Assembly (NCBI GenBank): GCA_902551735.1 | Contig: CACDEK010000001.1 | Span: forward strand, 1-49,418 | Direction: 5' to 3' | Origin: an uncultured Pelagibacteraceae bacterium | Lineage (GTDB): Bacteria > Pseudomonadota > Alphaproteobacteria > Pelagibacterales > Pelagibacteraceae | Length of the DNA: 49,418 nucleotides | Shown: one piece after another, positions 1-49,418 of the stretch | Numbering within the stretch: position 1 is the stretch's first letter | How the letters are laid out: each line of letters begins with the position of its first letter | Made by a program: the position numbers and the translations under genes | Notes under the pieces: model-generated | Told to the model about the DNA's origin: nothing | The model's input: only the letters and a program-made list of their open reading frames with translations | Database searches by the model: none

Positions 1-261
1 ATGTTTTTGAGAAGGTTTGCCTATTAAATTTGATAAAAAAATTACTAGGATGGACCCAGCCAAAGTTCCAAAAAAAACACTAGATACATTCATTTCATAG
101 ATTAAATAAAGTGATGCTATCAATGAAAAACCAATAATACTTTGGACTAGATTTCCCCAAAAACAAAAAAGATTCTTCCAATCCCAGGTTTTATCTCTAG
201 GATTCACGGAAACCAATTCCCAGTTCATAAGCTTGATATTGTTTTTTTCTTGAATCACCAT
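1..261 (-). CDS. NCS1-family (cytosine/purine/allantoin/thiamine-type) permease, N-terminal part; runs off the window start
   Basis: Not in the ORF track. Manual translation from ATG at 261: MVIQEKNNIKLMNWELVSVNPRDKTWDWKNLFCFWGNLVQSIIGFSLIASLYLIYEMNVSSVFFGTLAGSILVIFLSNLIGKPSQKH. The pattern of N-terminal 'W-x-W-x-N-x-F-x-F-W', two TM helices and 'G-x-P-x-x-K-H' is NCS1-like. Confidence 0.75.
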   Translation of the reverse strand, partial: MVIQEKNNIKLMNWELVSVNPRDKTWDWKNLFCFWGNLVQSIIGFSLIASLYLIYEMNVSSVFFGTLAGSILVIFLSNLIGKPSQKH

Positions 262-339
262 TTTATATTAAACTAATAATATCAGCTGTCCATATATGGC
301 TTCAGCAGTTTTTTAATATAATATATAATCATTTAAATA

Positions 340-1944
340 ATGGAAAATTTTGATTACGTAATTATAGGTGCTGGTTCAGCTGGCTGTGTTTTAGCAAATA
401 GACTAACTAATAAAACTAATATTAAAGTTTTATTATTAGAAGCTGGTGGAAAAGATACAAACCCCTGGATCCATATTCCTGGAGGGTACTTTAAAACTAT
501 GCATAATCCAAAAACAGATTGGTGTTTCAAAACTGAAAAAGATAAAGCATTAAATAATAGAGAAATGAATTACCCTAGAGGTAAAACTTTAGGTGGAAGC
601 TCTTCTATTAATGGAATGTTATATATTAGAGGCCAGGCAAATGATTATAATTATTGGAGACAATTAGGAAATGTTGGTTGGTCATGGGATGATGTTTTAC
701 CTTATTTTAAAAAGGCGGAGGATAACCAAGAAGGTGAAAATGATTTTCATGGTGTAGGTGGTCCTCTTAAAGTTGAAAAAATAAGAGCTACTTTTAAAGT
801 TTTAGATTTATTTTTAGAAGCGGCAGAAGAATTTGGTTACAAAAAAACTTCAGACTTTAACTCTGGCAACAATGAAGGTATGGGGTATTTTCCTGTAACT
901 GTAAAAAATGGTTTTAGATGTAGTACTGCAGTGGGATATTTAAATCCTATTAAAAAAAGAAAAAACTTAAAAATTTTAACTAATGCACATATAAAAAATA
1001 TAGAATTTAAAAATAATAAAGCTTTCAAGGTAAATTATTGGAAAGACAATAAAATATTTTCAGCTTACGCTAACAAAGAAATAATATTGAGTGCTGGCTC
1101 AATAGGATCTCCTCATATACTTCAAGCTTCTGGCGTAGGTCCCGCATCATTGCTTAAAAAAAATAATATAACTATTATAAAAGATCATCCTGGAGTAGGT
1201 AAAAACCTTACTGACCATTTAATGTTAAGACCAGTTTACAAAATTAAAAATTTAGAAACCTTAAATAGTATATATAACAGTTATTATAAAAAATTTTTAA
1301 CTGGCTTAAATTTTTTTCTTTTTAGAAAAGGACCACTAACTATTGGTGCTAGCTATGTATGTGGTTTCATTAAAAGTGATACATACTTAGAAACTCCAAA
1401 TTTACAATTTCATGTTTCTCCAGCAAGTACTGATTATTTAGGAAAATCGTCTCTTCACAAATTTCCTGCTTTTACTCCAACTATTGCAAATGTAAGACCA
1501 ACCAGCAGAGGTTCAATTGAATTAAAATCACCCGATACAAGAGTTCCTCCAAAAATTTTTACTAATTATTTATCCACTGAAGAAGATATTGAGATTGCAG
1601 GCAAATCAATGAAGATTGTGAGAAACATTATAATGAATTCTAAAACTTATAAACCTTATGAACCAGAAGAATTAAGACCTGGTATTCATATTAACGATAA
1701 TCACGCTCTTGCAAATGAAGCTGGAAAATATGCTAATACAATTTTTCATCCTGTAAGCACATGTAAAATGGGTAATGATAAAAATTCCGTAGTAAATAAT
1801 AGATTAATTGCACATGGGCTTGAGAATTTACGAATTGTTGATGCTTCAATTATGCCTCATATTACTTCAGGAAATACAAACGCTCCAACGATTATGATTG
1901 CTGAAAAAGCAGCTGACATGATAATAGAAGATAGTAAATTATGA
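340..1944 (+). CDS. GMC oxidoreductase (choline dehydrogenase-like; substrate uncertain)
   Basis: GAGSAG FAD motif, GKTLGGSSSINGM GMC signature, catalytic His (IFHPVSTCKMG) and Asn (SGNTNAPTIMIAEK). Confidence 0.9.
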   Translation: MENFDYVIIGAGSAGCVLANRLTNKTNIKVLLLEAGGKDTNPWIHIPGGYFKTMHNPKTDWCFKTEKDKALNNREMNYPRGKTLGGSSSINGMLYIRGQANDYNYWRQLGNVGWSWDDVLPYFKKAEDNQEGENDFHGVGGPLKVEKIRATFKVLDLFLEAAEEFGYKKTSDFNSGNNEGMGYFPVTVKNGFRCSTAVGYLNPIKKRKNLKILTNAHIKNIEFKNNKAFKVNYWKDNKIFSAYANKEIILSAGSIGSPHILQASGVGPASLLKKNNITIIKDHPGVGKNLTDHLMLRPVYKIKNLETLNSIYNSYYKKFLTGLNFFLFRKGPLTIGASYVCGFIKSDTYLETPNLQFHVSPASTDYLGKSSLHKFPAFTPTIANVRPTSRGSIELKSPDTRVPPKIFTNYLSTEEDIEIAGKSMKIVRNIIMNSKTYKPYEPEELRPGIHINDNHALANEAGKYANTIFHPVSTCKMGNDKNSVVNNRLIAHGLENLRIVDASIMPHITSGNTNAPTIMIAEKAADMIIEDSKL

Positions 1945-2516
1945 CAGAACAAATAGTAATTTTTTTTCAAATTGTTTTAATAGATTTAGTTTTAGCTGGT
2001 GACAATGCAATTATTATAGGAATGGTTGCTTCTCAGTTTCCACCTGACCAAAGAAAAAAACTTATTTTTTTTGGTATAGGGGCAGCTATTGTTTTAAGAA
2101 TTATTTTTACTTTAATAACTGCTTACTTGCTACAAATTACAGGTATAAGATTGGTAGGTGGTATATTATTGCTTTATGTATGCTACAAACTATACACAGA
2201 TGTAGTTAAAAATAATTCTAATGAAAAAAAAGATTTAAATGTTGATAACTCTAATTTTTTAAAAGCAATTACAACTATTGTAATAGCAGATGTAACTATG
2301 AGCATAGATAATGTATTAGGAGTAGCAGGAGCAGCTCGTGATCACTATTTTTTGCTAATTTTTGGATTAATTCTTTCAATAGTTTTGATGGCAACTGCAG
2401 CAACATTAATATCTAAATGGATAAAAGAATATAAATGGATAGCTTGGGTTGGTTTATTGGCCATATTAACTGTTGCTGTTGATTTAATTTATACTGACAT
2501 AAAATTGTTTATATAA
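1941..2516 (+). CDS. TerC/YjbE-family integral membrane protein
   Basis: DLVLAGDNAIII and ADVTMSIDNVLGVAGAA motifs; multiple TM helices; ATGA overlap with the upstream gene. Confidence 0.9.
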   Translation: MTEQIVIFFQIVLIDLVLAGDNAIIIGMVASQFPPDQRKKLIFFGIGAAIVLRIIFTLITAYLLQITGIRLVGGILLLYVCYKLYTDVVKNNSNEKKDLNVDNSNFLKAITTIVIADVTMSIDNVLGVAGAARDHYFLLIFGLILSIVLMATAATLISKWIKEYKWIAWVGLLAILTVAVDLIYTDIKLFI

Positions 2517-2517
2517 A

Positions 2518-3321
2518 ATGTACGTAAAAGTAATTAAATATTTTATCATAATATTTTTAATTTGTTTTGAAACTTCTGCCATTGAGTTTAACGGAAAATT
2601 TATTCAAGGTCATTTTATAATGGGTAAAACTGATCCAAATGCAAAAATTTTAATTGGTAAAAAAGGAATTAGAGTTTCAAAAGATGGTTACTTCGTTTTT
2701 GGTATAGATAGAGATCAAAAGTTTGATATTTTAATAACTAAAATTTTAAATGGAGATAAAGAAAAAATAATAAAAAAAGTATTTAAAAGAAAATATAAAA
2801 TTCAAAGAATTGATGGTCTTGAACAAAGCAAGGTTACGCCACCAGAAGAAGTTTACAAAAGAATAAAAGAAGAAAACAATAAAATAGGAGAAGCAAGAGC
2901 AATTAATTCTGATTTAATTTTTTTTAAGGATAAGTTCATTATGCCTGTAAAAGGTATTATTACTGGAGTGTACGGTAGTCAGAGAATTTTAAATGGAAAA
3001 CCTAGATGGCCGCATTATGGTATAGATATTGCTGCGGATCAAGGCTCAACTATTAAATCATCTGGGAGTGGTGTGGTTACAATGGCTGAAGATGACCTCT
3101 ATTATACTGGTGGAACCATAATCATGGATCATGGCCATGGTATATCAACAATTTATTCTCATCTTGAAAGTGTTTTAGTATCTGTTGGTGATAAAATAAA
3201 TCAAGGAGATCTCATAGGCACTGTAGGATCTACTGGTAGATCCACAGGACCACATTTAGACTTCCGAATTAATTGGTTTCAAACAAGATTAGACCCGATG
3301 TCGGTATTAAAAATTAATTAA
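2518..3321 (+). CDS. M23-family metallopeptidase
   Basis: HYGIDIAA (HxxxD) and STGPHLDF motifs; N-terminal signal/anchor. Confidence 0.9.
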   Translation: MYVKVIKYFIIIFLICFETSAIEFNGKFIQGHFIMGKTDPNAKILIGKKGIRVSKDGYFVFGIDRDQKFDILITKILNGDKEKIIKKVFKRKYKIQRIDGLEQSKVTPPEEVYKRIKEENNKIGEARAINSDLIFFKDKFIMPVKGIITGVYGSQRILNGKPRWPHYGIDIAADQGSTIKSSGSGVVTMAEDDLYYTGGTIIMDHGHGISTIYSHLESVLVSVGDKINQGDLIGTVGSTGRSTGPHLDFRINWFQTRLDPMSVLKIN

Positions 3322-4702
3322 AAAATTCATTTTTAATATTACGATAATTGAATTTATTTTTTATTAATAAAATGAAAAATATAATGTGTAAAAAGTGTCC
3401 AGCATGTCTCATTCTTTCTTGTTCAAAACCAGCACCGAAATGAATTGCAAAAATTAACCAAAGATAAATTAAAAAAATTCCAGAAAAAGCTTTTTGATAT
3501 TTTTTATTATTATCATTAATGTTAAATAAGTTTTTTATTAACAAAACTCCAAAAAAAACATAAATAAATAAATAGTATAATTGTAAAGTTCGGACTTTTA
3601 ATTGATTAGTAATATTATTTTTTTTAAGCTCTGCAAAAAAATCAAAATATTTATGCCAATTTATTGGTTCCCAGCCAACATGATCAAAGGCAAAATGTCC
3701 ATGAGTAGAAATAAAATTAAATTTAACTGTTTGCAAAAATTTTATTGGCTCTTGATAAATTAAATTTAAGCTAATTTTTAAACATTCTTTTGTTCTATAA
3801 ATAAATCCCACATTATTAAATCTACTATACTCTCCAATTAAAGAAGGATGAGATATATTTAAATTTGGGTTATTGTTTACAAATTTTATTTCAGAGTCTT
3901 TGATATCTATTATATCAAAAGTACATAAATTGTGGTTTTGATGATACGCATGCATTACCTGCATTAATTGCAAACCAATCCATGAAGAATTTGCAAATAA
4001 ATTAAATTCTATTTTATTTTTAATTGATAATGACATGCTCAGAAAGAAAAATATAATGAAGACTATAAAACTTCTAAGTAAATTTTTTTTATATTTTATT
4101 AAAAAAATTCCTAAAAAGATCACTAACATAAATAGTGGATTGCTAAAGGCACTCCATGTAAAAACTAAAAATAATGCAGATAAATAAATAATAATTTCAA
4201 ATTTTAAACTTTGTTCTTTTGAAAATTTTAAATAAAAAAAAGATATTTGTGCAAATATTAAAACTATTAAGTGCATATAGTGTAAGTAAGCCTCGTAAAA
4301 TAAGAAAGATAATGAAAATATAATAAATATTAAGAAAGTTATATAAATTATATTTTTTTTTAAATTAAAAAGATTACAGATTAAATAAAAATAAAAAATT
4401 ATAATTATCGAAATGAAATAATTAAAATAATATATAATTTTACCTAGTTTAGAATAATCTGTTCCAAAAAATTTTACAAATATTCCATATATTAAATTCC
4501 AAATCGGTGGTTGAAAATGAAGATGGTAAAGTGTACCAAATAAATCCTTTTTCAAAAGTTCTGGGGGCATAAGTTGCCATCTATATATTAAATCTGCAGC
4601 TATAGGCTCAATTCCCAAAAAGGATATTATTATTCTTGAAATAATATAAATTCCTAAAAGTTGCCAATATATATTTATATTTTTTTTAGAAATATCATTC
4701 AT
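3314..4702 (-). CDS. Polytopic membrane protein, possibly GT-C (ArnT/PMT-like) fold
   Basis: 462 aa, about 10-12 hydrophobic segments, LHFQPPIWN motif after TM1, large central soluble loop; very AT-rich. Confidence 0.6.
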   Translation of the reverse strand: MNDISKKNINIYWQLLGIYIISRIIISFLGIEPIAADLIYRWQLMPPELLKKDLFGTLYHLHFQPPIWNLIYGIFVKFFGTDYSKLGKIIYYFNYFISIIIIFYFYLICNLFNLKKNIIYITFLIFIIFSLSFLFYEAYLHYMHLIVLIFAQISFFYLKFSKEQSLKFEIIIYLSALFLVFTWSAFSNPLFMLVIFLGIFLIKYKKNLLRSFIVFIIFFFLSMSLSIKNKIEFNLFANSSWIGLQLMQVMHAYHQNHNLCTFDIIDIKDSEIKFVNNNPNLNISHPSLIGEYSRFNNVGFIYRTKECLKISLNLIYQEPIKFLQTVKFNFISTHGHFAFDHVGWEPINWHKYFDFFAELKKNNITNQLKVRTLQLYYLFIYVFFGVLLIKNLFNINDNNKKYQKAFSGIFLIYLWLIFAIHFGAGFEQERMRHAGHFLHIIFFILLIKNKFNYRNIKNEFFN

Positions 4703-4750
4703 TAAATTCTACTTATAAATTTATCTATTTTAAAACACAGTGCAAAAAAG

Positions 4751-4948
4751 CTAATCTTTTTTTCTTATTTCATCCTCGCAAAACTTTTTTGCCACATTAA
4801 TATCAAATGACTCTGAGGTTTGTTTTTGCGCAACAAGACATGCCTGGATAGATTTTGTTAAATTATATTCGCCTGCAGATGTTCTAAATAAATATAAAAT
4901 AATAATCCCAAATATTATTATTCCAATCATTTTAATATTTTTATTCAT
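4751..4948 (-). CDS. Small hypothetical protein (N-terminal TM helix, two Cys)
   Basis: 65-aa ORF filling the gap, co-directional with its neighbours and 9 nt after the upstream stop. Confidence 0.7.
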   Translation of the reverse strand: MNKNIKMIGIIIFGIIILYLFRTSAGEYNLTKSIQACLVAQKQTSESFDINVAKKFCEDEIRKKD

Positions 4949-4957
4949 ATTTTTTAA

Positions 4958-6262
4958 TTATATTTCGCTACTAGCTATAATTCTTTCATAAAACAATCTC
5001 GCGGAGATTCCAATGTTTAAAAAAGGTTGAGGTGGTAGCCAGTTAGGTTTTTTTCTTTCTTCAATTATAGATATTTTGTCAGAATCTTGATTTGACGCCA
5101 TCAGAGCAATTTGTTCTCCAAATAAAGTTCCTACTCCAATACCTGAACCATTATAACAACCTGCTACAAAAATATTATTTTCTAATTTTTCAAAAATCTG
5201 CGAACCATTTCCACTTCTACAAACTACACCCGACCAACTCGATTCTATTAGATTTTTTGGAAGCTCAGGGAACCTTTTTTTTATTCCTACTTCGTGTAAT
5301 TTTATGTTCTTTTGTAAATTAAACTTGTTCATAAAATTTGGGTTATTTAGTTCAGCAGTATTTCTGATTAAAATTCTTTTATTAGCAGTCATCCTTATTG
5401 TTGCTCCCATTGGTCTTACTGGTAAAACACCCCATTCTTTTGGTTTGCCAATGCTCTCAAACTCATTACCACTTAATGGCCTGGTCATACTTGCAGTAAG
5501 AGTAATTGGAAAAGAATATCTTGGTTTAATTTTTTGAGAACTTAAAAATCCATTAGTACAGAAAATAATTTTATCTGCTTGTATAGTGCTATTTTTTAAA
5601 ACACATTCAATTTTATCATTTGATTTTTTCCAATTTATTAAAGGTGAATTTTCATAAAGATCTACATTAAATGGTAAAGTTTCCACCATAGATCTTGCAA
5701 GTTTAGCTGGATGCAATAAAATTCCTCCTTTTGTAAAAATTCCAATTTTATAAAAATTTGTTCCAAGCTTATTTTTTAAATCTTTATTATATAAAATTTT
5801 ATTATCAAAATTTAATGATGAAAGAATATTGCTAAAAAATTTTATTTTTTTTTCATCTTCTAATCTAGATGAAGCAAAATATTTTCCACACTCATTCCAC
5901 TCACACTCAACTTGATGATCATTAATATATTTTTTTACTGCTTTAATTCCTTCTTCGTAAATTTTTACTTTTTTTTTATAACTATTAATTTCTTTATTTG
6001 ATGTAAAACCATCATTTAATGTTGTATCAACCAAATAACCAGAATTTCTACTACTAGCTCCTTCACCTGCTAATTGTGCATCAATAATTATGATTTTTTT
6101 ATCTTTGTTTAATAATCCAAGTGATCTAGCAGCTGATAAACCTGTAAAACCAGCTCCAACAACTAAAAAATTACATTTTTTTTTATTATTTATAATATTA
6201 ATATTTGATCTTGGTCTTAGATCTTTTATCCATCCACAATGTTGGTCATTAATCACTGACAT
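4958..6262 (-). CDS. FAD-dependent oxidoreductase, DAO/PuuB(OrdL)/TauY-like
   Basis: VVGAGFTGLSAA, GASSRNSG, LLHPAKL and GCYNGSGIGVGTLFG motifs. Confidence 0.85.
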   Translation of the reverse strand: MSVINDQHCGWIKDLRPRSNINIINNKKKCNFLVVGAGFTGLSAARSLGLLNKDKKIIIIDAQLAGEGASSRNSGYLVDTTLNDGFTSNKEINSYKKKVKIYEEGIKAVKKYINDHQVECEWNECGKYFASSRLEDEKKIKFFSNILSSLNFDNKILYNKDLKNKLGTNFYKIGIFTKGGILLHPAKLARSMVETLPFNVDLYENSPLINWKKSNDKIECVLKNSTIQADKIIFCTNGFLSSQKIKPRYSFPITLTASMTRPLSGNEFESIGKPKEWGVLPVRPMGATIRMTANKRILIRNTAELNNPNFMNKFNLQKNIKLHEVGIKKRFPELPKNLIESSWSGVVCRSGNGSQIFEKLENNIFVAGCYNGSGIGVGTLFGEQIALMASNQDSDKISIIEERKKPNWLPPQPFLNIGISARLFYERIIASSEI

Positions 6263-6312
6263 TAATTTTTATTATAACATAGTTAGAAAAATAAAATAAT
6301 TTAATGATTAAA

Positions 6313-8091
6313 TTAACGAGGATTTTGAGGTTTCATGTCCGACTTATTTATACCTGCTACTTTAACAGGTTTTTTCATGGCATCTCTTCTAAAAGGTTCT
6401 CCTAATTCCTGATTTAAAATTACTTCTATAAAAGTTGTAATCCCCTTTTGCTGATCTTCACAAGATTGTTTTATAGCGTTAGTTGTTTCTTCCATTGTTT
6501 TAACAGTAACACCTTTTAAGCCACATGAATTAGCAACTTTTGCATAACTTAAATCTGGATCAAGCTCAGTACCTACAAAATTATCAGCGTACCATAAAAT
6601 TGAGTTTCTTTTTTCTGCTCCCCATTGATAATTTCTAAAAATTACCATGGTTATTTTTGGCCATTCTTTTCTAGCACATGAGCTCATTTCATTCATACTA
6701 ATTCCAAAAGCTCCGTCACCAGCAAATCCAATTACTGGTATATCTGGGCAACCAATTTTAGCACCTAAAATAGATGGAAAACCATAACCGCATGGACCAA
6801 ATAATCCAGGAGCAAGATATTTTCTTCCTTTTTCAAAAGTTGGATAAGCATTTCCAATTGCACAATTATTTCCTATATCGCTTGAAATAATTACATCTTG
6901 AGGCATACCCACCTGTATTGCTCTCCAAGCTTGTCTTGGAGACATACGATCGTTATCTCTTTCTCTAGCCTCTTTATTCCAAACTGTTCCAGGGTCATCT
7001 TCTTCATGATCTAAACTTGTTAACTTTTGCAACCACGCTGATTTTGTTTTATGTATTAAATCTTTTCTTTTTTGTCTGTCAGCATCTCCAGCCTTAGAAG
7101 TAAGATTTTTTAGTATTTGCTTAGACACTAATTTAGCATCACCACATATTCCTACGGTAACTTTCTTAGTGAGACCTATTCGATCTGAATTAATATCTAC
7201 TTGAATAACGCTTGCATTTTTTGGCCAATAATCAATTCCATAACATGGTAATGTTGAAAAAGGATTCAATCTTGTTCCTAAAGCCAAAATTACATCTGCT
7301 TTTGAAATTATTTCCATTGCAGCCTTAGATCCATTGTATCCAAGAGGTCCAACAGCTAAAGGGTGGCTTCCTGGAAAACTATCATTGTGCTGATAACCAG
7401 AACAAACTGGTGCATCTAATTTTTCTGCAAGTTTTTTACAATCTTCAATAGCTCCACCTATGACAACTCCTGCTCCAGACAAAATTACAGGAAATTTTGC
7501 TTCAGATAATAATTTTGATGCTTTTGAAATAGAATCTGATCCTCCAGTTTGTCTTTCAAGTTTTACAATTGGTGGTAAATCTATATCTACAACATGAGTC
7601 CAATAGTCTCTAGGTATATTTATTTGAGCGGGCGCAGATCCTCTCCAAGCTTTTTCAATAACTCTATTAAGAACCTCTGCCATTCTCGAAGGATCTCTTA
7701 CCTCTTCTTGGTAACAAACCATATCTTTAAATAAATTCATTTGTTCAACTTCTTGAAAGCCTCCTTGGCCTATAGTTTTATTTGCAGCTTGTGGAGTTAC
7801 TAAAAGTAGCGGTGTATGGTTCCAATATGCAGTTTTTATAGGTGTAACTAATCCTGTTATACCAGGGCCATTCTGAGCAATAACCATAGACATTTTTCCA
7901 GTTGCTCTTGTATAACCATCAGCAATTAAACCACCATTTGTCTCATGGGCAACATCCCAAAAAGTTATCCCAGCAGCAGGAAATAAATCTGATATTGGCA
8001 TAAATGCAGAACCAATTATCCCAAATGCATTTTCAATACCGTGATTTTGAAGAACTTTTACAAATGCTTCTTCGGTTGTCATTTTAGCCAT
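6313..8091 (-). CDS. xsc: Sulfoacetaldehyde acetyltransferase (ThDP-dependent)
   Basis: MTTEEAFVKVL...AFGIIGSAFMPISDLFP N-terminus, GDGAFG...FRNYQWGAEKRN ThDP motif and ELGEPFRRDAM C-terminus are all typical of Xsc. Confidence 0.95.
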   Translation of the reverse strand: MAKMTTEEAFVKVLQNHGIENAFGIIGSAFMPISDLFPAAGITFWDVAHETNGGLIADGYTRATGKMSMVIAQNGPGITGLVTPIKTAYWNHTPLLLVTPQAANKTIGQGGFQEVEQMNLFKDMVCYQEEVRDPSRMAEVLNRVIEKAWRGSAPAQINIPRDYWTHVVDIDLPPIVKLERQTGGSDSISKASKLLSEAKFPVILSGAGVVIGGAIEDCKKLAEKLDAPVCSGYQHNDSFPGSHPLAVGPLGYNGSKAAMEIISKADVILALGTRLNPFSTLPCYGIDYWPKNASVIQVDINSDRIGLTKKVTVGICGDAKLVSKQILKNLTSKAGDADRQKRKDLIHKTKSAWLQKLTSLDHEEDDPGTVWNKEARERDNDRMSPRQAWRAIQVGMPQDVIISSDIGNNCAIGNAYPTFEKGRKYLAPGLFGPCGYGFPSILGAKIGCPDIPVIGFAGDGAFGISMNEMSSCARKEWPKITMVIFRNYQWGAEKRNSILWYADNFVGTELDPDLSYAKVANSCGLKGVTVKTMEETTNAIKQSCEDQQKGITTFIEVILNQELGEPFRRDAMKKPVKVAGINKSDMKPQNPR

Positions 8092-8123
8092 AATCTTTTT
8101 CCTTTTAAATAATTTTATATGTT

Positions 8124-8444
8124 TTATTTTGTAGCTGCAATCGAAACATAATATGAAACAGCTTCAATTTCATCTGCTGTAAGTTGCCCTTCATAGGCAG
8201 GCATTACACCTATACCATTTGTTACAGTGGTTATTACTCTCATCATATCCGGTCTTATTTCATTTAAATTTGGTCCTATTTGAGCATTTGAACCTGCGTC
8301 AGCTAGGGTGTGACAACTAGAACATACAGCTTTATTTAAAAACACATCTTTACCTAAATCAAATATAGGGTCTGATTTTGAAGGTAATATTAATATATTG
8401 GTAATAAAAAAAATTTTTAAAAAAAAAAATATATAATTTTTCAT
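8124..8444 (-). CDS. Monoheme c-type cytochrome (SorU/cytochrome c6-like)
   Basis: Signal peptide, CSSCH heme motif, IGPNL, and GIGVMPAY axial Met. Confidence 0.9.
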   Translation of the reverse strand: MKNYIFFFLKIFFITNILILPSKSDPIFDLGKDVFLNKAVCSSCHTLADAGSNAQIGPNLNEIRPDMMRVITTVTNGIGVMPAYEGQLTADEIEAVSYYVSIAATK

Positions 8445-9526
8445 TTAGTTATATTTGTCACGTATTTTTTTCTTAAGTTTGAAAAAAATCTTCTAATAAA
8501 AGCACCCGCAACACCTAAAACAATTGCAAATATGATAGAAATTATTCCATATTGTATAGGAAAGTCCATTGAAAGATTTTTGATAAATTTTGAAAATGTT
8601 CCTAAATTTTTTGAACCATTAAATGCAGTTTCTTTAATTACTTGCTCAGCAAAAAATGTATCATATGCAATAGCTATGCCTACTGCTAATAATAAAATTG
8701 CCAAAAGAGCTTTAAGTTGAGAACTATCAATACGTTCTCCTAATTTTTGACCAATTTGAACTCCAAGAATAGAACCTAAAATCAACATAGAAACTAAAAT
8801 TAAATCGATAGATCCGTAATTAAATGCATGTAGAATAGTTACTGTTGCGCTAACAAAAATAGTAACAAATAAAGATGTTCCTGGAACTAATTTAGTAGGC
8901 ATTCCAATAATATAAATCATTGCAGGAACTAATATAAAAGCACCACCAATTCCCATAATGGCTGCTATAAAACCAACAATTAAACCTATTGTAATTGGAG
9001 TAAATGCGCTTTCATATAATTTTGATTTTTTAAATCTCATTCTTAATGGAAGGCCATGTATCCAATAATGGTAATGAAGTTTTTTTTTTAAAACAATTTT
9101 TTTTCTTGCTCTATCAATTTCAGAAAGTCCCTCAACCAACATCAAGGTTCCAATAATTGCTAAAATATACATATATGATAATGAGATAACTACGTTAATT
9201 TTTCCGATTTCTTTAAAATAGGTGAAAGTAATAATGCCAAGTATAGTTCCAACAACGCCTCCTATTACGATCATTATTCCCATTTTGTAATCTAATGTAT
9301 CTTTTAACCAATGAGTGGTTGAACCAGAAACTGAGGTAGCTAATATATTGTTTGCCTCATTAGCTACTGCATAAGAAGGTGGTATACCAAGAAAAATTAA
9401 AAATGGTGTCATTAAAAAACCACCTCCTACACCAAATAATCCTGATAAAATTCCAACTATTGTGCTAAGAGAAAAAATTACAATTAAATTTACTGAAACT
9501 TCTGCAATTGGGAGAAAAACTTCCAT
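8441..9526 (-). CDS. TauE/SafE-family sulfite/sulfonate exporter (TSUP)
   Basis: Duplicated GLFGVGGGFLMTP / AIMGIGGAFILVP motifs; multi-TM. Confidence 0.88.
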   Translation of the reverse strand: MEVFLPIAEVSVNLIVIFSLSTIVGILSGLFGVGGGFLMTPFLIFLGIPPSYAVANEANNILATSVSGSTTHWLKDTLDYKMGIMIVIGGVVGTILGIITFTYFKEIGKINVVISLSYMYILAIIGTLMLVEGLSEIDRARKKIVLKKKLHYHYWIHGLPLRMRFKKSKLYESAFTPITIGLIVGFIAAIMGIGGAFILVPAMIYIIGMPTKLVPGTSLFVTIFVSATVTILHAFNYGSIDLILVSMLILGSILGVQIGQKLGERIDSSQLKALLAILLLAVGIAIAYDTFFAEQVIKETAFNGSKNLGTFSKFIKNLSMDFPIQYGIISIIFAIVLGVAGAFIRRFFSNLRKKYVTNITK

Positions 9527-9607
9527 TTAACTAGTAAGTATTCCTCTAATTTATTCTTGTCAATGGATAGATTTTATTAAACTTTGGATTTTATTAGATT
9601 TTCTTTG

Positions 9608-9754
9608 TTAAAGATTTATATATGTTCCAAAAATTATTATAGCCCAATAAATAGCTAGACCTAAAAAGATTAAGTATTTTGTTGGGGAAAGTGCTGATTG
9701 CAACGGAATTTTTTTTAATATTTTTTTGTAATTTTCATTGAATAATTTCAGCAT
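9608..9754 (-). CDS. 48-aa single-TM small protein (not in the ORF track)
   Basis: MLKLFNENYKKILKKIPLQSALSPTKYLIFLGLAIYWAIIIFGTYINL; GGAGG 3 nt upstream of the ATG; fills an otherwise empty gap of about 285 nt. Confidence 0.65.
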   Translation of the reverse strand: MLKLFNENYKKILKKIPLQSALSPTKYLIFLGLAIYWAIIIFGTYINL

Positions 9755-9812
9755 AGACCTCCAGGTACCACAAGTTAATACTTTTGCAAGCCTTATTTAC
9801 AATCTATAATTT

Positions 9813-10163
9813 TTAAAAGATCGTAGCTCCAAATATTTTAATTTCATCACCTTCTTCTCCAAGTACTAGACGGCCCAAAAATTCACCAGGCATTTTCGTG
9901 CTGGTTTGTTTATAGAGTACAGTCACGTACAGACCTCTTCTAAGACAACCAAATGCTTTGCAGCCTTCTACTAGGCTGGATATTAATTCGTTACTAGCCC
10001 ATTGTTTACCAAGCTCTATTTCATTTGCTCCATATAGCATTTGAGATGAAAGATCTTTTGTAAAACCACCGTAATCCTTAATATTTGATGATTTGACTAG
10101 ATTTTCCCAAATAGGGTCTGCAATTTTGATAATTTCATCGTCAGATTTATCTAAAAGACTCAT
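9813..10163 (-). CDS. Hypothetical protein downstream of aprA (DUF3887/NTF2-like appearance)
   Basis: 116-aa ORF 23 nt after the aprA stop; helix-then-strands pattern ending ...KIFGATIF. Confidence 0.7.
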   Translation of the reverse strand: MSLLDKSDDEIIKIADPIWENLVKSSNIKDYGGFTKDLSSQMLYGANEIELGKQWASNELISSLVEGCKAFGCLRRGLYVTVLYKQTSTKMPGEFLGRLVLGEEGDEIKIFGATIF

Positions 10164-10186
10164 TTATTTTATAATTTAAAATAATT

Positions 10187-12043
10187 TTAAGAAGCTTGTT
10201 TTTTTTCTTTATCATCAACAATATGGTAAACTGGTTTCTTCTCCATTGAAAATTTACCTGTTTCCTCATCTCTTTGAGAAACTGTTAAACAATGCCAATT
10301 TTCATCATCTAACTTCATATGATCACCTCTATAATAGTAACCTGGCCAACGAGTTTCTTCTCTATATAGTGTGTGTTCAGTAACACATTGTGACGTCAAA
10401 GTTCTATGTTTTAGCTCCCAGGCTCTCATTAACTGATGATAATCTTCTGCACCAACATTTTCTAAATCTTCCTGGAGCCAAACCAATAACTCTAAACCTT
10501 TTTTTAATAAATTATCATTTGTCATGTAATTGTTTGTAATTCCTCCACAATATTCATCCATTATTTTTTGCAGCCTTTGGAGACCTTGGATTGGAGAAAT
10601 ATAACTTGGTGAAACTGTCCCTCCTGTAATTTCATTTCTACCCACAGCATAATTTTCCATGGGTTTGTATATAATTTTTTTTAAATTTTGATATTGATTT
10701 TCAGAAACTTCTATACCATTGGCTTTTTTATCTTGAATATATTTAACTGCAGCTTTGGCTGCTAATCTTCCTTCAGTAAAAGATCCAGAAGAGAATTTAT
10801 GAGCACTTCCACCAACTGTATCACCAGCACCAAATAATCCTTCAACTGTCATCATTCTATTATATCCCCAAAAATAATCATCTGGAGCAATATCTTCAGG
10901 TCCACTAACCCAAGCACCAGAACATGTAGCATGAGAACCCATAACATATGGTTCTGATGTAGTTAATTCAGGATTGGTATATTTAGGATCTATATTTTGA
11001 GAAGCCCACACAACTGCCTGTCCAACAGTCATACCTAAAAAATTTTCCCAGCCTACAGTTTCTAAGTGAGGATCTTGGAAAGCTTCTTTGGTAACCATGT
11101 GAATTGGGCCACCACCTGCTGCTACTTCTTTTATAAAAGCATGATTTCTAAGACAAGTTGGAACTGGGTGATGGTCTATATACTCACCTACTAGTTTTTT
11201 TGTTTCTTCGTACCATTTCTTCTCATAATTTTCACCTTTGCCATTTTGTGTATAAGTTTTTAAATGCAGAAAATATGCACCAACGGGACCATAACCATCT
11301 TTGAATCTACATAAAACAATTCTGTTTTCCATTTGAGTCATTTTTGCTCCTACCTCAATAGGTAAAGCATATGCGGAGCCATTGCTCCAAGGTGCATACC
11401 AAGTTCTTCCCATTCCTTCACCTACGGCTCTTGGTTTAAAAATATGCGAAGCACCACCAGCAGCGACTATTACAGTTTTAGCTTTAAAAACATAATAATC
11501 TCCAGTTCTCATATTAAATCCAACAGCTCCAGCTATTCTATTGTTTTTACTTTCATCTTTTAAAAGATGCGTAATCATTATTCTGTTATAAATTTTGTCA
11601 GCTGATTTTTTTGCAGCCTCTGCAACAATTGGTTTGTAGCTTTCTCCGTGTATCATTATTTGCCATTTACCCTCTCTTTGATATCTGCCAGTTTCTTTGT
11701 TTCTCATCATAGGCAAACCCCATTCATCGAACATATGAACAGTTGAATCAACATGTCTCGCCATATCATATCCAAGGTCTTCTCTAACAAGTCCCATTAA
11801 ATCGTTTCTTGCGTATCTAACATGATCCTCTGGCATGTTTTCTCCCCATTGCATTCCCATATAACAGTTAATCGCATACAAGCCTTGAGCTACCGCACCG
11901 CTTCTGTCTATATTTGCTTTTTCAACACAAATTATTTTTAAATCTCTTCCCCAGTGTCTAGCTTCAAATGTAGCACCTGTGCCAGCCATACCTCCGCCTA
12001 CTACCAGGACATCACATTCTTCAAAAATAGTTTTTTTAGCCAT
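10187..12043 (-). CDS. aprA: Adenylylsulfate (APS) reductase alpha subunit
   Basis: GGGMAG FAD motif, RSGAVAQGL, WQIMIHGESYKPIV, GRTWYAPW, HKFSSGS, REETRWPG. Confidence 0.97.
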   Translation of the reverse strand: MAKKTIFEECDVLVVGGGMAGTGATFEARHWGRDLKIICVEKANIDRSGAVAQGLYAINCYMGMQWGENMPEDHVRYARNDLMGLVREDLGYDMARHVDSTVHMFDEWGLPMMRNKETGRYQREGKWQIMIHGESYKPIVAEAAKKSADKIYNRIMITHLLKDESKNNRIAGAVGFNMRTGDYYVFKAKTVIVAAGGASHIFKPRAVGEGMGRTWYAPWSNGSAYALPIEVGAKMTQMENRIVLCRFKDGYGPVGAYFLHLKTYTQNGKGENYEKKWYEETKKLVGEYIDHHPVPTCLRNHAFIKEVAAGGGPIHMVTKEAFQDPHLETVGWENFLGMTVGQAVVWASQNIDPKYTNPELTTSEPYVMGSHATCSGAWVSGPEDIAPDDYFWGYNRMMTVEGLFGAGDTVGGSAHKFSSGSFTEGRLAAKAAVKYIQDKKANGIEVSENQYQNLKKIIYKPMENYAVGRNEITGGTVSPSYISPIQGLQRLQKIMDEYCGGITNNYMTNDNLLKKGLELLVWLQEDLENVGAEDYHQLMRAWELKHRTLTSQCVTEHTLYREETRWPGYYYRGDHMKLDDENWHCLTVSQRDEETGKFSMEKKPVYHIVDDKEKKQAS

Positions 12044-12513
12044 TAATAATAAACTCCTTTTTTAAAAGCACTTTTTTCGACTTTAGGTAATTCTTTGTTT
12101 GTGTTTAAACCTTTAGGCTCTGAATATAATATTTGAGAATTTAATTCTCCTTGATTTGGTTTTTCTTCTTCAGCTAAATTTGGAATAAATTTTCCCCACG
12201 GTTTAGTTGTTATTGGTGAAATAAAATCTTTAACTGTTCCATTTCTAAATTTAATTTTCCAAGATATTGTTCCTTTTTCTTCTTCTCTTCTAACTCTTAC
12301 ACTATGTCCCATAGGAGAAAAATCAGCGTAACCACGAACATCAATTGCATGATTTGGGCAAGCTTTAACACAAGAATAACACTCCCAACAAAAATTCGGT
12401 TCAATATTTTTTGCACGTCTTATAGTTTCATCAATGTGCATAATGTCTGAAGGACAAATATCAACACAATGTCCACATCCATCGCAGCGGGTCATGTATA
12501 CAAATGTTGACAT
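12043..12513 (-). CDS. aprB: APS reductase beta subunit (2x[4Fe-4S])
   Basis: CDGCGHCVDICP and CWECYSCVKACP; TAATG coupling to aprA. Confidence 0.97.
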   Translation of the reverse strand: MSTFVYMTRCDGCGHCVDICPSDIMHIDETIRRAKNIEPNFCWECYSCVKACPNHAIDVRGYADFSPMGHSVRVRREEEKGTISWKIKFRNGTVKDFISPITTKPWGKFIPNLAEEEKPNQGELNSQILYSEPKGLNTNKELPKVEKSAFKKGVYY

Positions 12514-12534
12514 ATTTAATTTTTTCTTATCATA

Positions 12535-13335
12535 TTAATAATGTTTTGGCTCTTCTCTTTTTATACCTAGGCCAAATTGCTCAGGTGCATCAGCCGGTGG
12601 AGGCAAATTATCTCTAGAACCATCTGCTTCAGCTAAATTCTTTTGTATAGCAGCTCCTGGCTTGTAAAACATATGGGCAAATTTCGACCAATAAACACCA
12701 CCAAATAAAACAAGATTAGATAAAATATAAAAAACTAAAAAAACTTTATCATCCCATCTATCTTGTAAATTTAAAGATTGTAAAAAAGACCAAATTAAAC
12801 CAAATAAAGATGATGCTATAAGCGCAAGAACAAATAAATCTGCTCTAATTATTCTATACCAAGGTTGAGCCTCAGAATAAACATCAACTCTTAAAAAAAA
12901 CCAAAACCATGATCCCCCAAGAACAGTCATTATAGCACCTACATGCCAAACTATAGGCCACAATGAAGGTGTATCTGAAGATTGTGATGAATAACAAAAA
13001 ATCATTATCACAGAACTAATCCAAAACAAAATAGTTCCATACATACCAAGAAGGTGTGCTGCTCTCCTTTGACCAGCACCTAACTCTGATGTGGTAGCAA
13101 TATCACTAACAATGGTTTTGGATATTACAGATATTTTTTCACCAGCGCTTAGAGTTTTTGTAGCTGACAATTTTGCTTTTTTTGCATTTTCAAAAAAATA
13201 TTTAACATTTTTTTTATGTATTGTGTCAATAAGAGTTCCAACTACAACAAAAATTAACATTGCAAAAACAAAGGATTGCATAAAAACTGGGTCTACAGTT
13301 TCAGCTAGTATTGAATATGGATTCGTTTGTAACAT
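12535..13335 (-). CDS. aprM: APS reductase membrane anchor AprM
   Basis: Multi-TM protein with HLLGMYG and WSKFAHMFYKP motifs, directly upstream of aprB. Likely start MLQTNPY at 13335 rather than 13392. Confidence 0.88.
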   Translation of the reverse strand: MLQTNPYSILAETVDPVFMQSFVFAMLIFVVVGTLIDTIHKKNVKYFFENAKKAKLSATKTLSAGEKISVISKTIVSDIATTSELGAGQRRAAHLLGMYGTILFWISSVIMIFCYSSQSSDTPSLWPIVWHVGAIMTVLGGSWFWFFLRVDVYSEAQPWYRIIRADLFVLALIASSLFGLIWSFLQSLNLQDRWDDKVFLVFYILSNLVLFGGVYWSKFAHMFYKPGAAIQKNLAEADGSRDNLPPPADAPEQFGLGIKREEPKHY

Positions 13336-13388
13336 CTTGGTTAATATACCTTTTCTATTAAAGTATTTAGTATAGATAAGATAATAGA

Positions 13389-14159
13389 TCAACCGTTATA
13401 TCGAGGACATTTAGAAATAGCTTGTAGATATATTTTTAGTAAAACTCTGTAGTATTTAAAACTTTTTCTTTTCCAGGAAGAATTATAAACAGAATAAACA
13501 GATGCGACTCCTTTTCCTGATCCTATAATGATAATTTCATCATAAGTTTTTAATGAATTTATTAAAATATTTTTTTTTAGAATCTTAATTTTTTTTAAAA
13601 AAAAATTTAAAGTAGTTCCTTTATAAAAATTAGATATAGGCGAATAAATTTTATTTTTTTTTATAAATAGTAAATTAGAAGTGCCACTTTCCAATATTTT
13701 TTTGTTTTTATAAAGAGCTATATCAAATTTGGTTGTGTCTATTTTTTTCAGAAAATTTAAAATTTTTTTATATTTTAAATTTTTATACTCAGGATCAATT
13801 CTCTTATAATTTATTAATTTTAACGAAAATTTAGATTTTGGTATTAGTTTTTTTCTTAAAGAAATTGAGATTATTTTATTATTCACAGCAATTCTAAATA
13901 AATGGTTATATGTTTTTTTACGGTTAAGATTCTCATTAATTAAATATAAAATATTTTTTTTAATATTCTTTTTATGAATATTATAAATTTTTAATGATCT
14001 AAAAAGTTTATCTAAATGTTCTTTAAAAAATAAAATTTTAAATGGTTTTCCAATTACCCTCATAGTAGTAAAAACTCCATGAGAATCCCAAAGATCTTGA
14101 AATTTAATTTCTTCTAGATCTTTATGCCGATAAGATTTTTTTAATAATAAAGTTGCCAT
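13389..14159 (-). CDS. PLP-dependent class IV aminotransferase family, probable aminodeoxychorismate lyase (PabC-like)
   Basis: GVFTTMRV, EHLDKL, YKNLKY (PLP Lys), LESGTSNL; follows pabB/pabA-like genes. Confidence 0.75.
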   Translation of the reverse strand: MATLLLKKSYRHKDLEEIKFQDLWDSHGVFTTMRVIGKPFKILFFKEHLDKLFRSLKIYNIHKKNIKKNILYLINENLNRKKTYNHLFRIAVNNKIISISLRKKLIPKSKFSLKLINYKRIDPEYKNLKYKKILNFLKKIDTTKFDIALYKNKKILESGTSNLLFIKKNKIYSPISNFYKGTTLNFFLKKIKILKKNILINSLKTYDEIIIIGSGKGVASVYSVYNSSWKRKSFKYYRVLLKIYLQAISKCPRYNG

Positions 14160-14679
14160 TTTCTGTTAAAAAAGATTCTGGATGAAACTGAAATCCAAAA
14201 ATATTGTTTTTTATATCTTCAATACCCATTGGAATATTTGTTTTTGTACATCTCATCGTAATTTTTATATTGTTTGATTTATATGGTTCTAATAATTTCA
14301 ATGAATGATACCTGCCTACTGTAAAAGTTTTATTTTTTTTGAACACCTTGCTTTCTTTAGTAACTTTTACTATTGATTGATAACCATGATAAATTTTTTT
14401 TTGTTCTATAATTCTTCCCTTCTCATTAAATAGTATTTGCTGAAAGCCAAGACAAATTCCAATTAATTTTTTTTTTCCTTTATACTTGTTGTAAATATTT
14501 GATGTTAAAGGATAATCTTTTGGCGACCCGGGTCCAGGTGAAAAAACAATTATATTAGATTTTTGTAATTTTTTTTTGTCAATCTCAAAATAATTTGAAC
14601 AAAAAACTTCATCAAATTTTGAAAATTGGTGTACTACATTCCAAGTAAATGAGTCCTGATGATCAATTATATAAATCAT
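14122..14679 (-). CDS. pabA: Glutamine amidotransferase, PabA/TrpG family
   Basis: IDHQDSFTWN, SPGPGSP, GICLGFQ, RYHSL, FQFHPES triad motifs. Confidence 0.8.
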   Translation of the reverse strand: MIYIIDHQDSFTWNVVHQFSKFDEVFCSNYFEIDKKKLQKSNIIVFSPGPGSPKDYPLTSNIYNKYKGKKKLIGICLGFQQILFNEKGRIIEQKKIYHGYQSIVKVTKESKVFKKNKTFTVGRYHSLKLLEPYKSNNIKITMRCTKTNIPMGIEDIKNNIFGFQFHPESFLTENGNFIIKKILSA

Positions 14680-15890
14680 TTGTATAATTCCAATAAAGAT
14701 TTAGCCTTAATAAAGTTCTCATTAAATTCTTTTTTAGCTGAACTGTCTAAAACAACACCAGATGCAGCTGATATCTCAGAAATATTTTTATAATTTAATA
14801 TTGATCTAATTATTATATTAAATCTCATATCTTGATTAAATTTTACATAACCAAAACTTCCAGTAAATATATTTCTATCCTCTGTTTCTTGTTTGTTAAG
14901 AAGTTCTAAGGTTCTAATTTTTGGACAACCAATAACTGAACCACCTGGCATCATTGATTTAATTATATCTTTAATTTTTATTTTATTTTTTAACTTGCCT
15001 TGTATTGAAGTTATGTAATGAAAAAGATGCTTGTACTCTTCAACATATTTTTTTTTTAATATTTTTACAGTACCAGTTTTACATATCTTAGATAGGTCAT
15101 TTCTTTCCATATCAACTATCATATTATGCTCTTTCGTTTCTTTAAGGTTATTTTTAAAAAAATTTAAAGCTTTTAACTTATTAATTTTTTTACTTTTTTT
15201 AAGCGTTCCAGCTATCGGTTTAGTGATTATATTATTTCCCTTTTTATCAATTAAAGTTTCTGGGGAACAGCTGACTATCGAAAAATTTTTATCCCTAATC
15301 ATAAATGATTCTGGTGAAGAATTAACTTTCATTAACTTCCAAAAAAAATTAATAGGATTAATTTTTGATTTATTTTTATATTTTGTACAAACTTTTATTT
15401 GATAAGTTTCTCCTTGTTTAATTTTTTTTGAAAATATATTAAATATTTCATTATATTTCTTATAGTTAATGTTTAATTTAAATGCTGTTGAAATTTGTGA
15501 TTTATCAAAATACCTTTTAAAAAAGTTTTTTTTTATTGAAGATAATATTTTTATATTTTTTCTTATTTTAATTATTGTTTCAGGTTTATAAAAAACACCT
15601 TTATAAAAGTTAAGTTTTTTTTGATTTTTAATTTTTATATTAAGTAAATTACAAAGAATTTCATATCCAAAAAAACCTATATAAAGATCTGTATCTTTTT
15701 TAAATTTTTTTTTTGAAAATAATTTAAAAAATTGATTAACATTGTTGTTTGTTAACACAATTTTTTTTGAAAAATCAGTATAAATGTTATAACCATATTT
15801 TACTTTATAAATAATTAAAGGTTTATCGGAGTTATAAAGTTTCTCCAAATATGAATTAAATTTTGGTTTATGCGAGTTGAGGTCTTTCAA
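14676..15890 (-). CDS. pabB: Chorismate-binding enzyme, aminodeoxychorismate synthase component I (PabB/TrpE family)
   Basis: SCSPE, KPIAGT, EHNMIVDMERNDL, PGGSVIGCPK, NIIIRS; clustered with PabA- and PabC-like genes. Confidence 0.78.
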   Translation of the reverse strand: MKDLNSHKPKFNSYLEKLYNSDKPLIIYKVKYGYNIYTDFSKKIVLTNNNVNQFFKLFSKKKFKKDTDLYIGFFGYEILCNLLNIKIKNQKKLNFYKGVFYKPETIIKIRKNIKILSSIKKNFFKRYFDKSQISTAFKLNINYKKYNEIFNIFSKKIKQGETYQIKVCTKYKNKSKINPINFFWKLMKVNSSPESFMIRDKNFSIVSCSPETLIDKKGNNIITKPIAGTLKKSKKINKLKALNFFKNNLKETKEHNMIVDMERNDLSKICKTGTVKILKKKYVEEYKHLFHYITSIQGKLKNKIKIKDIIKSMMPGGSVIGCPKIRTLELLNKQETEDRNIFTGSFGYVKFNQDMRFNIIIRSILNYKNISEISAASGVVLDSSAKKEFNENFIKAKSLLELYK

Positions 15891-17088
15891 TTGCTTTCTC
15901 TTTTATTGGTAAATGTATCAAACCTGCAAAAATAGATAAAGCAATAGAAATGTACCACGCGTAATCCAAAGAACCATATAAATCATGAAATAAACCGCCA
16001 AGATAAGCTCCTAAAAATGATCCAACTTGATGACTTAAAAAAACAAAACCATAAAGTAAGGTTATATATTTTGTTCCAAAAATATGTCCAACTATACCGT
16101 TGGTTGGTGGAACGGTAGCTAACCACAAATAACCAAATGTAATTCCAAAAATAATTGCATTAATGACATTTGGTGGCATATATATAAAATATATTATTGA
16201 AACTCCTCTTAATAAATATATTGCACTTAATAATTTTTTCTTACTAATTCTTGTAGATAAATATCCACTACTTAATGTACCAAATATATTAAATAAACCT
16301 ATTAATGCTAAAATTGCTGTAGCAGTCCAATCTTCTAAACCTTTATCTCTAATATGCATTGGTATATGTGTTGCGACAAGTGCAATGTGCCAGCCACAAA
16401 CAAAAAATCCTAATGTTAAATAATTAAAACTTTTATTTGTGAATGCTTCTTTAATAGCTCCAATTGCTGATTGTTTATCTTCATTTTCTTGTTGCAATAA
16501 TTTTGTTGGTGTAGATAAAAATAGAGAAATAAACAAACCAAATATAACCATAACTCCAAAAATAACTAATGTTGCATTCCAACCAAATTCCATGAGAGTA
16601 AATCTTGTGTACATTGGGGAAACAAAATATCCAAAAGAACCAGCGGCTGTAACTATCCCGGTTGCCATAGTTCTTGTATTTAAAGGAAAGTGCTTAGCCA
16701 CAATTGAAACTGGAATGCTTATTGCTGTTGCACCTAGGCCAATACCAATTAAAATTCCAAGATCAAATGTAAACCAAAAACCAGTATTTGGTCCATAATT
16801 TAAAAAGTAAATTCCTGCAAAATAAAAAAGGAAACCTATTAAAACAGCTACCCGTCCACTATACTTATCAACTATAGCTCCAAATATGGGGCCAAGCAAA
16901 CCCCAAAAAAGTAGTTGTATACCCATTGCAAAACCAAATTCAGTTTGCGTACATCCTAAATCAATTTCAAAATCAAAAAAGAAAAGACCAAAAGTTTGTC
17001 TTATACCTAATGAGATAATAACTACTAAACATGCAGCTATTAATGTAATTAATGCAGTTCTATTTGGGATAAATTGTTTTTGCTTCAT
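15868..17088 (-). CDS. MFS transporter
   Basis: About 12 TM helices; GAIVDKYSGR motif A; FFVCGWH and HQVGSFLGAYLGG. Confidence 0.88.
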   Translation of the reverse strand: MKQKQFIPNRTALITLIAACLVVIISLGIRQTFGLFFFDFEIDLGCTQTEFGFAMGIQLLFWGLLGPIFGAIVDKYSGRVAVLIGFLFYFAGIYFLNYGPNTGFWFTFDLGILIGIGLGATAISIPVSIVAKHFPLNTRTMATGIVTAAGSFGYFVSPMYTRFTLMEFGWNATLVIFGVMVIFGLFISLFLSTPTKLLQQENEDKQSAIGAIKEAFTNKSFNYLTLGFFVCGWHIALVATHIPMHIRDKGLEDWTATAILALIGLFNIFGTLSSGYLSTRISKKKLLSAIYLLRGVSIIYFIYMPPNVINAIIFGITFGYLWLATVPPTNGIVGHIFGTKYITLLYGFVFLSHQVGSFLGAYLGGLFHDLYGSLDYAWYISIALSIFAGLIHLPIKEKAIERPQLA

Positions 17089-18260
17089 TTAATAAATCTT
17101 AAAGATCTTTTTAAATCTTCAATTAAATCCTTTGGATCTTCAAGACCTATATGCAATCTAACCAAATGTTCATTTTTTGATAAACCTAAAAAATTTCTAT
17201 TACCTAATTCTCTGAATTCTTGTTGCAAGGCCAGACTTTCAAAACCTCCCCAGCTATATCCATATCCAAATAGTTTTAAAGAATTCACAAATTTAAGAAC
17301 TGATTTTTTATTTTTTGCTTTAATTTTTAAACCCATAAGTCCAGATGATCCTGAATAATATTTTTTCCACATTTTATAATTATATGTCCCTTTTCGATAT
17401 GGATACAAAAGTTTCACTTTTTTTTGTTTAAATAAAAAACTTGCAACTTTTTTTGCGTTTTCTTGATGTTTATCTAACCGAATATCTAAAGTTCTAAGTC
17501 CTCTTATTATAAGGTATGCATCATCGGGTCCTAATCTTAAACCAGTTATTTTATTTGCTTTTTCAACATACTTAAAAACTCTTTTATTTACTGCTAAACT
17601 TCCTCCCATTACATCAGAGTGTCCAGAATAGTATTTTGTTGCTGAAACAATCGACATATCAAATCCTAACTTTATTGGTTTTAAGAAGTATGGTGTAGCC
17701 CAGGTATTATCTATAGCGGTAAATAAATTGTATTTTTTTGCTATCGAAATGATTTTAGATAAATCTTGAAATTCGAATGAATTACTACCAGGACTTTCAA
17801 CATAAATTAATTTTGTTTTTTTTGTAATTTTGTTTTTTAAAGTATTTAAATTATGAGGATTATAAAAAATTGTTTTAATATTAAATGATTTAAGAAAATC
17901 TTGAGTTAATAGTCTTGTTGGATAATAAACTGGATCAGCTACAAGAATTTCATCACCAGGACGAACTATACTGAAAATAGATAAAAAAACAGACCCAAAC
18001 CCTGTTGGCGTTAAAAAAACATGATGACATTCTTCCATTTTCTTTAACATTTGTTGTAAAATATATGTTGTTGAAGTTCCTTGCCTTCCATAATCAAAAT
18101 GACCACCTGTAGGATCCTTTTTGCCTCTATATTGAGTCTTTCTAAGCTCATTCATTGTTTTAAATATAATTGTTGAAGCTCTAACAACTGGTGGGTTGAC
18201 TGACTGATTATAATAATCTTTAGCTGTATGTTTTAAAAATGTTCTAAAAGACTTAGACAT
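17085..18260 (-). CDS. metC: Cystathionine beta-lyase
   Basis: VNPPVVRASTI, YGRQGT, ESPGS, DNTWA, SATKYYSGHSD (PLP Lys), GYSWGGFESL. Likely start MSKSF at 18260. Confidence 0.9.
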   Translation of the reverse strand: MSKSFRTFLKHTAKDYYNQSVNPPVVRASTIIFKTMNELRKTQYRGKKDPTGGHFDYGRQGTSTTYILQQMLKKMEECHHVFLTPTGFGSVFLSIFSIVRPGDEILVADPVYYPTRLLTQDFLKSFNIKTIFYNPHNLNTLKNKITKKTKLIYVESPGSNSFEFQDLSKIISIAKKYNLFTAIDNTWATPYFLKPIKLGFDMSIVSATKYYSGHSDVMGGSLAVNKRVFKYVEKANKITGLRLGPDDAYLIIRGLRTLDIRLDKHQENAKKVASFLFKQKKVKLLYPYRKGTYNYKMWKKYYSGSSGLMGLKIKAKNKKSVLKFVNSLKLFGYGYSWGGFESLALQQEFRELGNRNFLGLSKNEHLVRLHIGLEDPKDLIEDLKRSLRFIK

Positions 18261-18332
18261 AAAAAATTTGATATGGTTTAAAGACAATGCTATATCGATC
18301 AAATATGTCAATTAAAAGAAAAAAAGGAGATT

Positions 18333-18416
18333 ATGGGATACCCAAAAAAGCACAGAGGACGTAGAAAAATGGGCTCAAAAAAGCGAAGAGCTAGAAAAAA
18401 AAATAAGAAAAAGTAA
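18333..18416 (+). CDS. 27-aa Lys/Arg-rich peptide, candidate bS22/mS38-like ribosomal protein (not in the ORF track)
   Basis: MGYPKKHRGRRKMGSKKRRARKKNKKK; AAGGAG just upstream of the ATG; ends 13 nt before the next gene. Confidence 0.7.
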   Translation: MGYPKKHRGRRKMGSKKRRARKKNKKK

Positions 18417-18429
18417 GTTTTAAATCCAA

Positions 18430-19161
18430 ATGAAAGAAATTAAATGGATTAAATCCATTAGTATTTGGATATTTATTATTCCTTTTCTAAGTGTAAATTT
18501 TTGCTTAATTTTTAATCAAAGTTTTCCTTCTGGAGAGGGGCCTTTTGCGATAGGCGATACTATAGCGGATAAAGCATCAGATTGGATAATTCCATATATA
18601 GATGGAAATAACTCAATTAGTAGGGTTGTAAGAGTTTTTCCAAATAGTTTAATTTTTAAACCTTCAATGATTATTACTTCTATATTGCTTATTTTTTATT
18701 GGATTTATAATGCTCAACTAATTAAAACCATTAATTCAGACCACAAACATATTAAAAAAATTTTATTTTTTGGAATAGGATCAGCAATATTCTTATCTAT
18801 TCACTCTATATTTCTTGGAATAAAGTTCGATATTTCAATATTTAAACTATTAAGAAGAATAGTTCTTTTAGCTTTCATCATTTTTGAAATTGTTGCCCAA
18901 GCTTATTTAATTGTAATATTATTTAATATTAAAAATAAAATATCTCATTTAATAAATGAAAAAATTTTAAAAATAAAAAGAATATTAGTAACCATTTTAA
19001 TTTTAGTAGCAATAATCACGATACCATTTCTTCCATTTAATAACTTAAAAACTCTAAAATATTTACTTGAATGGAATTACTTTCTGGGAGTAATTTTATT
19101 TTATCTATTGACATTTTTAATGTGGAAGAAACCTCATTCACACACCCTTTCGGGCGTGTGA
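18430..19161 (+). CDS. Hypothetical membrane protein (about 6 TM)
   Basis: 243 aa, PYIDGNNSISR loop motif, terminal LEWNYF helix. The last codons overlap the antisense ncRNA's 3' hairpin. Confidence 0.75.
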   Translation: MKEIKWIKSISIWIFIIPFLSVNFCLIFNQSFPSGEGPFAIGDTIADKASDWIIPYIDGNNSISRVVRVFPNSLIFKPSMIITSILLIFYWIYNAQLIKTINSDHKHIKKILFFGIGSAIFLSIHSIFLGIKFDISIFKLLRRIVLLAFIIFEIVAQAYLIVILFNIKNKISHLINEKILKIKRILVTILILVAIITIPFLPFNNLKTLKYLLEWNYFLGVILFYLLTFLMWKKPHSHTLSGV

Positions 19162-19305
19162 TGAAATTTGGCTCGTCGTTGTATGCGCTACCGCCAAGCC
19201 ATGACCGCTCTGCAATTTTAGCGCTACTCTGCAGAACTTTCTGCCCTCTAGGCTTGAACCTCTCGGTTTTTCCCCAGATGGCCAGTTAAGAGTTGCCTCT
19301 TAATT
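19132..19305 (-). ncRNA. Structured non-coding RNA of about 175 nt, family unassigned
   Basis: 84/160 G+C over 19141-19300. On the minus strand there are two GNRA-capped hairpins (UUAAGAG-GCAA-CUCUUAA at 19286-19303; CACACGCCC-GAAA-GGGUGUGUG at 19139-19160), G-U wobbles that work only on this strand, internal hairpins and a U-rich tail. A TATGAT -10-like element lies at 19313-19318. Confidence 0.8.
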
Positions 19306-19376
19306 AATTACATCATATTTTAATTAAAAATTATTTGTATCACTTTTTAGTTGATTAATTTTTTCAATTAAAATCT

Positions 19377-19394
19377 TGTGGATAACGGGGATAA
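19377..19394 (-). promoter_or_regulatory. Tandem DnaA boxes (one perfect, one with 2 mismatches)
   Basis: TGTGGATAA at 19377-19385 is the reverse complement of TTATCCACA. The abutting CGGGGATAA at 19386-19394 reads TTATCCCCG. Confidence 0.55.
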
Positions 19395-20510
19395 TTATTT
19401 TTTAATCCATCCACCGCCTAAAACTTTATAACCCTTGCTATTTTTTGAGTAAAAAACACATGCTTGACCTGGTGAAATACCGAACTCATCTTCAAGTAAT
19501 TTAACTGTTGCAAAATTATTTTTTAATTCAACTTTAGCTTTAATTAGTTTTCCAGTTGATCTGACTTTTACATATATTTCATTATTAAAATATTTTTTAT
19601 CTGCTAATAAATTTAAATCTTTTAAGTTTATTGATGGTTTGATTAATTTTTTTTTTGATCCTACTAAAATTTCATTTTTTTCATGATTTATATCAATCAC
19701 ATACAAGGGCTCACTAGAAGCAATTCTTATTCCTTTTCTTTGTCCAATTGTAAAGTTAACAATACCATCATGTACTCCAATAACTTTGCCAACGGTATCT
19801 TTGATATTTCCTTTTTTAAATGCGTCAGGTCTAAGCTTTTCAATAACAGATACATAATCTCCATTAGGAACGAAACATATATCTTGACTATCAGGTTTAT
19901 CAGCAACATTTAATTCTAATTTTTTTGCTACTTCTCTTGTTTGGGCTTTCCGCATGTTTCCTAAAGGAAATCTTAGATAATTTAACTGTTCTCTTGTGGT
20001 ATTAAATAAAAAATAACTTTGATCTCGGTTTTCATCAACGGCCCTGTACATATCTGTTATATTTTGATTTGTAATACTTTTTACATAGTGACCTGTTATT
20101 AAAGCATCAGCTTTTAAATTTTTTGACTCTTGAAATAAATCGTTAAATTTTACTGTTTTATTACATTGAATGCATGGAATTGGTGTTTCACCTTTAAGAT
20201 AACTTTCAACAAAATTATCTATAACTCCTTCCCTAAATTTATTTTGATAATAAAAAACTTTATGTTCTATATTTAGTTTATGTGCGACTCTTTTTGCATC
20301 CATAATATCTTGCCCAGAGCAGCACTGTTTGGAATGAGCAACTTCCTTATTGTCATCGTAAAGTTTTAAAGTAATTCCTATAACTTTATATCCTTCTTTT
20401 TTCATTATTCCTGCAACAGTTGAGGAATCTACACCTCCCGACATTGCTACAACTACTGTTGTATCTTTTGGTTTTTTTTCTAAACCTATTGAATTAGTTT
20501 TTAAATTCAT
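19395..20510 (-). CDS. mnmA: tRNA 2-thiouridine(34) synthase
   Basis: [51 protein letters not shown]. Confidence 0.97.
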
Positions 20511-20551
20511 ATGATGGTATTTATACTTAATTCTATTATAAATTAAATTAA

Positions 20552-20725
20552 ATGATTTTAGATTTTGAACCAGGGGATAAAGTAGTAAATACAGCTAATA
20601 AGGATTGGGGAATCGGGCAAGTCCAATCTATAATAAATGAAAAAGTGACAGTTAATTTTGAAAATGTTGGAAAAAAAGTAATTAATGCTAAAAACATAAC
20701 ATTAGAAAAAATAAATAATGGATAA
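20552..20725 (+). CDS. DUF3553-like small SH3-type protein (not in the ORF track)
   Basis: [57 protein letters not shown]; WGIGQVQS...TVNFE motif; overlaps the cysQ start. Confidence 0.85.
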
Positions 20726-21491
20726 TAAAAATTTAAAATATATATGCGATAGTTTAATTGATACATTTCTTGTCGCTGGAGACAGATCAATCGAGCTCAG
20801 AAAAATTGGTTTAAAAAAGGAGATCAAACCAGACAATACTCCTGTTACAAATGCAGATATAGAAGTAAATGAAATCTTAATAAAAAAAATTAAAAGCTTA
20901 ACTCCAGACATTCCTATTGTTTCAGAAGAGAGTGAATCCCATAAATTAAGTTTAAATCTTAAAAAATTTTGGTTAATAGATCCAATAGATGGAACCTATG
21001 ATTATGTTAATAATAGAGATGAATTTACTTTAAATGCTGCTCTAATAATTAACAAAAAACCAGAGCTAGGCATTGTGTATGCTCCTGCAAAAAAAAGATT
21101 ATTTTACTCGTATGGGAATGGATATAGCTTTGAAATATCTGATCAAAAAAAAACTAAATTGCTTTGCAAAAAACAAACAAAAAGCAATCAAATAAAAGCT
21201 GTTACTTATTCTCAAAACTTAAAACCAATTATTGCCGATCTACATAATAAGTTTGGAGTTACTGAATATATTAAAATGAAAAGTTCTTTAAAATTTTGTG
21301 TTATTGCAACAGGTGAATTTGATTTTTATGTTTCTGAACCAAGAGCATCCGAATGGGATATTGCAGCAGGACACGCAATATTAAAAAATGCTGGTGGTAT
21401 TATTACTGATTTCGAAGGTAATGATATTAATTATGGAAAAAAAGATTTTAAAAATCCAAGTATAATTTTAAAAAGAGGTATAAATCTTTAA
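20718..21491 (+). CDS. cysQ: 3'(2'),5'-bisphosphate nucleotidase
   Basis: KPDNTPVTNAD, VSEE, WLIDPIDGT, SSLKFC, EWDIAAGHAIL. Confidence 0.9.
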   Translation: MDNKNLKYICDSLIDTFLVAGDRSIELRKIGLKKEIKPDNTPVTNADIEVNEILIKKIKSLTPDIPIVSEESESHKLSLNLKKFWLIDPIDGTYDYVNNRDEFTLNAALIINKKPELGIVYAPAKKRLFYSYGNGYSFEISDQKKTKLLCKKQTKSNQIKAVTYSQNLKPIIADLHNKFGVTEYIKMKSSLKFCVIATGEFDFYVSEPRASEWDIAAGHAILKNAGGIITDFEGNDINYGKKDFKNPSIILKRGINL

Positions 21492-21631
21492 TGGACGAAA
21501 GAATAAGAATTATATTAATAATTATTGTTTCTACATCTATTTTTGGCCTTTTAGTTTTTGTTTTTGTAAAAAATTACATTAAAAGAAAATTAGAATTTTA
21601 TTTAAAAGAAAAAAATAAAAAAAAATTATAA
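21491..21631 (+). CDS. 46-aa single-TM small protein (not in the ORF track)
   Basis: MDERIRIILIIIVSTSIFGLLVFVFVKNYIKRKLEFYLKEKNKKKL; TAATG coupling with the cysQ stop; TM helix followed by a basic tail. Confidence 0.6.
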   Translation: MDERIRIILIIIVSTSIFGLLVFVFVKNYIKRKLEFYLKEKNKKKL

Positions 21632-22189
21632 AAATTTAACAATTCGAAAATAATCATCTTTTTCCATTTCCATAATTTTTTTAGAAGTTTCAAAGTCAAA
21701 TCCAGATCTAGCTAAAATTGATATATCTTTTTTATAAAATAATGTTCTATTGTCCTCTTCTCTGGCCGGTCCAATTCTTTTTTTTTTACAAATTTTAATT
21801 GCTGAAAAAAAATCTTGATCTTCATTTTTTTCTACAATTTTGCTAATTGTTTCTTTAATATATTTATCTTTAATACCTTTGGAAATTAAATAATTTTTAA
21901 TCTTATTAATGGAACTACCTCTTTGAATTAAATTTTTAGCTTTGCTGTCTGAATAAAATTTATCATTAATAAACTTAGTTTTCTCTAAATCATCAGTTAC
22001 AAGAGTGATGAGATCAGTAATATCATTTTTTTTTACAGATTCATTCGAAGTTTTTAAATATTTTTTTAATAAATAAGTTTTAACTTGTTGTTTTGAAGGG
22101 GAGTATTTATCTATATAAGAAAATGCAAAATTGCGCATTTCTTCAATAGTCATTTCTAAATTTTTTTTTTTATTTTTTGCAGGAATCAT
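21626..22189 (-). CDS. recX: RecX-family regulator
   Basis: FINDKFYS...RGSSINKIKNYLISKGI...KKRIGP...LARSGF pattern of alphaproteobacterial RecX. Confidence 0.85.
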   Translation of the reverse strand: MIPAKNKKKNLEMTIEEMRNFAFSYIDKYSPSKQQVKTYLLKKYLKTSNESVKKNDITDLITLVTDDLEKTKFINDKFYSDSKAKNLIQRGSSINKIKNYLISKGIKDKYIKETISKIVEKNEDQDFFSAIKICKKKRIGPAREEDNRTLFYKKDISILARSGFDFETSKKIMEMEKDDYFRIVKFL

Positions 22190-22221
22190 TTAATAATGTA
22201 ATATAATATATTTTCATATTT

Positions 22222-22695
22222 ATGATTGATCAAATTTATACCTTTTTTACAATCGATATGATCTATATATGGCTGACTTTAGGTATTTTGCCTTTATGGA
22301 TACTGTTAATTTTTTTTCCACAAATTAAGATTAGCAAGATATTTGTTACATCTATTTTTCCATTAATAATTCTTGCAGCAGTTAATTCATATTTAATATA
22401 TACAATTTATAGAAATGAAATTAATTATTTAGATGCTTTTAATTTATACTTAAACTTTGATGAACTCTTAATTTTATTTTCTGATAAAAATTTTGCTATC
22501 CTTTTTTGGATACACTTTTTAGCTATAAATTTATTTTGTGGTAGTTGGATTGTTAGAGATTACCAAAAAATTAATATGCCTAAATTTTTAGCCTTTTTTC
22601 CTTTAATTCTAACTTATTTTACTGGTCCAATTGGACTATCGATATATTGGTTGCTAAGAATTTTTTATAGTAAAAAAATTGATATGTATGACTAA
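22222..22695 (+). CDS. ABA4-like/DUF4281 membrane protein
   Basis: LPLWILLIFFP, WIHFLAINLFCGSWI, GPIGL motifs. Confidence 0.8.
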   Translation: MIDQIYTFFTIDMIYIWLTLGILPLWILLIFFPQIKISKIFVTSIFPLIILAAVNSYLIYTIYRNEINYLDAFNLYLNFDELLILFSDKNFAILFWIHFLAINLFCGSWIVRDYQKINMPKFLAFFPLILTYFTGPIGLSIYWLLRIFYSKKIDMYD

Positions 22696-23278
22696 GACAA
22701 TTGAATTTTATTTTGATTTTGTTAGTCCGTATACTTATTTAGCTCATAAAAGAATAATGAACATTGAAAAGACTGAAAATATAAAATTTATTTATAAACC
22801 AATTTTGTTAGGAGGCTTACATAATTTAAGAAAAATTACACCTGCTGCATTTATAAAAGCCAAAAAAAAATTTACAATTAATGATTGTGAAATAGTCGCA
22901 AAAAAATTTAATATTGAATTTAAATTTAATGATAATTTTCCTATTAATACTCTTAGTTTAATGAGGGGAGCGCTAATTGTAGATACAAATAAAATAAAAC
23001 AATATATAGAAAAATTTTTTGATGCTTACTGGGCTTTTAATTTTAATCTTTCTGATAATAAAATAACAGAAAAAATTTTAACAGACTTAAATATTGATAT
23101 AAAAAAATTTTTTGAAAGTATAAACGAACAAAAAATAAAAGATTTACTTAAAAAGCTAACCCAAGAAGCTTTTGATAAAGAAATTTTTGGCGCGCCAACT
23201 TTTATTGTAAATAATAAGTTATTTTGGGGTCAAGACAGACTAGATTATGCATTAGACGAATATAAAAACTCTATTTAA
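22688..23278 (+). CDS. 2-hydroxychromene-2-carboxylate isomerase / DsbA-like (GST-kappa) protein
   Basis: FYFDFVSPYTYL, PILLGG, FGAPTFIV...FWGQDRL. Likely start at ATG 22688. Confidence 0.88.
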   Translation: MTKTIEFYFDFVSPYTYLAHKRIMNIEKTENIKFIYKPILLGGLHNLRKITPAAFIKAKKKFTINDCEIVAKKFNIEFKFNDNFPINTLSLMRGALIVDTNKIKQYIEKFFDAYWAFNFNLSDNKITEKILTDLNIDIKKFFESINEQKIKDLLKKLTQEAFDKEIFGAPTFIVNNKLFWGQDRLDYALDEYKNSI

Positions 23279-23654
23279 TTTTAAATCCACTTTCTTTCAT
23301 TAAATGGAAACCACCATCAACATGAGAGACTTTTTTAAATCCCATATCAATAAGTGTTTTTGCTGCTAATGCAGATCTACCTCCTGCTGCACAAAACAAA
23401 ACTATTTCTTTATTAAGATCTAATTTTTCCTGTTCTATATAGGGACTCTCAGGATGTATTGAAAATTCTAACAATCCTCTTGGTATATGAAATGATTTGT
23501 CTATAGATCCGCTTCTTTGCAACTCTACAGCATCTCTAATATCAATCAGATTACATTGATTTTTTTCTAATTTTTCTAAAGCTTCTTCGGGAGTAATAGT
23601 TTTAATGATTTTTAAAGCTTCTTGGACAAGAGTTTGTGATGATTTAATGTTCAT
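23271..23654 (-). CDS. Rhodanese-like single-domain sulfurtransferase
   Basis: IDIRD, HIPRGLLEF, FCAAGGRS active-site loop, HVDGGF. Likely start MNIKSS at 23654. Confidence 0.88.
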   Translation of the reverse strand: MNIKSSQTLVQEALKIIKTITPEEALEKLEKNQCNLIDIRDAVELQRSGSIDKSFHIPRGLLEFSIHPESPYIEQEKLDLNKEIVLFCAAGGRSALAAKTLIDMGFKKVSHVDGGFHLMKESGFKIK

Positions 23655-23675
23655 TTTAAGATAAATTATATGTAA

Positions 23676-24704
23676 ATGAAGGTTAAAAATAAAGCAAATA
23701 AAAAATCGTGGTTTAAAAAAATTTTTATTAAAATTTGTAGATTGCTTGATTATGAAATTATTGATCAAAGCAATTTTTATCTACCTATTACAAATCAATA
23801 TATTAATGAAGATCTTTCAAAACCTGGTAAAAAATCTCTAACTATCCCTATGGGCAAAGTTGAAATAACAAGACCAGTTAAATCTTTAACTATAATTATG
23901 AGAACCTGTGCGTCTGTAAATATGCTTACACAGTCTAAAAAAAGATTATTTGATAAAGAAAAATCAGAATATACAATCAGATCTCTAAATTCTTTAATAA
24001 AATCAATCAATTATTCAAAGGAATTATTTAATAATATTAATTTAGAACTAATAGTTGTTGACCATAATTCTGATAAAAAAGTAACCGATAAGATTAAGTC
24101 TATTATTTCAGAAAATTTTTTTAAAAGCAGTTTTATAGCTTTAAATGTCGATGATTTTAAAAATGATATTAATCCTATTAATGAAAAAAAGGAAAAAGTA
24201 ATATTTAATCAAATGTCCAATATGGCAAATATACATCAATCTCTTATATTGGCCAAAAAATCGCAGGATTTAGTGTATTTTGTCGAAGATGACTACATTC
24301 ACTCAATTGAGGCTTTAAAAGAAATGATTTTAACCTATGAAAAATTATCAAGTATGCTTAAAACTGAAATAGTACTTTGTCCTACAGATTATCCTTATTT
24401 ATATACGGAAATTGGAAGTACTGAAGTTTTACTAGGTGATAAAAGGCATTGGAGATCTATAAAAGAAACTTTATGTACATTTTTAATGAGCAAGGAAATG
24501 GTAATAAAATATTGGGATCAATTAACAAAAATGTGTAAATTTGAACATTATCCCTTTGAAAAACCATTACACAATATTTATGAAAAAGAATATTGTTTTA
24601 GTCCTATACCTTCTTTAGCCATACATCTTACAAATATTAATTCTGTATTTGGCTTATCTCCTAATGTTGACTGGAAAAAAAATTGGGATGAAAGCGAATT
24701 ATAA
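23676..24704 (+). CDS. GT-A/GT2-like glycosyltransferase
   Basis: IVVDHNS and VYFVEDDYIH (DxD-like) motifs; SPIPSLAIH. Confidence 0.7.
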   Translation: MKVKNKANKKSWFKKIFIKICRLLDYEIIDQSNFYLPITNQYINEDLSKPGKKSLTIPMGKVEITRPVKSLTIIMRTCASVNMLTQSKKRLFDKEKSEYTIRSLNSLIKSINYSKELFNNINLELIVVDHNSDKKVTDKIKSIISENFFKSSFIALNVDDFKNDINPINEKKEKVIFNQMSNMANIHQSLILAKKSQDLVYFVEDDYIHSIEALKEMILTYEKLSSMLKTEIVLCPTDYPYLYTEIGSTEVLLGDKRHWRSIKETLCTFLMSKEMVIKYWDQLTKMCKFEHYPFEKPLHNIYEKEYCFSPIPSLAIHLTNINSVFGLSPNVDWKKNWDESEL

Positions 24705-24727
24705 TATCAATTAATGATATCTAAATA

Positions 24728-24763
24728 TGATAACAGCCTTTTAAATAGTAAAGGCTGTTATCA
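24728..24763. terminator. Bidirectional terminator-like hairpin between the convergent GT and HU genes
   Basis: Perfect 14-bp inverted repeat TGATAACAGCCTTT / AAAGGCTGTTATCA. Confidence 0.75.
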
Positions 24764-24771
24764 ATGTGAAA

Positions 24772-25047
24772 TTATTTATTAAATATTTCTTTAAGTGCTT
24801 TAGCTGGTAAAAACTTCACTTTCTGTGAAGCAGCTATTTGGATTTGTTCTCCTGTTCTAGGATTTCTTCCAATTCTAGCCTTTCTTTTTGCTACTTTATA
24901 AGTTCCAAAACCAGCTATTTTTACAGAGTCATCACCTTTTAATGCATCCAAAATAGTATTGGTAATTGTATCAAAAGTACGCTCTGCATCAGCTTTGCTT
25001 TGGTTTAAAGAACCAGCCAACTTAGCCACTAATTGTTTTTTGTTCAT
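24772..25047 (-). CDS. hup: DNA-binding protein HU
   Basis: MNKKQLV...GFGTYKVAKRKARIGRNPRTGEQIQI...VKFLPAKALK. Confidence 0.95.
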   Translation of the reverse strand: MNKKQLVAKLAGSLNQSKADAERTFDTITNTILDALKGDDSVKIAGFGTYKVAKRKARIGRNPRTGEQIQIAASQKVKFLPAKALKEIFNK

Positions 25048-25197
25048 TTTAGCTCCGGTTTATAAGGTTTAATTATTATACTTTACAATATCCTTGATAA
25101 TTCAAGCTTTTTTTTAGTATGTAATCTACTTTTCCACACAATATATTGTACTCAAAAACTATTGATTTTATTAACTTTTTTGAGTACTAAAAAGCCT

Positions 25198-26307
25198 TTA
25201 AAACAGTCCAAAATCTTTAAGATCGTTAAAAGTGGCGAAAAACATTAAAGATAATATCAAAAACATTCCGATTCGAAAAAATCCTTCTTGTGTTTTTTGA
25301 CTTAAAGGTCTTCCTAATATTTTTTCAAATCCATAAAACATTAAATGCCCCCCATCTAATAGTGGGATAGGAAATAAATTAATTAAGCCTAAACTTATAG
25401 AAATGTATGCCATTAAACTTAAAAAAGGTATTAGACCAAACTCAGCAACTTGACCTGTGACTTTAGCTATACGAATTGGCCCACCTAATTGAGAGCTATC
25501 ACCAGATCCAGTTAAAATTGAACCTAAATACTTAAGAGTAGAAGTAGAAACAAAATAAACTTCACTTAAAGAATAATACAATGCTTTTGCAGGACCTAGT
25601 TTTATATGTTTGATTTGATTGTTGTATGCACCGAGTTGAATTCCAATCATTCTTTTATTAATTTTATTACCTAAATTATCCTCAGATTCAATAATATTAG
25701 GTTTTACCTTTAAAATCATATCTTGATCATATCTTGAAATTTTAAAATCAATAAAAGTTGATGTAGACATCATAATCAATTTAGAAACTTCTAATATGCT
25801 TTTAACTTTTGTTCCATCAATCTCTAAAATTACATCATTTTTTTTAAAACCAGCAACTTCAGCTGGGCTGTTTTTTTTAACTTCATTTATAACGGCAGGA
25901 GTAAAATCTTTTCCAACAAACATATAAATAAAAGAAAAAATAACGACAGCTAAAATAAAATTAGCAATAGGACCTGCTGCAACAATTAAAGATCTTTGAT
26001 ATAATGGTTTAAGCACAAATAGTTTTTTTCTATCTACTTCATTATATTTTGCAATAATTTTTTCTTGGTCACTTTGAGAAAAAACATTTCTATCACCAAA
26101 AAATTTTACATATCCGCCAAGTGGTATCCAGCAGATTTTCCATCGAGTTCCCGATTTATCATTCCAGCCAAATATTTCCCTTCCAAAACCTATAGAAAAA
26201 TCAGTTACACCTACACCATATTTTTTAGCAAAATAATAATGGCCATATTCATGAATAAAAACTACTACTAAAATTAAAACTATAAATGGCAATACAAAAT
26301 TAAACAT
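25198..26307 (-). CDS. rseP: RIP metalloprotease RseP
   Basis: HEYGH, FSIGFG, IPLGGYVK, AGPIANF, PDZ domain, NLFPIPLLDGGH. Confidence 0.95.
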   Translation of the reverse strand: MFNFVLPFIVLILVVVFIHEYGHYYFAKKYGVGVTDFSIGFGREIFGWNDKSGTRWKICWIPLGGYVKFFGDRNVFSQSDQEKIIAKYNEVDRKKLFVLKPLYQRSLIVAAGPIANFILAVVIFSFIYMFVGKDFTPAVINEVKKNSPAEVAGFKKNDVILEIDGTKVKSILEVSKLIMMSTSTFIDFKISRYDQDMILKVKPNIIESEDNLGNKINKRMIGIQLGAYNNQIKHIKLGPAKALYYSLSEVYFVSTSTLKYLGSILTGSGDSSQLGGPIRIAKVTGQVAEFGLIPFLSLMAYISISLGLINLFPIPLLDGGHLMFYGFEKILGRPLSQKTQEGFFRIGMFLILSLMFFATFNDLKDFGLF

Positions 26308-26326
26308 TTAAATGATTCTATTCATT

Positions 26327-27757
26327 TTATTTTATTTTCCAAGCAAGTATTGGGCATAATGTTGCGGCTAAAAATGACATAAAAAGTAAAGATTGCGACA
26401 TAAATGTAGGAAAATCACTAACAGGAAATAAAACTCCTATTAATATTGATTTTGAAAAATCAGTACTTGGAAACAATATTAATCCAGAAAATAAACCTAA
26501 TAAAATTGCAAAATAAATTTTTTTCTCGGTAATTTTATTATTATAAAAACTATAAAAAACACTTAATACTGCTGAACAACACAATAGATCAGCTAATAAA
26601 AATAAGTATAAAATACTTATACCTCGTGAAGAGAATGCAAATGCAATAAACGATAGTAAAATAATTATAGTTTTAGATATTTTTTGATAATCACCTCTAA
26701 TTTTAAGAATTTTACTACCATCGACTAAAACAATACTTGAAATAGCATTGATTAGAGTATCGATACTACTAATAGTTAAAGAAATACCCAAAATTATTAC
26801 TATTACTGCTATTGATGTCGATTGATCTTTTAATAAAAGTGAGAAAAATGCCAAGTCTGCTATTACATTGGAATTTTCTGAGACCGCTACTAACCCAGAA
26901 AAGCCCATAAAAAAAACAATAGGAATTATAATAAAAAAAGAAATTATTAAACTTTTTTTTAAAATTTTTATATTTTTGGCTGCATAAACTCTTTGCCAAT
27001 TACCTTGGTGAAATAAATTTGTTGCTGCTACTGCTATAAAAAATGTTATTCCTGCTGTAAAATTTGTTAAATTACTACTACTTAATAAATTTGGCTTATT
27101 TTTGCTTATAAACTCAATGCTAAATTCATTAGAATTTAATGAAATTAAATAATTAAAAGAAAATAAAAATAATAAAATAATTATTATAAATTGAATATTG
27201 TCAGTAAAAATTGAAGCTCTCAAACCCCCATACAAAGTATAAATAAGCGAACTAACTATAACAATTGACGATGTTATCCATAAACTGGTGCCCGAAATAT
27301 AATTTACTAGCATTGATACTGCTGTCACCTCAGCAATTAGAAAAATGAACATGTAAAAAATAGTTAAAAATAAAATTAATTTAAATAATTTTTTTTTAAA
27401 TTTTATTCTAATAACTTCGATTAAAGTTTTTCCTTTTGGAAAAAATTTCCTAAATTTTTCTCCTAAAAAAATTAGAATAAATAATGGGAAAGCGGTTCCT
27501 AATGCATACCCTATCACAGCACCAATTCCGCCCCATGTTGCAGCTGAAGCTGGCCCAAAAAGTACCCATGCACCTAATGCTGATGCTACAAGACTCGTAG
27601 TTAATGAAAATGTTTTTACATTTCTATTAGCAACTAAATAATTATTTAATCCTTGGTTTTTTTTTGAATACAAAACACCTATTGAAACAAATATTAAAGA
27701 CAGAATTATTATTAATATTAAAGATGAACTTTGGCTTAATAGATTTGAATTTTCCAT
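26327..27757 (-). CDS. thiV: Sodium:solute symporter, ThiV-like putative thiamin-precursor (HMP) transporter
   Basis: SSS motifs (NYLVANR, YTLYGGLRASIFTD, WQRVYAAK) plus a TPP riboswitch directly upstream. Confidence 0.82.
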   Translation of the reverse strand: MENSNLLSQSSSLILIIILSLIFVSIGVLYSKKNQGLNNYLVANRNVKTFSLTTSLVASALGAWVLFGPASAATWGGIGAVIGYALGTAFPLFILIFLGEKFRKFFPKGKTLIEVIRIKFKKKLFKLILFLTIFYMFIFLIAEVTAVSMLVNYISGTSLWITSSIVIVSSLIYTLYGGLRASIFTDNIQFIIIILLFLFSFNYLISLNSNEFSIEFISKNKPNLLSSSNLTNFTAGITFFIAVAATNLFHQGNWQRVYAAKNIKILKKSLIISFFIIIPIVFFMGFSGLVAVSENSNVIADLAFFSLLLKDQSTSIAVIVIILGISLTISSIDTLINAISSIVLVDGSKILKIRGDYQKISKTIIILLSFIAFAFSSRGISILYLFLLADLLCCSAVLSVFYSFYNNKITEKKIYFAILLGLFSGLILFPSTDFSKSILIGVLFPVSDFPTFMSQSLLFMSFLAATLCPILAWKIK

Positions 27758-27827
27758 TACTCTCCCTTTCTGAATTACCGGACAGGTTATAGGGTATTAT
27801 CTCAGTCTCTCGACACCCCTGCAGTAA
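27757..27827 (-). ncRNA. TPP-class riboswitch (variant 3' half), translational
   Basis: Minus strand: UUACUGCAGGGGUGUC-GAGA-GAC-UGAGA-UAAU-ACCCUAUAACCUGUCCGGUAAUUCAGAAAGGGAGAGUAAUG. Conserved GGGGUG, CUGAGA, ACCC, AACCUG and AGGGA elements are present; the 3' strand of P1 overlaps the SD and start codon. Confidence 0.85.
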
Positions 27828-27846
27828 ATATTATATTAGCTATTAA

Positions 27847-28908
27847 TTAAAAGCAAACTATATGATCAATATTGATTGGACGTTTTATTCCAAATTTTTC
27901 ATCTACTTCATGTTGATGAATATGATGCGAATGAACAAAAACAGGTATTAATTTGTTGCTCGGAGTTTTAAGTGTATAAATAAAGTTAGTGCCTCTAAAC
28001 TTTCTATCAATAACTTCCAATTTTAAATTACTTTTGTCATCGTGCTCTAAGTCCTCTGGTTGTAATAAAAGTTTTACTTTAGATCCTTTTGGATAATGTT
28101 TAATAAAGTTTCCTTTAATTGTTCCAAGATCTTCATTTTCAAGACTATTTTCTCCAGTCACTTTTGCTGGAATTAAAATACCTCTATTCAAAAAGTTAAC
28201 AACTTCTACAGAATTAGGAAAATGATAAACATTATATGGATCATCAAATTGCTTAAGTTTTTCCTCCAAAATTAAACCACACTTATTTCCTAAATAAAAA
28301 GCTTCGTAAGAATCATGAGTAACTACAATGGTTGTTATTTTTAAATCATTTAAAAGTTTTTTTAGTTGAACTTGTATTTCTTCTTTAAAACTTTGATCAA
28401 CGTTTGATAATGGTTCATCTAATAACAAAAGGTCGGGTTGTGTAACTAATGATCTAGCAAGAGCTGCTCTTTGCGCTTCTCCTGCACTTATTTGGTGGGG
28501 ATATTTGCTTAATATTTTTTCTATATTTAACAATTTAATTATTTTTTTAGGATTTATTTTCTTTTTTCCCTTTGGTTTTTTTGCTTCAACACCTAAATAT
28601 ATATTTTTCTGAACATTGTAATGAGGAAATAAACTATTTTCTTGAAATGATAGAGATATATTTCGGTTTTCTGGCTCAACATGGTCTTTTGCAGAAGATA
28701 AAATATTACCTTTAAGTTTTATTGATCCAGATTTAATTTTTTCTAATCCTGCAATTGTTCTAAGGATTGTGGTTTTGCCAACTCCAGATGGTCCCAAAAG
28801 GCAGATTATATCTCCTTTATTTTCAATATTAAAAGAAACATTTCTTACTTTAGTTTTTCCTCCAGCTCTAAAACTAACATTTTTAATTTCTAAAAAATTT
28901 TTACTCAT
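27847..28908 (-). CDS. fbpC: Fe3+ ABC transporter ATP-binding subunit
   Basis: GPSGVGKT, ISAGEAQR, LLLLDEP, TOBE domain, His-rich C-terminus (HSHHIHQH). Confidence 0.88.
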   Translation of the reverse strand: MSKNFLEIKNVSFRAGGKTKVRNVSFNIENKGDIICLLGPSGVGKTTILRTIAGLEKIKSGSIKLKGNILSSAKDHVEPENRNISLSFQENSLFPHYNVQKNIYLGVEAKKPKGKKKINPKKIIKLLNIEKILSKYPHQISAGEAQRAALARSLVTQPDLLLLDEPLSNVDQSFKEEIQVQLKKLLNDLKITTIVVTHDSYEAFYLGNKCGLILEEKLKQFDDPYNVYHFPNSVEVVNFLNRGILIPAKVTGENSLENEDLGTIKGNFIKHYPKGSKVKLLLQPEDLEHDDKSNLKLEVIDRKFRGTNFIYTLKTPSNKLIPVFVHSHHIHQHEVDEKFGIKRPINIDHIVCF

Positions 28909-30529
28909 TGCTATCTCTTAAAATATATTTAGACGTAAGTAAAATAAAGAAACTCGCAATAATTATCAAACATAAAGAAGGAACAGCAGCAGCTTCCAAT
29001 AAATCCTCGGACGCAGAAATATATGCTGTTGTTGCAAAAGTCTCAAAATTAAAAGGTCTCAAAATTAGTGTAATTGGTAATTCCCTAATTATTTCTAATG
29101 AAATTAATATAATAACAAATAAAAGTGAATTCCTTAAATAAGGAATGTGAATATTTAAAAAAGTTTTACTCTTAGAATATCCAAGAAGATAAGCGCTCTC
29201 ATCAACGGCAATGTTCATTTTTTCATATCCTGATTTTATTCCATTAAAAGCTAATGAATAAAATCTTACAAAATAAACAACTACTAAACCTAAAACTGAG
29301 CCAATAAATATTTTTTTTATCGATAAAAATCCTAATGTTTTAATTATATTTTCATCGAACCATGCAACAAAGGTTATAAAAGCTATAGCAAGAATTACTC
29401 CTGGTATTGCATAACCAGAAATTGATAAAGTAGACAATACATTTAAAATTTTTTTATTCTCAACTCTATTTCCATAATTAGAAATTAAAGCAAAAAATAC
29501 TAAAACTAAACTTGATAAAGAAACTAGATATAAAGTATTTAACAAAAGATCTATTATTTCAAAGTTAATTAAATTTTCTGGAAATTTAATTGTCCAATAT
29601 AACATTTGGCTTAATGGAAATAGAAAACTTAAAAAAAATAAAATAAAACAAAAAATAAATGCAAAAAAAGATTTCCCTCCGTAAAGTTTAATTTTTTCTT
29701 TTTTTTTAAATCCACCTTTTATTTCCAAATGGTATTTAGCTTTTTTTCTAGATAAATTTTCAGTTAAAAATAATATAAAGATAAATAACAAAAGAAAAAA
29801 AGATATTCGGTTTGCAAATGCCAAATCATCAAAAGTTATCCATGCATTATAAATACCAGTAGTTAAAGTGTTTACAGAAAAAAAATCTACCGCTCCAAAT
29901 TCAGCCAATGTTTCCATGGCTACTAACGATAAACCAGCAACAATAGCTGGGCGTGCCGCAGGTAATATTATCGAATAAAAAGATTTAAATTTTGAAAAAC
30001 CAAGATTTTTACCTAATTCTATTAAATTTTGTGATTGATATAAAAATGATGATCTTGCAAGTATATATACATAAGCATAAAGAGAAAAAGAGATTGATAA
30101 TACCAGGCCAAGCATACCACTGAATTTTGGTATATGTTTGTTGTAATTACCATCACCAAATAAAAATTTTAAGATTGTAAATGCTGTTCCATAATTTTCA
30201 AAAAAAGCGAATAAAGAATAAGCATATATATAAGGAGGTACTGCAAAAGATAGTATTAGAGCCCATTTAAAAAAATTAGCACCTGGAAACTGATAAAAAG
30301 AAACTATATATGCTGATCCTACTCCTAAAACAAATGTTAAAAATAAAACACCAATCAAAAGAGTTATCGAATTGAATATATATTCAAAAAAAAAAGTTTT
30401 TTTTAGTATTTCAAAATATTGAGAAGTGTCTTCAAAAAAACTAGCAAAAACTGTTAATATTGGAATAACAACAACTAAAGAAATAGTAAAAGATGCTAAA
30501 TACCAAAAACTTAATTTTCCAGACCACAT
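28901..30529 (-). CDS. fbpB: Fe3+ ABC transporter permease
   Basis: Duplicated permease domains; PAIVAGLSLVAMETLAEFGAV and RELPITLILRPFNFETFA. Confidence 0.92.
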   Translation of the reverse strand: MWSGKLSFWYLASFTISLVVVIPILTVFASFFEDTSQYFEILKKTFFFEYIFNSITLLIGVLFLTFVLGVGSAYIVSFYQFPGANFFKWALILSFAVPPYIYAYSLFAFFENYGTAFTILKFLFGDGNYNKHIPKFSGMLGLVLSISFSLYAYVYILARSSFLYQSQNLIELGKNLGFSKFKSFYSIILPAARPAIVAGLSLVAMETLAEFGAVDFFSVNTLTTGIYNAWITFDDLAFANRISFFLLLFIFILFLTENLSRKKAKYHLEIKGGFKKKEKIKLYGGKSFFAFIFCFILFFLSFLFPLSQMLYWTIKFPENLINFEIIDLLLNTLYLVSLSSLVLVFFALISNYGNRVENKKILNVLSTLSISGYAIPGVILAIAFITFVAWFDENIIKTLGFLSIKKIFIGSVLGLVVVYFVRFYSLAFNGIKSGYEKMNIAVDESAYLLGYSKSKTFLNIHIPYLRNSLLFVIILISLEIIRELPITLILRPFNFETFATTAYISASEDLLEAAAVPSLCLIIIASFFILLTSKYILRDSNE

Positions 30530-30581
30530 TTTTTATAAATTTATACCAGTAAAGAGTTTTATGAAAGTATAATTAAATTTT

Positions 30582-30631
30582 AAAGTACCCGCATAAGAAA
30601 AGGGGGTAAACCTAATTTATACGAGTACTTT
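30582..30631 (-). terminator. Intercistronic hairpin (terminator/stabiliser-like) with a C-rich loop
   Basis: Minus-strand 15-bp stem AAAGUACUCGUAUAA/UUAUGCGGGUACUUU with two G-U pairs; 20-nt loop AUUAGGUUUACCCCCUUUUC. Confidence 0.6.
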
Positions 30632-30647
30632 TTAGTTACTAAAGGAA

Positions 30648-30815
30648 CTATTCTTTAATATTGAAAAGAGATAAAATTTCGTGGATTTCCTTTTTTTCAA
30701 TACTTGAAAGTTCTCTTCCATTTATCTTTTCATTAATTTTTTTACACTCCGATGAGCAAGGAAGGCAACAATCGGTAGAATTATTATAATCAATGTAAGA
30801 CAAATTTTGTTTCAT
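30648..30815 (-). CDS. 55-aa Cys-rich small protein (not in the ORF track)
   Basis: MKQNLSYIDYNNSTDCCLPCSSECKKINEKINGRELSSIEKKEIHEILSLFNIKE; starts 20 nt after the fbpA stop. Confidence 0.6.
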   Translation of the reverse strand: MKQNLSYIDYNNSTDCCLPCSSECKKINEKINGRELSSIEKKEIHEILSLFNIKE

Positions 30816-30835
30816 AGCTTTTATAACTACATGCT

Positions 30836-31861
30836 CTATTTCCAGCCTGCTGCAGTCATTACTTCTAATGCAGCTGCTTGATTTTTTCCGTAAGTAGAAA
30901 CTTTTGTTTTTAGATCTTGTTTAAAATCTAGTCCCAAATTGTTTACTACTAATGGACTTGGTGAAACACCAGCAATCATAGGAAACTCAAAAGTATTATT
31001 AGTAAAATGTTCTTGAGCTTCAGGTGACAATAAATAGTCAACAAGAGCAATAGCATTTGCTTTATTTGGAGCACCTTTAACTAGAGCAGCACAACTAATA
31101 TTCATGTGTGTTCCTCTACCATCTTGATTTGGAAAAAATGCTTTAACTTTTTTAGCAGCTTCTTGTTGTTCTGCACCTTTTTTACCAGATAGCATAAGAG
31201 CTAAATAATATGTGTTAGCTACAGCAATATCAGCTTCTCCAGCAGCTACAGCCATAATTTGAGCTCTGTCGTTTCCTTTAGAGTCTCTAGCCATGTTAGC
31301 AACAACTCCCTTTGCCCATTCTGCGGTAGCTTTTTTTCCATTATTCGCAATTAATGAAGCTACAAGAGATTTATTATAAATGTTGCTTGATTTTCTAATT
31401 ACCAATCTACCTTTCCATTTTGGATCAGCTAGACCTTCATAACTCATTCCAGATAATTCAGCACCAGTAACTCTTTCTGGTGAGTAGTAAATTATTCTTG
31501 CTCTTTTTGCTACTCCAACCCAGTGTGATGTTCTAAAGTTTTTTGGAACAGATGATTTAATTGTCGACGAAGTTAATCCACTTTGCGTCATACCTTTTGC
31601 TTGAAAAGCACCACATCTTCCAGCGTCAGCTGTAATGTAAAGGTCTGCAGAGGAGTCAGCGCCTTCTTCGATCATTCTTTTTTCTAAGGCTCCTGATTTA
31701 CCGTTAATTAAATTAACCTTAATTCCAGTCGCTGCTGTAAACTTTCCATAAAGTTCGGCATCAGCCTTATAGTGTCTTGCATTAAATATATTGACTTCGT
31801 TTGCCAAAAGAGTTGTTGCAAACAAAGAAATTAAAAATGCACTTATTGTTATTTTTCTCAT
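30836..31861 (-). CDS. fbpA: Fe3+ ABC transporter periplasmic binding protein (FbpA/FutA-type)
   Basis: Signal peptide, VNIFNARHY, SSNIYNKSL, NDRAQI, ANTYY iron-binding Tyr pair, GTHMNIS. Confidence 0.93.
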   Translation of the reverse strand: MRKITISAFLISLFATTLLANEVNIFNARHYKADAELYGKFTAATGIKVNLINGKSGALEKRMIEEGADSSADLYITADAGRCGAFQAKGMTQSGLTSSTIKSSVPKNFRTSHWVGVAKRARIIYYSPERVTGAELSGMSYEGLADPKWKGRLVIRKSSNIYNKSLVASLIANNGKKATAEWAKGVVANMARDSKGNDRAQIMAVAAGEADIAVANTYYLALMLSGKKGAEQQEAAKKVKAFFPNQDGRGTHMNISCAALVKGAPNKANAIALVDYLLSPEAQEHFTNNTFEFPMIAGVSPSPLVVNNLGLDFKQDLKTKVSTYGKNQAAALEVMTAAGWK

Positions 31862-31895
31862 TATTATTTATTCTTTCTATTGTTTTTTAAATGAA

Positions 31896-31930
31896 AATGA
31901 GAACTATTCTCAATGATATTGATTATCAAT
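31896..31930. promoter_or_regulatory. Two tandem Fur-type 7-1-7 boxes upstream of the iron ABC operon
   Basis: TGAGAAC-T-ATTCTCA (31898-31912) and TGATATT-G-ATTATCA (31914-31928), compared with the consensus TGATAAT-N-ATTATCA. Confidence 0.8.
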
Positions 31931-31962
31931 CGCACAGAATGTCGCAGTGCTTATTTTTTTTT

Positions 31963-32853
31963 CTAAAACTCCCATTCGGATATTTTGCTATAAAGGAAAT
32001 TTCTAAAAGACTGAACTCTAGCAACATTTCTTAAGGATTCTGGGTATACAAAATGAGCTTCTGTAATAGGACCTTCAATTTGAGGTAAAACTTTAACAAT
32101 ATTAGGTTGTTTAACAGTTAAATAATCTGGAAGAGCCGCTAAACCTACTCCACTTTGAACAGCTAATAGCAATCCATATACACTGTTAACTTTCATTGAT
32201 GTCTTTCTTTTTTTATTATCTCTCATTCCTAATTTTAAAGCCCAATCTGGATTGTAAACTGGAGATGGTGCCCCTTTTCCAAAAGAAATAAATTTATGTT
32301 TATCTAAATCTTTGATTGTTTTTGGATAACCATATTTTTCGAGGTACTTGGGTGATCCATAAATATGGTAATTTATGTCAATTAGCTTTTTTTGAATATA
32401 ATTTAATTTTTTAGGTCTTCTCATAAAAATACCAATATCAGCTTGTCTAGTGCTTAAATCTAACTCTTTGTCATCAAAAATTAACTCTACCTCAATTTCT
32501 GGATTTAGCTGCATAAACTCCTGGATTCTAGGTGTCAACCAGGTTGTTCCAAAGCTTATCACTGTTGTTACTGTTAATTTTCCACTTGGCTTATTTTTTT
32601 TGTCTCCTAATGTTGTTTCTACTTCTTTTAATTTACTAATAACATCGTGAGCAGTTTTATAAACGTATTCGCCATTTTCTGTTAAAGTTAAGCCTCTAGC
32701 ATGTCTTTCAAATAATTTAACTTTTAGCTCATCTTCTAAAGATTGAATTTGTCTACTAATTGCTGATTGACTAATATTTAGAATAACCGTTGCACTAGTA
32801 AAACTTCCAGCTTCAGCAACAGCATGAAATATTTTAAGTTTATCCCAATCCAT
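31963..32853 (-). CDS. LysR-family regulator, LsrB/VtlR-like
   Basis: MDWDKLKIFHAVAEAGSFT...SQSAISRQI...LFERHARGL HTH; C-terminus YPESLRNVARVQSFRNFL. Confidence 0.9.
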   Translation of the reverse strand: MDWDKLKIFHAVAEAGSFTSATVILNISQSAISRQIQSLEDELKVKLFERHARGLTLTENGEYVYKTAHDVISKLKEVETTLGDKKNKPSGKLTVTTVISFGTTWLTPRIQEFMQLNPEIEVELIFDDKELDLSTRQADIGIFMRRPKKLNYIQKKLIDINYHIYGSPKYLEKYGYPKTIKDLDKHKFISFGKGAPSPVYNPDWALKLGMRDNKKRKTSMKVNSVYGLLLAVQSGVGLAALPDYLTVKQPNIVKVLPQIEGPITEAHFVYPESLRNVARVQSFRNFLYSKISEWEF

Positions 32854-32855
32854 TA

Positions 32856-33857
32856 TTATTTATTAACATCTACCACTATTCTTCCAGATGTTTGGCCTTT
32901 TAACATATTGGGAAATATGTTTAGAAGTTCTTCCATTGATATAACTTTTACTGTTTCATTTAAAATATTAAAATCAATTAAACTTGGAACTTGACTCCAA
33001 ACAAATTCTCTTCTTTTGACACTTACTGCAACTGAATCAATTCCCCAAAGCTTAACTCCTCTTAAAATAAAGGGCATCACATTTGTATTTAATTTAATTC
33101 CTCCTGCATTACCGCAAGCTGCAACAATTCCAGAATGTTTAGTTTGTGAAATAGCATGGGCTAAAATATTTCCTCCAACAGTATCTACTACTCCATCCCA
33201 AATACCTTTGCCTAATAATTTAGGCTCTTCTTCAAATTCTTTTCGATCTATTATGTTTGATGCGCCTAACTTTTTTAATGTTTCTGCTTGATCAGGTTTA
33301 CCTGTTGCAGCAGTAACATTATAACCTAATTTAGATAAAACCATTATAGCAACATTTCCAACACCTCCTGTTGCACCAGTAACTAAAACTTCTTTTACTT
33401 TTTCTCCTAATAAAATTTCTTCCCGTGCTTTAATAGCGAAAGCACACAATAAAGCTGTGAACCCTGCTGTTCCAATTATCATCGCTTGCTTAGTTGAAAC
33501 ACCTTTTGGAGCTTTAACTAAAAAATCTTTTTTAACTTTAGCATACTGGGAATAACCACCATGTGAAATTTCTCCTACTCTACAACCTGTTATTATAACT
33601 TCCTCATCTTTTTTAAAATTATCAGTATTACTTTCAACAACTTTTCCTGAAAAATCTATTCCTGGTATTCTTGGAAACTCTTTTACAAGTTTTCCTCCAT
33701 TTTTTAATATTAGTGCATCTTTGTAATTTAAGTCTGAATAATCTACTTTTACTAAAACGTCGCCTTCTCCTAAAAAGTTTTTATCTACTTCTTTAATTTC
33801 TCTTGAGAAACTTTCTCCTTCTTGATTAATTACTATAGCTTTAAATTTATCTGCCAT
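32856..33857 (-). CDS. acuI: Acrylyl-CoA reductase AcuI/YhdH-family MDR oxidoreductase
   Basis: YSDLNYKDAL, PGIDFSG, AMIIGTAGFTA, VTGATGGVG, PFILRGVKLWGIDS. Confidence 0.85.
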   Translation of the reverse strand: MADKFKAIVINQEGESFSREIKEVDKNFLGEGDVLVKVDYSDLNYKDALILKNGGKLVKEFPRIPGIDFSGKVVESNTDNFKKDEEVIITGCRVGEISHGGYSQYAKVKKDFLVKAPKGVSTKQAMIIGTAGFTALLCAFAIKAREEILLGEKVKEVLVTGATGGVGNVAIMVLSKLGYNVTAATGKPDQAETLKKLGASNIIDRKEFEEEPKLLGKGIWDGVVDTVGGNILAHAISQTKHSGIVAACGNAGGIKLNTNVMPFILRGVKLWGIDSVAVSVKRREFVWSQVPSLIDFNILNETVKVISMEELLNIFPNMLKGQTSGRIVVDVNK

Positions 33858-33877
33858 ATAAGAATTATATTAAAGAT

Positions 33878-34483
33878 TTATTTACTAATAAATCTTAAAT
33901 ATCTGTTTTGATAACTTAAATCGTCTTTAAATTTACCTAAATAATAATTTGTGACAGTTGTTGCCTGTTCTTTTTTAATTCCTCTTGTTGTCATACATTG
34001 ATGGGTTGCATCAATCGATACGGCTACTCCCTTAGCATCTAGGCCTTCCATTAAGGTATTAGCAATTTGCATTGTTAATCTTTCTTGAGTTTGAAGTCTT
34101 TTTGAGAAAACGTCTACAACTCTTGCGAGTTTGCTTAACCCAACTACTCTTTCTTTAGGTATATAAGCTACATGTGCTACTCCAATAATTGGAGCCATAT
34201 GATGTTCGCAATGACTTTGTACTGAAATATTTTTTTGAATAACCATGTCATCATAGCCATGTACATCACCAAATGTTTTTTCTAAAATTTTATTTGGATC
34301 TTCTCCATAGCCTTTAAAATATTCTCTATATGCTTTTATCAATCTTTTTGGGGTAGATTTAAGCCCTTCTCTTGAAGGATTTTCCCCTATCCATTCAATA
34401 ATTTTAGCAAAAGCTTCTTCTGCTTCTTTGTCGGAAATACTATTATTTATGTTCTTTTGATTTTCATTTTTTACTAATTTCAT
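33878..34483 (-). CDS. folE: GTP cyclohydrolase I
   Basis: REGLKSTPKR, SHCEHH, GLSKLAR, RLQTQERLT, HQCMTTRG. Confidence 0.97.
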   Translation of the reverse strand: MKLVKNENQKNINNSISDKEAEEAFAKIIEWIGENPSREGLKSTPKRLIKAYREYFKGYGEDPNKILEKTFGDVHGYDDMVIQKNISVQSHCEHHMAPIIGVAHVAYIPKERVVGLSKLARVVDVFSKRLQTQERLTMQIANTLMEGLDAKGVAVSIDATHQCMTTRGIKKEQATTVTNYYLGKFKDDLSYQNRYLRFISK

Positions 34484-34561
34484 GTGCTTGGTTATACAGA
34501 TAAAACATCATTTTTAAAATATTTATTATATTCATATATATGTTACATAATTACACATGCT

Positions 34562-35029
34562 ATGTTTAAAAAAAGAGAAAATATCGCTGAAATAGAAGAA
34601 GGAAATTTACTTTCTCCAAAGTTTGATAATGATGGGTTAATACCTGTTATCACAATGTGTTCTAAAACAAAGGAAATTTTAATGCATGGGTATATGAATG
34701 TTGAGGCTCTTAAAAAAACTATTGAAACTAAAGAAGCTCACTATTGGAGTAGATCTAGAAAAGAAATATGGCACAAAGGAAAGACAAGCGGCTTTATTCA
34801 AAAAGTTAAAGAAATTAGAATTGATGACGATCAAGATTCATTATGGTTGACAGTTGATATTGGAGACGGATCAAGTTGTCATGTAGGTTATAGATCCTGT
34901 TTTTATAGATCGGTTCCCCTTGGTAAAATTGATAATGGAAGAAAAATAGAAATGAAGTTTGAAGAAAAAGGAAAAAAATTTGATCCTGATAAAGTTTACA
35001 AAGGACAGCCAAACCCAACTAAAATATAA
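34562..35029 (+). CDS. hisI: Phosphoribosyl-AMP cyclohydrolase
   Basis: YWSRSRKEIWHKGKTSG, DDDQD, SCHVGYRSCFY. Likely start at ATG 34562. Confidence 0.95.
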   Translation: MFKKRENIAEIEEGNLLSPKFDNDGLIPVITMCSKTKEILMHGYMNVEALKKTIETKEAHYWSRSRKEIWHKGKTSGFIQKVKEIRIDDDQDSLWLTVDIGDGSSCHVGYRSCFYRSVPLGKIDNGRKIEMKFEEKGKKFDPDKVYKGQPNPTKI

Positions 35030-35403
35030 TGAGCGAAAAACAAAAAAATGTTCTTAATGAAGATCTTGAAGAATGTTCTTTAGATCCATTAACAGGATGG
35101 TTTAGAGATGGTTGTTGTAATACAGATGAAAATGATCGTGGACTTCATACAGTTTGTGTGAAAGTTAATAATGATTTTTTAGAATGGTGTAAACAAGCTG
35201 GCAATGATTTAATTACTCCACATCCTGAGTTTGGTTTTCCCGGTTTAAAAGATGGTGATAACTGGTGCGTATGTGCATCATGGGTTGCAAGAGCAATAGA
35301 GTCTGGAAAAGGATGTTCTATTTATTTAAAAAAGACTCACAAAAATACTTTAAAACTTGTTCCAATTGAAACTTTAAAAAAGTTTGCAATAGATCTTTCC
35401 TAG
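35029..35403 (+). CDS. DUF2237-family protein
   Basis: CSLDPLTGWFRDGCC, GLHTVC, GNDLITP, FPGLKDGDNWCVCA. Confidence 0.9.
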   Translation: MSEKQKNVLNEDLEECSLDPLTGWFRDGCCNTDENDRGLHTVCVKVNNDFLEWCKQAGNDLITPHPEFGFPGLKDGDNWCVCASWVARAIESGKGCSIYLKKTHKNTLKLVPIETLKKFAIDLS

Positions 35404-37023
35404 TTACATATTTCCGTATTTAGGACCTCCCCCACCTTCAGGGGTAACCCAAGTTATATTTTGAGAAGGTTCTTTAATATCGCAAGTTTTGCAATGAATA
35501 CAATTTTGAGAATTTATTATGAATTTAGGTAAATTTTTTTCTATTTGCACTTCATACACACCTACAGGACAATATCTTTGTGCAGGTTCATCAAATTTTT
35601 CTAAAGTATAATTAATTGGTAAATTAGTGTCTTTTAATTGAAGGTGTACAGGTTGGTTTTCCACATGATTTGTTCCTGTTAAATAAACAGAACTTGTTTT
35701 ATCGAAAGTAATAATATTATCTGGTTTTGGATATTCAATTTTTTTTGTTTTATTTGCAGGTAATAATGTTTGGTGATCTGCATGTTTGTGTTTAAGTGTA
35801 AAAGGCAATTTACCTCGAAATAATATTTGATCCAAACCTGTAAATAAAATTCCTAAAATTAATCCCCAGTTAAAACTTGGTTTTACATTTCTTGCAATAT
35901 ATAACTCTTTATAAACCCAGCTGTTCTTAAATTTTTCTTCATAGCTTGATAAAGTTTTTTTATCTTTTATATGTTCAAAAATAGTTTCTGCAGCAATCAT
36001 TCCACTTTTCATAGCTGTATGGGACCCTTTAATTTTTGGCATATTTAATGTTCCAGCATCACAACCAACAAGTAATGCTCCAGGCATATACATTTTCGGT
36101 AAACTTTGAATACCACCTTCAATTAAAGCTCTTGCTCCATATGAAATTCTTTTTCCACCTTCAATAATTTTTTTAATTTGTGGGTGAGTTTTAAATCTCT
36201 GAAATTCGTCAAAAGGTGATAAATGCGGGTTTTTGTAATCTAATCCGATAACATAACCTAAAAAAATCTGCTTATTTTCAGCATGATACATAAAACTTCC
36301 ACCATAAGTATCATTGCTCATTGGCCATCCAACCGTATGCATAACTAGACCTTCTTGGTGTTTTTTTTCATCAACTTCCCATATTTCTTTAAAACCTATA
36401 CCATATTGTTGTGGGCTTTTTCCTTTATCTAAGTTAAATTTTTTTATTAATTGTTTTCCTAGATGACCTCTACAACCTTCGGCAAAGACAGTAACTTTTG
36501 CATGTAGATCAATACCGGACTCGAAGCTATCTTTTTTATTTCCTGCTTTATCAATTCCCATATCTTGAGTAGCTACACCTTTTACGGAGCCATCTTCATT
36601 ATACAGAATTTCACTCGCAGGAAATCCTGGAAATATTTCTACACCTAATCCTTCAGCTTGCTCAGCTAACCATCTACACAAATTAGCAAGGCTAATAATG
36701 TAATTATTATGATTTTTTTGTACTGAAGGTAATAACCATGTAGGCCAGCTCAAAGACTGTTTTTTACCTAAAAATAAAAATTTCTCTTTTGAAACTTTTG
36801 TCTTTACTGGTGCATTTAATTCTTTCCAATTTGGCAAAAGTTCATCCAATGCTTTAGTTTCAAAAACATTTCCTGATATTATATGAGCTCCTATCTCTGA
36901 TGCTTTTTCGAGTAAACAAACATTTAAATTTGAATTTAATTGTTTAAGTTTAATAGCTGTAGATAAACCTGAGGGTCCACCCCCAACGATTACCACATCG
37001 TATTCCATTGTTTCTCTGGACAT
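35404..37023 (-). CDS. ETF-ubiquinone oxidoreductase
   Basis: GGGPSG, AEGCRGHL, KIKGSHTAMKSG, RYCPVGVYE...NCIHCKTCDIK 4Fe-4S motif. Confidence 0.96.
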   Translation of the reverse strand: MSRETMEYDVVIVGGGPSGLSTAIKLKQLNSNLNVCLLEKASEIGAHIISGNVFETKALDELLPNWKELNAPVKTKVSKEKFLFLGKKQSLSWPTWLLPSVQKNHNNYIISLANLCRWLAEQAEGLGVEIFPGFPASEILYNEDGSVKGVATQDMGIDKAGNKKDSFESGIDLHAKVTVFAEGCRGHLGKQLIKKFNLDKGKSPQQYGIGFKEIWEVDEKKHQEGLVMHTVGWPMSNDTYGGSFMYHAENKQIFLGYVIGLDYKNPHLSPFDEFQRFKTHPQIKKIIEGGKRISYGARALIEGGIQSLPKMYMPGALLVGCDAGTLNMPKIKGSHTAMKSGMIAAETIFEHIKDKKTLSSYEEKFKNSWVYKELYIARNVKPSFNWGLILGILFTGLDQILFRGKLPFTLKHKHADHQTLLPANKTKKIEYPKPDNIITFDKTSSVYLTGTNHVENQPVHLQLKDTNLPINYTLEKFDEPAQRYCPVGVYEVQIEKNLPKFIINSQNCIHCKTCDIKEPSQNITWVTPEGGGGPKYGNM

Positions 37024-37046
37024 AACCTATTTTTTTACAGTATTTG

Positions 37047-38000
37047 TTATTTTTGTATAGTATTTAATTTATTTAATTCTTCTAAGAATTGAGGAAGAGC
37101 TTCAAACAAATCTGCTTCTAAACCATAGTCAGCAACACTAAATATTGGCGCTTCTCCATCTTTGTTTATCGCCACTATTATTTTGCTTTCTTTCATGCCA
37201 GCTAAATGTTGAATAGCTCCAGATATTCCAACCGCAATATATAAATCTGGCACGACTACTTTTCCAGTTTGCCCAACCTGATGATCATTTGTGATATATC
37301 CAGCATCAACAGCAGCTCTAGAAGCTCCAATCGCTGCATTTAATTTATCGGCTATAGCCGTAATTAGTTTAAAATTTTCTCCACTCTGCATTCCTCTCCC
37401 GCCTGAAATTACTATTCTAGCAGTTCCAAGTTCTGGTCTATCTGATTTAACTTCTTCTCTTTTAATAAATTTAGTTAATGTTGTAGCTTCACTGCTTTCA
37501 CTATTAACTATTTCAGCTGATCCTCCTGTTGTAGGAGCTGGATCAAATGAAGTAGGTCTAATTGTAATACATTTTTTTTTGTCATTACTTTTAACTGTTG
37601 CAAATGCATTACCTGCATAGATAGGTCTTAAAAAAGTATCTTGTGATATAACTTTTATTATGTCACTCACTTGAGAAGTGTCTAATAAAGCTGCAACCCT
37701 TGGCATTAAATTTTTCCCAAATGTATTTGCCGAACAAACTATATGGGAGTAGTTTTCTGATAATTTAATTATAACTGGTGTGTAATTTTCTGCTAAAAAA
37801 TTTTCATAAATTGCGTTATCTACTTGAATTACTTTTTTTACATTTGGTACTTCAGAAATAGATTTGGATACTGCATTAATTTCTTTTCCAATAACTAAAA
37901 CGTGAAGATCTTGATCTATCTGAGAAGCTGCAGTAATTGCGTTTAAGGTAAATGGCCTTATTTCCTTGTTATTATGCTCTGCTATCAATAATACAGACAT
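37047..38000 (-). CDS. etfA: Electron transfer flavoprotein alpha subunit
   Basis: SGGRG, GASRAAVDAG, QVGQTGK, LYIAVGISGAIQHLAGM. Confidence 0.97.
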   Translation of the reverse strand: MSVLLIAEHNNKEIRPFTLNAITAASQIDQDLHVLVIGKEINAVSKSISEVPNVKKVIQVDNAIYENFLAENYTPVIIKLSENYSHIVCSANTFGKNLMPRVAALLDTSQVSDIIKVISQDTFLRPIYAGNAFATVKSNDKKKCITIRPTSFDPAPTTGGSAEIVNSESSEATTLTKFIKREEVKSDRPELGTARIVISGGRGMQSGENFKLITAIADKLNAAIGASRAAVDAGYITNDHQVGQTGKVVVPDLYIAVGISGAIQHLAGMKESKIIVAINKDGEAPIFSVADYGLEADLFEALPQFLEELNKLNTIQK

Positions 38001-38749
38001 TATATTACCTTTGCTTCATTTTTTAATTTTTGAACCAATTCAGCTACGCTAGATACTTTAATACCTGCTTTCCTTTTTGGTGGTTCTTCAACTTTAATTT
38101 GTTCTATTCTTTGCTTTGTATCAATTCCCAAGTCAGCTGCATTAATTTGTTCTAGTGGTTTTTTCTTTGCCTTCATTATATTTGGTAATGATGCGTATCT
38201 TGGTTCGTTTAATCTTAAATCACATGTTACAATTGCAGGAATATTTACCTCAATAGTTTCTAGACCTTCATCCACTTCTCTTGTAACTTCTAATAGCTTA
38301 TCTTTAACTTCTACTTTTGAAGCAAAAGTAGCCTGAGGCCAATTTAAATGTGCTGCCAGCATTTGACCTGTTTGATTACAATCGTCATCAATCGCCTGTT
38401 TACCCATAAAAACTAAGTCTGGTTTTTCTTTATCTACAATTTTTTGTAAAATTTTCGAAACTGCTAGTGGTTCAATTATTCCATCAACCTTTACATGTAT
38501 ACCTCTGTCTACACCAACTGCTAAAGCTTTTCTTACTGTCTCCTGCGCTTTGTCCTCGCCCACTGTAACTGCAACTATTTCATTTGCCTTACCAGCTTCT
38601 TTAATTTTTACTGCTTCTTCAACAGCATTATCATCTGGAGGATTGGTTGACATTTTAACATTTTCAGTAACAACACCCGTTCCATCTTCTTTAACTCTGA
38701 CTTGAACGTTGTAATCAATAACTCTTTTAACTGCTACTAATATTTTCAT
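38000..38749 (-). CDS. etfB: Electron transfer flavoprotein beta subunit
   Basis: [39 protein letters not shown]. Confidence 0.97.
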
Positions 38750-41181
38750 TATGCTCTTAATATTTTATTTTCTGGGTCGTAAGGACTTTCATCTAATATT
38801 GTAGCGTCATGCATTTTACCTAAAATATCAATTTTAAATTTTTGACCAGTTGTCGCAAGCTCGGGTTTAATCATGCCTAAAGCTATAGATTTGTTTAATC
38901 TAAACCCATAATCCCCTCCTGTTGCTCTACCAACAACTTTACCATTTTGATAAATAGGATTATTTCCCAAAACATCTGCATCATTAATATTATGTACTTC
39001 AAGTGTAACTAGTTTATTATTAAAACCTTTTTCTCTCCATTTATTTAAAGCTTCAAGTCCAATAAAATTTCCTTTATTTGGGTGAATAAATCTATCAAGA
39101 CCCGACTCGTATGGTGAATATTCAATTGATAATTCAGTTCCAACTAATTTATATGATTTTTCTACCCTTAAACTATTCATAGCTCTAATACCATAAGGTT
39201 TAAGTCCTAAATCTTTTCCAGCATCCATTAATTTATCAAATATATGATTTTGATATTCCATTGGATGATGTAGTTCCCATCCTAATTCACCGACAAAATT
39301 AACTCTCATAGCATTAACTGGCGCATGCCCAACATTAATATTTTTAGAACTTAACCATTTAAAGTTTTCATTTGAAAAATCATCTTTTGAAACTCTTGTC
39401 ATTAATTCTCTTGCTTTGGGACCTGATACAACCAATACCCCTATGCTATTTGTTAAATTTTCAAATTGAACAGATCCGTCTATTGGCATCCATTTTAAAA
39501 TCCAATCATGATCTAACCTTTGAAAAGCTCCTGCGGATACTAAATAAAAACTATCTTCTGCTTCTTTCATTATTGTAAATTCTGAATGCACTCCTCCTTT
39601 TGTATTAAGTGCGTGACATAAATTTATTCTTCCAACTTTTTTTGGTAATTTGTTTGCAACTAAATAATCTAAAAATTCTTCTGCTTTTGGTCCTTTAACT
39701 CTGCATTTTGCAAAAGCTGACATATCCAATAAACCAACGTTTTCTTTTACATTTTTGCATTCTTTTTCCATGGCTTTAAACCATTTTGATCTTCTAAATG
39801 ACCAATCATCTTTTTGCTCCATACCATCTGTTGCAAAAAAATTAGCTCTTTCCCATCCAAATTTTTGTCCAAATACAGCTCCTAAATTTTTTAATCTTTC
39901 ATAACATGGGGCTGTTCTTAAGGGTCTTGCTGCTTCTCTTTCTTCATCAGGATAATGGATAACAAAAACATTTCTGTAGGCTTCTTCATTTTTTTCTTTT
40001 AAATAGGATTTTGTTGCATAATCTCCATATCTTCTAGGTTCTACTCCTAGCATATCAATTGTTGGTTCTCCATCTACAATCCATTCAGCAAGTTGCCAAC
40101 CAGCTCCTCCTGCTGCTGTAATTCCAAAACTGTGACCTTCATTTATCCAAAAATTTTTTAAACCCCATGCAGGACCTACAATTGGATTTCCATCTGGTGT
40201 ATAACAAATTGCTCCATTATAAACTTTTTTTACACCAACTTCACCAAATGCTGGTACACGATGAATTGCTCCTTCAATATGAGGTGATAATCTTTCTAAA
40301 TCTTCTTGAAATAATTCATACTCTGAGTCTTTAGATGGTCCATCCACATAACAGCAAGGGGCACCATCTTCGTATGGTCCTAATATTAAACCTCCCGCTT
40401 CTTCTCTCATATACCAACGACTATCACTATCTCTAAGAACTCCCATTTCTGGAAGACCTGCTTTTTTTCTTTTTTGAATTTCTGGATGTGGTTCTGTAAC
40501 TATATATTGATGTTCTACAGGAATTACTGGAATATTTAAACCAACCATTTTTCCAGTTTGTCTTGCAAAATTTCCTGAACAAGAAATAACATGTTCGCAT
40601 TCAATTGTTCCTTTGTCTGTTTCTACTACCCATCCATCTTTTGTTTGTTTAATTCCGACTACTGCTGTGTTTCTATAAATTTCTGCTCCTCTGTTTCTGG
40701 CTCCTGTTGCTAGTGCTTGAGTTAAATCTGCTGGTTGGATATATCCATCTTCTGGATGTTGTATTGCTCCAATTAAATCTTCTGTATTACAAAGAGGCCA
40801 AATCTCTTTTACTTGTTCAGGTTTTAAAAATTTTACATTGACACCAATAGTTTGCGCTACACCTGCATACTGATGATATTCATCCATTCTATCTTTTGTG
40901 CTGGCCAATCTAATATTTGATACAACACTAAATCCTACATTTTTTCCCGTTTCTTTTTCTAAAGTTTTGTAAAGATCTACTGCGTACTTATGTAATTGTC
41001 CCACTGAATAACTCATATTAAAAAGGGGTAACAATCCAGCAGCATGCCAAGTTGAACCTGATGTTAATTCTTTTCTTTCTACTAAAACTACATCTGATAA
41101 TCCTTTTTTTGCTAAATGGTAAAGAGCACTAACGCCTACAACGCCTCCACCTACTACAACTACTTTTGATTTAGATTTCAT
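38749..41181 (-). CDS. Dimethylglycine/sarcosine dehydrogenase-like flavoprotein (DAO plus GcvT folate-binding domain)
   Basis: [16 protein letters not shown] (covalent FAD His), [24 protein letters not shown]; coupled to etfB. Confidence 0.9.
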
Positions 41182-41234
41182 GAAGAAGATTCCTACTAGA
41201 TTTTATGGATAATTAAAGATTAATTTTAACCTTT

Positions 41235-41732
41235 TCAGATTGAAGAGCCTAAAGAAATAGGGTTAGAAACCATTGTGGTCAACCAACAGTCTTTCAAAGG
41301 TCCATCTTCGTAATATTTTTCAACTACCCACCGGAATCTATAATAATTCTTATCTTTTCCAAGAATTGTAACTTCAAAACCGTACTTGTTATTTGATTTA
41401 AAAACTTCAACAATTCTATTATCTATATGATTTAATAACATTTTATAACTTTCGCTTTTAAGCATATTAATAAATTTAGGCAAAGGTCCTGTATATATTT
41501 TATTAGAAGGGTGAGCAAATTCCCATGTTTGCTTAATACCATTGTCTATATTTGGTTCATCATTTTTCTTAAGACCATTTAATTGTATTAAAACAACTTG
41601 GTCTGGTTCGATTACTGTATTTGGTTTTATTAAATCTGCTTTAGCAGTAGTTACAATAAACATTACTGCCATAAATAAGATAATAATTAAATAAATCAAA
41701 CCATACAAAGAGTATTTGAAAAATTTTTTCAT
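41235..41732 (-). CDS. Hypothetical membrane-anchored protein (DUF4864-like)
   Basis: N-terminal TM; QLNGLKKND...WEFAHPSNK...F-x-x-M...Y...CWLTTMV pattern. Confidence 0.65.
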   Translation of the reverse strand: MKKFFKYSLYGLIYLIIILFMAVMFIVTTAKADLIKPNTVIEPDQVVLIQLNGLKKNDEPNIDNGIKQTWEFAHPSNKIYTGPLPKFINMLKSESYKMLLNHIDNRIVEVFKSNNKYGFEVTILGKDKNYYRFRWVVEKYYEDGPLKDCWLTTMVSNPISLGSSI

Positions 41733-42298
41733 ACTTTTAACGCAGTTTTTTTTACATCTTCTAGAAATTTTTTTCTTTTATCTTCAGAAACGAATGGTAC
41801 AGCAAAATATCTTTTATAGATAACGTCTTTTATGCCACATATATTAAAAACTCCTCTTCTAAGTCTTTTAGTTGGCATATTTAAAAAAAAAGTTCTAATT
41901 GCAAATTGGGGAGATCCGTAAGTACAAAATACTATTGCTTTTTTTCCTTTTAAATTTCCTACAGGGTAACCATAATTTCCAAATATTTTTTTAAAACTAA
42001 ATGCCCAAGGTGGTGCTAAAACTTTATCTATCCAACCTTCAAGGATTGCTGGCATCCTAAAATTCCATATAGGAGCTATTAAAACAATTGTATCTGAATT
42101 TTCTATTCTCTTTTGGTGATCAATCACTACTTCATCTGGTTTTTCGCCGGCAAAAACTGGATTAAATTTTTCTTTATAAAGATCAACAAGATCTACTTGG
42201 TGACCTTTTTCTTTTACTGATTCAACAAATGTATCTCTGATTGCTGCATTAAAAGATTTTTCGTTGTAATGTCCGTAAACTAAAAAAATTTTTTTCAT
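41729..42298 (-). CDS. Flavodoxin-like NAD(P)H-dependent oxidoreductase (NQO family)
   Basis: YGHYNEKSFN, DLYKEKFNP, PIWNFRMPAILEGWIDKV. Confidence 0.88.
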   Translation of the reverse strand: MKKIFLVYGHYNEKSFNAAIRDTFVESVKEKGHQVDLVDLYKEKFNPVFAGEKPDEVVIDHQKRIENSDTIVLIAPIWNFRMPAILEGWIDKVLAPPWAFSFKKIFGNYGYPVGNLKGKKAIVFCTYGSPQFAIRTFFLNMPTKRLRRGVFNICGIKDVIYKRYFAVPFVSEDKRKKFLEDVKKTALKV

Positions 42299-42703
42299 TT
42301 AATTCAATTTTGAAGCTATATAAAAACCAGTAAACATTGATAATACAAAAATAATCGAGCTAATATTTAATAAAGCCAAAGAAGTAATTGCAGGTCCTGG
42401 ACACAAACCTATCAAGCCCCAACCTGCACCAAATAAAGTAGAACCAATAATTAGTTTTTTATCTATTTCTTTATTTGTTGGAATTGAAAAACTTGATGAA
42501 AATAATGGTTTATCGTTTTTTTTAAATAAATGAAATACTGGCGTTGAGATAATAAGCGCTCCAATCATTACAAAAGCAAGTGAGGGATCCCAATCTCTAA
42601 AAATATTTAAAAAACCTAAGACTTTTTCTGGGTTAATCATTTCAGAAATAACCAAACCTATACCAAAAATAATTCCACAAGCTAGTGACACTACCTTATT
42701 CAT
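42299..42703 (-). CDS. YeeE/YedE-family sulfur transporter half (PmpA/B-like)
   Basis: MINPEKVLGFL, WDPSLAFVM, FGAGWGLIGLCPGP. Confidence 0.88.
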   Translation of the reverse strand: MNKVVSLACGIIFGIGLVISEMINPEKVLGFLNIFRDWDPSLAFVMIGALIISTPVFHLFKKNDKPLFSSSFSIPTNKEIDKKLIIGSTLFGAGWGLIGLCPGPAITSLALLNISSIIFVLSMFTGFYIASKLN

Positions 42704-43119
42704 AAAAACCCTTTAACTAAAACCGTTAATATTCCAATTATCATAAAAGTTATTGTTGCAATGATTGATCTTATTGAAAAACGACTAATTCCGCTAATTC
42801 CATGTCCACTGGTGCAGCCACTACTTAATTTTGTTCCAAAACCAACCAAAACCCCAGCTATAATTAATAAAATTACTGAATTAGAAATCGATATAATAAT
42901 TTCTTTACCAGAAATTAGATTATAAAATATAGGTCCTAATATTAATCCAAATAAAAATAAAAAATTATCTACACGTTTATCTTTTGTAACTAAAACGCTA
43001 CTTGCTATTCCGCTAATACCAATCATGCGTCCATTAAGAATAAAAAATAATGCCACTGAAAATCCTATTAAGAGACCTCCTGACAATGCTGATAATGGAG
43101 TAAAATTTACTATATTCAT
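42700..43119 (-). CDS. YeeE/YedE-family sulfur transporter half (PmpA/B-like)
   Basis: GGLLIG, NGRMIGISG, GFGTKLSSGCTSGHG...RSIIATITFM. Confidence 0.88.
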   Translation of the reverse strand: MNIVNFTPLSALSGGLLIGFSVALFFILNGRMIGISGIASSVLVTKDKRVDNFLFLFGLILGPIFYNLISGKEIIISISNSVILLIIAGVLVGFGTKLSSGCTSGHGISGISRFSIRSIIATITFMIIGILTVLVKGFL

Positions 43120-43695
43120 CTAATTCCAAATTTTATTTAAAATTCTTTCCCTTCCACATGCTTTTTTATATCTCAAATAATTTGCGAACTTCTCTATATA
43201 AAAATTTTGATGCTTTTCTTCCGCTTTATAGAATTTATCAAATTTTCTGACATAAGTTACTATTTTTTTTCCAAATTTTTCTTCTAATTTTATAATCGAT
43301 TTTTCTATTAAATCCTTTTCTTTTTGAGTTTGATAAAATGCTACCGATCTATAACTATACCCTCTATCACAGAATTGACCATATTCATCAAAAGGATCAA
43401 TATTTCTCCAGAAATGATTTAACAATTCATTAAAATCAGTTTTATTTTTATCAAAAATAATCTCAACTACTTCAAAATGACCAGTATTTTCATAAATTAC
43501 TTCTTCATAAGTTGGGTTTGTTGTTGTTCCTCCTGAATAACCAGAAATTACTTCCAATACACCTTCTTTTTTTTCAAAAGATTCTTCCATACACCAAAAA
43601 CATCCACCAGCAAAATATACTTTTCCTAAATCCTGAGCAAATGTAGAAGTTTGTAAAAAAAAAAATAAAATTATTGCCGTATATTTTTTTATCAT
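43120..43695 (-). CDS. msrA: Peptide-methionine (S)-S-oxide reductase, exported
   Basis: FAGGCFWCME, SGYSGG, TGHFEVV, QFCDRG, AEEKHQNFY; N-terminal signal peptide. Confidence 0.92.
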   Translation of the reverse strand: MIKKYTAIILFFFLQTSTFAQDLGKVYFAGGCFWCMEESFEKKEGVLEVISGYSGGTTTNPTYEEVIYENTGHFEVVEIIFDKNKTDFNELLNHFWRNIDPFDEYGQFCDRGYSYRSVAFYQTQKEKDLIEKSIIKLEEKFGKKIVTYVRKFDKFYKAEEKHQNFYIEKFANYLRYKKACGRERILNKIWN

Positions 43696-43696
43696 T

Positions 43697-44257
43697 TTAT
43701 TTCCAATTTACCTTAAACATCGCTTCATTTCTTCTAAGCATAGGTAATGTAAATGGGCTATTATAAGTAGCTTTTATTGCAGAACTTAATATTAAAATAT
43801 TATCTTTTTTTAATTGATTTTCTAAAATAACTTTATGCTTAATAAAATTTTTCTCAGAAGCTCTACCCGAGTACCTAATTACCGCATAATAACCACCTTC
43901 TATATTGATTATTTCAACATCAGAACTTGATGGATTTGGAACATTATCTTTATTAAATTTTTCTGGTAAATAAAATTGCATAGTTATATTCCCCTCTTTT
44001 TGCGCTTGAGTAACAGGTGTTGTCATTTTAATTTTTTCTTTTGTTTCATTATCCCCTGATATGTAATTAAATAATTTTCGAAAACTATTATTTTGATTTG
44101 TTTTAACAACTTGTACAGCTAAACGATCAGAATATTTTCTTATTTCATAAACTTCAGTAGATTTAACTACGTCATATTTAGCCTCTTCATATGCCATAAC
44201 ATTAGAATACGAAAAAAATATTATGATGTAAAATATGAAAAATATAATTTTTTTCAC
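43697..44257 (-). CDS. SOUL heme-binding family protein, exported
   Basis: YEIRKY, FRKLFNYISGDN, IKMTTPV, MQFYLP, YNSPFTLPMLRRNE; GTG start. Confidence 0.88.
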   Translation of the reverse strand: MKKIIFFIFYIIIFFSYSNVMAYEEAKYDVVKSTEVYEIRKYSDRLAVQVVKTNQNNSFRKLFNYISGDNETKEKIKMTTPVTQAQKEGNITMQFYLPEKFNKDNVPNPSSSDVEIINIEGGYYAVIRYSGRASEKNFIKHKVILENQLKKDNILILSSAIKATYNSPFTLPMLRRNEAMFKVNWK

Positions 44258-44724
44258 TAATTTTTTAGTACAGGGAATACCGGATTAGATTTTTGAAATA
44301 ATCTTTGATATTCTTGTTTTATACATTTATTCTCTATGTATTTTATATTAGCTTCTTCAGAAATTTTTTTAGCTTCTTCATTTTGAATTCCATACTGTAA
44401 CCATAAAGTTTTAGCTCCAAGCTTAACAGCTTCTTTTGCAAAACCAGGTGTTTCTTTTGATGGTCTAAATACATCAACTATATCTATTTTTTCAGAAATA
44501 TTATCTAAACTTTCAACTACAGTTTCTCCATTAATAACTTCTCCTTTTGCAAAAGGATTTACAGGTATTACTTTATATCCAAAATCTTGCATATATTTCA
44601 TGACAATATTGGCTGGTTTTCTTTTTAGATTTTTTGGATCTTCTCCTTTTTTTTCAGAGCTTACTCCAATCATTGCAATTGTTTTAGAATCTTTAAGAAT
44701 TTCCTTTATTTGATCATCGCTCAT
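44257..44724 (-). CDS. CoA-binding protein (YccU-like)
   Basis: TIAMIGVS, VIPVNP, DIVDVFRPS, LWLQYGI, NKCIK. Confidence 0.9.
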   Translation of the reverse strand: MSDDQIKEILKDSKTIAMIGVSSEKKGEDPKNLKRKPANIVMKYMQDFGYKVIPVNPFAKGEVINGETVVESLDNISEKIDIVDVFRPSKETPGFAKEAVKLGAKTLWLQYGIQNEEAKKISEEANIKYIENKCIKQEYQRLFQKSNPVFPVLKN

Positions 44725-45494
44725 TTATTTTTCCATTTAGGTTTTCTCTTATTTAAAAACGCTGATATTCCTTCATGAGCATCTATTGACATCATATTTA
44801 AAGTCATCATCCTACTTGTATATGCGTAAGCTTTTCTTAAAGGCATTTCTAATTGTTTATAAAAAGCTTGTTTTCCAATTTTTATTGTTAAATTTGATTT
44901 AGAAGCAATTGTTTTTGCAACCTTTAAAACTTCTTTGTTAAGATTTGATTTTGAAAAACAATCATTAATCAATCCTATTTCCTTTGCATATTTTGCGTTA
45001 ATAGGCTCGCCTGTTAAAAGCATTTTCATCATTCTTTTTCTGCTAATTTTTCTACTAACTGCAACCATTGGTGTACTGCAGAATAATCCAATATTAACTC
45101 CAGGAGTTGCAAATGTTGCGTCCGTAGTGCTGTAAGCTAAATCGCAGCTTGTTGCTAACTGACAACCAGCTGCATAAGCTGCTCCATGTACTTTTGCTAT
45201 AACTGGTTTTCTTCCCTCAACAATTTGAATCATCAGCTTTGAACAAAGATTAAATAGTTTAAGGTACTTTGATCTTTTCTTTAAACCTTTTACTTCTTTT
45301 AAATTATGGCCAGCGCTAAAACCTTTTCCTGCACCTTCTAAAATAATTACTTTAGTATTGTTATCTTTGTCTAGTTTTTTAAAAGTATTTAAAAGAGATC
45401 TTAAAGTTTCAAAAGATAATGAATTGTAAGTTTTGGGGTCATTTATTGTAATGTTTTTGATGCCATTACCTAAATTTTTGACCAAAACATTCAT
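44721..45494 (-). CDS. Enoyl-CoA hydratase/crotonase family (ECHDC3-like)
   Basis: FSAGHNLKE, AAGCQLATSCD, PGVNIGLFCSTPMVA. Confidence 0.9.
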   Translation of the reverse strand: MNVLVKNLGNGIKNITINDPKTYNSLSFETLRSLLNTFKKLDKDNNTKVIILEGAGKGFSAGHNLKEVKGLKKRSKYLKLFNLCSKLMIQIVEGRKPVIAKVHGAAYAAGCQLATSCDLAYSTTDATFATPGVNIGLFCSTPMVAVSRKISRKRMMKMLLTGEPINAKYAKEIGLINDCFSKSNLNKEVLKVAKTIASKSNLTIKIGKQAFYKQLEMPLRKAYAYTSRMMTLNMMSIDAHEGISAFLNKRKPKWKNK

Positions 45495-45509
45495 AATATT
45501 TTATTACTA

Positions 45510-46448
45510 TCATTTTCTTATTTTGTCTTCATATTTTTTTCTTAACTTTTGAAGATTAACTAAATATTCATCCCTTATATTTGATATCATTGTCACAGAC
45601 TTTCCTTTAGCTTGTTGTCTAGTTCCATTAATAATTTTATATGATAATTTTTTTGAAAGGTTCGGTGCTTTTAATTTAGTCCAAGGAAGTTTTAAAGCTG
45701 GTCCAAATTGTTTTAACATATGTTTCATTCCTTCTTTTCCTCCAGCCAAATGAAATGTTAAAAATGTTCCCATTAAAGACCATCTTAGACCTGGCCCATC
45801 TTCAATTGCTCTATCTAAATCTTTAGTGGATGCATATCCTTCATTAACTATATGCAAAGCTTCTCTCCAAAGAGCTTCTTGAAGCCGATCAGCCAAATAG
45901 CCTGGTAACTCTTTTTTAACCATAATTGGATTCATCGAAATTGATTTATAAAATTTATTAGCTTTGTTTAGAAATTTTTTTTGTGTTTTTTTTCCAGGTA
46001 CAACTTCTACTCCTGGACACAAATAGACTGGATTAAAAGGGTGCCCAATCATAGTTCTGCTTGGAAATTTACATTTAGAATATATTTTTGTTGGTAGTAA
46101 ACCTGAAGAACTAGAACAAATAACAGCATTAGGTTTTGAATATTTTCCTATTTCATTCATTAATTGTGTTTTTATTTTATAATTTTCAACTGCATTTTCT
46201 TGTATAAAATCTGCTGATTTTACCGCTTCTTTTATTGAATTAACATATTCAAAATTATTTAAATTAATTTTTTTCTTATTAAATAATTTTTTAATGTGTG
46301 CTTGCGAATTTTTTATTTCTTTAATGATATTCTTTTTTAATTTTAAATTTTTATCATAAGCTATAACTTTTTTATTGTGTGCTAAAAATCTTATTATCCA
46401 ACCTGTTCCTATTACTCCCGTTCCAATTACAGCAATTTTTTTGATCAT
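45510..46448 (-). CDS. L-carnitine dehydrogenase-like (3-hydroxyacyl-CoA dehydrogenase family)
   Basis: GTGVIGTGW, SSSSGLLP, GHPFNPVYL, ADRLQEALWREALH, GPGLRW, QFGPALKLPWTKL motifs typical of carnitine dehydrogenases. Confidence 0.82.
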   Translation of the reverse strand: MIKKIAVIGTGVIGTGWIIRFLAHNKKVIAYDKNLKLKKNIIKEIKNSQAHIKKLFNKKKINLNNFEYVNSIKEAVKSADFIQENAVENYKIKTQLMNEIGKYSKPNAVICSSSSGLLPTKIYSKCKFPSRTMIGHPFNPVYLCPGVEVVPGKKTQKKFLNKANKFYKSISMNPIMVKKELPGYLADRLQEALWREALHIVNEGYASTKDLDRAIEDGPGLRWSLMGTFLTFHLAGGKEGMKHMLKQFGPALKLPWTKLKAPNLSKKLSYKIINGTRQQAKGKSVTMISNIRDEYLVNLQKLRKKYEDKIRK

Positions 46449-47300
46449 TTAATCAGCTAGACCATCAGCTCTTGGTTTATTTCTCTCTAAATGAATTGGT
46501 AACACTTTTCCATATATAGCTCGCGAATGTTCTGGCGTGTTAACTCTCCAAGGGTCCAAAACATAAGCTGGTATACAAAGATATCTTGGACGATCTCCTT
46601 CTACTCTTGTAACCCTGTGAAGTGTGAATCTACCTTTAAAGATTTGTAAATCACCTGGTTCTAAATTCAACTGTCGAACTCTTTTACGGTCTCCGTCTAA
46701 TACTTTTTTAACTTCTTCAAAATTTTCATTTCCGGGTTCTCTGATGTATGGACAGTATTCAAATATTCCACCTTTCTCGGGCTTTTGTATCATTATACTC
46801 AAGGTGAATTCACAACTATCAAAGTGCCATGGAAGAATTCCATCAGGTTTCATTACATTATAGGCATGACAAGCCAAAGGATCGGCCCATCGATAAATTG
46901 GCGATATTCCAACACATGAAGATACAAATTTTAAAAGTTCTTCTTGTTCATAAAGAAATTTCATCTCTGAGTTTTTATCAAAAAGATCTGAGTTTAAATA
47001 TCCATTATATCGTTTAGAAAATATTTTTTTTGGATGGTCTTTTTCTAGTGAGGAATCGTCTTTAGAGTGTAAGTATGGATTGATACTTTCATTCGACATG
47101 TAAACTTTATCGACCTGTTTTTCTAACTCTAAATTCATTCTTTCTAAAGATTTTGGAAGTATAAAATTAGGAATAGTTGAACAACTAAATTGATCTAGAT
47201 CAGTTTTACATTTATTAATTATTTCTTTTATTTTTGGAGAATTTAAATCTTGAATTGGATATTTTTCTAAGTCAACAATAGTTTTTAGTCTATCGTTCAT
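46449..47300 (-). CDS. Fe(II)/2-oxoglutarate oxygenase, BesD/HalD-like fold, HxD (hydroxylase-type)
   Basis: LPWHFDSCEFT (HxD), QKPEKGGIFEY, FKGRFTLHRVT (distal His), downstream Arg for 2OG binding. Confidence 0.78.
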   Translation of the reverse strand: MNDRLKTIVDLEKYPIQDLNSPKIKEIINKCKTDLDQFSCSTIPNFILPKSLERMNLELEKQVDKVYMSNESINPYLHSKDDSSLEKDHPKKIFSKRYNGYLNSDLFDKNSEMKFLYEQEELLKFVSSCVGISPIYRWADPLACHAYNVMKPDGILPWHFDSCEFTLSIMIQKPEKGGIFEYCPYIREPGNENFEEVKKVLDGDRKRVRQLNLEPGDLQIFKGRFTLHRVTRVEGDRPRYLCIPAYVLDPWRVNTPEHSRAIYGKVLPIHLERNKPRADGLAD

Positions 47301-47677
47301 TTGTCCTTTAGTTTGCCATCTTCTCTCATTTTGGCTCTAATTTTGGTTGCTGAAATTTTTTGTATTTCTTCAGGCATAACTATTTCTTCTATTTTATAAC
47401 CAACACCTCTTCCATAGCATATATTAGTAATGTTAGGCACTAACATAATTTTAAATCTACCTTCATATTTTGGATTTAATCTATCTTCTATTTTTTTTTT
47501 AACTGTTTCAAAATCAAAAGGATTATCATCTACTCCTTGTACATCTCTGATTTGAATACAAACTTGGCCTGTTTTTTTAATTATTTCTTCAAATAAAGCA
47601 TAATGACCGTCATGAAATGGTTGCCATCTACCTAACATTTGTGCTGTTGGTTTTTTATTATCCCATTCATAAGACAT
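47297..47677 (-). CDS. Minimal HxGH nucleotidyltransferase (cytidylyltransferase-like)
   Basis: LGRWQPFHDGH and ISATKIR motifs in 126 aa. Confidence 0.82.
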   Translation of the reverse strand: MSYEWDNKKPTAQMLGRWQPFHDGHYALFEEIIKKTGQVCIQIRDVQGVDDNPFDFETVKKKIEDRLNPKYEGRFKIMLVPNITNICYGRGVGYKIEEIVMPEEIQKISATKIRAKMREDGKLKDK

Positions 47678-48084
47678 TATTTTAGATCCTCGACAATTTT
47701 AAATGCCCATAGTTTAGCATCTTGTGTTGTAACATGAAAATTAAATTTTTCAGGTTTCACAAACATTTGGTTTGTATCCTCAAATCTTCCTTTTGTAATA
47801 GTGTCTACCCATACAATATAATCTGCTGGAAACAACTCTCTTGCTTCTGGTGTTGGGCAAATAAAATCAGCAATAACATTATTACCTTCTTTTTTTATTT
47901 TAAGAGCTTCATTAGACATCCTTTTTGCTTGCCTTTTTCTTCCTTCTTCTGAAAAATCCCAATCATTTGCAGCTTTTCTTATTTCATCTGCATTTAATCT
48001 TTTACATTTAATTAATTTTGCCAACTCATTTGCTAAAGTTGTTTTGCCTGCTCCGGGCAATCCCATAATTAAAATTATTTTCAT
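47677..48084 (-). CDS. Minimal P-loop kinase, adenylylsulfate kinase (CysC)-like
   Basis: GLPGAGKTT, LNADEIRK, DFSEEGRKRQAKRM, IADFICPTPEAR in 135 aa. Confidence 0.8.
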   Translation of the reverse strand: MKIILIMGLPGAGKTTLANELAKLIKCKRLNADEIRKAANDWDFSEEGRKRQAKRMSNEALKIKKEGNNVIADFICPTPEARELFPADYIVWVDTITKGRFEDTNQMFVKPEKFNFHVTTQDAKLWAFKIVEDLK

Positions 48085-49319
48085 TAAATATCTTCTAAAG
48101 GATGATGGGACATAAGTTCAAGATTATTTTCACCAACTAAATATTGTTGTTCAAGTTTAACACCTTCTTTGCCCCCTACTTTCCCAATATATGATTCAAC
48201 AGTAATAGTCATATTTTTTTCAAAATACCCTTCTCTTTGCCCACCATCAGTAGGATATTTTATCTGGGGCCATTCATCACAAAGACCTATACCATGAACC
48301 ATGCAGGAATATCTATTCCCATAATAATCATCAGGAAGTTTCCAAGATTTTTCTGTGAATTCTTTAAATGACATTCCGTTTTTAATTAATCTAGAATTGT
48401 GATTTATTTGTTCAACTGACATTAAATATAATTTTTTTTGATCATCATTAAATTTATTTCCCTCTACAAAAGATCTGGAGATGTCTGCACAGTAGCCATA
48501 AGGTCCAACCATATCAGTATCAAAAGATACCATTTCTCCTCTTTGGATGATTTTATTGGTACTTTCTTGCATCCATGGATTAGTTCTTTCACCAGAGGAT
48601 AAAATTCTACACTCAATCCATTCTCCTCCATGTTCAATATTTGTTTTGTGTAAAATTGACCAAAGTTCATCTTCGGTCATTCCTGCTTTTAATTCATCGC
48701 GCATTTTAGCAACACCAATTTCAGCAACATCAATTGCGGCTTTCATGCATTTTAATTCCTCAGCAGATTTAATAACTCTTGCTTGCTCAAGAATTAATTT
48801 TGCATCTAAAACTTTAATATTTGCTCTATTTAACGCTGTTACTGCAGGACCATTAATTATATCGATAGCAATCTTTTTGCTCTTAAAATAAGATTTTGAT
48901 AAATCTTCAATCTCATTAATCCATTTTTTTAATTGCTCGCTTGCCTGATCGCCGTTGCTAAAATAATCCCATGTTATTGCTGGTCTTATCTCTTCAATTA
49001 AATTTAAATGACTAGATAGACCTTCACAATTAAAATATTCATATAATATGGTTGGTCCATTTACGGGTATAAAGCAATAGCGAGTTAAATTGTGCATATT
49101 GTAAATACTCATATTAACAGTATCCAGTGCATATCTAACATTAACTGGATCAAATAATATACAAGCTTCAAGATTGTTTTTTTGTAATTCTTTTTTAACT
49201 CTATCTAATCTGTAGGATCTTAACTTATCAAAATTTATTTCATCTTCTTGAAATCTTTTTTTTGTTATAAATCCTGAATTAGGTTTTGCATCTGGTAAAA
49301 TTTTTCTTTTAAATTTCAT
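48084..49319 (-). CDS. M24-family metalloenzyme, DddP (DMSP lyase)-like
   Basis: LFDPVNVRYA, SGERTNPWMQE, FDTDMVGPYGYCADISR, YSCMVHGIGLCDEWP, ESYIG, VKLEQQ. Confidence 0.8.
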   Translation of the reverse strand: MKFKRKILPDAKPNSGFITKKRFQEDEINFDKLRSYRLDRVKKELQKNNLEACILFDPVNVRYALDTVNMSIYNMHNLTRYCFIPVNGPTILYEYFNCEGLSSHLNLIEEIRPAITWDYFSNGDQASEQLKKWINEIEDLSKSYFKSKKIAIDIINGPAVTALNRANIKVLDAKLILEQARVIKSAEELKCMKAAIDVAEIGVAKMRDELKAGMTEDELWSILHKTNIEHGGEWIECRILSSGERTNPWMQESTNKIIQRGEMVSFDTDMVGPYGYCADISRSFVEGNKFNDDQKKLYLMSVEQINHNSRLIKNGMSFKEFTEKSWKLPDDYYGNRYSCMVHGIGLCDEWPQIKYPTDGGQREGYFEKNMTITVESYIGKVGGKEGVKLEQQYLVGENNLELMSHHPLEDI

Positions 49320-49320
49320 A

Positions 49321-49418
49321 TTAAACTACGTTTGTTGCTACCCATTTATGAAAATGATGTGTAGGATTGTCCATAATTGGTGAAAAGTTTCCTCCATTAT
49401 ATGATGGAGAGTTTCTAC
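49321..49418 (-). CDS. C-terminal end of a Rieske non-heme iron oxygenase alpha subunit (partial)
   Basis: Manual translation ...(G)RNSPSYNGGNFSPIMDNPTHHFHKWVATNVV*, matching the 'G-x-x-S...G-x-F-S...H-H-F-H-x-W' tail of this family. Only 31 residues are visible. Confidence 0.65.
   Translation of the reverse strand, partial: RNSPSYNGGNFSPIMDNPTHHFHKWVATNVV

Follow-up and report, generated by a model that had tools for sequence, protein, structure and literature searches.

An IMES-2 small RNA gene in a Pelagibacteraceae contig and covariation between two of its hairpin loops

The locus and its RNA family

The window analysed here, a contig of 49 418 nucleotides from an uncultured Pelagibacteraceae bacterium, contains a compact structured element on the minus strand, between the tRNA-modification gene mnmA and a convergent ORF of 243 amino acids that belongs to no Pfam family (Table 1). 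mnmA lies upstream on the same strand and ends 85 bases before the element's Rfam match; the ORF runs towards it from the other side, and its last codons enter the terminator hairpin of the RNA. The preliminary description, made from the sequence alone, had stated that no co-directional gene follows the element, and this holds: there is none here, nor is there a constant one across the homologous loci.

When the whole window was searched with cmscan, the sole match was Rfam family IMES-2 (RF02035), at 19310-19168 on the minus strand (159.5 bits, E = 4.6e-42, cut-off 54.7). The match is full-length and above the gathering cut-off. A more permissive Rfam scan of the region added two chance-level matches only, and neither a tRNA nor a tmRNA was found in the window. 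All four consensus helices of the family (P1-P4) are present, and the genome from which the window comes (G000, 64% complete) carries one copy. We regard it as virtually certain that the element is a complete gene for the catalogued SAR11 small RNA IMES-2. The preliminary description had named IMES-2 as a guess, correctly, while calling the stretch unannotated, which was wrong. It had also foreseen that a strong Rfam match would end the novelty of the element and not its status as an RNA, and cmscan gave such a match: the RNA family is already known. IMES-2 has its host in marine SAR11 bacteria, where the gene itself is ordinary; the motif reportedly stems from Weinberg, Perreault, Meyer and Breaker (Nature, 2009), and both that study and Shi 2009 are said to have recorded very high IMES-2 abundance.

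The literature searched, which leaves most subscription journals outside its coverage, yielded neither a function for IMES-2 nor a study dedicated to it. The term 'IMES' is absent from the available portions of PMC2864571 and PMC2704228, and the parts of PMC5069720 examined contain nothing on the IMES-2 RNA.

Table 1. Features of the IMES-2 locus (positions in the window)
Feature	Position	Strand	Basis or remark
mnmA, upstream neighbour, outside the element	19395..20510	-	Pfam tRNA_Me_trans
Conserved upstream element CA..N..GnGAT (here ATCA-N9-TGAT)	19337..19355	-	about 32-50 nt before the predicted start
-10-like box TATGAT	19312..19317	-	T, A, T invariant in a 22-row alignment
IMES-2, Rfam RF02035	19168..19310	-	model positions 1-141 of 141
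Predicted whole transcript, ~177 nt	19129..19305	-	z -6.9; contig ends are weak hints
P1 hairpin, GCAA (GNRA) loop 19296-19293	19286..19303	-	100% of cells paired
P2 long hairpin, A-rich internal loop, GAGA cap 19264-19261	19241..19285	-	covariation
P3 hairpin, loop 3 19229-19215, kissing strand G19224-U19220	19207..19237	-	Rfam and covariation
P4 hairpin, loop 4 19191-19179, kissing strand A19189-C19185	19170..19200	-	Rfam and covariation
Loop 3 / loop 4 kissing helix (predicted)	19185..19224	-	U19220-A19189, C19221-G19188, G19222-C19187, C19223-G19186, often G19224-C19185
Terminator-like hairpin, GAAA loop, UUUCUU tail	19126..19166 (stem-loop 19166-19132)	-	sequence
243-aa hydrophobic ORF, convergent neighbour, outside the element	18430..19161	+	no Pfam family

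The composition and folding of the element agree with what had been described. Its core is the G+C-richest 160-nt stretch of the window (84/160, or 52.5%, at 19140-19299, in a window of 28.8% G+C), matching the earlier figure of about 52%. The predicted fold of the minus strand (-74.8 kcal/mol, z = -6.4) is better than that of the plus strand (-57.3 kcal/mol, z = -4.3), in keeping with the orientation first proposed. The stems CUGCAG/UUGCAG and UGGCUUG/CGAGCCA, the GCAA hairpin, the GAAA hairpin and the UUUCUU tail all occur where they had been placed, and so does the duplicated word GUAGCGC, found on the minus strand at 19227-19221 and 19191-19185. The window copy shares the four helices and the loop words of the Rfam family and differs from it in a P3-P4 linker that is 2 nt longer. 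As printed, the Rfam model leaves loops 3 and 4 unpaired and ends before the terminator hairpin; covariance models do not display pseudoknots, and the printed model is silent on any helix between the two loops.

Upstream of the RNA lies a conserved element. GnGAT, which was also the search anchor for this count, occurs in 246 of 249 distinct upstream regions, with a C ten bases ahead of it in 244 of those 246. A weight matrix that included the site of G000 itself ranked this site first in that genome (25.7 bits, the second match scoring 15.8). The element is likely a contact site for an activator or for the polymerase; given that by weight matrix it stands alone in G000, the IMES-2 promoter may have a dedicated activator. 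A regulon was not apparent, with 18 weight-matrix matches in G000 as against 15 in a shuffle. In one related genome (G069) a single second high-scoring copy of the element was observed (L412:13845-13863, 20.3 bits), flanked on one side by a transporter-like ORF and on the other by an ABC substrate-binding-like gene, both labelled by eye.

A TATGAT box just upstream, pointed out in the preliminary description, is at 19317-19312; the word is frequent, with 40 occurrences in the window. Of 116 distinct upstream motifs, 61 have TAnnnT at the corresponding distance. At the other end, the terminator-like hairpin lies beyond the Rfam model and reaches into the end of the convergent ORF. A hairpin of -10 kcal/mol or lower stands behind the RNA in 221 of 222 homologous loci, in sequences that differ from one another. 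A simple promoter and terminator scan called neither the IMES-2 promoter nor its terminator.

Four marine RNA libraries from four studies, picked because they hold this stretch, contained 177, 4301, 163 and 609 contigs that fall on 19000-19700, almost all of them inside 19120-19311. Such contigs indicate presence, as distinct from level, strand or ends, and the uncovered flanks are uninformative given the lower conservation of the flanking genes relative to the RNA. Contig ends were not reported to accumulate at any position. Of the listed contigs, two have their start at 19305 and another, an exact piece of 61 bases that crosses the terminator type of this genome, stops at 19129; these are weak hints at the limits of the transcript.

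Distribution and gene neighbourhoods

The occurrence of IMES-2 was analysed in several sets of genomes. It was found in 21 of 36 genomes of the same genus and in 0 of 24 genomes of another family. A more complete draw gave 77 of 150 genomes of the family Pelagibacteraceae, covering 9 of 12 genera, with the window's genus represented by 7 of 47 genomes. In a further draw, 22 of 79 family genomes carried the RNA as against 0 of 41 from the other family and 0 of 14 controls. All named records with a true match are Pelagibacteraceae, Pelagibacterales or Pelagibacter. Pattern matches outside SAR11 were set aside as chance: of 120 genome loci, 15 lacked a profile match. No phage copy was seen: 124 viral loci were collected, 4 by the exact P1 pattern and 120 by a loose 3' pattern (120 of about 2500 matches, mostly chance), and under the alignment profile none proved to be more than a short piece. 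IMES-2 is thus confined to SAR11 (Pelagibacteraceae), where it is patchy and has been lost in many lineages. Because many complete genomes of the genus lack it, it is dispensable. The complete genome G013 has no profile match anywhere and no remnant, and inspection by eye of the ogt-like locus in five genomes without the RNA likewise revealed no remnants.

The genes around the RNA change from lineage to lineage. In same-genus relatives it lies beside a recombinase-like ORF in 21 of 21 cases, mostly with an ogt-like ORF after it; both labels reflect recognition by eye, as opposed to a library match. Among 255 loci with a match (loci and not genomes, some contigs being counted twice), mnmA lies upstream in 114, the convergent ORF alone was recognised in 5 more and the recombinase/ogt setting accounts for 124; a further 11 have no recognised neighbour and 1 is a truncated copy. 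Three more settings, in two other genera and in genome G342, bring the gene neighbourhoods of IMES-2 to five. The 243-aa ORF is conserved beside mnmA, including in genomes without the RNA at that site: both genes were found at 21 of 29 mnmA loci of same-genus relatives, with a gap of 6-22 bases compared with 273 here. The mnmA site is common to several other genera and, in this unrooted comparison, may be the older one.

The upstream motif and the 3' hairpin accompany the RNA at nearly all loci while its neighbourhoods vary, and the motif is present in nearly all genera as well. Because of its patchy, SAR11-only occurrence and its five gene neighbourhoods, IMES-2 is a self-contained, stand-alone gene and not a leader. 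The original view of a stand-alone RNA, as opposed to a riboswitch, also fits the lack of a constant co-directional gene downstream.

Two aberrant copies were observed. Genome G342 has a divergent IMES-2 (L456, G342:C1:309576-309703, minus strand, 69.7 bits) in which a GCAA tetraloop stands where loop 4 would be; it keeps the loop 3 palindrome, lacks the upstream element, has a neighbourhood of its own and is either a decaying copy or a natural variant. At L063:263-405 a truncated copy breaks off after loop 3 and is immediately followed by a recombinase-like ORF, presumably through a rearrangement or as an amplification chimera.

Covariation between loops 3 and 4

For the analysis of covariation, 191 distinct full-length copies were reduced to 109 at a threshold of 95% identity and aligned without reference to structure. 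The truncated row L063 was kept out of the counts over 108 rows and retained in the helix-pair and shuffle tests. The preliminary description had looked to covariation among homologues as a check on the RNA, and it is present: with the Rfam helices and a helix between loops 3 and 4 taken together, 94.2% of cells are paired and 33 of 43 pairs have two-sided changes, compared with 31-43% paired cells when the partners are slid by 1-3 columns. P2 has two-sided changes in 9 of 11 and 3 of 4 pairs, and its cap is non-GNRA in the five most divergent rows. The P1 loop is GNRA in 108 of 108 rows, most of which were chosen by a search pattern that contained this loop; divergent copies found by model have GCGA or GUAA.

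The kissing positions were absent from both search patterns. In the loop 3 / loop 4 helix taken alone, 99.8% of cells are paired and two-sided changes number 50; shuffles gave 9.2, with none of the 500 reaching the observed value, in a control that ignores kinship. Of its four pairs, two vary and hold ranks 4 and 8 among 9591 column pairs by corrected mutual information; the other two are invariant, hence uninformative. Every one of the 108 rows keeps 4 bp of Watson-Crick pairing, and 95 of them keep 5 bp. At the variable positions six loop states were found, all of them complementary (CG/CG 77, UA/UA 13, UG/CA 7, CA/UG 6, AA/UU 3 and UU/AA 2). On a tree built without those columns, six states need 11 changes where the minimum is 5; the tree has few columns and leaves 44 of 105 forks open. 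The helix-base-to-kiss distances are 14 nt in 104 of 109 rows and 11 nt in 109 of 109, and the linker measures 3-6 nt. The exception, outside the 108 rows, is the G342 copy, where the partner loop 4 is missing. A sixth pair, A19219-U19190, was considered and not counted, being kept in just 91 of 108 rows.

From this covariation, loops 3 and 4 very probably form a loop-loop helix, which may already have been published, in Weinberg 2009 or its supplement. The kissing-loop contact proposed earlier is thereby supported in substance and altered in detail: the partners are GCGCU in loop 3 and AGCGC in loop 4 and not two identical GCGC cores. The identical 7-mer had been treated as a feature of the RNA; GUAGCGC occupies both loops in just 48 of 108 rows, and the 7-mers of the two loops agree in 57, so that the word is not a required feature. 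Its duplication here follows from a kissing helix that, in this lineage, is by chance a palindrome.

Beneath loop 4, P4 positions 19194 and 19176 carry a non-standard purine pair, G-A in 92 of 108 rows and A-G in 16, a switch that suggests a conserved tertiary motif.

Possible modes of action

Sequence cannot tell a kiss within one molecule from a kiss between copies. The reading that we tentatively prefer, while rating it at slightly less than even odds, is that of a stable trans-acting RNA which works by its fold, with the kiss inside one molecule. Transcription would start from the gene's own promoter at about 19305 and run to the hairpin at about 19129; the kiss would then set P3 and P4 side by side, P1 would stack on P2 and the P1 GNRA loop would dock on a helix. 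The product would be a compact particle acting in trans by its shape, neither a switch nor a sequence-specific sponge, and such a stable, abundant RNA might hold or titrate a cellular partner. A familiar parallel is the L2-L3 kiss of the purine riboswitch aptamer, where loop-loop pairs clamp two neighbouring short hairpins side by side. IMES-2 resembles it in having neighbouring short hairpins with loop-loop pairs, and differs in that no closing helix or three-way junction is among the top covarying pairs and no downstream gene is fixed.

A partner was sought by comparing two genomes with the RNA (G000 and G069) with one without it (G013). This gave 44 candidate ORFs of the 64% complete G000, which G069 also has and which are weak or missing in G013; among them no RNA-binding protein or regulator was recognised by eye. 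Of 245 ORFs exclusive to G069, 150 were scanned against Pfam; they were mostly lineage genes and included no partner protein. Among five other positive genomes, RNase PH was detected in none and an RNase D-like protein in one, weakly. The job of IMES-2 is now more testable, since natural swap variants exist for its 4-5 bp loop-loop helix, its GNRA loop and its upstream element are conserved, and complete genomes of close relatives are at hand both with the RNA and lacking it.

The same covariation would also fit a kiss between loop 3 of one molecule and loop 4 of the next, with the P1 GNRA loop as a second interface, building an RNA-only ring, cage or filament that serves as scaffold or store. 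Precedents exist: the kissing loops of ROOL and GOLLD, predicted by covariation, turned out by cryo-EM to be intermolecular bridges (PMC12286853), and manA RNA, under 200 nt like IMES-2, forms a 60-mer cage via loop-loop and GNRA-receptor contacts (bioRxiv 10.64898/2026.07.01.735769). All are structured bacterial RNAs with covarying kissing loops, but they share no sequence or family match with IMES-2, and their assembly was seen by cryo-EM where that of IMES-2 would be a prediction; neither report mentions IMES. The three-genome comparison, which found no dedicated protein partner, is compatible with an RNA-only assembly. However, only one pair of loops is seen to kiss, neighbouring hairpins of fixed and similar length suit contact within one molecule, and for the conserved P1 GNRA loop no receptor was identified. 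We consider assembly between copies unlikely, though it is the main rival, and give the same odds to an RNA-only self-assembling SAR11 particle whose dedicated promoter would have an activator site of its own. If the kiss did join copies, a widespread ocean bacterium would possess a small RNA that assembles with itself, comparable to those whose structures cryo-EM has recently provided.

Two readings of the repeated loop word, dimerisation and a two-site sponge, go back to the preliminary description; the 108-row counts rule out a palindromic GCGC dimer and an identical-word sponge as required features. A symmetric homodimer through the loop 3 palindrome UAGCGCUA would have the more stable predicted duplex: pairing of loop 3 with itself comes to -10.9 kcal/mol, compared with -6.7 for its 5-bp duplex with loop 4. 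The dinucleotide at the centre forms a palindrome in 90 of 108 rows, and the G342 copy has held on to the palindrome despite the loss of loop 4. Yet the loop 3 six-mer is self-complementary in just 82 of 108 rows and fails in 26, and 18 rows with a non-palindromic centre still match loop 4 exactly. Homodimerisation is accordingly improbable as the general mode, although it may be a side state in this lineage.

A two-site protein sponge, displaying the same loop word twice after the logic of CsrB, appears just as improbable. In its favour, a G-n-A-G start and adenines on the flanks are retained in both loops, and G, A, C and U of loop 3 and U, A and G of loop 4 are invariant in 108 of 108 rows. 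Against this, the variable bases of the two 7-mers track each other as complements, the same word is not conserved in several copies as in a CsrB-type multi-site sponge, and the 44 ORFs of the incomplete G000 offered no RNA-binding candidate.

Slightly more doubtful still is a role as stand-in for 6S RNA, binding RNA polymerase. 6S RNA is an abundant stand-alone RNA of similar length, no match to it (RF00013) was obtained in 30 of 30 genomes of the SAR11 order while 5 of 14 control genomes have one, and the high abundance reportedly noted in Weinberg 2009 would suit the role. However, IMES-2 does not match RF00013 and folds differently, without a long rod with a central bubble, and 6S is equally undetected in genomes that lack IMES-2; replacement was rejected, there being no link between the absence of the one and the presence of the other.

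Least probable is a cis-regulator, which in most Pelagibacter would be a leader to the ogt-like gene and here a 3' element of mnmA: the ogt-like ORF does directly follow the RNA in most same-genus relatives and mnmA precedes it at 114 of 255 loci, but the five neighbourhoods speak against such a role, both genes occur without the RNA in other genomes, and a hairpin with a U-tract parts the RNA from the next gene.

Follow-up and report, generated by a model that had tools for sequence, protein, structure and literature searches.

The described enzymes closest in role to the two proteins reported here are ATP sulfurylase (Sat) and APS kinase (CysC). In Allochromatium vinosum, sat-aprMBA forms an operon (as given in the available part of PMC3779200). 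In Mycobacterium tuberculosis CysC, closure of the lid is essential (available part of PMC4373884). SAR11 bacteria have AprBA but are reported to be without sat and cysDN (PMC5069961), and it has been stated that "most SAR11 lack ATP sulfurylase" (PMC10356861). Their pathways have been described as incomplete even though aprAB is under strong purifying selection (PMC12636525). With AprBA present and sat and cysDN absent in these papers, the fate of APS in SAR11 had therefore been open.

We analyzed a 49,418-nucleotide stretch of DNA (the window) from an uncultured Pelagibacteraceae bacterium whose genome (G000) is 63.5% complete. As a sequence-only reading had described, the window contains two coupled small genes on the minus strand. 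One encodes a 135-amino acid CysC homologue from which most of the lid is deleted (the kinase, 47677..48084, an open reading frame matching PF01583), and the other a 126-amino acid HxGH nucleotidyltransferase (the transferase, 47297..47677, an open reading frame), likely a minimal ATP sulfurylase. The two overlap by one base and are joined by TAATG. The M24/DddP-like gene upstream is joined to the kinase gene by TAATG as well, and the transferase gene to the next gene by ATGA; because both flanking genes overlap alike, coupling does not set the pair apart and was rejected as a mark of it. Both genes are real and conserved. They match the two halves of a single phage family, phrog_10255 (E 1e-30 and 1.2e-23 for kinase and transferase), and transferase orthologues 85–97% identical occur throughout the genus, so the pair is not a chance occurrence.

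The window also carries aprBA, as previously noticed, with both genes above the NCBIfam cut-offs: aprA, for the APS reductase alpha subunit (10187..12043, minus strand; TIGR02061, 998 bits, cut-off 641.75), and aprB, for the beta subunit (12043..12513, minus strand; TIGR02060, 190 bits, cut-off 135.65). A membrane gene at 12535..13392 (minus strand), an open reading frame with a weak QmoC-like match, owes the name aprM to the earlier reading and to its position. After aprA in every apr locus read comes a conserved 116-amino acid open reading frame, orf116 (9813..10163, minus strand; 59–73% identity across 10 loci), which has no Pfam, NCBIfam, or PDB sequence match. In the window, aprA lies 35 kb from the pair; in relatives they are adjacent. 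The gene xsc, for sulfoacetaldehyde acetyltransferase, is at 6313..8091 (minus strand; TIGR03457, 965 bits, cut-off 676.4). What had been called cysQ is a gene for a cysQ-like PAP phosphatase (20718..21491, plus strand) whose score is just below the cut-off (TIGR01331, 207.8 versus 228.8 bits). Its product would recycle PAP after sulfotransfer, which is not diagnostic, and cysQ is weak evidence because Table 3 of PMC5069961 lists it for every one of its seven strains. The absence of sat that had been claimed for the window held: no Sat match was found in the window or in the rest of the 63.5% complete genome, and no CysD was found there either.

The transferase is a single-domain protein of 126 amino acids in its AF2 model (pLDDT 95.9). 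It has the two motifs noted earlier, H22-D-G-H25 and S109-A-T-K-I-R114, but not only these: G16-R17-x-Q19-P20, R44-D45, N52-P53, P81-N82, and Y88-G89-R90-x-V92-G93-Y94 are conserved as well. Invariant in 42 aligned transferases are G16, R17, Q19, P20, H22, G24, H25, P53, P81, G89, V92, G93, S109, and R114, with both histidines of HxxH (H22 and H25) present in 42/42. In the SGTxxR-type motif (S109-A-T111-x-x-R114), S, T, and R occur in 75, 74, and 76 of 76 sequences; the SxTxxR motif is common to the whole superfamily. At the position that may correspond to the GRD loop of Sat, G89 is found in 76/76 sequences and R90 in 75/76, and the third residue is D in 37, G in 23, and K in 9 of the 76.

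The closest fold to the transferase in a wider fold search was NadM (Z 11.1, rmsd 3.0, 115 aligned), and the best Sat, 1v47, ranked seventh (Z 8.7, rmsd 3.3, 117 aligned); no Sat was among the Foldseek matches listed. The best sequence match was likewise NadM (E 2.7e-12), with no Sat among the 54 sequences matching at E up to 10. In profile-profile comparison, Sat reached a probability of 57% across 40 columns, the same as CoaD. The sulfate-binding QxRN (RNP) loop of Sat is found in 0/42 transferases, the loop there being G16-R17-W18-Q19-P20, and its GxxKxxD mobile loop in 0/42. Since these two loops are missing and a Pfam scan at E up to 1 gave no PF01747 match, the transferase was rejected as a member of the Sat family. 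The GRxQPxH motif and HUP fold of NadM are present, and the GSAQ loop after strand 2 (taken from the NadM structure 1f9a), which presumably has a role in NMN binding, occurs in 0/42 transferases, with R44-D45 in its place. Scores against the NadM families were 23.6 (TIGR01527, cut-off 181.2) and 27.8 bits (PRK01153, cut-off 127), and that against the CoaD family 19.8 bits (cut-off 104). In sequence as in fold, the transferase resembles NadM and is not a trimmed Sat. The ESM Atlas yielded only clusters of the family itself, and literature searches found no description of the transferase family.

The transferase is predicted to form a strand-swapped homodimer (score 0.92 versus 0.01 for the best control), with 100% of contacts the same between runs and a partner pLDDT of at least 93. 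The mark used for this score is reached by 20/30 solved homo-pairs and 1/23 single chains. In the model, a strand from the partner subunit (residues 81–88) would complete each active site.

The kinase exceeds the cut-off of Pfam APS_kinase (PF01583, 43.3 bits, cut-off 21.1, residues 3–83) and falls below that of the TIGR00455 equivalog (36.5 bits, cut-off 138.7). Its best profile matches are APS kinases, with PRK05541 as the second NCBIfam match. The five top Foldseek matches of its AF2 model (pLDDT 94.3) are all APS kinase domains, headed by the APSK domain of human PAPSS1 (TMq 0.85). In the comparison with known structures, the kinase thus proved CysC-like as anticipated, whereas the transferase proved nearest to NadM. 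The shortened lid seen in the initial reading is confirmed by a gap of ~19 residues in the lid relative to 2yvu, with a gap relative to 2gks too, and the ~30-residue lid with a DPKGLY-type motif occurs in 0/57 aligned kinases. K14, D33, R36, F44, R49, and P77 are retained in 54–57 of the 57, including the catalytic Asp (D33, 54/57), both phosphosulfate Arg (R36, 57/57; R49, 56/57), and the adenine-stacking Phe (F44, 54/57). These roles come from M. tuberculosis CysC, for which the kinase keeps equivalents, mapped via motif spacing, of K456, D480, R483, F492, and R497 (available part of PMC4373884). R100 and F108 may be stand-ins for lid residues. The kinase, an APS kinase homologue, likely converts APS and ATP to PAPS and ADP.

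Profiling against aprA showed co-occurrence: among 224 related genomes, 172 have both transferase and aprA, 28 neither, 9 the transferase only, and 15 aprA only, although such tables overstate significance because related genomes are not independent. In family f2, the transferase occurs in 17/24 genomes and aprA in the same 17. The pair had been proposed as one apr-linked unit. This fits the transferase, which tracks aprA, but not the kinase, which is separable and tracks sulfotransferases; of the transferase-bearing g1 genomes, 6/8 without the kinase show no PF13469 match, compared with 23/149 that have the kinase. Canonical enzymes are rare in the order (Sat in 9/225 genomes, CysD in 7/225). 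All seven CysD genomes are without the transferase, and 8/9 Sat genomes have it, as does G277, which also carries canonical Sat. Sulfotransferases are present in G044, G049, and G078, where no transferase, Sat, or CysD was found. SAR86 has the transferase in 42/48 genomes, aprA in 0/48, and CysD in 1/48, this one being among the 6 without the transferase. Phages and soil alphaproteobacteria also hold both domains. A Pfam sulfotransferase lies within five genes in 3/75 phage loci (102/129 neighbor representatives scanned), and whole-record searches of five partial phage records gave one sulfotransferase match over the cut-off.

The transferase lies beside aprMBA in three different arrangements. 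In the SAR11 genus g12, it is on the same strand 49–75 bp before aprM in 9/9 aprA-bearing genomes; the kinase was found in 1/14 genomes of this genus and sulfotransferases, weakly, in 1/14. In the closed genome G133, the kinase has been cleanly lost and the transferase kept. The pair abuts aprMBA-orf116 head-on in 15/15 f2 loci read, and in genus g8 it is three genes before aprM. Elsewhere, locus L151 has the order chelatase, CysG-type methyltransferase, sulfite reductase, PAPS reductase, DUF2061, kinase, transferase, in a genome in which no Sat or CysD was found. A slot between cysC and a pyruvate-kinase-like gene holds Sat after a cysC-like gene in two loci (L043, L210) and the transferase in two others (L034, L184). 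The transferase holds the place of Sat or CysD in three separate settings.

Fusions of ~260 amino acids, kinase first, account for 35/78 viral and 14/80 genome loci. P0245 has the transferase fused to a canonical CysC that scores above the cut-off, and P0285 is a sulfotransferase-kinase-transferase fusion. Apart from kinase and sulfotransferase fusions, most long homologues look like assembly read-throughs and were left out. Strict pairing of kinase and transferase was rejected, the transferase standing alone, in some cases at contig edges, in 10/80 genome and 7/78 viral loci. A tree built from 43 transferase domains is poorly resolved (14/40 branches well supported), with phage and SAR11 copies mixed, and we claim no direction of transfer from it. 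Relatives of both genes occur in two metatranscriptome contig sets; these were not used for expression because the shares are under 0.1 and the contigs show neither strand nor level. Two supplementary files gave no match for HTCC1062 locus tags or expression of the genes.

We consider it probable that the 126-amino acid protein is a reversible ATP sulfurylase of very small size, from a third family that arose from NadM-like adenylyltransferases and not from Sat or CysD, and the 135-amino acid protein a lid-trimmed APS kinase. Gene context and distribution make ATP sulfurylase activity (EC 2.7.7.4; APS + PPi <-> ATP + sulfate) likely. The stripped-down module for handling APS and PAPS that had been suggested from the sequence is favored by the co-occurrence with aprA and the adjacency to aprMBA. 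Xsc would free sulfite from organosulfonates and AprMBA would oxidize it to APS, which the transferase would convert with pyrophosphate to ATP and sulfate, conserving energy and freeing the adenylate. The kinase would divert part of the APS to PAPS for the sulfotransferases of the genome. Where AprBA is missing (SAR86, soil alphaproteobacteria, and phages), the same two domains would start from sulfate and work in the forward direction, together acting as a PAPS synthase of ~260 amino acids. Against ATP sulfurylase activity stand the missing QxRN and GxxKxxD loops (each in 0/42 transferases) and the rank of NadM above Sat in sequence and fold. Against APS kinase activity stands the missing lid motif (0/57 kinases), given the essential lid closure in M. 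tuberculosis CysC (PMC4373884, as far as available). Carriage without aprA by SAR86 (42/48) and phages argues against a purely Apr-linked role, and the 15/224 genomes with aprA and no transferase match, with 9/224 the reverse, against a strict link. Further points on the contrary side are the profile comparison, the presence of canonical Sat alongside the transferase in 8/9 Sat genomes and in G277, the scarcity of sulfotransferases near the phage copies, and the sulfotransferase-bearing genomes G044, G049, and G078 that gave no match to transferase, Sat, or CysD.

Carriage without aprA by SAR86 and phages would suit a pair with the same chemistry that supplies only PAPS for sulfation of glycans or proteins, APS made by AprBA being removed otherwise and without ATP gain. 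HIT proteins can hydrolyze APS, and a HIT-family gene immediately precedes aprM in G013, and several g12 loci have one close to the apr genes; sulfotransferase-like genes are within a few genes of the pair in L126, L129, L135, L149, L179, and L184, and weakly in L124 and L145. We think this unlikely: in g12 the transferase heads aprMBA though kinase and sulfotransferases are largely missing, G133 kept it after losing the kinase, and no homologue of the HIT gene of L036 was found in the incomplete genome G000. The phage copies, amid genes for glycosyltransferases, FkbM methyltransferases, and GDP-mannose dehydratases and mostly without a recognized sulfotransferase, recall instead the synthesis of another 3'-phosphorylated nucleotide donor for glycan decoration, for which Campylobacter Cj1416/Cj1415 is a model. 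The transferase would add NMP to a small anion other than sulfate and the kinase the 3'-phosphate, in keeping with the missing Sat sulfate loop and the PRK05541 match. This seems quite improbable to us, as it leaves unexplained the complementary pattern with CysD and the slots beside aprM, cysI-cysH, canonical CysC, DUF2061, cysQ, and sulfotransferases.

The two alternatives offered in the initial reading, a NadR-like pair and an osmolyte-activating one, found little support. A NadM/NadR-like NMN adenylyltransferase that serves NAD salvage together with the kinase, or a pair of the CoaD/CoaE type, would agree with NadM and CoaD as the nearest sequences and folds and with an NADAR gene two genes upstream in Xylella phage Salvo. 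It is nonetheless very improbable given the scores far under the NadM and CoaD cut-offs, the missing GSAQ loop, and a kinase that is CysC-like rather than NadR-like. A housekeeping NadD/CoaD role was rejected because NadD-type and CoaD genes are separately present in 5/5 genomes checked (the true CoaD of G000 is on contig C24, 169 bits). Activation of an osmolyte for the surrounding betaine/carnitine operon is scarcely credible: the pair usually sits in that region in genus g1, with enoyl-CoA hydratase most often within a few genes after, and the genes overlap in a run, but the immediate neighbors are not constant in g1, L140, L143, and L146 have further genes between kinase and transferase, and the pair occurs in unrelated places in g8, g12, and f2 as well as in most SAR86, in soil bacteria, and in phages.

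The transferase as an ATP sulfurylase is a direct candidate for the sulfate-activation step reported missing in SAR11. It would then likely represent the third family of ATP sulfurylases to have evolved independently, with proteins about one-third the size of Sat. This family would be the main sulfate activator of SAR11 and SAR86, be spread by their phages, close SAR11 sulfite oxidation by AprBA with ATP made at the substrate level, and form the smallest PAPS synthase of which we know. If so, sulfite derived from organosulfur compounds yields ATP in SAR11, both SAR11 and SAR86 are able to make PAPS, phage "cysC" genes with a transferase neighbor form complete modules for sulfate activation, and a widespread family goes unseen in surveys that use sat or cysD to score sulfur pathways.

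Compared with known systems, the transferase shares with Sat (PF01747; PDB 4dnx, 1v47; for A. vinosum Sat, the available part of PMC3779200) the HUP-superfamily fold, HxxH, SxTxxR, its placing before aprM in g12 and after cysC in islands, and perhaps a GR loop that follows strand four. It differs in size (126 versus 330–400 amino acids), in having no N-terminal domain, QxRN, or GxxKxxD, and in a possible counterpart of the GRD loop that reads GRG in the window's protein (D in 37/76). We infer that it works like Sat, though it is not a member of the Sat family and is nearer to NadM. With archaeal-type NadM and NadM-Nudix (1f9a, 1ej2, 2qjt) it shares GRxQPxHxGH, NPF, and SxTxxR, but it is ~40 residues shorter, has RD for the GSAQ loop, lies in a sulfur-pathway context, and is predicted to be a strand-swapped dimer. 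The kinase resembles CysC and PAPSS1 APSK (2ofx, 4bzq, 7yq1) in fold (TMq about 0.85) and P-loop and in keeping the catalytic Asp, the two phosphosulfate Arg, and the first adenine-stacking Phe; it has LNAD for LDGD, and a short GR[FY]xDTNxxF segment replaces most of the ~30-residue lid, including its Lys. Members of phrog_10255 from Xylella, Xanthomonas, and Stenotrophomonas phages are 40–49% identical to the window's proteins and are annotated only as kinase or hypothetical, with no function given for the second domain. The fusions, like the bifunctional PAPS synthases human PAPSS1 and Aquifex Sat-APSK (2gks), join a kinase and an HxxH transferase in one chain, and the kinase comes first in PAPSS1 as in the ~260-amino acid fusions. 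They are less than half the size of these synthases and have a transferase domain of different origin, and in the window's genome the two domains are split into separate proteins.

Two small translationally coupled genes, called from sequence alone, were confirmed on the minus strand of the window, which is contig C1 of an 856-kb genome (63.5% complete) treated here as SAR11. The kinase, a 135-amino acid APS-kinase (CysC) homologue, occupies positions 47677–48084, and the transferase, a 126-amino acid HxGH nucleotidyltransferase, positions 47297–47677, the two meeting at a TAATG junction. The flanking genes are coupled to their neighbors in the same way, and the GC content of the two genes (0.29–0.31) matches that of the window (0.288). 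The two halves of a single phage family, phrog_10255, match the kinase and transferase, respectively. Upstream lies an M24/DddP-like gene (48084–49319, minus strand; DddP score 341 bits, cut-off 600), and downstream are a HalD-like 2OG oxygenase (46449–47300, minus strand; above the Pfam cut-off), a carnitine-dehydrogenase-like gene, and an enoyl-CoA hydratase. The presence of the DddP-like and HalD-like genes varies among relatives.

The kinase scores above the Pfam APS_kinase cut-off and below the NCBIfam equivalog cut-off for APS kinase. APS kinases are its top-ranked solved structures (57-row profile), and its AlphaFold model (pLDDT 94.3) best matches the kinase domain of human PAPSS1 (TMq 0.85). 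Residues named for catalysis and APS binding in M. tuberculosis CysC in the consulted portion of PMC4373884 (K456, D480, R483, F492, and R497) correspond by motif spacing to K14, D33, R36, F44, and R49 of the kinase, which are conserved in 57, 54, 57, 54, and 56 of the 57 rows, respectively. The lid motif was found in none of these rows, in keeping with the CysC-like kinase with a shortened lid described by the sequence-only reading. Because that portion of PMC4373884 reports lid closure to be essential in M. tuberculosis CysC, kinase activity is not to be taken for granted; a conserved segment, GR[FY]xDTNxxF, may stand in for the lid.

By sequence, the nearest solved relatives of the transferase are NadM enzymes (E 2.7e-12), and Sat, one of the two known ATP sulfurylase types, is absent among its 54 solved-structure matches (E up to 10). 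The transferase model (pLDDT 95.9) gives Z-scores of 11.1 to NadM 1f9a, 10.8 to CoaD, and 10.7 to NadM-Nudix, and of 8.7 to Thermus Sat (rmsd 3.3, 117 aligned). The transferase also scores below the NadM and CoaD family cut-offs. Residues 81–102 have no secondary structure in the monomer model. When two copies were folded with ATP, the score was 0.92 versus 0.01 for the best control, against a mark that 20 of 30 solved homo-pairs attained, as did 1 of 23 single chains; three runs agreed in 100% of contacts, with partner pLDDT of 93 or more. In the predicted dimer, residues 81–88 pair with residues 8–16 of the opposite subunit, which supports a strand-swapped arrangement at the level of modeling. 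The conserved R17, Q19, R44, and R90 are candidate sulfate ligands.

Across the SAR11 order, we searched 225 genomes (224 that are at least 90% complete, together with that of the window), counting the kinase at E up to 1e-20. The transferase was found in 182, aprA in 188, the kinase in 164, Sat in 9, and CysD, the other known ATP sulfurylase type, in 7. Without the window's genome (n=224), 172 carry both transferase and aprA, 28 neither, 9 the transferase only, and 15 aprA only, tallies for the window's genus (g1) including one unpublished genome, G089, which adds one and on which no claim depends by itself. Outside g1 (n=52), the respective counts are 19, 27, 5, and 1, with unlisted negatives taken from genus tallies and related genomes not independent. 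All 38 single-contig g1 genomes carry both genes, the transferase match in G151 being weaker and in two pieces. Where a g1 genome gave no transferase match (15 members), it is a draft of 20–40 contigs, so assembly gaps are likely behind these absences. All seven CysD genomes lack the transferase (one CysD is a broken partial match), and the transferase occurs alongside Sat in eight of nine Sat genomes, where most Sat loci sit among glycan-type or cysC genes. The CysD frames in G038 and G039 (L228, L229) are ~500 amino acids long against a 294-position model and are possibly fusions.

The kinase has been lost and the transferase retained in genus g12 and in eight g1 genomes, a clean loss being seen in closed genome G133. 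Among g1 genomes with the transferase, 6 of the 8 that lack the kinase have no PF13469 match, versus 23 of the 149 that have it; 13 of 14 g12 genomes also have no such match. A strong sulfotransferase match occurs on contig C9 of the window's genome. From the kinase losses and the PF13469 pattern, it follows that the transferase tracks aprA or the kinase, while the kinase tracks sulfotransferases. Thus, of the suggested co-occurrence of the pair with aprAB, the transferase's part held and the kinase's did not.

The transferase, with or without the kinase, occurs in three gene settings: beside aprMBA, in assimilation, and in sulfation. In family f2, the same 17 of 24 genomes have transferase and aprA, an agreement inflated by physical linkage: the pair runs head-on against aprMBA-orf116 in 15 of 15 loci read, which come from two genera whose flanking genes differ. 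In genus g8, aprM comes three genes after the pair. A single run in L151 comprises a chelatase, CysG-type methyltransferase, sulfite reductase (scoring over the PRK13504 cut-off), PAPS reductase, DUF2061, kinase, and transferase; searches of this draft genome detected neither Sat nor CysD nor aprA. This full assimilatory sulfate-reduction run (L151:2220–7357), in a genome titled Pelagibacteraceae, is unusual for that family if the bin is right. The order cysC-like, Sat, pyruvate-kinase-like in L043 and L210 becomes cysC, transferase, pyruvate-kinase-like in L034 and L184. P0245 is a transferase fused to a canonical CysC, and P0285 a sulfotransferase-kinase-transferase fusion. A scan of 77 neighboring genes (73 selected from a list of 152, and 4 viral) gave sulfotransferase matches beside L126, L129, L135, L149, L179, and L184, and weak ones beside L124 and L145. 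cysQ immediately precedes the pair in L196–L198 and L201. Two long homologues, P0287 and P0289, have an N-terminal domain before kinase and transferase that shows a sulfotransferase-like motif by eye and no Pfam sulfotransferase match. A pyruvate-kinase-like gene recurs beside Sat, transferase, or fusion in glycan islands (L043, L210, L211, L034, L184, L181) and might regenerate ATP for sulfate activation.

Outside SAR11, the family of a SAR86 genome has the transferase in 42 of 48 members and CysD in one, which lacks the transferase; aprA was found in 0 of 48, with the window's genome detected as positive control. Two of 80 viral loci were set aside as 18-residue scraps; in the other 78, kinase and transferase are fused in 35, adjacent in 36, and reduced to the transferase in 7. 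In 80 genome loci they are fused in 14, adjacent in 53, separated in 3, and reduced to the transferase in 10. DUF2061 is a common viral neighbor (18 loci). Few phage copies have a recognized sulfotransferase nearby (3 of 75 loci examined), a scarcity for which further searching gave weak support. In viral loci L045–L047, a transferase without kinase, 89% identical to the window's, has a primase-like gene on one side and an adenine methyltransferase and SufE on the other, and is possibly a host-derived energy gene.

Several further genes accompany the apr locus. All apr loci read (g1, g8, g12, f2) have orf116 (9813–10163, minus strand; 116 amino acids) after aprA, with copies 59–73% identical; it has no Pfam, NCBIfam, or PDB sequence match and is a possible unrecognized Apr partner. 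A HIT-family gene directly precedes aprM in G013 and lies near tauE/apr in several g12 genomes (L036:6843–7244; L128:7888–8286; also L232, L233, L236, L237, L239); its product could remove APS by hydrolyzing it. In g12 (L128:2095–2766; L232–L240), a TenA/PqqC-family gene replaces three window genes at 13389–15890, which we take to be pabB/pabA/pabC, suggesting a swapped pABA route.

The mechanism we favor, and consider probable, is that the transferase would act as a reversible ATP sulfurylase and the kinase as an APS kinase; the catalytic steps and flux direction are both inferred. The separation of the two genes is as this model predicts. Sulfate-activation chemistry in the broader sense, which includes the same reactions serving sulfation through PAPS with no ATP gain from APS, is very likely. 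The transferase remains in place without aprMBA in L132 (where tauE directly follows it), G062, and G063, as a relic or for PAPS-only use. A role in NAD or CoA synthesis, the former offered earlier as a NadR-like alternative, is unlikely because all five genomes checked have separate genes of the NadD type and for CoaD (one NadD-type match being below cut-off). The APS/PAPS-handling reading is supported with two corrections, that the genes are separable and that the transferase is NadM-derived.

In the literature, the consulted parts of PMC5069961 give sat and cysDNC as absent from HTCC1062, yet its Table 3 lists cysC and aprA in apparently the same five strains (columns taken from flattened text). 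Excerpts of PMC10356861 describe most SAR11 as lacking ATP sulfurylase, those of PMC12636525 term SAR11 pathways incomplete, and those of PMC11582366 find no support for SAR86 sulfate incorporation; the excerpts of PMC2211403 and PMC8359478 add nothing on the transferase. Our full-text search, with most subscription journals outside its scope, found no published description of the transferase, which would represent a previously undescribed family of enzymes catalyzing an already known reaction.

Compared with Sat, whose diagnostic features were taken from the available part of PMC3779200, the transferase shares HxxH and SxTxxR and has a look-alike of the GRD loop, YGRxVGY, in which x is D in 37 of 76 rows. 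The QxRN and GxxKxxD motifs are missing, which places the transferase outside the Sat family and rules out membership; the idea of a trimmed Sat gives way to an enzyme nearest NadM in sequence and fold. In A. vinosum, according to the same part of PMC3779200, sat occupies the place before aprM. In g12, this slot is occupied by the transferase alone, on the same strand as aprM and 49–75 bp upstream of it, in nine of nine aprA-bearing genomes and also in L128, L131, and L160.
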